Positions 1 to 45,587 of a stretch of 45,587 bases of DNA are shown here, in pieces. The notes beneath the pieces are model-generated. The model saw only the letters and a program-made list of their open reading frames with translations, searched no databases and had not been told where the DNA came from. The stretch lies in the NCBI GenBank assembly GCA_000697335.1, contig JNEM01009543.1:1-45587 (forward strand). Direction: 5' to 3'. The translations under genes and the position numbers were made by a program. Origin of the DNA: Conidiobolus incongruus B7586 (lineage: Eukaryota). How positions within the stretch are numbered: position 1 is the stretch's first letter; every line of letters begins with the position of its first letter.

Positions 1-138
1 AAAATTAATATTTAATCAAATAATTATTTATTTTCTTATTTATTATATATATATATATATATATTTATTTATAATTAATAATATATTTGGAAAATCAGAA
101 ATTAAAAAATTTCTGATTTTTTTAATATTATGATAATA
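1..138 (-). mobile_element. Left end (TIR plus subterminal region) of a second mariner copy, running off the window to the left
   Basis: 77-113 (taataatatatttggaaaatcagaaattaaaaaatttc) is nearly identical to the reverse complement of ~5132-5169. Both regions also share a (TA)n tract and a ttaatcaaa motif further inside the element. Confidence 0.7.
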
Positions 139-1695
139 ATAAATCAAATTATTAATCTTGCTTTATAATATTTCAGGATATTATATCTTGAAGTTTATTA
201 GCTTTTTAAGATGTTATAATATAATATCCAAAAAAATCTCTTTTTTTTATGACCCCTGGGTTTAAATATTACTTTGTGTATTATACAGGATTTGATTAAA
301 ATCTAACAAAAATAACAAAGAGTAATCTTTAAATATGGATCAGCAAAGCTATTCTCAATTACAAATAATATTGGCTTAATTATCAGATCAAAGAAAACAA
401 TTATTTGTAAATGCAACATATATATTTAACTATTATAATTTAATTTTGTGAATTTGAATAAATTATTTTTAAATATTATCTCAAAATATTAAAAATTTGA
501 TCATTTTATAGATGGAATAATTTATTTTTTGTTGATCATATTCAAAACCAGATTGCTATAATTATACATATTTCTCCAAATTTATTATCACCTTTTACAC
601 TCTGTAATATAGTAATTTGAATAGGTATTCTATTATTGTAGTCATTTTTTATTAATATAAGGTTAAGTGTTTATAATATATTAAACAATATATAAATATT
701 CTGAATAATATCGAAATTATTTCAAAGTTGTTTTAGATCTAATTAAAATAAATTTTTAATTAATATACAGTTATTTAAAATTTCAAAAATTTTATAATGT
801 CAGATATCTTCAATAATACTATTAATTCTATATTCAAAAATTTAAGAAGTTTACCCTATTCATTGTTGTTTTTGTAGAAATAATTTTACATTGTAATCCA
901 ATGTTGAATCTTCTTTTCATTGGATTATTAATACTTTTTGGTACTATGTGTAAGTGTGTATATTAGGGAGTTTAGCAAAAAATATTTAAGCTGTGAGGGA
1001 TAGAACGATTGAGTAAGGAATCATGAAAGAGACTTAGAAGTCGTATGATAATATAAAGAAAAGATAGAGATTAATTTAGGTAAGGGCTATCCTTAATGTA
1101 GTTAATATTTTGAGTGAAAGAATAAGTTTATGTCAAATTATTTGAATTGGCTGATTAATAAAATATAGTAATTTTATCAATATACTTACAATATGAAATG
1201 ATCGAATTACACTTGAAAAGCAAAATAATTATGATTTTTGATTGAATCGCAGTTATAATAATTTGAGATGTGGATAGTATTTATTCATACAATTGTCAAA
1301 TATAATATTTCATCGTTTCAAAATTTTCTATAGAAAATTCCTAATAACATTTGGAAAATACTTTATATATCAAACCAGAGTTTAAGTATCACCATAATTT
1401 CCAATTGGTTTGGTGGTATATATATTACTCCAAATTACTATTTCATAATAAACCATATATTAAAAAATTTAACTGAGTTAACTACCAGTATAATAAATAA
1501 TTTTCAAAATTATTATTCTTAAATTGGTGAAAATTTTCAATAATAATAATAATAATAATAATAATTCATCTATTCCATAAATTATCAATAATATTATAAA
1601 TTTCTCTCTCAATATTTCAAATAGTAAAAACTACTGGTGTACTTCATATTATAATAGAACTACTTCTCAAAGCTTGATCACTAACATTCCATATT

Positions 1696-2770
1696 ATGGT
1701 CAAACTATTCAAATGCATAGATGACAACTATATCAGCGGACTTTCAAGACATATATGTCAAAACTTGTACAAAGTAAGAAAAATCTAGAATTGACGATAG
1801 ATGAAATACTCCGCAAATTTTGAGACGAAGTTCAAGTTTTATTGAAACTATTTTGTCAAGAGCATTATTGAATATTTCCCTGAAGATTGTCACTTCTGGA
1901 GACATTGTAAACCAATTCAATCTCTTGAGATTTGGTCAAAAAATAAAAGTGAACCTCAAAAATTCTCTACTATTCCTATGTGATGCTCTGCTTTATGGTA
2001 CACCTAAATCTTATTGCTATATTTTTTGGAAGTTTTTAAATACTTAGAAATATAAATTGATTGTTATCGAATATAGGAAATGTTCAAAACTACTATTTTA
2101 AACTGTATTGAGGATCAGTGCCAATCGAGTTGTATTGTGTGGAAACAATACAGGCGATGCGCTCGCTACAAATTTTTGCCAATTTTTGAGAAAGACTAGT
2201 AGTCCAAAAGTTGCTGACTCTATTCTTTGGTCGCCATTGATATATATGGCAAAATCCCAGCCTAGCTACGTTACAGAATATGCTTTGGATGCATGCTATA
2301 AATTCATTAATTCAGATGAATTCGTTTGGGAAAATCAGTACTATTTGAAAGCAGTCTAAGTCGATTGGTAACATGCACACTTCGCCAGAAATTCGGAGAA
2401 AGTTGGAAACTTCAGACTTTTTTAACATTTTTGTCTAGTTTTGAAATGGCCAATGTTTCCCCCTTGTTGAAAGGTACTTCAGGCCGTTTGGCATTTCGTC
2501 TCATCCTGAAAGGAGGGTCAGAAGTGTGTTGCGATGAAGCTGTCTTATACTACAATAAAAAATGGAATACAATGCTTAGAAGACCATATATTTGCAATTT
2601 GCATTCTGTCACTCTCAGATTTTATGAGCAGACACCCACATATCTTTGGTATTACTATTTTATCAACAACTAGATCTAGCTTCAAAATGGTAGAATAATT
2701 TTCTAATGTGCAAATTTAAACCTAATCAACCACCATCTAATAATAATTACAGCGTCACATCACTTAACCG
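1696..2770 (+). pseudogene. Decayed HSL/GDXG-family alpha/beta hydrolase (Abhydrolase_3-like esterase/lipase); boundaries approximate
   Basis: Motifs occur in family order across broken frames: LLFLCDALLYGTPKSY (HGG region), IEYRKCS (DYRxxPE), RVVLCGNNTGDALA (GDSAGG elbow, 2138-2158), ILWSP, and VSPLL..LILKGGSEVCCDE. There are stops, frameshifts and an internal deletion. Confidence 0.75.
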
Positions 2771-3199
2771 TGAACTTAAGAATTAAACGACATTGACTTT
2801 TTTCAAATCATAACAACAATTTCCTAATGACTCATTGCTAGAATTTTCCAAATTATGAATTATTATACGATATTTGGTCAAGTTCATAGAAATAATTAGT
2901 TGATTTAATGTTACTTCAATTTCTTAATTAGTTGGTAACTCATGTGTTAAACTAGTCAATATACTTTAATAAATTAATAAATTCAATTCAAAAGCTTATA
3001 ATAATAATTTACTTGATTGAAAACTTAACGGCTGGTTTTTATAAGAAACAATAATTAAATGATATCTCAATAGAAGTTACTACTAACAAAATAATATCTA
3101 TTTTCAAAAAATTTTCAAATTATATTGAATAGTTTATTTTCTATAGCTCTAATTCTTTGGAATAATTTGCTTGATTTGTCATAACTGACACAGAAATTC

Positions 3200-4500
3200 A
3201 CCATATCCAGGTACAAATCAAAATTTTTCAAGAATGGGTAATGGTTTGTTAGCTTGATCCTTGTATGGTACAATATCGTCAAAATTGATATTCAATTTTA
3301 TTTTGAGGATTAAAGCAGTTAATGATAAAGCTATTGCAGCGTTTTAGCACAGATCCAATTGGGAATTTAATGAAATGTACATCAATACGTGTGACATCTC
3401 TTTGCATACAGGAGAGTAAAGCTAGATAATGGATACGGGTATTTCTTACCCTTCATGGTTTTGTACAATCGTTTGGAATAAATTATAGCTTCATGCCTCA
3501 GGTCTTCAGCACTTCCTACAATAGTGAGATTAGATGTCAAATCGTTCAAGTGAGCATTCAGCATTGGCAAAACGGTGGATTATTGAAGAAGATTATAAGG
3601 ACACACAAAACTACTATATTATTCGATACGCTGTCTAAATCCTGATAGTATCCATAATATGCTATGCAATTGAATATGTATATCAATTGTTGTGGTTCTT
3701 TTAGAAACTATCATGATTTATAGATTTTGACATAATATCCCAATTCATTTCGGTAGCAAGGTTGGGTTGCAATCTAGTCATGTCGGTGGATGGCGACAAT
3801 AGCAGTATTTCAACAGCGTTCGGTTAGTTTGCTTTCTTCAAGAAGTAACACACTCTTGTGGAAAGGCCCCCTCCTGCACTATCTTCTCCCAAAAAGACTT
3901 AATCTTGAGATATTCCCAATGCATCTTCAGTTACTAGAGATGTGATATACTGCCACCTTAAAAATGTATCTTCAATGTGGCTTAACTCTGTAAATTCGGG
4001 ACATTTCCTATAGTCCAACGCAATCATTCTGCATTCCGAAGAATTTTCAATTCTTAATAATATTGAATAATATAATTTGACAGTCATAAACAATAGATCA
4101 TCTCCGTGGAAATAGTAAAGCATTCTCGTAGGTCTAGCACCACAACTATTGGGTATCAGCATATGAATTTCGAGATTTTAATACTTTGACCAATGGTGAT
4201 GACGCAGCATAGAGTATTCTTCATATTCTCCTATACAAAACTTTTTAACCAATTCTGACCCTCTACATCGAAATTTTTCAGGAACAAACTTAACTACAAC
4301 CTACAATCCCTAATCCCTGGAGCAGAATTCTTTTGATTGAACATTTTAAACTTTTCTAAATATTTTATAATGTGGAATTCTAGCATAACTTTTATCAGTT
4401 GTACTATTATGTGAAATTTTAAAGACTACGATTGTTTAAGAGGACAAAGATTAAAGTGTATTACTTCGGTTTTTAGCGGGGTACCTTATATTTAGGAGAA
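3200..4500 (-). pseudogene. Second decayed HSL/GDXG-family alpha/beta hydrolase; boundaries approximate
   Basis: YYFHGDD (HGGG), ALDYRKCPE, D*VFLGEDSAGGG (~3867-3900) and LTIVGSAEDLRHEA..CH are present. There is an in-frame stop immediately before the nucleophile elbow. Confidence 0.8.
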
Positions 4501-5103
4501 ATATCAGTGAGGTCATATTCAAAAATATGATGATTATAAAAAATTCTTATACCATTGGAAATCTTAAGGTATTCTAAGGGTATAAATATTAAATTGACTG
4601 ATGTTTATATTTTTTAATAACATTATATTAGATAGAGTTTGGCATTAACATATTTTTATTTAATTTTTAGTATATTCCACTGTATGTTGTTTGTTTATTA
4701 AATGTAGTAAATTATAAAATTTCTCTGATTATAAGTGCTTCTATGGCAATGGTTAGATCAAATGAATTAGCTATTGAGGTTGAATTTCATCTTAAAGTAT
4801 TTCAAAATTTGGTTTGGAGAAATTAGTTACAAATTTTACCAATTGACGTCAGTGTAGGCTTGGTTAATTGGTATGAACAAAATAAAGGATATTATATAGC
4901 AATATTCAATAAAATGTATAAAATTATTAATACAGTTTGAGTTTATTTAAACCAACAAAAAAGCTTCAACATATATGGAATGAATATAACATATTTTTAT
5001 ATTGATGTAAAAACTATGCTATACCATTTTTGGAATATATTGTTCATGGGAAAAAATTACTTGGTTAGAATCTTGAATTTAAATAATAATCCTTTTTATC
5101 AGA

Positions 5104-6421
5104 TAATATTACCTTGAATTTAAAATAATAGGAAATTTTTTAATTTCTGATTTTTCAAACATATTATTAGTTTGAAATAAATAAATATATATAAAGTTAA
5201 TAGGAAATTATATATTTTTAATATATATATATATATATATATTAGTTTTTTTGATTAAAAAATTAACTTTTTAAAATTGGTTGTTTAATTTAATTATGTT
5301 TAAACTAAATAGTGATCATCAAAAGTTTTTTATTTTAGTATCAGTAAAACTTAACTATAAACCCTTTAAAATTATTTAAAATTTACAAGCAGCTTTTAGT
5401 AATGAAGCATTATCTAAATCAACAATTTATCACTAGGTAAATTATTTTAAGGCTAAAAGAGAAACTATTCAAAACTTGTTAAAATCTAAAAGACTAACTT
5501 CAACTATTATTCTTTTAATTGTAAATAGAGTGAAAAAATATATTGAAAAGCACTTTTTTATTTCAGCTAGAGAATTATCTAAGCACTTTAATATTAGTTT
5601 TACAAGTATTTTATATATTTTAAAGTTTAAACTAAATAAATAAAAATATAAAACAGGTACCTTATAATTTAACTAAAGTTTAAAAAAAAGCTAGAGTAGT
5701 TATTGCTAAACAAAACTTATTGAAATATTACTAGAAGCTTAAACTTTTACAGCAAATAATTATAATTGATGAATCTTAAATCCCTATGTATAATCCTATA
5801 CTAAAACACAAATCAAGATGCTAAATTAATCTAAATCAACCCCCTTTATAAATCCCTTTAAATAAACATTTTGTTAATAAGCAAATATTAATTATTATAA
5901 TAGATTATAATAGTATATGCTATTCTTATTTAGTTCCTAAAGGAAAATCAATTAATAGTAAACTATATATTGCTTTTTTAAATAAAAGTATTTCTAATTG
6001 GTGTTCTCAATATAATTTGAGAAAACCTATTATTTTACATGATAATTGTAAAATATATAAATGTAAAGCTGTAAAAAACTTTCTAATTAAAAATAACTGG
6101 AAAAAACTACTACATCTAGTATATTCCTTTGATTATAACCTATGTGATTATAATTGCTTTAGGCAATTAAAAAACCAGCTTGCAGGAAAGAAAATTTCTG
6201 CAGGAAAATTTAATTGGTTTGTGAAACATCAAATTTCAGTCTTTAATAAGAATTGTTTTTTAGGTATTAGAAGTTTGCTAAAAGTATAGCAAAAAGTTAT
6301 TAATAATAAAAGAAACTACTAAATTTATATTATATATTTATTTTTATATATCATATATTCAAATGTTTATTTATTTTTAATTGCAAAAAATTCCCATTAT
6401 TAAAAATATAGAGTAATATTA
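5104..6421 (+). mobile_element. Full-length decayed mariner (DD34D) DNA transposon, ~1.32 kb; transposase relic 5296-6322
   Basis: Imperfect ~35-bp TIRs at 5104-5141 and 6385-6421, both with TA at the outer edge. Transposase motifs: LQAAFSNEALSKSTIYH* (HTH), KSKRL (RSGRP), VPYNLT (WVPHEL), IDES* (GDESW), HDN, HLVYSFDYNLCDY (HPPYSPDLAPSDY) and *QKVI..Y. There are 34 residues between the 2nd and 3rd Asp. Confidence 0.9.
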
Positions 6422-7046
6422 TTTTATTAATATTTTTATTAAATATATTTTCAATCAATTCAAATAACAATTGTCAATAATATAATAATAATTTTAGTCA
6501 ATTAAAATAATCATTCAAAATAACACTATTGAACCAGGTTAGTTGATCAAATGGAACATTTTAAAATATTTATACTTCCAAAAGAATATATTATATTAAT
6601 ATCAATTAAACAAAATTTTAGTAATAAATTTATATTAATATTTTTTCAAAAAAAAGTTCTTATATTTTTAACCAAGTACTAATTCCATCCTAATAATTCC
6701 ATTTATTATAAAATTTGTATTACGGAAAATATATTATTCCTTCTTCTATTTTTAGTATAATTTAAATAATTTCTAGGAAAATGATGAATTAATATAAATT
6801 TGAATAACAAATAAAGTTATATGCAAATAAAAACACTGATTAATAATAATGACACAATCTCAAAATAGAAATATCTATGCAATTTTAATTGAATGACTCA
6901 AATAGTGTATTTTAATTTGATAATGAGTTATTTAATACGTCATCTATTTTTTTATATAAATATTAAATCTTTTTAAAATTTTAATAAAATTTTATAAAAA
7001 AAAATTATAATACAAAATTTTAAAATTTAAAATTAATTTAAATATT

Positions 7047-8690
7047 ATGACAATGGTGAATTTAATCGAAGATGAGATTCAAAAGAGTTCAGCTTTGGAA
7101 ATAGCTAAAAATATTCGTTCTAAAAAGTGGACTGCAACACAAGTCATGGCAACTGTCATCCAGTTATCAAAACAAGCACAAGATTTCACTAATAGTGTCG
7201 TACTTTGGCAAGACAAAGAAGCCATGAAAGCCGCAGAAGGTCTGGATAGCAGAATTAAAGCTGGAGAAGAGTTCCCTGAGAAAGAATATCCATTTTTGGG
7301 TGTTCCTATATCTGTTAAAGATTTCTTTCATGTCAAAGGCTGGCCTACTTGGGGTGGTTACAAAAAAGCTGGCAAAGTAGTACAAGAAGAGGAAGCTACT
7401 ATTGTAACGGTTTTGAAAAAGTTAGGATGTATCCCATACTGCAAAACTAATGTCCCTCAATTTGGTTTAGCAACTGAAACTGCCAATCCTGTATTTGGGA
7501 CCACTACGAATCCATTCAATCCTAATTTTACTTCTGGTGGTAGCAGTGGTGGTGAAGCAGCTTTAATTGGAGCCCAAGGATCGGTATTAGGTATTGGAAG
7601 TGATATTGGTGGTAGTTTGAGAGTCCCAGCTAGTTTTTGTGGAATTTATTCATTCAAACCTACTCCTGGAAGATTTCCAAATTACGGTCAAATGTCAATT
7701 ATGTCGGGTCAGGATTCAATCAATTTTACGTCAGGCCCTATGGGAAAAAGTGTTGAGGATGTTGAAGCTATGTTTCGATATGTGATCAAATCTCAACCTT
7801 GGAAATTTGATGGCTATTGTACCAAGACTCCATACGATCCATACACCCTTAAAAAAGACCAAAAATTCAAAATTGGATATATGGTAAATAACAATCTTTT
7901 TCCAGCGACTCCATCTTGTGAGAGAGCAGTTTTAGAAGTAGTTGAATTATTAAGGAATCAAGGTCATGAAGTTTTTGAGTTTGATTTACCTGGAATTACC
8001 GATGCTTATCAGATAACCAGTCGTATTTTACTTGCTGACGGTTTAGAAAACGCTAAAAGGCACATGGGGTGGTATGAGACTTATTCGGCATTAACCGCAC
8101 CTGTTGTTAGAACTCTCCAAATTCCCAACTTTATTGCTAGAGGATTACAATTTTTGTTCACTAATATCCTTGGACAACACACTTTAGGTGATATTTTGGG
8201 TTTTTCAAATCTACCTTCTGTCACCACACTCTGGAATTACCAAGAGAGGAAAAATGATTTGAGTATACAAGCACTTAAAGCTTGGACTAAGACAGGAGAG
8301 GAAGATGGTCATCAAATGGATGTTTTAATATGTCCCGTTAGCGCAATGCCTCCTCAGAAGCACAATACTTTCATGTACATTAGTCCAACCCTTTGGCCCT
8401 GCATGATTTTCAACTTGCTGAACTATCCTAGTGGTGTGATCCCAGTAACTAAAGTAGATCCTGACTTAGATAGATTAGATAACGTGGATGAATGGCTCAA
8501 AGAGAAATTACCTAAAGATTATAATGGAGGAACTTGGGCCCAAAAATTATGTTATTCGTTTTATAATAGCAAAGAAATGGCAGGACTTCCAATTGGGATT
8601 CAAGTTGCTGCCAAAAAATCAGAGGATGAAAAGGTGCTAGAATTTATGAAATACATTGATGGTTTGATTAAAACTCATCAAATCAAATAA
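7047..8690 (+). CDS. Amidase-signature enzyme (FAAH/acetamidase-like), 547 aa, intronless
   Basis: GVPISVKD (catalytic Lys), KTNVPQ, GGSSGGE, GSDIGGSLRVPASFCG and GLPIGIQV. Confidence 0.95.
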   Translation: MTMVNLIEDEIQKSSALEIAKNIRSKKWTATQVMATVIQLSKQAQDFTNSVVLWQDKEAMKAAEGLDSRIKAGEEFPEKEYPFLGVPISVKDFFHVKGWPTWGGYKKAGKVVQEEEATIVTVLKKLGCIPYCKTNVPQFGLATETANPVFGTTTNPFNPNFTSGGSSGGEAALIGAQGSVLGIGSDIGGSLRVPASFCGIYSFKPTPGRFPNYGQMSIMSGQDSINFTSGPMGKSVEDVEAMFRYVIKSQPWKFDGYCTKTPYDPYTLKKDQKFKIGYMVNNNLFPATPSCERAVLEVVELLRNQGHEVFEFDLPGITDAYQITSRILLADGLENAKRHMGWYETYSALTAPVVRTLQIPNFIARGLQFLFTNILGQHTLGDILGFSNLPSVTTLWNYQERKNDLSIQALKAWTKTGEEDGHQMDVLICPVSAMPPQKHNTFMYISPTLWPCMIFNLLNYPSGVIPVTKVDPDLDRLDNVDEWLKEKLPKDYNGGTWAQKLCYSFYNSKEMAGLPIGIQVAAKKSEDEKVLEFMKYIDGLIKTHQIK

Positions 8691-9804
8691 CCAAATTAGC
8701 TGAACTTTTGATTAATGCAATGATTTATATCCATATATAACTCTTGGTTAAAAATAAAAATATCAATATTCTTATCGAAAAATATCACTGCTTCCACATA
8801 TGACAACTATTACAAAAAATACATTTTCATTGATACTGCAAATGTTTATATAAATTGATATCTACTTAGTTAAACCTTAAATTTCATGCTACATAACTTA
8901 AATTCATCCAATTGTATTATAATAATTATATTTTGAATTTTAAATATTTGATATCTAATCAAAAAAATGCTTTATAAATCAATAATAAGTAAAAGATTAA
9001 TTAATAATTATAAAAATTTTATGATTTTTTTAAAATAAGCGTCAAATAATATATATAACTGAAACATGATTTCTGAAATATCATAATTAAAATTTAATTC
9101 AAACGTATAATTATAATATTGAAAGATAAGTAAATTGATGATGTAAATATAACATAGATTATTCATTTGAACTATTTCAACAAGAATTTTTATCATATCC
9201 AATAAAAATGCTGTTAAAAAATGTAGTAATATTTTTGAATCAATTAAATATATGATACTCAAAGTAAAATGAAATATTGTTATATATAAATAATTAGAAA
9301 TTATAGTGATTTGTTAAATTTAAATCTACAAGTCTAACTTTAAAAAAATATATTATTTTCCATTGACCACTAATTAAAATATTTTGTTCAATTTTATTAG
9401 TATAATTGAGTTAATAATATTAAATATTTAATATGTAATATTGATATTGACATAATTAAATAAGGAATATATTGATTATATTTAATTATTCTTTGTGCAT
9501 TTCCCTGCTCATAATATTATTTTGATATTGTTCAGTTTCAAATATAAAATTCATATTATTTGCAAAAATTAAACATGTATAGTATGATTAATATTGCTTT
9601 GGTTATTAGGAACATATATTCAATTAATTTGAATTCATTAATTTTATAAATATACAATAATTTTTTCTGGAATACAAAATTTTTTTGAGTAAATTATTTG
9701 TAGTCAAATCCAGTCACATGATGAAATAAATAAAAAATTGTTTCGAGTTAATTTTATAAGTCTAGTATTCTTACAACAATTATGAAATAAATTGTTTGTC
9801 TACT

Positions 9805-11378
9805 ATGCATAAATATAATGCTATTGAAGAAGAAATTCAAGCGATTGCAGCTTTGAAAGAGGGTAACAAGGTTCGCTCTGAAGAATGTGCTGCGAAGCAG
9901 GTAATAGAGAAAGTGATAAAGATACTAAAACGAGCTCGCGAATTGAGCAACAATGTGATTCTGTTAAAGCAGCAGGAGGCTTTGGAAGCTTCTGAACACT
10001 TAGACATTGTTATTAAAGCTAGTTTTTCATTCTTAGAAGCTGAGCATTCATTTTTTGATGCTCCATTCCAAGGTTGGCCAATTTGAACGGTATATCGCAA
10101 GTTGGGAGAAGTGGTGCAAAAAGAAAATGCTATTTTGGCCATAGTGTTAAAAAATTAGGATGTATCCCATACTGCAAAACTAATGTCCCTCAATTTGGTT
10201 TATCAACTGAAACTGCTAATCCTGTATTTGGCGCTACCAATAATCCATATAATCCTGCATTTACCAGTGGAGAGAGCAGTGACAGTGAATGAGCATTAGT
10301 TAGAGCTCACAGTCCTATTCTCGAAATCGGAAGCGACTGAAGAAGTAGCCTGGGAATCCCAGGTAGTTTTTGTGAGAGCTATTCATTGAAACAAACTCCT
10401 GGAAAATTCCCAATAACTGGTAATCACAATTATCTCTCAGGTCAAGAGTCGACACTTACGGTACCAGGTCTAATGAGGAAGAGTGCTGACTATTTAGAGA
10501 CAGCATTTCGAAATATGCTTAAGTCTGAACCTTGAAAAATAAATCGCGAGTCAATTAAAATTCTTTACAGACAATTGGAGTTATCTAAAATAGACACAAT
10601 AAGATTGGATGTGTTGTAAATAATCAACTATTTTTGCAACTCCTGCTTGTGAATGAGCAGATTTGGTAGTCAAATTATTGAGAAGTCATTGTCGTGAAGT
10701 ATTTGAATTTAATTTACCTGGAATGGCTAATGCCTATAGGTTAGCGGCATCAATTCTAGCTGTACATGATCTAGAAAATGCAAAATAATTCGTGGAATGG
10801 AATGAGCCATACTTCTGAGTGAAAGTTGTACTCATTAGAAGCTTTGAAATTCTGAATTTGGTGATTCAAAGTTTTTATTTGGTTCTTGCCAGTATTTCTG
10901 GAAAAGGCTTTAAGTGATATTTTCAACTTTGTAGTACCCCTATACGTTGTCGAATTGAGGAACCATCAAGAGCAAAACAATCTTTGGGTGCTTGGAATAA
11001 CACAGGCCTTGATGGTAATGGGAAGGATATTTAAATATTGCCTGCAGTCGTATTGCTTCCTTAAAAGTATAACAATTTCATTTAGGTTAGTCCATGTCTC
11101 CAGCCTATCATGAATTTAAATATGCTCAACTATTCCAGTGAAGCGATTCTTGTGACTAGAGTAGAAGCTAATTTAAACAGATTGAATGAGACTGACCAAT
11201 GGTCGTAGAAGTTGCAAAAAATTATAAAGGAGGAGCTTGGGCACAGATTTTATGGTATTCACTTTATGATATTAATTAAATGACTGTGTTATTAATAGGA
11301 ATTCGAATTGTAGGCACAGAATCCGAATATGAAAGAACCTAAATTACTATGAGGTATATTGATGTTTTGATATTATAA
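9805..11378 (+). pseudogene. Amidase pseudogene, middle member of the tandem array
   Basis: Collinear with both flanking amidases (LGCIPYCKTNVPQFG, FTSGESSDSE*, IGSD*RSSLGIPGSFC, LNYSS, MRYID). Many stops, frameshifts and deletions. Confidence 0.92.
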
Positions 11379-12355
11379 AAATTAATCCATTCGAATTATA
11401 TTGTTCAAAATTATTACATTAAATCAAAAACTCAATTTTCTTCAAACACCTCAATACAAATTAAATTAATTCAAATCAAATCATGAATTATATATACACT
11501 ATTTTTTGTTTCAATACTTAAAGTTTAAAAATATTCATAAAATATATACAAAACAAATAATAAATTTAATAATCAATATTTAAAATGGATTGTGTTGATA
11601 TATTTTAATGAATTTTCAATTTATAAATATTGTAAAGATAATACTCTACATTATTTATTATAATAATTCATTAATATTCAAAAGGTTTGAGTTTGGAATA
11701 AATTCAACTTCCACATAATAATATAAGGCATAAAATTTCGCAAGATGAATAAGTTCATCAAATTTGTATTGATTCATCTTGATCGATTAAAAAAAATATA
11801 TATAAAGATGTCACAATGAAAAATATGATAACATTGTTTTAATATTTATAGAATTTAATATATTATAGTTAAATAAATACAATAAAATATTCAACACTAT
11901 TACATTATTCAATTAGTTATAATAAAATTGGTAAAAAATGAAGCATATATTAGTGACATCATCACAAGTCAGTGCATATTTGAATTTAATATAGTTCCAA
12001 TTTTTTCAATTATTTGTTATTCACGTATTGAAATCATATATTGTTATTAATGGAAATTTAAATTAATTGATTACTAACATTCCATAGAATCTACCTAAGA
12101 AATCCGACCATTTTTATAAATAAAATCCTGTTGAATATAATTTTTAATATTTAGTTCATAAATTGACATTAAAGTTCATCATCTTGAATATATGGATAAA
12201 TATCATAGATTTCAATTTGTAAGTATTAAATAATATTGTAAGAATTTGTCATCAGTTGAAAGTATTGTCCGAAAGTTTTAGTATATTAATCACAAATCAA
12301 AATCGAAAAACAATTAAGACTTAGTTTCAATTGACAATAATATCACAATTTAAAA

Positions 12356-13999
12356 ATGAAAAATCAAAATTCAATTGAAGAAATTCAAGAACTATCAGCT
12401 TTAGAAGTAGCTAACAAAATCCGCTCGAGGAATTGGACTGCTAAAAAAGTGATGGAAACAGTGATTCAGATGACGGAACGGGCTAACGCATTTACCAACA
12501 GTGTAATTCTTCTGAAGGAACAGGAGGCGTTAGAAGCCGCTGAACGTTTGGATATCGATATTCAAGCTGGGATTTCATTTCCTGAATCCGAGTATCCTTT
12601 TCTGGGAGTTCCGCTATCAGTGAAAGATTCCTTCCATGTTAAAAATTGGCCAACTTGGGGCGGTTATCAGAGGTTAGGAGAGGTTGATCAACAAGAAGAT
12701 GCTACAATTGTTGCATTGTTGAGACAGTTGGGATGTATTCCCTATTGTAAAACTAATGTACCTCAATTTGGATTGACTACTGAGACCTCTAATCCAGTGT
12801 TTGGTGTCACTAAGAACCCTTATAATCCTGAGTTTACTTGTGGTGGAAGTAGTGGCGGTGAGGGTGCTCTAATCGGTGCGAGAGGCTCCATTTTGGGAAT
12901 CGGTAGTGATTCAGGAAGTAGCTTGAGAATTCCTGCGAGTTACTGCGGGATCTATTCGTTCAAACCAACTGCTGGACGATTTCCAATGGCTGGTCACTTT
13001 CGATTCTCTTCGGGCCAAGATTCGATTTTGACTTCTCCAGGGCCTATGGGTAGAAGTGTGGATGACCTTGCAGCTGTATTCCGTCATGTTATTCAGTTAA
13101 AACCTTGGGAAATTGATAGTGACAGCACTAAAACACCATATGAACCATTTCAATTTACTAAAGAGAAACGTTATAAGATTGGATATATTGTCAGCAATGG
13201 TGTATTCCCTTCGACTCCAGTATGTGAACGAGCGGTGTTAGAAGTGGTTGAATTATTGAAGAAAGAGGGACATGAAGTATTTGAATTCAAGATACCTGGA
13301 GCAGCTGAAGCGTACAAATTAGCTGGAGCTATCTTAGTATCGGATGGCTTAGATAATGCAAAGCGATTTATGACTTGGTCTGAATCGTATACTTCCTTAA
13401 TCTCACCATTAGTTAGAGTCCTTCAAATTCCAAACTTTGTCAAGAAATGTTTGCAGTATGCACTGGCAAATTTCTTGGGACAGAAGACATATAGCGATTT
13501 ATTGACCTTTTCAATCCTGCCAACTGTTGCCAAGTTATGGAATTATCAAGAGCAAAAGAATCAATTGGCGAAAGAAACTTTGGATGCTTGGATCAAAACT
13601 GGGGAGAAAGATGGCCATCAAATGGATGTATTAATATGTCCTGTTTCTGTATCACCACCCCAAAAACACGATACCTTCATTGCTATCAGTCCGTCGCTGT
13701 GGCCCTGTATGATCTTTAATTTATACAATTATCCAAGTGGTGTTATTCCTGTGACTAAAGTTGATGCTGATTTGGATCGAATGGATAATGTCAATCAATG
13801 GCTGAAAGAGAAATTACCTAAGGATTATAATAGAGGTTATTGGGCGCAAAAATTATGTTATTCATTTTATAATAGTAAAGAAATGGCAGGTTTACCTATT
13901 GGTGTTCAAATCGTGGGTAAGAAATCGAGTGATGAAAAGGTTTTAGAGTTTATGAAGTATATAGATAGTTTGGTTAAATTTGATCACAAATATAAATAG
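12356..13999 (+). CDS. Amidase-signature enzyme (FAAH/acetamidase-like), 547 aa, intronless paralog
   Basis: GVPLSVKD, GGSSGGEG, GSDSGSSLRIPASYCG and GLPIGVQIV. Same length as 7047-8690 and collinear with it. Confidence 0.95.
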   Translation: MKNQNSIEEIQELSALEVANKIRSRNWTAKKVMETVIQMTERANAFTNSVILLKEQEALEAAERLDIDIQAGISFPESEYPFLGVPLSVKDSFHVKNWPTWGGYQRLGEVDQQEDATIVALLRQLGCIPYCKTNVPQFGLTTETSNPVFGVTKNPYNPEFTCGGSSGGEGALIGARGSILGIGSDSGSSLRIPASYCGIYSFKPTAGRFPMAGHFRFSSGQDSILTSPGPMGRSVDDLAAVFRHVIQLKPWEIDSDSTKTPYEPFQFTKEKRYKIGYIVSNGVFPSTPVCERAVLEVVELLKKEGHEVFEFKIPGAAEAYKLAGAILVSDGLDNAKRFMTWSESYTSLISPLVRVLQIPNFVKKCLQYALANFLGQKTYSDLLTFSILPTVAKLWNYQEQKNQLAKETLDAWIKTGEKDGHQMDVLICPVSVSPPQKHDTFIAISPSLWPCMIFNLYNYPSGVIPVTKVDADLDRMDNVNQWLKEKLPKDYNRGYWAQKLCYSFYNSKEMAGLPIGVQIVGKKSSDEKVLEFMKYIDSLVKFDHKYK

Positions 14000-14492
14000 T
14001 TATCAAGTATCTTAAAATATTTTCCAAATTCTTATCTTTCAAATCATTACAAGAGTAAATATTTTATAATCGATTTAATTTTAGTTATATCAATTAAATT
14101 TTATACAATATTATTAGAATTAATTTATATGAAATAGCTGTATTAATAAATTAAAATTATATATCAATTATAAAATTAATTCTGTAAGAAATTCTAAATT
14201 GGATATAAATATTTTTCAAATTATTGAATAGCTGGTCAATTGTTTATACAGGTGAAGATAAAAGTCACAAAAATCAGATTTAAATAAATTGGAAATATAT
14301 TTTTAAAACAAACAAATGGAATTGAAATCAAGGTGCATTGATTGAAATCCATATTTAAAACTGATACAATTACATGATACAGACTTTTATGACTTAATAA
14401 TTAAAATTCAGTATTTATAAACATTACCTATCTTTTATAATATAATTTTATTTATTTATTTTATTATCCTAGTATCAAAAAACATACTTAAA

Positions 14493-15341
14493 TTATTTAA
14501 TCTTTCCAATTTCTTGAGATTGAGTTTGTTTTAATTTCTTTCTTTCTGACCTCAATAATTTTTTGCTATTCTTGGGCTTGTGAGCAATTTTCACCATTTT
14601 GACTCTCAATTGCATCAGTTCGGGCTTGACGGTGTCTTGGAATTGGATTTGAGAGTCCAGTTTGAGATAATTTGATAAGGCGACTTTGGGTAGGGTTTGG
14701 ATGGTATTTTGTAAAGGATCGAAGATTTGTGAAGTGTTCTAAATTGATGAAAATATAAATATGTGGTATTTTTTGATAATTATGGGTATTACCTTTATAC
14801 CAATCACTGAACAACATCTCATCCCCAAAATATTAGCCAATTCACTCTGCGAGCCTTTTGGTAATGTTACAATGGGTAAAGAAGTATCAAATTGCTGTAA
14901 TAATTTTGGCAAATGATCGATAAATATACCACAGTTGATATCTTCTTTGCACACCAATATTAAATTAATTGTTGGCTGTATATTTGTTTTTATAGCTTTT
15001 TGCAATAGTCGAGTAACTGAGTTATTCCTAATTATTACGAATTCTAAAGCCTTAGAACGAATTTTGTCTTTTGGTGAGTCGCTTATATTCGACTTTAATA
15101 TTCTATTTTAAATTTAAATTAATATTAGTATAAAAATTGGTAATTAATTATAATTGCTTAGTATCTACTCAAAAAATTGTTTAAATATAGTTTGTTGAAT
15201 ATCTGTATCAATGGTTGGCCTGTACAATAAATAAATTAAAAACATTCACATTCAATTTATTAACTTTTACCATAATGGTTTTAATGGATTATACAAATTT
15301 GGTTTTGATTCTATTTTATTTAATTCGTTTTTAGGTGCCAT
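14493..15341 (-). CDS. POP3: RNase P/MRP subunit POP3/Rpp38-like (L7Ae fold), 4 exons
   Basis: Spliced model MAPKNE..PLW|PTID..|..NSVTRLLQ..ILVCKEDI..HLP..VTLPKGSQSELANILGMRCCSVIGIK|.. with phase-consistent GT-AG introns. Confidence 0.75.
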
Positions 15342-15919
15342 TGTTTTTTAATATTGATATTTTTTTTCTCGGGAATATATTATTTAATCAATTTTCAAAA
15401 TAATTTTTATTTATGGGATTATCTTATCTAATTTTTAATTGATAATAGGAATTTTGAAAGAAAATTTAATAACCAACAAGCTTTTGAAGGATTATCTTAT
15501 CAAACAAAGGATTAATCTTAATAAAATTTTTGTAAATAATGAATAATTAAATAATTATATATATTCATATATTTTTAAGTGAATTGTAAAATTTTTTGAA
15601 ATATTATTTGTCTAAATCTCTAACTACTCATGATTTAATAATGATTAAAGTGAACTATTAAAACTAGTATTTTTTTTACTTAAAAATTGGTTACATGTTT
15701 TTCAATTCTATATACAATCTTAATAATTTTAATAAATATGATTTGGTCAAATTATTTTCAAAAAATAATCCCATAAAATAAAATTGACTCAATCGCCAAA
15801 ATATTAATTCTGATTCATTTCTAAGTCATTCATTGTATAAAATTATTTAAAGAAATTTAATTAACTATTATATATTATTTTCGTATCATATATAAATTAT
15901 TCAGAGTTAATAAAATATA

Positions 15920-17253
15920 ATGAGTGCAATTTTACAACGTGAAAAACCTCAATCGAGCTCGGAAGCGAATCAAAGCGTTATGAGTGTGAACACCTCGACC
16001 ATTTCCAACCAACATCAGCAGCAGGAGGATGAATCCATGTTGGCTACACAATTGCCAGATTTGGACGATTTGGTCGAAGACGCTCAAGTTAAGGAGAATA
16101 ATAGAAAATTGAGAAAGAGGTATAGGAAATTGTTGACAGAATTAGAAGGTATTTGGAAATATTAAATATATGGCAATAATGATATTTATTGGTGAGTTTA
16201 GAATCACAGAATGATATTGAAAATAATACTACGGAACATTTAATTGATCATTTGACTAAGGCTAATGAACTTTATTCTCAAGGTTTTATCATATATCAAT
16301 TACCGATATTATACATCCACATAGTAACACACTTCTAGTAAACAGTACATTTGAAGCCACACTTGACTCCCGTCTCCTAGTAATGGCAGCCGATATGGGA
16401 GTGAAAAGAGCCAGGAAAATGCGAGGAAAGACGAAAGATTTCAGTTTAGAATTGTTCAAATCGTGTCTGTTCCACAAGTTGGGTTTAGACAATGAGGATG
16501 GCGATGAAGAGTATGCTCAGCAGGATCTGATTAATAGATGGTCCGAATTGGATGAAATTGCTTCGAAGCACTTACAGCCGGTTCCAGGGATTAAGTTTTT
16601 GTAAGTGATTGTTAAATGGATTTGGAATTATTGGTATTAATTATGTGGTTACTTTAGATTGGGCCCTTTAAGTATTCAACATAAAGCTAGAACTATTAAA
16701 GGTACTAGAAATACGCTAAATACATCGGGTCAGCCTACAGCTGTACCCAAAGTAGTAAGTACCCTTCCAGCATATTATCATATATATCTCAAATCCAATA
16801 TTTAGATCGACAGTAACGACACAGAAACTGAAAACGACACGACAGCCAACGTAATAATAGTAGCGAACACTCTAGCCAAGTGCAGTCCCATCAATCTCTT
16901 CAAATTCGTAATCAACCCTTTAAGCTATGGACAAACCATCGAGAATATTTTCTTCCTAAGTTTTTTAATAAGGGATGGTAGAGCTAAAATAGAGATTGAT
17001 CAAGATAATCATCCCATTTTATGTAAACGACCATTATTATCATTTATTTAAAATACTAACTATTTTTACAGCGAGTAGTCAACCTCCAACCCATGAAGAC
17101 TATCGCAAAGGATTGATTAAGAGGCAGTGGATTTTTGAAATGGACCAAATGACTTGGAAGGGTATGGTTAAATTATTTAATTTGAAAAGGCCTGTAATTC
17201 CACATAGGTCTTACGAAATCGAGAGAGATGAATCGAATGCTTCGTGGCAGTAA
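15920..17253 (+). CDS. NSE4: Smc5/6 kleisin NSE4 (Nse4/EID family), multi-exon
   Basis: RKLRKRYRKL, EATLDSRLL, FLLGPL, FKFVINPLSYGQTIENIFFLSFLIRDGR and QWIFEMD..W..L..PVIPHR. Confidence 0.9.
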
Positions 17254-17820
17254 TAGCTTTGGATTAGTGTAAAATATTATGATTTCATTATTTGTGTGGT
17301 CATATGTTAGAACTTTATGATTTGAGATGATTTCTATTGTTAAGAATGTAAAACTCTGTAATATGCAATTTATATAGCTTTTTAAAGTATTTTAAATATT
17401 TCATTATTTTGAATATAACTGTTTGTAATAAATATTCAAATCAATACATTAACTTATAATTCAATTTTCATATCATTTGTATTTGATAATATCAATGATT
17501 CATTTTCATTTGATTAATTGTAAGTTATAGTTATTTTTTATTTAAGAAAACCAATCCAAATATTTGAATTATATGATCGAAATTGATTAATTTTCTATTT
17601 GAAAATTTATAAATATGATCATCGTAATAGTATATTATTCAATAAACAAAATGTTTGGAAACTAATTATATTTCAAAAGTTATATATCAAATTTAAATGA
17701 ATTCATTATTTTAGTGACTGCGAATCCAAAACCCAAATATTGAATTTCAATTAAATTTCACTATAAATTCAATAAATTCATTTTAACTTCATCCACTCAA
17801 TCTTAACTATAAAATATAAA

Positions 17821-19284
17821 ATGGAAAATAACAATACCACAAAACTAGATGACATAATTCATCAAATTAAAAAATTATCAACTCAAGATAAAACTCAATT
17901 GTAAAAAGCATTTAGATATCATTCTATTCATAACTAATCACAATTTTCTAGTTTTGATACTCTTATTCAACAAGCTAGTGCTTTAGACTGTTATTTGTTA
18001 CAAAAGAGTTTAAATGACCAAAATAGAGGTAAATTCAACTTAATAAAGTATTTACCAAAGGACCTAAGTCTATTGGTTTTTAAGTATTTGGAAGGTGATG
18101 ATATTTTAAATTGTTTTATTGTAAAATTATATTATTATCAATATGATGAATTGTTAATTAGTTCGTTATAGTCATGCAAATCTTGGCACTTATTACTAAA
18201 AGATGAAAGCTTTTGGTATAAAAAATATTTTCAAAACTTGTTAATTGGAGAATTGGACCCTTTGGACCAAAGGAAAGATATTTCTTACTTTAAAAAGTAT
18301 ACACTGCTGTTGCATCGTAAGAGGAATTGGTCGCTGGGCCTGCCGAGTCGTACGTCATCGGCTATCTTTCCGTATAATATCGATAAGACTATGCTTTTGG
18401 GCCCTAAGGAACTACTCGTGGTGGGTGATAATAGGGAGGTGAGATTGATTCATATTCTGAAAAGATGGTCTATCACAAGCTGGAAATTGCCTCAGATTTG
18501 TATTTTGTTGGATTTGGATTGGGATAATGGTCTGTTACTTGCGTGTCCATATGGTAGAGAGTGTTATGTTATAAATATTCATAATGGGAGTTTGGTAAAT
18601 AGGTTAATTGGCCATACTTCGCTGGTTACACATGGTGCTTTCTCATCAAAGTATATTATTACACAGTCTGGCGATCATACAATCGAACTTTGGTGTAAAA
18701 GAAATTATCAGTTGGTTCACACTATTCCAATTTATGAGTATCCCATCCTAGCATTAAAGATCATTTCAGATACTAATTTACTATTAATAGTGAATGTATT
18801 TGGGTTTATTCAACTCTACGATTTAGCCACTTTACAAATCATTCAAACATTCCATCCCCTAAATTGGACTAGGGACACAATTGACTCTACGGATAACAAT
18901 CAATTCAAACACTTTTCAATCTACCACCATACGATTGTACTTACCCAAAGCACCATGATATTCAATATCCATTACAACTCAAACACAAACAATCTCCAAT
19001 TAATCAAACTCAAACTACATAGCTCCATCATTCGATCCATATCATTGAATGCCATGGGCCTCGTCATCGGCAATTTTACGTACAATTCCATCACATCGTC
19101 AATGGTACACTTCTGGGACTTAGAATCTCCTACAAACAGTATCATTCCTATAGAGTGCAAACCCAGTTTCAATTTTGTAGCGCTCTGCAGCAACAATAAC
19201 ACTGTGGTACTGAGTGGTAAGACCAATACCGATACTTTATTTTGGTTGGATTTTTTACCCATTCAAAACCAGCTAACTTTATGA
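17821..19284 (+). CDS. F-box/WD40-repeat protein, 3 exons
   Basis: Exons 2-3 give the F-box LIKYLPKDLSLLVFKYL..DILNC..SCKSW..L..DESFW. WD repeat LIGHTSLVT..SGDHTIELW. Confidence 0.8.
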
Positions 19285-19772
19285 AGGGTTATTTATTTGG
19301 AATTATATAATCCAACATATATTATTCTTAATGAGTTTTTCAAACAAAATTCCAAGTTACGTATGCTATTCCATTAAATATATTTATCAGCTGTCGATAA
19401 TTTGACCAAATCCATTGCTGATCTTTAACTGTAAGAATGATTGTCAGTTGGAGAGGAAAAAAGTTTTTTATAAAGGAATTGTCTTATCCTCAACTTCAAT
19501 GGTAAACAGCTAATTTAATAGAATTTAATATTATATATGATAAAAAAATATAAAAACTATCAATTAATAATCTGCCAAAACCAATATGAAAAATAAAATT
19601 TTTGAAAGCTAGTAGAATTTATGTTATTAATTTATTTTAATTCGATTGAAATTTTGTCATTTTAGAAACATCTTTATAAACTTCATTTTGAGTGACATAG
19701 ATAATGGGACCATATTACATTAAGTTATCAATAATAATATGTTTTTTATTGATTTAAATATTTAAACTTTTT

Positions 19773-20765
19773 CTATTTTTGAATTTTCAAAGAGAAATCA
19801 ACGGGAGTGACACCATAATTTAATCCACTCATACTGATAATATCGATATTGGGGCCAAAATAAGAGGTAATATTGTCAATATTAATACCTCCAGAAGCTT
19901 CCAACAAGAAGTTGTACCTGCCCTTATATTGCTCCTTCAAAGATTTGGCGACTTGGTGCAATTCGGGCGGTGAAATATTGTCCAACATGATGATATCAGC
20001 ACCACTTTCAATAGCTTCTTTGGCTTCTTGTTCGGAACCGACTTCGACGTCGATCTTCATACTGAAGCCACCAACGCTCTTGGCGGCTTGGACGGCTTCT
20101 GTGATACTACCGCGACTCCAAATGTGGTTGTCTTTGAGCATGATCATGCTACTGAGATCCATACGATGCATGTCACAGCCTCCAACTAACATACCATACT
20201 TTTCAACGAGACGGAAACCGGGCGTAGTCTTTCTACTACCAGCAATCACACCTTGAAATCCTTCCTTTTCCTTAAGAGCGGTAAATTTGCGGCATCTAAC
20301 CAAAAAATCAACACAAATTTTAAAATCTAAATAAAATAAACTTACTGAGTTGCGATAGAACTGCATCTGCCAAAAATATTGAGAGCTAATCTCTCGCCAA
20401 TTAAAATATCTTTACATTGACCAGTAACTTTAGCGACGGGTACCTTCTTAGCACCAAACTGTTCAGGATCAATAACAGTACCCTCTTCATAGTGCCATTC
20501 AACTTTGCAGTTAGTCAAGCGGAAGACTTCGTTGAAGAATGGAATACCAGCTAATACTGACTATTTCCCAACCCATTGTTAATTTTGATACAATTATTTA
20601 TGTTGATATTTTACTTACATAACTCTTACAATATAAAACAGCGACTTCTTGTTTGACACCGACTACAAAACCACCATAGTCTAAAGAAGGGATATCTTCC
20701 TGTAGCCAATTCGCGATAGTTTGATGCCATTGAGGTGGTAATAAATGTTCGTATTGTTTACTCAT
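19773..20765 (-). CDS. BNA6: Nicotinate-nucleotide pyrophosphorylase (quinolinate phosphoribosyltransferase), 3 exons
   Basis: [57 protein letters not shown] and EASGGI. Confidence 0.97.
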
Positions 20766-21992
20766 ATTTATAATAATTATTATTATTTTGTTTTTTTTAT
20801 ATTATTCCCAAAGTTGAAATCATCCATATATAATCAATGTGGTTATTTATTTTAATTATGGGATTGATATTTGAGGTCTTAAGAACAGTCCATTATAAAA
20901 TTATTTGGGAAATTTTTTAAATGATATCTGCTATTAAAAATCAACCTTGCCAAATAAAAAGTATGAGTCTTTACATGTTGAATTACGAAAAAATTGGAAA
21001 ATATAGAGGTATTAACTATATATTCTTAATACTTCGATTAGACTTGAATTATTACTAATAAAGTTTAGTAAACTTAGAATTTAGTTCGATGAAATTAGAG
21101 TATACCATATCAATAAATAATATTATTGTTATATAACTACAACACACAATATTAAAAATAAGTTGGGACTGAATTTTGAGAGAATAATAGATTAATCAGG
21201 ATATTAAAAAGATAGGGATACTGAGTCAGATGATATTTTCTCGAAGTTTAGTAATCACAATTCAACATTGAACTTATATTGCTAATTTCAAATGATATAA
21301 TTTTATAGATAATGTGGCAATTATTTGAAGTGCAATTAATTAAATATAATGAAATAATATATGTAAGAGAATTTTTATTAATTAAACTAAATATTTCTAA
21401 TTTCATTTGGATTGAATCTAATATTGAGGTATATTTATGATCTAAATAAACTACCAGAGGTTTTTAAATATATAGTGATAATTTTTACAAACTCTAGCTG
21501 ATAAATATTTGGCTTCATGTTGTGTAATTTAAATATGGCAAAATTAGAATCTTTTAGTAGTTGATATGTTAATACTCATCATATGGTATTTTAAAATAGA
21601 ATATATTCATGGTATAATGATATTTGGTTGCTCATGTTGGAAAAAAATTCTAGTAAATTAATCAGAGAGATATTAATAAATATTCTCATATTCTTTTTAA
21701 ATCATATATAACATTAAATTTAACAATCGTATGTTAAAAATATTTTAAATTTACTGCTTCTCAACTATCAAGCTTAAATAAAATTTATTTTTCAATTATG
21801 AACCCATTTAAATTCTTTAACCATTCCCGAAACTTCCAATGATTCTGAGCACGCCTATCAATATTTAATTAAGGCCGAGATAAACTATCACTTGCAACAC
21901 AGATTTTTGGTTATTGTTTTACAATAATGTTTAATTTCAAAAAGTACAGCAGCAAATACACTATTACCGTCTTCAGTCAAATATGAGCAAAT

Positions 21993-22560
21993 ATGATTAT
22001 TCCTGCTTCTAAAATTCAATATTTTACAATCTCATCAACAAGTCTTAAACATTAGAATAGAACAGAAAAGATTAAAACCATATGAACTTTAGGTAAATTC
22101 AAGTTTCACCCAGTTTCCAATATTTGACAACTTCTCAATCAACCTAAAAAGCCACGCCCGACCTAGAAACTTACGATACAAGAGTCTCTTTGAAACGTCA
22201 AAATTAACACCTTAAAAAAGCTTCCCGAATATGAAATCGTGTGATATATTAGATTGAAATTTAGCCTCAAATCAAATAGTTTTTATATTTATTAAAAAAT
22301 TTTATAAACGGATTATTCTCTAAAATTATTATTATTTTGAAAAACATTGTTGTTAACAATTTAAATTCCATAGGTTCATCTTTAAAAAACTATCACATAA
22401 CTAATAGTTTTGTTAAATCCACAAAAAGCATGATTTAACAAGGGAACTTAAAGATTACTTTTTAAAATATCTAATTATTTTATAACTAAGATTAATTAAA
22501 TATATTATACAAAAATGAAGAAAATAAAATACAACATAAAAAAAGACATTAAAAAATTTC
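21993..22560 (+). pseudogene. tnpA: IS607-type TnpA (MerR-like HTH plus serine recombinase) relic
   Basis: MIIPASKIQYFTISSTSLKH*NRTEKIKTI*TLG (HTH; LRRW..GKI..RTPG), TRVSLKRQ at 22178-22201 (YARVSS..Q, catalytic Ser), PEYEIV*YIRLKFSLKSNSF (DIGSGLNFKRKGF), LL..INGLFSKIII, FIFKK..LIVL and ELKD..NYFITKIN. Confidence 0.8.
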
Positions 22561-22569
22561 AAAAAACTG

Positions 22570-24098
22570 ATAGAAAAAAAACAAAATTAAGCTGTTTCCA
22601 AACCTTAACAAGAAGATATATTGATAGAACGGTTTAGAGTAATAAACTAGACTTATAATCAATATTTCAGAATGGTTGACAGGAGTAAATAAAATAAATT
22701 AAAAAACTAATATCAAATATGTAAATATAAAAAGCTCAAAGGATGAAATCTAGTTGGTATTAGAAATTACTTATATTTAAACATAACAATACACAACTTC
22801 CTAAAAATATAAAGACCAATTTTATCACTCACAAGAAATAATATAATATAAAAGTATATAAAATTAATTTGAGTTATTATTAATTTTAATTACTAGATAA
22901 AAAATGTTTTCCACTATGCCTATTTTAATAGCAAGCTAATTCAAACAACTAGACCATTTCCAGAAAAGCTCAATTATAGTTATTACCTTTAAATGATAAA
23001 ATTTGTTATAGATATTAATTGTGATATATTTCGTTTTGAATTTATTTTATGTTCATTTTATCACATTTAATCATATTTTACTGATATATAATATTGAATT
23101 CATATTTTAAAATATTTAATTATTCAATACTATACCCTTAAGTATTATATAATTTATTTTTTGATTATTGTAAACTTAATACCAATACCTTATATTGTTG
23201 AATTAACTTAATATTTTTATGTAAACTTATAATAAAGATATTTCATTATTTTTAATTAATCTAATTATTAAAAATTACAAATATAAAATTAAATAATCAT
23301 AATTGATATTATCTTCCTCTACATATAAATTAAATATCCATATTATTCTATTATTATTAAACTTCAAGAACACATTTTGATACCACTAAAAATTAATTAA
23401 GATAATAAAGCTTTTTTGTGAAATATAAAAAAAGAATTTTAGATTTTGATCCAAACATATAATCTTTTACAACTAATTACTCTTTTTTAATTAGATTGTA
23501 ACTTGAGTAAAAAAGATATTGAGAGAATTCATTGTTTCTATTTTACTTATAATAAGTTATAAATCAGATAATCTTAAAGAAATCTACTAAGGAAAATATT
23601 ACAAAATCAGAAAATAAATCCAAAACCTTCTGGATAAGGTATGTAAGAAACTTAGCAAATTGATTAATAAAAAAATGCATAATTTTACTTTAATTGGAGA
23701 CTGAAAAAATGGGGAGAAAAGCTAGTAAATGGATTGAGAGTAAAAGTATAAATGTAATGTTAAGATGGTTTTATTACAGATTTAAATAATACTTACTCAA
23801 CCAAATAAGAGAATACCTTTAGTGCGAGTTAATCATCTGTGATAAGCATTATATAAGCAAAACATGTGGTAATTGTGGATATTTGCATATATAACCTTGA
23901 TCAAGCAAGACTTTCAAGCATCTTCAATGTTATGTTGAGATGAATCAAAACGCCAATACTGCTAGAAACACACTCTCTCACTATTTAACAGTCAATCGAG
24001 CCAGCCTTTCAACATTGGGGTTGGGGCTTACTCCATTGGGATCTCTAGACTCTATGCAGGATTTGGACAATTTTAATTGTGAGCGATATCTAAGTTAA
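22570..24098 (+). pseudogene. tnpB: Fanzor2/TnpB RNA-guided endonuclease relic
   Basis: KIKLFPN..QEDILIERF..*TYNQ, VLEITY..FLK..KTNF, PFPEKLNY, RuvC-I LDFDPNI*SFTTNYS (23442-23483), IQNLLDKVCKKL, RuvC-II IILL*LETEKM, MLRWFYYRFK*YLL..REY, Zn finger SKTCGNCG (23856-23879), RuvC-III NQNANTARN (23943-23969). Confidence 0.9.
23004..23372. mobile_element. ~370-bp insertion in tnpB, probable solo LTR
   Basis: TnpB homology stops at ~23003 and resumes at ~23375. The insert begins TGTT, ends AACA and contains AATAAA. The TSD is only partial (aaatt/cattt). Confidence 0.45.
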
Positions 24099-24118
24099 AA
24101 TAAATCAATAAAATTGAT
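23985..24118 (+). ncRNA. Candidate omegaRNA (right-end RNA) scaffold plus flanking guide of the Fanzor2 element
   Basis: GC-richer segment directly after the RuvC-III codons, with hairpin GGGG-CTTA-CTCC (24023-24034). Abrupt return to AT-rich flank after ~24098. This is the position expected for TnpB/Fanzor guide RNAs. Confidence 0.5.
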
Positions 24119-25418
24119 TATAAAAATATATTGAATAGAAACCTCAATCTGGTTCTAAATTCCTTGCCATAGATTTTATATTGTCATTTTAAAATACCTA
24201 AATTGATATTCTGTTGTGAAGTCAAATGATTCAAGTCTTTAGTTACATATGAATGAAAAAAAATAATGGCAAAGAGAATTATTATTTGATTGAAAATGAT
24301 TTTTAATTCATTAATTATCAGATAAGTATATTTCACAATATTGATTAATATATGGTTAATTGAATTTGAAATATGCTAGAATTAATTGTTTTATAGATGA
24401 TTGAAATGGGATATAGTGTAATTAAACCATACTAAAGTAATTTAACTAATAAATTTTTATAAGATTGTCATCGTCTGCTTTATACTCTATTAGTAATTAT
24501 TTTTTTTCAAATTCATAATATTAACTTGATACCAGCAATGAAAGTTATTAAAAAAAATTAGAATTAAGTTATAAATTTTAATTTATCAAGAAACCTAGAT
24601 ATCCCGCAAATTTCCTTGAATAATTTGAAGACCAATAGTAAATGTAATAATATATTTTGGACTTTTGACTCTTGTGAAGATTAGGAAATTTGGTCAAATG
24701 TATAATCTGATTATCCACTTCACTATTTCCCAAATTTAGTACCAGGGTTTATCGGAATAAATGGTTAGAATGTTATAAAACAAATTTTTTACATTATCGA
24801 AATTAATAATATCATTAGTATAATTTGTTAATTTATCCCTATTTTCATATATTCAAATTAACTGGCTGTTTTTTATGATATTATTTTTAAAGTATATGGA
24901 ATGTTGTTATAATTTAGAGTTAATTTCAATAGTTGGTAAGGGATAAAATATGAGAATAATAAAAATGGAAAATTTTCAAATCCTGAGGGAAGCTAATTAT
25001 TCCATTAATATGAAGTAATAAATTAATTATACAAAAATCATAGCCTTATCATGCCAGTATTATATTTAGTACTATCTATGATATATTATCCTAAGCTTAA
25101 ATATAGTTTTAAATTCCATCCTTTTAATATGACAATAAATGGACTGAGATGAAGTAAGTCTGAAATATCTCTGGCTCGATTATTGATTCAAAAATTTTGA
25201 GACTGAAGTGAATTTCAAGTTTGATAACAATTCTCATAATCTAAGTGATCTGGAAAAGTGTTAGATGAGTGAAAAATGAGCCAATCAAATGTTAAAGACA
25301 TTTTATTTGATAAATTCGAGTTGTTCAGTGCATGAGATTTTATTTGAAAATGGGTTTCAAGTGCTTCAATATAAATAGATTTCCATTGACAAAATTTAGT
25401 GTATGATTAATATAACCA

Positions 25419-26645
25419 ATGATTCCCTCATCTCCCGTTCATAAACAATGGTCTCCTCAAAACGATGTATACTGTGAAGATGTAGTCCAAGAGTTTTCCA
25501 CTCTTTTAGGTGCTGAAATGTATGTGGACTTGACTAAACTACGTCAGATTTCTAGATATGGCATCCCCGACGAATTACGTGGGGTAAACCTTGATGGTTT
25601 TTTTTACAATGAACTTCTTGACCAATAATCATTTTAGGATGTATGGAAGTATTTACTCAAAGTTGAAAGCGCTGATAGAAGTAACATTCATCTATTGTAC
25701 TATATATTATGAACAATTATTAAATATTTTATTTAGCTAATGATATGGAAACTTATAAGCTCAATGAAGCGGAATACTTTCAACTTAGACCTCAAACCCA
25801 TGAATATACTAACAAGATACGTGGTGAAGTCAGTCGACTTCAAAATAGAATACAAAAGGTTCTCCCTAGCAAGTTATATGAAGATGTTATTGGAGCATAC
25901 TTGAACTATAACAAGCAAGCGGAATTTAATCCAAGTTGGGTTCATCTCTGTACACCTTTTGTGTTGGTATTAGAAAGAGAAGTAGAAGTATTTTATTGCT
26001 TTAAGAACCTAATGCAAATAATAGGTATTATATTTAAGATCCACTTGGCTCAAATTAGATTAATTTAATATCTAGACGATTACTTCTATACAAACCCCTT
26101 GGAAATACAGCTCACTCGCTTCCAAACTTTATTCCGAATGTTAATACCCGATTTGTAATATTTTTGATATATTCCAATTGTAATAAAATTACTAAAATTA
26201 CTAATATTTTATAGAAATGATTATTTTGAAGAAGAACAAGTGTCAATATACGAATGGACTACATCTTGGTTAACGAATTTATTCGCCAAAGAAATGCCCC
26301 CTGCGACACTAATATCTCTTTGGGATTTATATTTTGGAACTACCAATTTTATGGATCTTCATTTATATATGTGCATAGGTAAACTTTATCGGTATACTAT
26401 CTTGAACTAATATTTATACTATTTTGTTATAGCTATCTTACAGCAAAATCGAGAAAGGTTAGAAGAGTTAGAAAATTCAGAAATTAAGGCATTTTTATCT
26501 AGACTTCCAGAAATGGATATATTTACGGTAGGATATTTTATTCTATTATCTTGATTGTTGTTAATATGTGGTATTCTATTAGATCCGTCAAATTGCTACA
26601 GATCTTCAGCACCAAGCAATGGAAACATTAGCTGACCAACTTTGA
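25419..26645 (+). CDS. Rab-GAP TBC-domain protein, multi-exon
   Basis: DLTKLRQISRYGIPDELRG|DVWKYLL, EVFYCFKNLM, IPDL..YFEEE, W..W..LF..LWDLYF and HLYMCI|AIL. Confidence 0.85.
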
Positions 26646-27925
26646 TCTTGTACTTTGGATTAAATGTTATCTCATTTTTGGTCCATTTCCACTTTTTCTC
26701 CATCATCCAATATGCTTGATTTCGTTAATTCACTTTCTTAAATCTTTCTCTCTCCTTTTTACTCTATATTCATTTACACTCTCACTCTACATACAACAAT
26801 TTAAATATTTCGTCTTTCGTGCTCCAATTGTCACTCTGTATAATATATATACATAATTATTATCAAATTGTAATAGTTTTTGTATGCTAAAGTTACGAAT
26901 TTAGATGTTCTGTGGTAAAACTTTGCGTTAAGCATTAATATAGCCATCTATTCACTAATATCTTCCTAATTGACGAGGTATCAACAGATAAATTATCTGA
27001 TATATTAGTTTCACAAAATTTGTGTATGTAACTGCTACTTTCGCACCATTGACCAAACGTACCCCCTAAAGAATTCAATTCCTCTAATTATACACCTAAT
27101 ATAGTAAACTTTTTAAATACCTATAAGAGATTTAATTGTTTTATATAATTGTTGTATTTTGAAGAGTGAATCCCCTTCTCTTCCATGATCAACTCTAGTA
27201 TAAATATCTTTAAAAATTCTAATAATTGTATCATAAAACCACACTGATCATTTGATAATCTTATCACAAAATAAAAATAAATAGCATTACAAAATTAATG
27301 ATGATATATACTAATTAATTAAAAGTTACCATTTATTTTATCTAATCAACTCTATCTAATATTATTCTTTATAATGATGAATTTATAATTTTATATAATG
27401 ATATATTTCATATTTTATCAAATATTAAAAAACCAAAATTATAATTAAGATTAGATCTGATTAGATAATTTATGATTATGAACAATTTATATTAATATCA
27501 AATCATAGATTTGTTATAGTTATATATATATTTAAGTTTTATGAAACATATTTTCTATTAACAATAGTAGAAATATAAAATATCAGCTTAAGTTCAATAT
27601 TAGCATTTAATCATATAATATTAGGCAAATTGTATTCCTAACTATTGTAATACTCATATTTTTTACTAAATCATTGAACTATATGTATTAGATTAATATA
27701 ATTCATATAATAGAAATATTTAATAACGATTAAATATATGTAACTAGAAATTTAAGATATTATAAAAGCCATATATACATTGATTTATGAATTATAATTT
27801 TTTTCATATTTCAAAAACATACTTGATAATTTAGAAATTTCATTCAATTTGGTTCCGTTCAATTTTGTATATCAGGGATTATGTCATTTATTATAAATCT
27901 TTTATCAAATATAATGATATAGTTT

Positions 27926-28059
27926 AGTGACTATTAGGAGTACCGATACTAATTATTGTATGGATCGATCCTCAGAGTAGTAAGAATGTGCTAATTAAAA
28001 CGGGTGGTTGATTCGCAATATCGATCCAAGAAATCCATTTGGGTTGTATTGCAGTCACT
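27926..28059 (+). ncRNA. Candidate structured RNA (multi-branch fold), family unknown
   Basis: Nested stems: agtgact/agtcact, attag/ctaat, tggatcgat/atcgatcca (9 bp), aatcc/gggtt. It is a GC-richer island in very AT-rich intergenic DNA. Confidence 0.35.
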
Positions 28060-28557
28060 TTAATATAGATTTGTATTTTTTGTTAATAATTTGATATTAT
28101 TAAATAATTTTAATATGTAGAATATAATTACATTAGTAAAGATGATTGTAAAACTAATGATTTTTATCATTGGCTCAATAATTGTTTGGAAATTTGCTGA
28201 AAATTTACCCATCTTTTATATCCTCATTAGTATTACTGGTATTTTATAATATATATTTTGTAGTGGTATTCCAACCATAGGTATATATTATTTACTTCAA
28301 ACAATTTAATATGACAAAATTAAAGCATAGCAACTAGATATTATTGAAATATCTTGACAGATTTCAATCAATTCTATTCTAACTTTATTACTTGAATTCA
28401 ACCCAGTCCCATATTTTAACAGAAAAAACAAAATAAGATATTAAATGAAATTATACCAATCCTGAATATTCATATCCATCTAAAACAAAAAAAATATCAT
28501 TGAAGATTATCAATATTGAAAATTATTAATAGAAAATAATAATAATAATTAATTGAG

Positions 28558-31500
28558 ATGGATGACTATTCAATTCCATACATCCAACACGTCTTACCAC
28601 TCGTATCCCTAATAGGCTTGGATCCCGATATCGATCCCAAATCCACAACCAATCCGTCATACACGGCTCAAAAGGTGGACGTCACTAAAAAAATCATCGA
28701 AGCTTGGGGTGTTGATGATGGACCTGCACTGTGGCATCTTTCTGCAATTCCAAATACAGCACCATTGACTTCCAATTCGGGCATTTTGCAACATTGTAGG
28801 GAGAAATTTTTCGAGAAAGGCGGCCAAGCTATTCAGAAGGGTACTCATAATTTGTTCAAAGTTATTACTCAGCCCAAAGTAAATTAATTAATTTAGTACG
28901 TTTTTTAGTTTTTTTATTGAATATAATTTAGGTTATATTACCCACTAAAAAAACCAGTCAATCTCCTGGAACTTCTTCGTCACTCTCCCCTAACAACCAG
29001 GCGTCTCCCCTATTTCCAGACGGCGTTATGACACCGTTGTGGTGCTCCAAGCACCAGAACGAGTCGCCAGCAGTGTATATTATGTTCTTCGATTTGTGGA
29101 AATTCGACCAGGGTAATGACCAAACCGACGAGAATAAATTGCACCATATCTTAAATCAGAGTTCGGTTCAGAATACTGTGAGGGAGAAGGATAGTGCGCT
29201 AGCAATGACTATTTCCGAATACAGGTATTATTACAATTATACTTTGAAGTTAATTATATTGATATTCAGTTGATTTCAGAAAATCTATGAATGAAAGAGG
29301 CATCAAACTTATTGCAATATTTTGGAACTTAAACAACCAAGGTAAACTATAAAATTATTCCAATATTAAAAATTTCCTAATATTTTATTATGTAAAGATG
29401 ATTTCGTTGAGGATAGATTATTACATATTAGAAGAACTTCCGGTTTAGATCCTAAAACAGGATTCTTTATTTTAGACGACGAAGCTGCTAGGAGACTTCC
29501 AGAATTTATTCACAGGTTTTGATCATATCAACATATTCACATCGTTACATTCACTAACCAGCAATTAGTATTCAAAAATCCATGGCTGAATCGTGTATGA
29601 ATTACTATCGCGAAAGGTACAAAATAGTTAAGAAGAAGTACTCGCGCCTGAATCACTTACCTAGTCCCCTCCCCGAGAATGGTTTATCTATATTGGGATG
29701 GGCCGCTCGCTACGAATTTAAATTGGCGACCTTTGCGGCATTTCGGCAGGATTTTGAATTAGCTGTCAAGTAATTTGATCATGTTATTCAGTGGACTCTG
29801 ATTAATTAAGTTTTTAGACATTACGAAAGTTGTTATTTCAGTTTAATAGAAATGTTAATTAAATTGGAGTTGAGTACGTCTAAGAAAGAGAGGTGGATGG
29901 AAATTTTAGCATTTTTGGATTGTTTGAGTTTGAACGTAACTTTATTCCATAAACTATCTATTATTGTTTTTATTTATTTGATCTAGATTAATCGTTTAAT
30001 GCTATATTTGGAATCTCCTCAATTGTCTTTAATTCAGCTGAGGAGACATTTATTCTATGGGAAGTCACTAAGATTGTCCAAAGTGAGTGGCTTGGGATTG
30101 CCTGATCACCGATATTCCGAATGGGAATACTCTCAGTAATTTAATTCTACCATTCTATAGTTATATTATTGATATAGTTTCTTAGATATTTCGCATTTGC
30201 CGAACTACTTGATTGCGGTATCAAATTCGGAGTGAAATTCAATCCTATCAACTTGAGTGCATCGTCCCAATCCCAGTACAAAACCATCGCAATGACATCT
30301 AATTTACTATTACACGGATCTCCCGTTAAGAACAGAATTGGAGAAACTAAAATCACAACGCACTCGGGTTCCTCTTTTCAATTTTCTTCCGAGACTACGA
30401 ATATTTCACCCAATAACTCAAATGTTTTCCAGTATGATGATGTGAATCCAATTTCGATAGTTCAACATCCTGGTTACTATTATTATCAAGCTGCTGAGTG
30501 TTTGATTAATCGGATATGTCAACGTAAGGCCTATCTTGAAGAGGTGAATTTTCAATTAATTTCAATATATTTCATAATCTAATAATTATTTAGCAAAATA
30601 CCAGTCAAGATCAAAATTCAGAAAAAGAAACTGAGGAAGAATCAGCCAAAACCACAACCACCATCATTGAAGTATTATCCAAAAGTTATGAACAGTTCAA
30701 AAAATATCGTGGTCATCGTATGACTTTATTAGTTGCTTCCAAAATTGCTGAAACTTATTTAAATTCTGGGAAACATGATTTAGCTTCCAAGTAATTAACT
30801 TAAAACTTTCCATAACAATTTATAACTAATGTTGAAATTAGATTTTACGAAAGAATAGCTAAAAGCTACCGTAAAGAATCTTGGCCCAATTTATTACAAA
30901 CCGTATTATTAAACTTGTTAACTTGCGCTAAAAATATGGAGAATTCGGCGGAGTGGTTCTTACTCAATTCATTCGAATTGTTGTCGCCTAATTTTGCGTT
31001 AAACGACGATCAGCACCAAAACATCGTCAGAGGGATTAGTGAGAAGTTGAATGTAATCCTATTTGTATAGTATTTGATGATATTTAAATGCTAACTTCAT
31101 GTTTAGGAATCCGCCATACAACCAAGTTCTGAAACATCCAATTCTATTCCCAAGACTGTAGTAATCGATATCGACAATCCCAAATCGTCATTCATCTACT
31201 TCAACGCCATATTCGATCCCAGCCCAAGCGACACGCATTTGGGCGTCAAACTTCAACTACAAATCAGCGTGGCTAAGAGTCACACTGACGATAGCTTCAA
31301 TTTAAATTTCATTAAAGTGTCATTCAAAGACTCTCAATTCGATTTTCAGTTCCAGCATGATGATACTGTTTTGGTTAAAGCTATAGATTCCAGTTTGAAT
31401 GGCGACCAAGTTTGTTTCATTCAGCATCCATACGAAGACACCGATAATGAATCAAATAATTACGAAGATAATACGCTACGTATCATTCCAACTAATTTGG

Positions 31501-33541
31501 AATTGAATTGGAAGGGATGTATCAAGGTTTTGGAGACTACTTTACTTCCTGGTGATGCCGAATTCCTAGAGGTAGATTAATATATTACATATAAAATTCC
31601 TAATTAATTGGATATAGGTTACATCGATTCATGGATCCATATCCAATGCCAACTATCAAATCATTTTCAAACAAAAGTTACCAGACGTCAACCTTTCAGG
31701 GTCTTCCAAGTTGAGTGGGTTAAACGATCAAGTGCAGTATTCGGCGTTAGACGCTCAGCAGAGTGGTTCAAATGCTTTGGGTTTGGGTGGTAGTCCATCT
31801 AAGTGGTTGTCTCATTCCGAGGGTAATTTTAAACAATATAATAATATTTTTCAAATATTCATTTTTTAGATCAAGGTCTCAAATTTTATAAAACTAGAGT
31901 TTTTGGAACTTGTCACACTATCAAGTAACTTCAGCAATTCCTCAACTGTAATTTTGGCTAATTTCACTTTAGGATTCAGAAGCCAGTATCCTTACTAAAA
32001 TTGGAAATTTTACCTCCTACTCAATGTCTTTTGGATGAAGCCAATAATTCAACGATTAAAATTACCAATGAACATAAGGAAGAGATTAAAGTTGAATTGT
32101 ATATCAGTATTTTGAATCCTAGTCCAGGTACTTATATTTGCGTTAATAAGTAATCAGTTATTCATTTGATTTGTAGATGATAAACTTTTAGACAGCGATC
32201 AGTCCGAAATGATCTCCAAAGATTTGATTAAATTTAATATTGAATCAATCCAGCCTAGCGAATCTTATGAGCAGAATTTCAATTTTGTGTTTAGAGAATT
32301 CGAAGGTGAGAGACAATTGTCAGCAACCGTAAGTATAATCTTTATATTAAATAATGCATATACATGATAATGTTATTTAGGTTATCTATCATAAACTAAA
32401 TAATTCGTCATCAATAAAATTACAAGTGGAACAGTCATGCATATTTAATATTTCTAAGCCTTTCAATCTCGAGTTTCAATTCTTGCCACAATTTGGGATC
32501 AAACCATACATTCACAACGAATCAACTGATGGCAATATTGACACAATAATCAAATCCATTGCACCTAATCTGAATATAGTCAGGGAGTATCTGATACTTG
32601 CAAACATCTCTGGGACTCAAGAAATCGACATTGAAATTGAAGAAATTCAATGGATTGAACAAGTAATACATCGTTTTAACATACAGATACAAAGCTTAAC
32701 TATTTTTTAGAATGAAAGAATTGTCCATGACAGATATTCGATTGAAATGGTTGAACATGGAAGCTATCTAAAGAAACAAGGTAAAAATCTAGCATTTAAT
32801 ATATTAATCTATTATTGATTATATTTAGTGCTTAAATCCAATTTCCCATTCTCCATGCAAAATTTGATTAAGCTTCAATTGAAACATCCTGCTCTGGATT
32901 TTGACCCCGTTTCCAATAACCATTCAAAGGGTGAAGAGCCTGGTAATAGAGGTTGGAAAATTGATTTTAAGAAATTGACAATTATTTGGAGGAGGTAATT
33001 TCAATCAACGTATTTTTAAGGAATATATTAATTTGATAATAGAGCTGATTTTAAAGATAAAGTACCCAATTTCACCAATATTAACATCCCACCACTGTTT
33101 ATACCCAATTATAAGATTGAAGTGAATATAGGTAATTGCCTTAGATCAAAAAATTATTTTATTTTTAACGACAAATTAGATCTACCCAATCAAGCATTCG
33201 AAAACCAACCCTTCTCCATCAAGTACCAGATCCAAAACCTCACAAGTTTTACACAAGAGCTGTCGGCATCCTTCGACTTCAACAGCATTCCCTTAGTGTT
33301 CTCGGGATACAAGACCAAATCACTGCTGTGTCTGCCCTACTCCAAAAATGTCCTGTATGTCACCTGCCATCCACTGACGTATGGCCGCATCTTCCTGCCA
33401 CAACTCATCCTTGAGGAAGGCAAAACCCATAATCAAAACGGAGGCAATAGCCAAATGGACTTGGATGTGAGTAGGGATATCGACTGGGGGTGGGATCAGA
33501 AGACTACGTATTTGATGATATTACCAGATCATACTTCATAA
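28558..33541 (+). CDS. TRAPPC11: TRAPPC11 (foie gras/gryzun) trafficking subunit, many exons
   Basis: MDDY..HVLPLV, SPLFPDGVMTPLW..KH, GWAARYEFKLATFAAFRQD, QHPGYYYYQAA, IIEVLSKSYEQFKK, RIAKSYRKESW and C-terminal FSGYK..LPYS..PLTYG..LPQL. Confidence 0.9.
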
Positions 33542-33632
33542 ATTGATTAAAACAATATTATTCATTATTTAAATCAATAAAAAACTCGTCTACAATTAAC
33601 AATTTTTTATTATTTTAATATAATTTGAAATC

Positions 33633-34119
33633 CTACTGAGCCAAAGTATTCAATCTCAATTTAACGGACTTTGGCAAAAATCTAGACCACGTCTTAAGAA
33701 TCATAAACGTAAAAAATTGACGTTTGCCAGCTAACGTCCCCAAAGCAAACAACATCGCAGAATATGTCGGTAGGCCGAAGAATATGTAGCCGAGGCGATA
33801 GCTCCAAGGACCTTCCTTTAAACTTGCTAAATTTAGGATCAGTTATAATTATATTATTGATATTATTAAAGCGAATTGAATTACCTTTTTCACTGAACAT
33901 AGACTTGAGTAAAGGTCGCGTTATTAGTAAGGAACTGGAGCCAGTTACGGCGAACACTGTCATAACAATAACCACGTCTTTAAACCAGGGGATACTCTTC
34001 GGAGGGTGTTGTGACACTCTGCTCCAAAACGATGTGGAAAATGGAGATTTTGAATAGATTTGATGTCTTTGGGAATTGTTAATTAAAGTGGGATTGAATC
34101 GAATTGATGTTCTAATCAT
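33633..34119 (-). CDS. Small two-TM membrane protein with mitochondrial-presequence-like N-terminus (DUF6787-like), 2 exons
   Basis: Spliced: ..VIVMTVFAVTGSSSLLITRPLL..K|ASLKEGPWSYRLGYIFFGLPTYSAMLFALGTLAGKRQFF..WSRF. Arg/Ser-rich, acid-free N-terminus. Confidence 0.7.
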
Positions 34120-34425
34120 CTTGGTAGAATTTTGGAATACTTTAAATTTTGAATAATTATCAATTAATACTATTTTTAATATTTATATATTTTTTTAAAA
34201 TTTAAAAATAAGCAATAAAAAATAATTAAAATTAAATTTAAATTAATATAAATTATGATATCGTTAATTAATCTATTATTAATATCCACTGACTTTTGAT
34301 GGAGTTGTGGGTGTTGAAAAAGATTCCCACAAATTTTTTATTGAATTGAATATGGATTAATAGATGTGTAAGTTTGTGAGGTTATTTATATTTGTAGTGT
34401 ATATACATTACTTTAATTGTTAGGA

Positions 34426-35230
34426 ATGTCATCAGTATCAAAGAAGAAATTTGCGGTGGTATGCTCGAGTAATCAAAATAGAAGTATGGAAGCTCATAAT
34501 GAGTTACAGTAAATATCACTTAATTTATTCAATAATCACTTTTGATTTACAAATTATTTAGAAAGAGAGGTTTCTATGTCGACAGTTACGGAACTGGAAA
34601 TTCGGTACGTTTACCGGGACCCGATCCCTACACTCCCAATATTTATCCATTTGGAACTCCCTATGAAGTCATGTATCAAGATTTGATGAATAAAAATCCC
34701 CAACTGTATTATATAATCAATATATATTAAAATATTATATTAATGTTATTGGGTAGATACACTGCGAATAAACTCTTGCCAATGTTGGAGAGGAATAAGC
34801 AAGTGAAGAGGGCACCTGAAAGATTTCAGGATAATTTTAACAGCTATTATGATGTGATTTTTACTTGTGAAGAGAGGTGTTTTGATATCGTTTGTGAGGG
34901 TAATTCATACAATTTGTAATTTAGCTCGAGTATTTGATTTTTGTGATTCATAGATTTGGTTAATCGAGGAGCTAGACGCAATCGTCCTGTTCATATTATT
35001 AATGTCGATATTAAAGATACTCACGAACATGCTGTCAAAGGTGGTCAATCTATAGTTGAAATGTGTATGCAGGTACTATCACTAAACATATATTATTTAA
35101 ACCTTCACTAATACCAAATTTTTTATAGATATCCAAATTAAAAGATTTCCACCAAGAATTACCAGGCATGGTAGAATTCTTTGAAGATAAGGGACCTCAT
35201 CCCCTATTGTATACTCTGAGTTATTATTAA
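34426..35230 (+). CDS. SSU72: RNA polymerase II CTD phosphatase Ssu72, 5 coding exons
   Basis: VVCSSNQNRSMEAH, SYGTGNSVRLPGP, PERFQ, FTCEERCFD and NVDIKD. Confidence 0.97.
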
Positions 35231-35679
35231 TTGTATTTTACATTTGCTGGATAATGGATATTATTTAATTAATATAGGTTATAATTGAAATAAATTGAAA
35301 ATTCTGTATATTAATAATTGATATTAAATATAAAACTATTTTTTGGAACGCTTATTTCTGATGTTTTATAAAATAATATTGACAGTAAAATGTTTAATTT
35401 TTCATTTGAATTAATATTAATAAGAGTTGATAATTTTCATTTGAAACTAGATAATGGCAATACTATCTTTGGTTGAGTGTTGTTATTTGTTAAAAACTAT
35501 ACCATTTTATATTATACTAAACGATATATTGATAGCATAATCAACTGACTTCTGATAAAAAATCTCATTAATATATATATTTGGCAAAATTTTTATATTT
35601 ATAATAACAATATTTTACATAGAAAATAAAACAAATATTTTTGATAATTAGGAATAAGATCTCTAATATACAATATATA

Positions 35680-36205
35680 CTAATGAGAGTGGTGACAATT
35701 ATTGTGACAAGCTAAATAAAAAATTAGTAACAAGACATTAAAAAATAAATAATAATTTTACATTTTGGTTTATATCTTGGAGCTCTCTCATAAGCATTAG
35801 GACTACCAATATTTCTACCTCGATACGTCTGTTCGTTAGAACTATCGTCACTGTCGGTTTCGTCGCTATCCGACTCGCCAACGGGTCGGGGTTTGTGATA
35901 AATACAGCAAACTAAATCCAATTAATATAAATAATCTAAAAAAGTAAAAATGTTTTAAAATTACTCTTTGACTTCTTTTTCCCCATCCCTTCATTATCAA
36001 TGACATTTTCGTCCCAACGAATTCTCCTGCTCTCGCTAGTATCGAGAGCTCCCGTCAAATGAATTCTACCAACTGGGGAAGCTGGATTATCAGAGTTGTC
36101 AGGATTACTAGAACCTTCAAATTCCGAAAAATTCTCAGTTATTGTTAAAGTTCTCGATCCGTGCCTGGCTGACTCTTGATAATTACTATTTCTTAATTGG
36201 CTCAT
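35680..36205 (-). CDS. YPI1: Protein phosphatase 1 inhibitor-3 (Ypi1/PPP1R11), 3 exons
   Basis: RIRWDENVIDNEGMGKKKSK|xCCIYHKPR..ES and PNAYERAP. Confidence 0.93.
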
Positions 36206-37211
36206 TATTTTTTTTGTTATAGAGTATTATATTATTATTAAGTTATAATTTTTATCAATAAATTCAAATTTAATAAAGAGAGAAGAAATGGATTGATATT
36301 GTATTTAAATATGGTAATGATTTCATAATTTTCTTCAATTTCCTAATTTAGTAATGTTGTGCATTTTTTAATGAATTGACCTTTGAATGTTAATTTTTAG
36401 CTTTTAAAATTAGATTGTATTTATATTAATATTAAACAAAAAATGCGTGGCTAATAATATATATAGATGAATTATCAACAATTATAATTTGCTACAAAAT
36501 TTTAATAACATTTTTAATCTTCTAAAAATTCAGTATATAGATGTTACCAATCATTTTTCTTGTTTGATTCAGTTATAAGGTTATTTTGATTTTTATGATA
36601 TTAATATTTAAACTTGATTTTACTAAATTGTATATTAATAAATTTCTTATTTATTCCTTGTGATTAAATATCCAAGTTTATAGACAATTAAATAATATAA
36701 TCTATATCATGTATATCCTCTCCAGTCTTATTCTAAATGAACTAGTTAATAATCGAAGATTTAAAACTAAAAATTTCAGTATTGTTCGGCCATATATTGA
36801 TATTTTGAATTTATTTACATAAGTCCAAGTGGACTTATATTTGCCAAACAGGTTTATTTTATTATTAATATTACTTAAGGATAATAAAGCTATAGCAAAT
36901 ATTTTTTTAATTATAAATTGAAAAACTAAAATTTGATCGTAATTCGAAAAGTTATGATATAAATAGTATTTTTTATTAGCTTAAAGTTTTGATTGATTGA
37001 TTCAATTTTTTATAATTAGTAAATGCTTATATAAAATGGTTAATATTATTAATAATATACTAATAAATAAACAAATAAAATTAATACTGATATCATTTAA
37101 ATATATTTTGTATTGAATATTAAATTGAAAATATGGAGTGTATAATTAGCTTAAACAAACCAAATTAATCAATCAAACTTCAGTATGATAAAATAACGTT
37201 GAATGCATTAA

Positions 37212-37997
37212 TTAATGATTTTCAGGTTTAACGATTTTTGTTTCTGTATCCAAATAATTAAAGGTTCTCTTAATACCACAATAAGTTCCCGGATCATAAT
37301 ATTCAACACGACTACATTGTTTTTGAATACTCAATGCGAACCCCTGATCTTCATTCAAATCCTCCCGAATAGTTGCTGTACACAACGCAATTTTAGCAGC
37401 TTGGTTAGCGTAGTAATACATACCCAAAGGAAAATGAAACTGGCCATGTGCCATTCCACTCAGAGGATCTCCCTGTTTTCTGCCACAAACACAACAATCA
37501 AACTTCGAATCACAATATTCTTTACATCTCTCATAGCATTCTTGAGACAAAAATGTATTATCGTCAATTTTCAAAAAGGAGGGACTAGTTTCAGCGCAAT
37601 AAACCTTCCTGAATCTCCCAATCAAGATGGGGTACTTATCCTCCTGTTGGTTGTTAAAACACTTGTGATTTTCGCAGAATTTGACTACGTTGTCGGATGG
37701 ATTATCACTATGGATAAAACATGAATTCTTTCTTAGGGTTGTGATGATATAGGCGAAATTCGTGTTGCGATTGATCGGTATCATCACGTCGCAGTCCGAG
37801 TTTTTTACGTCGTAGCTCTTGGGACTGTGGTAGGAAACCATGAATACGAACCGCTCGAAATATAGAGCTAGAAGGAATATAGCGATGTATAATAATTTAT
37901 TCTTGATTCTTATGAGTACAAATGAGAGAGCTAAGCCATAGAATGCAATGACTTTAAGCGTTAAAGGAATATTCAGATTGGAATAATCTAGATGCAT
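37212..37997 (-). CDS. Membrane-anchored Cys-rich protein, probable GT31 (galactosyltransferase/Fringe-like) glycosyltransferase, intronless
   Basis: 261-aa ORF with two N-terminal hydrophobic segments, FLKIDDNTF (KxDDD), GMYY and NEDQGF (EDxxxG-like). Confidence 0.55.
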   Translation of the reverse strand: MHLDYSNLNIPLTLKVIAFYGLALSFVLIRIKNKLLYIAIFLLALYFERFVFMVSYHSPKSYDVKNSDCDVMIPINRNTNFAYIITTLRKNSCFIHSDNPSDNVVKFCENHKCFNNQQEDKYPILIGRFRKVYCAETSPSFLKIDDNTFLSQECYERCKEYCDSKFDCCVCGRKQGDPLSGMAHGQFHFPLGMYYYANQAAKIALCTATIREDLNEDQGFALSIQKQCSRVEYYDPGTYCGIKRTFNYLDTETKIVKPENH

Positions 37998-38831
37998 TAT
38001 GTTACCACAGAAAAGGATAAAAATGATAAAAATGATGATTAAATTTGCTATTTATACTCTTTCGATCATTGTTTCAACTCCTGATAAATGTTTTAATTTT
38101 TTAATGCAATGCTCTCCTGAATGTATTAAGAGAATTGACAAATCATTTGTATATTCAGGATATTATTCAAATTAGTACCGAAAGGTTAATATTATACTCA
38201 TCATATATAACAACGCTTATATCCACATTTATATTTTAATATTTCATAAAAATTAATTAGTACTTTGGTTTATAAAATCCTTTAATATAAAAACAAAGAA
38301 TTTTTGATTAAAAAATGTCAAATAATTTTCAAAATTCCATTTTTGTAATTTCCATTTAATAGTTTAATAAGACTGCTAAATCTATTTTAGTATAAAAAAT
38401 ATGTATTATATTCAATATATTATTGATAATAAAAAAATTTTAGTGAGTAACAAAAATCTAATATAGATAGCATCATATATTATTACCGATATTAATGGTA
38501 TCTCATTTTATAATTAATATCATTAGTGTTAAATAATTTTTAATATAATTATTCATTAATTTATCATAGTACTGTTTCTAAATAGATTCAAATCGAAATA
38601 TTCCCTCGAAAATCTTCTATTAAAGTTATTTTAGATAAATGTGTCATATATACTCTTATAATGTTTTAATTATTGTGAAAATTAACCACTCTTAAGGCTG
38701 GTTCAATTAATTTTGCAGCTAAATTTAACCAGCACTCATCATTTGATTTAAGGGTATATAAAATGATTAATATTAAAGAAAATATTTCTTGATTTTTGTT
38801 AAATCAAGATCAAATTCATATTGATAAAAGT

Positions 38832-39191
38832 TGTAGTTAGCAGTTCCGGGAACAGTACATTAAGGTCGTGTTGAAACATTCCAGCCATAATGATCTGAAG
38901 TAAGTTACTGACGACCAGGAATGGGTACTCGACAACATGAGTAACGACTAGTTGCGCGAGTGTTGGTTCGAACGGTTATTAATGAACTGGTATTGATGCT
39001 ATATTATGCATCATTCTTGGGGTGATTCGGGGTATAGATGATTTATTAGAAATTAATGGTAGATAACAGAGAGTAGAAAGAGTTATATTAGATAGTAGTC
39101 GAAAAAGAAGAGGAGAAGGCCTTGAGAGGGCGTATGAAGAGAGTGCTTTATGTGTTGTAGGAGTGTTAGGATAATAGTGCAACTCTGCACA
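38832..39191 (-). mobile_element. Possible solo LTR (~360 bp)
   Basis: GC-richer island bounded by TGT..ACA. The minus strand has a pyrimidine-rich tract followed by AATAAA. No TSD is evident. Confidence 0.35.
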
Positions 39192-40604
39192 TTCTAAAGA
39201 AACTTTTATGTGTGAATTCAAAGACGCACATTGACATTTTAGGATTATCATAATATATACTTTTGGTATTGAAAATTGTGTATTTTGAATCGGTTAGTTT
39301 GCCATTTAGTTTACTTTGTTCCTTAACAATTATACATTTTATGATAAAAAATTAGCACAATATTAGTGAAATATATGCAAGGCTATTGACAAAATAATAA
39401 TTGTATTTTCAATTTTGACTAAAAACGCATACCATAGCATAATCGAATACCAGAGCCATTTAACAATTCATAATATAATACTCTTTATTTAAATCATATT
39501 TAAAACGATTATAACAGTAAAATTCCGTTTCTATGTTTTTTATTTTTCCCTATTTGGCATCTTAATTTGGATAATTCTATAATGAAAAAATTGAAATTTT
39601 TTGCTTTATTTTTTTAAAAAATCATCAATAGTTGATTGCCATTATATATTAAATATTGAATATAAAAATATTTAATATGAAAAATTTGTTTTTATTAATT
39701 CAAGTACACAAATTCATTAATACTTTTAATTTTTGATATTGTTATATATACAATATATAATATATTTATAGCATTCATTGAGTTTTGAATGTTGCAAAAA
39801 TTATTTTAAATATTTGTTAAATAAACAAATTTATAGGCAAAGTTGCAAATTTACAAATTTTCAACTTATTGGGTTATATTTCAAATATAACATATATTTT
39901 TAGATTCCATATTATGATTAATAAACCATGGCAATTATTAATTGTAAAACTAGATTGGTTAAATATAATGATTATTCCATTTAAAAAAATATTCATTTTG
40001 GTAATATTATTGCCATAATCCCAGATGTTGGTACCTTGTTCAAATTGTGACTTCTAAATTTCGTTATATATTTAAATAGATTTTATTAGAAGGATTTGTC
40101 TAATTTGAATAATTTAAATTCAAAAGAAAAAATTGTAGTTTTATAATTTTATATTTTATCATTTGCATTAATAATATGAAAATATATTCTATACAATATC
40201 ACTTTTTTTACCATTAATTCAATTTATAGAATAATTAATATTTCGAAAGGGAGCGTAATATTAAATGGAAATTGGTATTTTCTTTTTTGTAAAAAATAAA
40301 ATACAAATAATGTTATATAAAACAAATTATACCTAAATTGTTATAGATCAATATAAATAGATATATACTCACTGTAAATACATTGTACGAATTATTTTGA
40401 TACTAATCATATTATAAACTATTTAAAATTATTAAATCTTATTTCTAAATTATATTATATAAATTTGATTACGATTCAACTTTAACAATCTATGTTATAA
40501 GTCTCAATTATTACATCAATAATAATTATATGAATAGAACAAATTATTTATTTTAAAATTCAAAAGATATAGGAAATAGTATATACAATGATTTAATTTA
40601 AAGT

Positions 40605-40862
40605 CTAATGTTTACCATAGTATTTAGGACGATACTTAGATGGTTTTTGATTTTTAGGTGCGTATGGCGACCGATCGTGAGTATACATGTAACTTCGGTT
40701 GGACTGAAATGGTGTTCTTCTAATTAGTAGCTGATTGGTATCATCTGTCATGATGGGCTTGAGGTTGGAGGGTAAGAAGGTGCCGCCATCTTCACTCATC
40801 GCCCCATTTTCAAATGGAATGGAATAATATAAACTGATTAACCAACAATTAACAAGTCTCAT
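40605..40862 (-). CDS. Small, possibly secreted hypothetical protein (85 aa)
   Basis: ATG-initiated ORF coinciding with a GC-richer island. Short hydrophobic N-terminus and basic Tyr/Pro-rich tail. Confidence 0.45.
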   Translation of the reverse strand: MRLVNCWLISLYYSIPFENGAMSEDGGTFLPSNLKPIMTDDTNQLLIRRTPFQSNRSYMYTHDRSPYAPKNQKPSKYRPKYYGKH

Positions 40863-41175
40863 GATATTATTAGCAACAAGAATATATCATATTGAATGTA
40901 ATTATATAGTTATTTGAGTATTTATATGATCTATTGATATCGTCATTGAATTTAAATAAGTTTTAAAGGATTAAAAATGTCAATAGTCTGTTTCAAATGT
41001 GAATTTTGAAACTGAACTAACCAAATCAATTCAAATTGAATCAAGATATTTTGATATTGAATATAATTTTTAACTCATTCGGATTATTTGAAATCTTTTA
41101 GTAGTCAATAATATAGTAATATTCATATTTAATTAATAATCTATTTAATTGTATCAAATTGATTAATTTTATTTT

Positions 41176-43217
41176 TTATTTCCTTTTCTTTAGGATACAA
41201 ACATTATCTGTTTGGATTATTTGATAAGGCAACAAATGACGAATTAACTCGTCCTTATTTTTTAGATTAAGGTTTTTAAGGTTAGAAAGGTAACCCTTGA
41301 GAGGTTGAATTTGAACCTTATGGAATCCTTTGATACATTCGATTGTTTTAAACTCTTCCATATCATATTTACCAACTTCATTAGTCAATAATACATCGAA
41401 ATTTAAATATATTTTAGGATCTTTAATATTTTCCAATTTGCTATACCTATATTTAATTAATAGTATTAGTTTGATATCAATCAAGTGCATTCATTAATTA
41501 TATTACACCCAATCGTTTCTTAGTTCACCAAATCTACTAGCACCAGTCATAGCCGTATAGGTATCTAGATGAATTCTTACTATCAAATCACCTTAATATT
41601 AGAAATCAAATAATAATGTTATATTAAATCAATCAACTTACAATTGCTTTGATCATTAAATAATTGATGCACTCTTTGTAAAGCATAACCACCAGGATAA
41701 TTTAAATGAGAGATATAACCCAAGTTGACATTATAAAAAGTTGTGGATGCTAATATTAATAAAGTAAACCAATATTTAATAAACTTGATATTAATCCATT
41801 TAAACCTATCCAGTTGAAGTTAGTTAGCTAATACAATATAATGATTATTGAACATTGGATTACATTTTATCACTAGTAATGGATGCAGTTAGCGAAAACA
41901 ATGGGAAAGTATATTCGATAAATCGCCATTCTTTATGTCCCAAACATGACATAAATAAAATATAAAAAATTGAAGGAATTAAAATTAATAGATCACTTGG
42001 ATTGATAAATATCCCAACGATTGAAAGCAAATATGGCCAATGTAAAATTTTCGGTAAAAATCTATTGAAATAAGATAAAAAAGGCATCGTCTATAATATC
42101 AAATATCTTATTAGTTTGAATATCGTTTTGTGATTATTATTTCAATAACTTACTCCCCAAGCTTCACTTTTACCTAAAATGGCATTAAAGTAAAATACTT
42201 GACCTTCAGCCCACATGAATTTTGTTTTCCAAAAGAATGAATCAATAGGGATAACAATTACTAAATAATAATCAATTGGGTAAATATATTGAAATAATAA
42301 ATCAATATGAAGTATACCTAAAGAAATCAAAATTGTTGAAATTGCTAACTTGATCAAATTTAAAATGAATTGAATATTTCTAAATTTAATATCTTGAAGC
42401 AATTCGAATAGACAATGGAAACCTAATAGGAATAAGGTTTCTGATCTGAATACGGTACCACTAATTATCATCAAAATAAAGAATTGATTGAATTTTTTAT
42501 AATGTCGTGGCATTCCTTGATTATTTTCTTTGTTAGGATCCGATTTCAAATAACTTGATAAGTAGTATGAGAACGCCATAGTTGCTAATTAATGAGTCAA
42601 TATATATTTTGTTTATATCTTTATAATAAATTACTCAGAATTAAGCTAAAGGAATTGGGTATCGTTCTAGAGCACCAGAACCAAATATGAAATTGAGTTA
42701 AGTTGAATAACATAAACCAATATCCCACCTTCGTGCCATATCTCTTTAATATGGAATTGAATAGCATAGTACAGGATACACTGTTCAATAGTCCCAAAAA
42801 TAATCTAACTATAGAAATTTTTATAAATAACAATCTCAAAATTGATATAGGTATATATTTTAAATACCTAAATATTGATAAGTAAACATATCATGTTCAA
42901 TATTTAGCAAATTCAACAAAAATTGAATAGGTTTAATAAAGCTTGTTAAAATAATTGGTCCCAAAAAAGTTCGAGGTACGACACCAGGAAATTCTAAATG
43001 ATCATACTAACACATATATAAATATTTGTAAAAATACTTCTAATATATATTAACTAATTACTTTTTCAACATCAAGTCCAAATTTCAACAAATCATGACT
43101 CGCTTGTAAATTAAAACTTTCTTCAACTTTCGTAAATGGAGAAGAGATAATATAAAGTGTTATAATTGAAAAGTTAATCAAAAAATAAACTAGCGTTAAT
43201 CGAGAGTACTTTTTCAT
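41176..43217 (-). CDS. ALG12: Dol-P-Man alpha-1,6-mannosyltransferase (GT22), multi-exon
   Basis: [65 protein letters not shown] and MTGASRF. Confidence 0.95.
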
Positions 43218-43367
43218 GTTTACTTGTTTGTGTACCAATATATCGTTACGTTACACAGTGTTAATTTAAGAGATTATTGATTTATTCATAAATTTATGGG
43301 TTATTTTTTAATTCCAGTTGTGTGATTTATTCAAAATGTTTCATTCTATTACAAAGGGAGAGTTTGA

Positions 43368-44306
43368 CTAGTGAGTCTCGATATCTTTTCCATCAGCTAA
43401 TAAGTGCAACTGATGCTGAATAGCATCTAAATGAGGATCATCAGCATTTGGAAATAAGGTCTTGACGGATTGATGGAGGTTTAAAAAGTATTCAATATTA
43501 GGACCGCTAGGACCGACACTTCTCATAATATGCTCAGCCAACTCTCTATAAGGTGCAGGGCCCAAGTATGCTTCGTTATCTAATGTACCAATATAAACAC
43601 TCGCCTATTGTGGTAATTCAATCAGTTTATAAATAATATAAAAATTATTTGATAAAAATACATTTCTAACTACTGGTTCAGTTTTACCAGGCTGATAAAT
43701 ATCTACTGTATGACAAGTGTAACCATTTTTCTCCCTATAATCCAAATGATTTTTGACTTCTTCTTTCTTGGATTTAGGAATTCTATATGCCATACCCCAA
43801 GTAATTAACTCTTCTTGGTCATTAATGTTAAAGTGATCTTCGTAGGTTTCTTTAATATCTTTGTATTCATCAATGGGAATCAAAGTGACTACTCTTCCAG
43901 GAGCTTCAGGTGTACCTCTATGATCGTTACTGCCCTAATAAGAATTTGTTTAGTTTTTCGGATAAAATAAATTAAATATATTAAATACTAACTTGCCAAA
44001 ATCTTCTTACATAACCTTTGATATATCCAGGAACTCTACTCAAAACTATTAATAAAATACTTAAAATAAAAAGTGATAAATAAATATTAACCTTTCAACA
44101 GTAGGGAAGTCAACTTTCCAAATTAAACTACCATAACCAAAAACCCACATTGGGTCTTCATCAAATTCATCCTCTTGAATTATCTCTTCAATTTGAGTGC
44201 TGATGATTTTTTCCACTTGTTCATTATTTAATTTATTTAACTTTTGAGCATTATTAACTTCAACTTGATTCAATTCAAGAGAATTAAAGGTATCTTTGAT
44301 AGTCAT
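43368..44306 (-). CDS. GCG1: ChaC-family glutathione-specific gamma-glutamylcyclotransferase, multi-exon
   Basis: WVFGYGSLIWK, GYVRRFWQ|GSNDHRGTPEAPGRVVTL, LDYREKNGY and GPSGPNIEY. Confidence 0.95.
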
Positions 44307-44761
44307 GGTAAAGGTTGAATTTTTTAGTTTTTATATTTTTAAAATTAATTAAAATTTCAAAGATTAATGGGTGTATTTATATTAGTTCTAATTTCCTTAA
44401 ATCCATTTAATTTAATTTTTCACCACTATTGCGATTCATTAATAATTCATCAATTTAATCAAACTCTCAAATTTTACATTAATGAAATAATGATTTTACT
44501 AATTTTAATATGAAAGTAATTGGTTATTCAGAGAGATAATGTTTAATATAATAATATTGATAAAGCGATATTAATTATTTGATCATATATTAAAATAATT
44601 TAATCTATCATTCAATAAATCAATAGTAAAATGAAATTTAGAGTAAAGCAATATATATTTTGGATTCACAAAGAAGTTTTCATAGAAAATATGTATTCAA
44701 TATTAAAACAATTCACTATAACAATGTATTAATCAAAGTAAGTCTCGAGTTGATGTACATA

Positions 44762-45587
44762 TTAGCGACTACCGCCAAAGAATGAGTTTTGAGAGTTGAG
44801 AGATTCTTGAGCCTGGTAAAAGTTTCTTTGGATGGTTGATCTAGGGTGAGGGTTGCTGTTCAAGGAAGCTCCAGGGAATACATTAGCCGCAAGATTGGCA
44901 TTGGAAGCATTACCAGTGTGATTGTGGATAAAAGGCTGGGATTGAGCGTTATTTTTGATCAAATCTAGAATTTTGGCATCCAATTCGTTGCTGCTGGAAT
45001 TCAACTGTTCTAATGCTAAAAGGTGAGCATTTAAAATACCAAGAATTTGATTAACTGTTTCTGGCATCTGAGATGATTCTTGATCTGAGTAAGTCTTGGT
45101 TTCCTTCAAAATATCTTCGAGTTGCTTTTCGACAGTCTGTAAATCTTGAGCAAGAGAATTTGCGATATTCATTGTATTCTCTCTGTAAATATCAGCAGAG
45201 CTGTGAGAAGTACCTTCTTGTTGCTGTTTCAAATTGTGGGCTTGAATCTTTTCATCGATCTTGGCTTCGTACTCATCTAAAATTTTGTTGAGTTCTTCTT
45301 GTTGAGCTAAAACGTATTCAATGTTGGAGTCAATATTATTTTGCAAAGTGCTACATTCCTTCGAGGCTGAAATTAATTGATTAATAGTTTTGGTATTCTC
45401 TCTAACAACTTGATCCCATTTGGATACCTCTTTAGCTTGAGTTAAAAATTCATCAGTAAGGTTTTTGACTTCATTGGTCCATTCAGATAAAATATCTTGC
45501 ATATCTTTTTTATGTAAAAGACTAGGGATAGTGGACTGAACTGAGCTAGAAATAGTTGGTACAGATGGTGTAGTAGATAAGGGGGTA
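44762..45587 (-). CDS. NSP1: Nucleoporin Nsp1/Nup62 C-terminal coiled-coil; 5' part outside the window
   Basis: LHKKDMQDILSEWTNEV..FLTQAKEVSKWD, IEYVLAQQEELNKILDEYE, ADIYRE and QILGILNAHLLAL, preceded by a Ser/Thr/Pro-rich linker. Confidence 0.88.
   Translation of the reverse strand, partial: TPLSTTPSVPTISSSVQSTIPSLLHKKDMQDILSEWTNEVKNLTDEFLTQAKEVSKWDQVVRENTKTINQLISASKECSTLQNNIDSNIEYVLAQQEELNKILDEYEAKIDEKIQAHNLKQQQEGTSHSSADIYRENTMNIANSLAQDLQTVEKQLEDILKETKTYSDQESSQMPETVNQILGILNAHLLALEQLNSSSNELDAKILDLIKNNAQSQPFIHNHTGNASNANLAANVFPGASLNSNPHPRSTIQRNFYQAQESLNSQNSFFGGSR

Follow-up and report, generated by a model that had tools for sequence, protein, structure and literature searches.

Fanzor2 genes have been found in IS607-type elements, those of four yeasts included (PMC3627910, available part), and Fz2 proteins are described as broadly distributed in fungi (PMC10432273, available part). 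The part of the 2013 report on IS607 in eukaryotes that was available (PMC3673617) gave no evidence of transposition there, and multi-copy Fanzor2 loci were reported later (PMC10530073, available part). As far as the accessible text of PMC6188088 describes them, IS607 elements are moved by TnpA alone, which binds repeated end motifs, and have neither TIR nor TSD; the crossover dinucleotide in the elements of that study is GG. Fanzor2 works with a right-end RNA that contains a pseudoknot, has a D-E-D triad and cleaves DNA beside a TAM (PMC11832414; PMC10530073, available part). The Fanzor fingerprint consists of a RuvC-I DPG together with a Glu that has moved to just before the zinc finger (PMC10711439, available part).

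The locus described here lies within a 45,587-nucleotide stretch of DNA (the window). We consider it highly probable that it is a dead eukaryotic IS607-type transposon of ~2.26 kb (~21820-24083), in which a broken serine-recombinase gene is followed by a broken Fanzor2 gene, and which probably spread in a fungal genome long ago and has decayed neutrally since. This reading is backed by the presence of both decayed genes in order, by placement in the Fanzor clade, by the loss of two of the three catalytic residues and by many diverged copies. The element is of a known kind and is one among many decayed copies in what is likely a fungal genome. Like the eukaryotic IS607/Fanzor2 elements in the available parts of PMC3627910, PMC3673617 and PMC10711439, it has a recombinase gene and then Fanzor2 on one strand, a eukaryotic host, the motif D...TS..C4 zinc finger...RD (decayed here) and no detected TIR. 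Unlike them, the copy here is fully pseudogenised, carries a ~350-bp insertion and has relatives scattered as a family that counts diverged pieces in the tens. The features of the locus are as follows.

19773 to 20765, minus strand: BNA6-like quinolinate phosphoribosyltransferase gene, left neighbour, several exons (PF01729, E 3.7e-53; PF02749, E 1e-13)
21820 to 21992, plus strand: left-end non-coding region, border between ~21790 and ~21825 (sibling contig depth)
21993 to ~22520, plus strand: decayed IS607 TnpA, with an N-terminal DNA-binding part, RVS at ~22181, a gap of ~7 codons and a C-terminal helix, with many stops and frameshifts (profile and decay-aware alignment)
22574 to 23022, plus strand: 5' part of Fanzor2, HTH/WED/REC region (31.7 bits versus at most 17.8 in 92 other windows; with the L001 piece, 38.6 versus at most 18.7 in 94 other windows)
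23023 to 23373, no strand: insertion of ~350 bp, 14% GC, splitting the nuclease gene (23025-23373 by P0002, 23023-23373 by the close-clade profile)
23374 to 24011, plus strand: 3' part of Fanzor2, RuvC and zinc finger (PF07282, HMMER matches, close-relative profile)
23998 to 24083, plus strand: right end and 3' non-coding remnant, likely the omegaRNA scaffold, overlapping the last nuclease codons (likeness to the L001 3' region)
25416 to 26410, start approximate, plus strand: TBC-domain (RabGAP) gene, right neighbour, several exons (PF00566 on two exons)

The earlier note on this DNA had drawn attention to a gap without an entry among the open reading frames, and the gap is indeed devoid of ATG-initiated frames of at least 100 aa (20366-25745) and of stop-to-stop frames of at least 70 aa (21464-25415). 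The first exon of the BNA6-like gene was read off the sequence and has no Pfam match by itself; in the PDB the BNA6-like exon comes closest to 3c2e, which we take to be the yeast enzyme. For Nsp1, another protein of the window, the nearest clusters have Ascomycota as the commonest phylum. The multi-exon neighbours and a contig that spans the element (from runs that may be the assembly's own source) show that the host genome is eukaryotic, and the host is likely fungal.

To recover the nuclease gene we aligned across frameshifts, scoring codons by a model of decay that is rich in transitions and whose rates were chosen by hand. Using a profile of 15 close relatives, 360 codons were aligned between 22574 and 24011, 121 of them identical to the profile consensus, across 20 stops, 7 frameshifts and one 351-bp insertion; the score of 174.3 bits compares with at most 18.4 in six DNA shuffles and at most 21.2 with six column-shuffled decoy profiles. 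The series of motifs from KIKLFP to NQNANTARN that had been read through the stops lies entirely on the plus strand, in order and over three frames, and exceeds chance (KIKLFP ~22583, *TYNQ ~22645, PFPEKLNY ~22954, DPNI*SF 23448, and in the 3' half ILL*LET 23682, W.YYRFK ~23766, SKTCGNCG ~23856 and NQNANTARN ~23943). The same text had counted ~385 codons after removal of a 370-bp insert: the insertion is real, but it measures ~350 bp and 360 codons align, a length of ~388 being reached only if the count runs from 22583 as far as the stop at 24096. The insertion at 23023-23373 has no terminal inverted repeat beyond the chance level (212 of 300 shuffles score as high). It is unlikely to be an intron, its aligned borders not being GT..AG; read by eye, a cut at the nearest GT..AG would bring in one more codon and a stop.

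Library searches agree with the alignment in the 3' half. With stops replaced by X, 23682-24095 scores 26.7 bits against PF07282, for which the Pfam cut-off is 26.3; the zinc-finger piece was the sole match of Pfam and NCBIfam on single frames. When 23694-24095 was compared by HMMER with 1.84 billion proteins, 1270 matches were obtained at E<=0.001, 221 of them at E<=1e-10 and the best at 2.6e-40. The best protein match, P0001, shows 60% identity in this search; in the 3' part of the gene 71 of 118 residues are the same. The earlier note had named the absence of any TnpB or Fanzor profile match as a sign against its reading; PF07282 lies above its cut-off, and the close-relative profile matches at the 174.3 bits given above. 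Word-based protein searches with both decayed pieces gave no match, nor did a scan of viral contigs with the nuclease piece of the window.

For placement among TnpB and Fanzor proteins, the RuvC region was aligned in 117 rows, leaving out rows of fewer than 85 columns (P0004 among them) and loci in which no open frame matched (L001, L003 and L005 among others); from a set of 80 GTDB loci, 20 were tried, of which 17 entered the alignment. A shifted Glu is present in 99 rows, a canonical Glu in 17, and the window has neither. In a 33-row IQ-TREE phylogeny P0001, P0002, L002 and P0006 form a group with the window at UFBoot 97, within a 25-row alternative-Glu clade that holds no canonical-Glu prokaryotic TnpBs and has UFBoot 89, in trees that included no pro-Fanzor (cyanobacterial) or Fanzor1 rows; FastTree gave the equivalent 100-row clade a support of just 0.675. 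This placement is in keeping with the name Fanzor2 under which the nuclease had been introduced. Over the aligned RuvC columns, identity to the window is 61% for P0001, 48% for P0006 and 37-39% for P0002 and L002. The majority of the near relatives come from metagenome contigs; two that can be named are P0006, which is CAG8449213.1 of Scutellospora calospora, and P0004, which is RHZ56817.1 of Diversispora epigaea (Glomeromycota). Canonical prokaryotic TnpB (IS200/IS605, IS607) and Cas12f have the PF07282 zinc-finger domain in common with the window and gave weak PDB matches. The canonical TnpB rows (GTDB, n=17 kept) show the canonical Glu in 17/17 and DPG in 0/17, the best of them being ~22% identical to the window. 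The best PDB match of P0002 (E 1.4e-14) is ApmFz2 of Acanthamoeba polyphaga mimivirus (PDB 9B0L), which the window piece matches weakly (E 0.0073). ApmFz2 shares with the element the IS607 context with TnpA and, as judged from the element's relatives, the rearranged triad (Asp324, Glu467 and Asp501 in ApmFz2; PMC11832414). The mimivirus nuclease is active and has 5'-GGG as its TAM and a 247-nt omegaRNA, whereas here the Glu and the third Asp are lost and the recognised 3' region is ~90 nt long.

The locus had earlier been called a complete IS607-type element in a text that itself offered no recombinase for it; a decayed TnpA was found upstream of the nuclease in a separate search. We used a profile of 120 proteins that are relatives of the L025 TnpA, which itself passes NCBIfam NF033518. 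The best six-frame domain for this profile in the entire window is at 21996-22154 (i-E 0.0075). In decay-aware alignment the profile scores 26.3 bits, compared with at most 16.1 in 40 shuffles, 15.1 in 40 decoys and 17.4 in 110 other windows; the L001 TnpA scores 34.4 bits, compared with at most 16.0 in shuffles, 15.7 in decoys and 22.0 in 168 windows. The Ser of the RVS motif is presumably the catalytic one. Single frames of TnpA have no match in Pfam or NCBIfam, the TnpA piece matched no structure in the PDB, and a plain amino-acid frameshift aligner scored 15.6 against a shuffle maximum of 15.1. The evidence for a TnpA relic upstream of the nuclease thus appears good but not overwhelming, since coding windows scored close to it (30.8 versus 31.9) before a local background was applied and the standard libraries are blank. 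Of 240 loci retrieved, 15 have a TnpA match, in 13 cases on the nuclease strand. The overlap of the tnpA and tnpB frames is clear in L001; in the window the N-terminal frame of Fanzor2 scores 11.8 bits there, equal to the shuffle mean of 11.8. The L001 TnpA has a 100-nt GT-AG intron, whereas none is seen when the window is aligned to the spliced L001 TnpA.

DNA of the element occurs in four runs of one sample, which are not independent of the assembly because they may be its source. On 21700-24250, run X1 has 134 contigs, of which 5 are at least 99% alike, 6 are 95-99%, 25 are 90-95% and 98 are below 90%. The proposal that this lineage hosts, or hosted, its own family of the element is borne out by these many diverged copies. 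The letter at 21877, in the left end, is shared by 37 contigs, and a letter in the zinc-finger region by 20, counts that the presence of two haplotypes may have doubled. Among the sibling pieces listed (8, a further 169 being unlisted), lengths are 130-180 nt, differences 16-21% and depth that of a single copy; mid-element there is little sibling cover at 80% likeness, and no long, close or intact sibling is present among the run X1 contigs listed. At least three contigs combine the left end with the nuclease region, with joints at 21925->23844, 21941->23830 and 21941->23536. We did not adopt internal deletions as the explanation, as the letters between the joints are not known. A second, shorter version of the locus, on a contig of 1169-1466 bp that joins 21582 to 24157, may be free of the element. 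Runs X5 and X7, which carry the same species label and are from other samples, had no contig matching the locus, which is no proof of absence.

The sibling copies also define the left border. Their depth is 8.9 over 21700-21785, then 314 and 532 in the following two bins, and then 17 toward TnpA, placing the border ~170 nt before the TnpA start. The earlier note had given the element as 21967 to 24098; its start is instead near 21820 and its end likely at ~24083. The excess of the left segment over the TnpA region behind it could mean that the IS607 genes sit inside or beside another repeat, the abundant 21820-21955 being the end of a eukaryotic transposon with Fanzor2 as cargo, as in the 'Fanzor2*' case in the available part of PMC10711439. 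The left segment also lacks significant likeness to the right end. We regard this as unlikely. A TnpA relic is present, and loose-end consensuses, which continue to resemble the window beyond 21843 on the left and beyond 21951 on the right, match it by eye behind 21924 and 21951 up to the TnpA start. A comparable motif, TTCC(C/T)AGAA, occurs three times in L005 upstream of its own TnpA, which we treat as a lead only. Nor do the ends show the inverted repeats that such a transposon might have: their inverted likeness is reached by 211 of 300 shuffles, although the borders are approximate and decay could hide repeats.

At the other end of the IS607-type transposon, 23998-24088 resembles the 3' region of L001 with a score of 76 that was reached by 0 of 300 shuffles; likeness to L002 is marginal (48 versus a shuffle maximum of 47) and to L003 weak (9 of 300 shuffles). 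In four L003-family loci mutual likeness ends after ...TTGTAGAG, and because the window has the matching ...TTGTGAG at 24083, the right end was placed there, which is its likely position. By eye, relatives have repeated short T-rich motifs ahead of the right end, and they end in GAG. No stable fold is predicted for the 3' region of the window (z -0.83), compared with z -3.2 for that of L001, and the one Rfam match, to an irrelevant snoRNA (E 2.9), lies outside the element.

The active site has decayed as well. The RuvC-I Asp is retained at 23448, where DPN is read in place of DPG, and the RuvC-III Asp has become Asn at 23949. The zinc finger (23865, 23874, 23919 and 23928) reads C-C-H-C: three of its four Cys are kept, and His stands in place of the third. 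ILL*LET had been taken for RuvC-II; this assignment has to be given up, because in all 81 long relatives (380-700 aa, from 160 proteins) the catalytic Glu is shifted to a position adjoining the zinc finger, where the window has Lys (AAG at 23844). DPG is present in 72 of the same 81 relatives and in 91 of the 93 alternative-Glu rows that have RuvC-I, compared with DP in 0 of 15 canonical TnpB rows that have RuvC-I. The canonical column of the window is also without Glu, so its Fanzor fingerprint is inferred from its relatives. Relative to P0001, treated as ancestral, C>T or G>A accounts for 24 of the 36 inferred single-base changes. RIP is not supported as their source, since they fall in every sequence context and the dinucleotide indices are marginal. 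With 20 stops, 7 frameshifts and two catalytic residues lost, this copy is dead several times over, as had been claimed.

A loss of the Glu before the family spread would give a different history, in which an ancestral Glu->Lys change produced a nuclease-dead RNA-guided DNA binder that was kept by the IS607 element and has many left-end-bearing derivatives. Such proteins would resemble prokaryotic TldR, which are said to be nuclease-dead RNA-guided repressors. No letter restoring Glu at 23844 was found among the 40 difference rows listed, in which 23821 and 23837 do appear, but 51 more rows exist. One TpG>TpA transition would explain the loss, and its context class is the commonest among these changes (12/24). 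P0001, the closest relative, retains both Glu and Asp, and two sibling contigs have G at 23949, consistent with Asp (eleven have T at 23919). We therefore hold a nuclease-dead spread to be very improbable.

Continuity with the flanking DNA was examined on contigs of the same runs. A 3703-bp contig of run X1 covers 20728-24430 with 0 differences and takes in the opening codons of the BNA6-like gene; the greater part of this interval is also present in three X4 contigs. Contiguity with the BNA6-like gene, which the earlier note had asked about, is thereby seen; for the TBC gene no such link on one contig was seen, as the spanning contig ends at 24430 and none of the contigs listed reaches that gene. 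The note had also raised a chimera: the spanning contig gives no sign of chimerism, with the reservation that its run may be the assembly's source. Contamination, or a chimeric join, with DNA of bacterial or giant-virus origin is a scarcely credible source of the segment, even though most near relatives are from metagenome contigs and DNA of the element was found in one study only, since the difference-free contig and the X4 contigs tie it to the host gene, many diverged copies with differing flanks occur in the same run, the element has 21-26% GC versus 22-23% in host intergenic DNA, and its twenty stops are at odds with a contaminant that is alive.

For the decayed IS607-type transposon we propose the following history. 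By analogy with known elements, TnpA would have attached to the two ends and transposed the element through serine recombination, leaving no target duplication, while Fanzor2 would have loaded the right-end RNA with a guide taken from the right flank; the ancestor of the nuclease likely cut DNA under RNA guidance. Prokaryotic TnpB cuts empty alleles and thereby retains its element, and we assume that Fanzor2 did the same here, which would have favoured retention. Judging from its right end, which seems to finish in GAG, the element could possibly have used a TAM other than 5'-GGG. Later decay would have introduced base changes, chiefly C>T and G>A, as well as frameshifts and the ~350-bp insertion, and the present-day copy is predicted to be inert.

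The locus adds one lineage to the known spread of IS607/Fanzor2 elements in fungi. Among the literature matches listed, none pairs Fanzor with the name of an early-diverging fungal lineage, and the supplements of PMC10432273, PMC10530073 and PMC10711439 may list this lineage. There is modest evidence that the element multiplied in a fungal genome, from the dozens of diverged pieces and the possible element-free version of the locus. Screening for a further compact RNA-guided nuclease, perhaps with another TAM, could start from a consensus of assembled copies or from an intact relative, P0151 for example; the gain would be incremental because hundreds of intact relatives already exist. P0151 has an open frame of 566 aa, in contrast to the broken copy of the window, and P0001 and P0002 retain the catalytic residues within their coverage, whereas the window has lost two. 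P0001 also shares an unusual C-terminal tail with the window.

Across positions 19500-26500 of the window, contigs assembled from sequencing runs of one sample reached approximately twice the depth in the gene regions that they had over the element-bearing stretch, and paired contigs differed from each other by 7-13%. Together, the depth ratio and the divergence of the pairs suggest a two-copy genome, which would be heterozygous, hybrid or duplicated.

The sequence to the right of the element also occurs in a second form. Positions 24157-24430 of the window are matched by a 1466-bp contig of run X1 and a 1169-bp contig of run X4; the alignment shows 37 differences, besides 17 gap letters. At a joint with the same depth as these contigs, 24157 is connected to an anchor of 43 letters whose last position is 21582. 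Since at most approximately 845 bp separate the anchor from 24157 in the alternative version, as against 2574 in the window, this shorter version may represent an allele or homeolog that lacks the element. The anchor is, at 43 letters, short and AT-rich.

As regards the ends of the element, a TTCC(C/T)AGAA-type motif is found three times, in part as an inverted pair, at 57-155 of the related locus L005, approximately 100-200 nt upstream of the TnpA gene. A like motif lies at 21824 in the window and in the loose ends of the siblings (diverged element copies on X1 contigs), approximately 170 nt upstream of TnpA, and is a possible end motif. One sibling contig carries approximately 25 extra letters at window position 24067 whose translation, compared by eye, matches the last residues of P0001, the closest Fanzor2-clade relative; the window copy has therefore likely lost approximately 20 nt close to its right end.

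The IS607 TnpA of the related locus L001 contains a 100-nt GT-AG intron (250-349). Once it is taken out, the TnpA frame is restored, as is the N-terminal frame of Fanzor2 that overlaps it. In two further loci TnpA lies on the strand opposite to the TnpB/Fanzor gene:

L030, 1186-1815, TnpA
L082, 2233-2784, TnpA

Other features of the window are:

5852-6289, stop-free stretch of 145 codons
37212-38051, minus strand, Cys-rich ORF of 279 codons
7047-8690, 9766-11100 and 12356-13999, two amidase ORFs and an apparent broken copy

The stop-free stretch is likely a Tc1/mariner-type relic, judging from a weak DDE_3 match that falls below the cut-off (E 0.002). The Cys-rich ORF is hydrophobic in its N-terminal part and had no match in a Pfam search. 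PF01425 was found on two intact 547-aa amidase ORFs, between which sits an apparent broken third copy, as judged by eye.

Follow-up and report, generated by a model that had tools for sequence, protein, structure and literature searches.

A probable dead IS607-type transposon with TnpA and Fanzor2 relics, and candidate traces of its mobility, in a fungus-like genome

We examined a 45,587-nt stretch of DNA (the window), in which positions 21821-24067 are probably a dead, full-length eukaryotic IS607-type transposon whose family is likely to have spread long ago in the probably fungal host by its own serine recombinase. This element type is already known in eukaryotes including fungi; what is new here is the candidate evidence for an empty locus, a modest addition. 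Because IS607-Fanzor2 elements are a known type, the relic alone would be ordinary; the trace of mobility adds value, as the text of Gilbert and Cordaux reports that no evidence of IS607 transposing in eukaryotes was found (Gilbert and Cordaux, 2013; PMC3673617).

Comparison with known elements

Bao and Jurka (2013; PMC3627910) described Fanzor2 as part of IS607-like elements that also carry a serine recombinase, and the name IS607EU is used in PMC13565253, the sole use of the term found in our literature search. With the eukaryotic elements as portrayed in PMC3627910 the present one has in common an HTH-first recombinase, a downstream Fanzor2 on the same strand, a length of ~2.2 kb, a DPG-type RuvC-I with a Glu position that precedes the zinc finger by six residues, and the fact that no inverted repeats were found. 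The TnpA-bearing examples named in these accounts are from Acanthamoeba and giant viruses, not from fungi, and supplements may list fungal ones; unlike those examples, both genes are dead here, the family is multi-copy, and a candidate empty second locus is present. IS607-like sequences in Ustilago and yeasts were reported with no transposition evidence in the account of Gilbert and Cordaux (2013), where the fungal, oomycete and amoebal sequences likewise have decayed ORFA/ORFB between eukaryotic genes and the donor is also left unresolved. The Mimivirus IS607/ApmFz2 element (9b0l; Jiang et al., 2023; PMC10530073) has the same two-gene layout but is described as intact, active, viral and present in three copies, whereas the element in the window is nuclear and broken. 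The TnpAs of bacterial IS607, IS1535 and ISC1926 (Chen et al., 2018; PMC6188088) share the domain order and the catalytic motif; the ends of bacterial IS607 are described with a GG core, and the named cyanobacterial TnpAs form a separate clade. Our literature search found no paper that documents an unoccupied insertion site of an IS607 element in a fungal nuclear genome; supplements or Repbase may hold such cases.

Locus and features

The window is AT-rich (GC 0.17-0.42 across its length) and contains three amidase copies, a WD40/F-box-like gene, Nse4, RNase P Pop3, QPRTase, a TBC-domain gene and ChaC, all eukaryotic. The best solved-structure match of the QPRTase exon was 3c2e, which we take to be the yeast enzyme, at 204 bits vs 170 for the next group. 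From these genes and this match, the host genome is likely fungus-like and the locus nuclear. The element sits in the spacer between QPRTase and the TBC-domain gene, i.e., between eukaryotic housekeeping flanks. No ORF of 80 or more codons was found in 20412-25723, and a scan of 16 flanking ORFs found no bacterial or viral gene. One 3,703-nt contig from an independent read assembly spans the element and both flanks. The features of the element are as follows.

21821..21992, + strand: left end and 5' non-coding region, terminus at ~21817-21824 (sister contig coverage)
21987..22523, + strand: IS607 TnpA (serine recombinase) pseudogene (frameshift-aware alignment, tblastn)
21987..22151, + strand: MerR-like HTH, N-terminal, in one frame with 3 stops (alignment, tblastn, hmmsearch)
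22181..22189, + strand: catalytic R-V-S, kept, followed by the LxRQ helix at 22190-22201 (alignment)
22245..22280, + strand: site of the DIGSGLNxKR motif, largely eroded (DIGSG keeps 1 of its 5 residues)
22423..22496, + strand: helix E region at the C-terminus (TRELxxD / NYFxxKxN), interrupted by a frameshift (alignment)
22514..24005, + strand: Fanzor2 (TnpB-like) pseudogene (profile alignment, PF07282, PDB match)
22514-22774, + strand: Fanzor2 N-terminal part (43.5 bits vs null maximum 20.2)
23011..23350, no strand assigned: AT-rich stretch (~350 nt, GC 0.14) in the Fanzor2 gene, unmatched by relatives (composition, profile gap)
23430-24005, + strand: Fanzor2 RuvC/zinc-finger part with 12 stops and 3 frameshifts (190.6 bits vs null maximum 26.6)
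23994..24067, + strand: right end and 3' non-coding region (predicted guide-RNA scaffold), terminus at 24059-24067 (sister coverage)

Several features were noted elsewhere in the window. A Tc1/mariner-like DDE transposase fragment lies at 5852-6289 on the + strand (DDE_3, E 0.002; Transposase_1, E 0.067). Positions 52-141 and 5104-5193 form a 90-nt inverted repeat, 83% complementary, which encloses two divergent alpha/beta-hydrolase genes or fragments (~2100-2360, + strand; 3760-4180, - strand); perhaps the whole is an inverted duplication. The amidases form a tandem array on the + strand (7011-8690, ~9750-11100 and 12341-13999), the outer two intact and intronless and the middle one carrying stops.

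Detection of the TnpA relic

Pfam and NCBIfam scans of single frames (3/3) gave no Resolvase, MerR or IS607 match in the TnpA region. Since single-frame family scans of the window gave nothing, natural TnpAs were collected and the window DNA was aligned to them with stops and frameshifts allowed. Of 150 cluster representatives gathered with the giant-virus MAG protein L057 (chosen by eye for its likeness), 146 went into a profile that scored 53.3 bits, compared with a mean of 15.6 and a maximum of 23.8 for 200 dinucleotide shuffles. With this profile the region ranked first among 224 window tiles (best unrelated tile, 27.4), and the alignment was collinear, with profile positions 2-186 of 220 laid over 21987-22496. 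Six of the 256 single-protein frameshift-aware alignments scored 58-71 bits. A second profile, built from the 8 closest relatives as picked by score, reached 104.2 bits against a maximum of 23.6 in 300 shuffles, the modal residue being matched in 62 of 170 codons.

Two further methods pointed to the same place. In tblastn against the whole window, the metagenome protein P0285 hit the TnpA region at E 2e-6, and the HTH (21987-22151) was 44% identical over 50 residues to P0283 (plain tblastn, whole window, E 3e-6); hmmsearch with the close-relative profile gave the HTH an i-E of 7.5e-8. All of the closest intact relatives tested (7/7) passed the NF033518 (IS607) cut-off; the miss of this model on the window's single frames is expected given the 8 frameshifts of the relic. 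The Resolvase and MerR HMM search proposed in the sequence-only reading thus failed on single frames and succeeded in the form of the frameshift-aware IS607 profile and the HTH hmmsearch. tblastn on plasmids and phmmer on PDB gave no TnpA match, a first protein-level profile stayed at chance level (14.4 bits), and other distant profiles scored 29-31 bits against shuffle maxima of 19-23. An apparent minus-strand signal was discarded as an artefact of the plus-strand background.

The empty single-frame scans and the weak distant profiles are what could be expected if the likeness were a chance resemblance in AT-rich spacer. We regard this, together with contamination, as hardly conceivable: the profiles score 53-104 bits against shuffle maxima of 24 and run collinearly over 185 profile positions, an independently significant Fanzor2 adjoins the relic, and the element is contiguous with host genes in an independent read assembly. 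We concluded that the resolvase-family similarity proposed earlier is present (53-104 bits vs shuffle maxima of ~24, with relatives that pass NF033518), and the comparisons at sequence level confirm the TnpA relic of IS607 type as real.

Motifs and decay of TnpA

The four TnpA motifs named in that reading were found where it had placed them, and they match the corresponding positions of the IS607 TnpA profile. The N-terminal HTH precedes the catalytic domain, so that the domain order is kept. The linker to the RVS at 22181-22189 is 22.7 codons long, within the range of 17-57 in 113 natural proteins. Of the two placements of the catalytic motif tested, this was the better one; the alternative, with the motif at 22153 and the RVS occurring by chance, scored 3 vs 10 bits and implied a linker of 15.3 codons, outside 17-57. 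Only 3 codons separate the RVS from the LxRQ helix in the relic, compared with 10 in 124 of 132 natural proteins, which indicates that 7 codons (21 nt) were deleted directly behind the catalytic serine. YIRLK (22245-22259), proposed as a DIGSG-like segment, holds by position and not by sequence, as 1 of 5 residues is kept. The C-terminal EL.D..NYF..KIN helix (22444-22496) is genuine as proposed, although it crosses a frameshift. The extent given earlier for the gene, 21993..22560, agrees with our alignment in its start region and overshoots at its end, where homology stops at 22496-22523.

The 170 aligned codons contain 8 stops and 8 frameshifts, and 25 of 65 conserved TnpA positions are kept; to call the transposase "retained" was therefore an overstatement. 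With these lesions and the 21-nt deletion behind the RVS, TnpA is dead. Both genes are broken, and this copy is predicted to supply no functional transposase. Conserved sites were changed more often at G/C (68/124) than at A/T (19/151), and the decay appears to be mostly G:C to A:T. A strand-biased, RIP-like G-to-A decay is not supported (44/98 G sites vs 8/26 C sites, p 0.26).

Fanzor2 relic and element ends

Profile alignments placed the Fanzor2 directly downstream of TnpA on the same strand, and so bore out the order and strand of the two-gene unit described earlier. The present copy is not autonomous today, as both genes are dead. The Fanzor2 relic matched PF07282 (E 1.3e-4), and the best PDB match of its C-terminus was 9b0l, "TnpB-like protein L79" (E 6e-4). 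The RuvC-I Asp at 23448 is kept with the D-P intact, and the third residue of DPG is changed. The alternative Glu position (23844), six residues before the first CxxC, is Lys, and the RuvC-III Asp position (23949) is Asn, so that 2 of the 3 catalytic residues are changed; CGNC is kept. A Fanzor layout with D-P and an alternative Glu before CxxC is given by Yoon et al. (PMC10711439), and Fanzor2 is stated to be "found broadly in fungi" (Saito et al., 2023; PMC10432273). By position, the relic conforms to the Fanzor2/pro-Fanzor layout (DPG at RuvC-I, Glu six before CxxC). Fanzor profile positions 205 to 223 occupy 406 nt where 54 are expected; the AT-rich stretch 23011-23350, around which no clear terminal repeats were found, is a candidate decayed intron or nested insertion. 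Swapping in sister-copy letters raised the Fanzor score at 9 sites and lowered it at 5. The decayed Fanzor tail as a query found nothing in the viral contigs or the protein collection.

The approximate ends give an element of 2,239-2,247 nt, with each terminus known to ~8 nt; one sister contig runs off at 24067, and the left-end sequence occurs once in the window. No inverted match longer than 6 nt was found between 21791-21960 and 23991-24110, and decay could mask short ones. In 56 position-matched comparisons of the right end with relatives, the best was the metagenome locus L160 (z 5.6, equalled in 0 of 200 shuffles), with part of the score coming from coding tail. A left-end likeness to L160 seen by eye was dropped (20 of 200 shuffles were equally good). 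The right-end fold was no better than shuffles (z -0.18) and had no Rfam match, and exact left-end motifs were absent from the metagenome and viral collections.

Copies in the host and a candidate empty locus

Contigs were taken from read assemblies of runs X1 and X3. Four runs of one sample contain the stretch; the window itself probably derives from this sample, and the runs are not independent evidence. No contig of two other runs under the same species label (2/2) matches the stretch, and there is no RNA run among the matching runs listed. In run X1, 240 contigs align to 19000-27000, and for 122 of these the likeness is below 90%. Up to 36 contigs (X1) and 33 (X3) with differing flanks share the left end at 21877, and 17 (X1) and 16 (X3) share the Fanzor end at 23896. 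Contig coverage peaks at both element ends and drops at 21824; among the 12 of 526 loose ends listed, those at the left end begin before 21824-21845 with 0.64-0.76 agreement, and the letters before 21824 are unrelated to the window. Among the 15 of 23 joints listed, at least two, each in one contig, connect the left end with the 3' part of the Fanzor gene (21925 to 23844; 21941 to 23830), as expected of internally deleted copies, and others link the left end to TnpA. At 80% likeness few other contigs reach into the TnpA interior (mean depth 71-80 vs 46.6), so that no intact copy was seen.

At the locus itself, the 3,703-nt contig (depth 46.6) matches 20728-24430 exactly, and a second contig of 1,466 nt (depth 38.4) stops at the same place. 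The right anchor of this shorter contig (its 1186-1466) corresponds to window 24157-24430, and its left anchor (its 840-882) to 21540-21582, 43 nt with 6 mismatches, where the match continues by eye. Between the anchors 303 nt replace 2,574 nt of the window, a shortfall of 2,271 nt, and the joint of the short version is present in both X1 and X3. Removal of the element would leave 327-335 nt compared with the 303 found, a discrepancy of 24-32 nt between versions that are separated by many indels. The short version is collinear with the window and fits a candidate empty locus, read at two anchors and not across the junction.

The depths of the two locus versions are near-equal (92 and 79; 46.6 and 38.4; 44 and 46). 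An apparent half depth at the locus was set aside, as depth tracks GC content and both versions are near-equal. Over 274 nt, the versions are separated by 37 substitutions and 17 gaps. Version differences were also counted at 20303-20642 (24 in 340 nt) and at 26845-26996 (23 in 152 nt), most of the spacer being less than 80% alike; such divergence at near-equal depth suggests that the sample genome may be a hybrid, very heterozygous or duplicated.

The short version could be an ordinary deletion, and segmental duplication, or passive transport within a larger piece of viral or bacterial DNA, could have produced the extra ends; in that case TnpA would never have worked here. Such a history would suit a short version that is read at its anchors and not across the junction, and locus versions as divergent as these; moreover, according to the text of PMC3673617, eukaryotic IS607-like sequences present in several copies mostly arose by segmental duplication. 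We consider it improbable, as the missing length equals that of the element within ~1.5%, coverage is highest at the ends and drops at 21824, where the loose letters listed bear no relation to the window, the left flank is covered by 3 records only, and the 16 flanking ORFs contain no viral or bacterial gene. Another possibility is that the family was moved by a different transposase that captured the unit, as in Fanzor2* with inverted repeats, TnpA being a passenger. Capture of Fanzor2 by inverted-repeat transposons is published (PMC10711439), most sister contigs match the ends alone in the manner of non-autonomous elements, and a Tc1/mariner-like fragment is present in the window. The absence of an inverted repeat longer than 6 nt between the end regions, and the IS607 layout and size of the unit, make this very improbable, and the description of Fanzor2* in PMC10711439 does not include a TnpA.

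We thus return to spread by the element's own recombinase. Proliferation of IS607 in the fungal nucleus, with the dozens of ends, the unrelated flanks, the deletion derivatives and the empty locus taken as direct evidence of transposition of the sort that the 2013 survey did not obtain, appears rather likely to us. The earlier proposals of transposition within the fungus and of copies with different flanks fared well in this analysis: many ends with differing flanks were found (36 contigs at the left end, 17 at the Fanzor end), together with internally deleted copies and a locus version short by the element's length. By analogy with systems described in PMC6188088 and PMC10711439, TnpA would bind the element ends through its N-terminal HTH, the RVS serine would cut at a 2-bp core with excision of a circle, and the circle would insert with neither inverted repeats nor a duplication of the target; Fanzor2, guided by an RNA from the right end, would cut empty sites and so contribute to keeping the element. 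This copy may have inserted into, or left, one of the host's two divergent locus versions and then decayed, chiefly through G:C to A:T substitution. With an occupied and an unoccupied version of one locus in a single genome, and dozens of ends besides, the termini of a nuclear serine transposon and its 2-bp core would become readable.

Relatives and source of the element

In a TnpA tree of 76 rows, which included 10 named cyanobacteria and 30 giant-virus MAG rows, the window nests with the metagenome proteins P0285 and P0283 (97/85). Its wider clade of 33 rows (100/99) holds a Diversispora epigaea protein, an intron-bearing locus, metagenome rows and 3 of the 30 giant-virus MAG rows (L057, L060 and L164), and all of the named cyanobacterial TnpAs (10/10) fall outside it. 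The window branch is very long (2.81 and 1.08). The branch of L160 is implausibly long as well (1.82), probably because of a misread first exon; its closeness to P0277 is taken from the sequence identity given below. The Fanzor tree (70 rows) did not resolve the position of the window but placed it outside the cyanobacterial/phage clade (99/96).

The best two Fanzor matches of 144 were L160 (136 bits) and L126, both of them loci with introns of spliceosomal type. L160 is a metagenome contig of 2,399 nt with TnpA at 225-913 and an open Fanzor frame; its TnpA is interrupted at the K-D of the KDRL motif by a 65-nt GT-AG intron, unlike the window copy, in which no intron is seen. In L126, also a metagenome contig, an 88-nt intron-like insert lies near 963, just before the Fanzor2 DPG strand. 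L160 is a candidate intact fungal element: its TnpA is 90-92% identical to Diversispora epigaea Glove_9g274 (P0277), a fungal IS607 TnpA in the window's broad clade. P0277 is not the nearest TnpA to the window, as it scores only 23.8 bits. L160 and Diversispora are candidate intact fungal relatives in which scar-free transposition and Fanzor2 homing could be examined.

The earlier suggestion of horizontal transfer directly from bacteria or large DNA viruses fits poorly with a TnpA clade that holds a Diversispora protein, an intron-bearing locus and three viral rows and lacks the named cyanobacteria. A direct bacterial donor is unsupported, since the wider clade contains an arbuscular mycorrhizal fungal protein and intron-bearing loci and the nearest relatives lie outside the cyanobacterial clade. 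Arrival straight from a bacterium or giant virus, not via eukaryotic relatives, would agree with the three giant-virus MAG rows in the 33-row clade, with the intronless window TnpA and with nearest proteins that could themselves be viral; giant viruses of zoosporic fungi are named as a possible route in PMC12247965. We judge it unlikely nonetheless: in both trees a supported clade sets the named cyanobacteria apart, no relative turned up when GTDB genomes were scanned for exact peptides of P0123 and P0285 (a test of low sensitivity), and the best Fanzor matches (L160/L126) are intron-bearing, a candidate grouping of the window Fanzor with them not being rejected (p-AU 0.37). The TnpA phylogeny that had been proposed groups the window with P0285 and P0283, apart from the named cyanobacteria; as immediate donor, a bacterium appears less likely than another eukaryote or a eukaryotic virus. 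An ultimate prokaryotic origin is the published view for the whole IS607 family. Among the sequences collected, we also observed an unannotated IS607 TnpA with a TTG start at 154611-155132 of Microcoleus phage OR578706.1 (L001/L005), which overlaps an annotated 561-aa pro-Fanzor ORF in a different frame.
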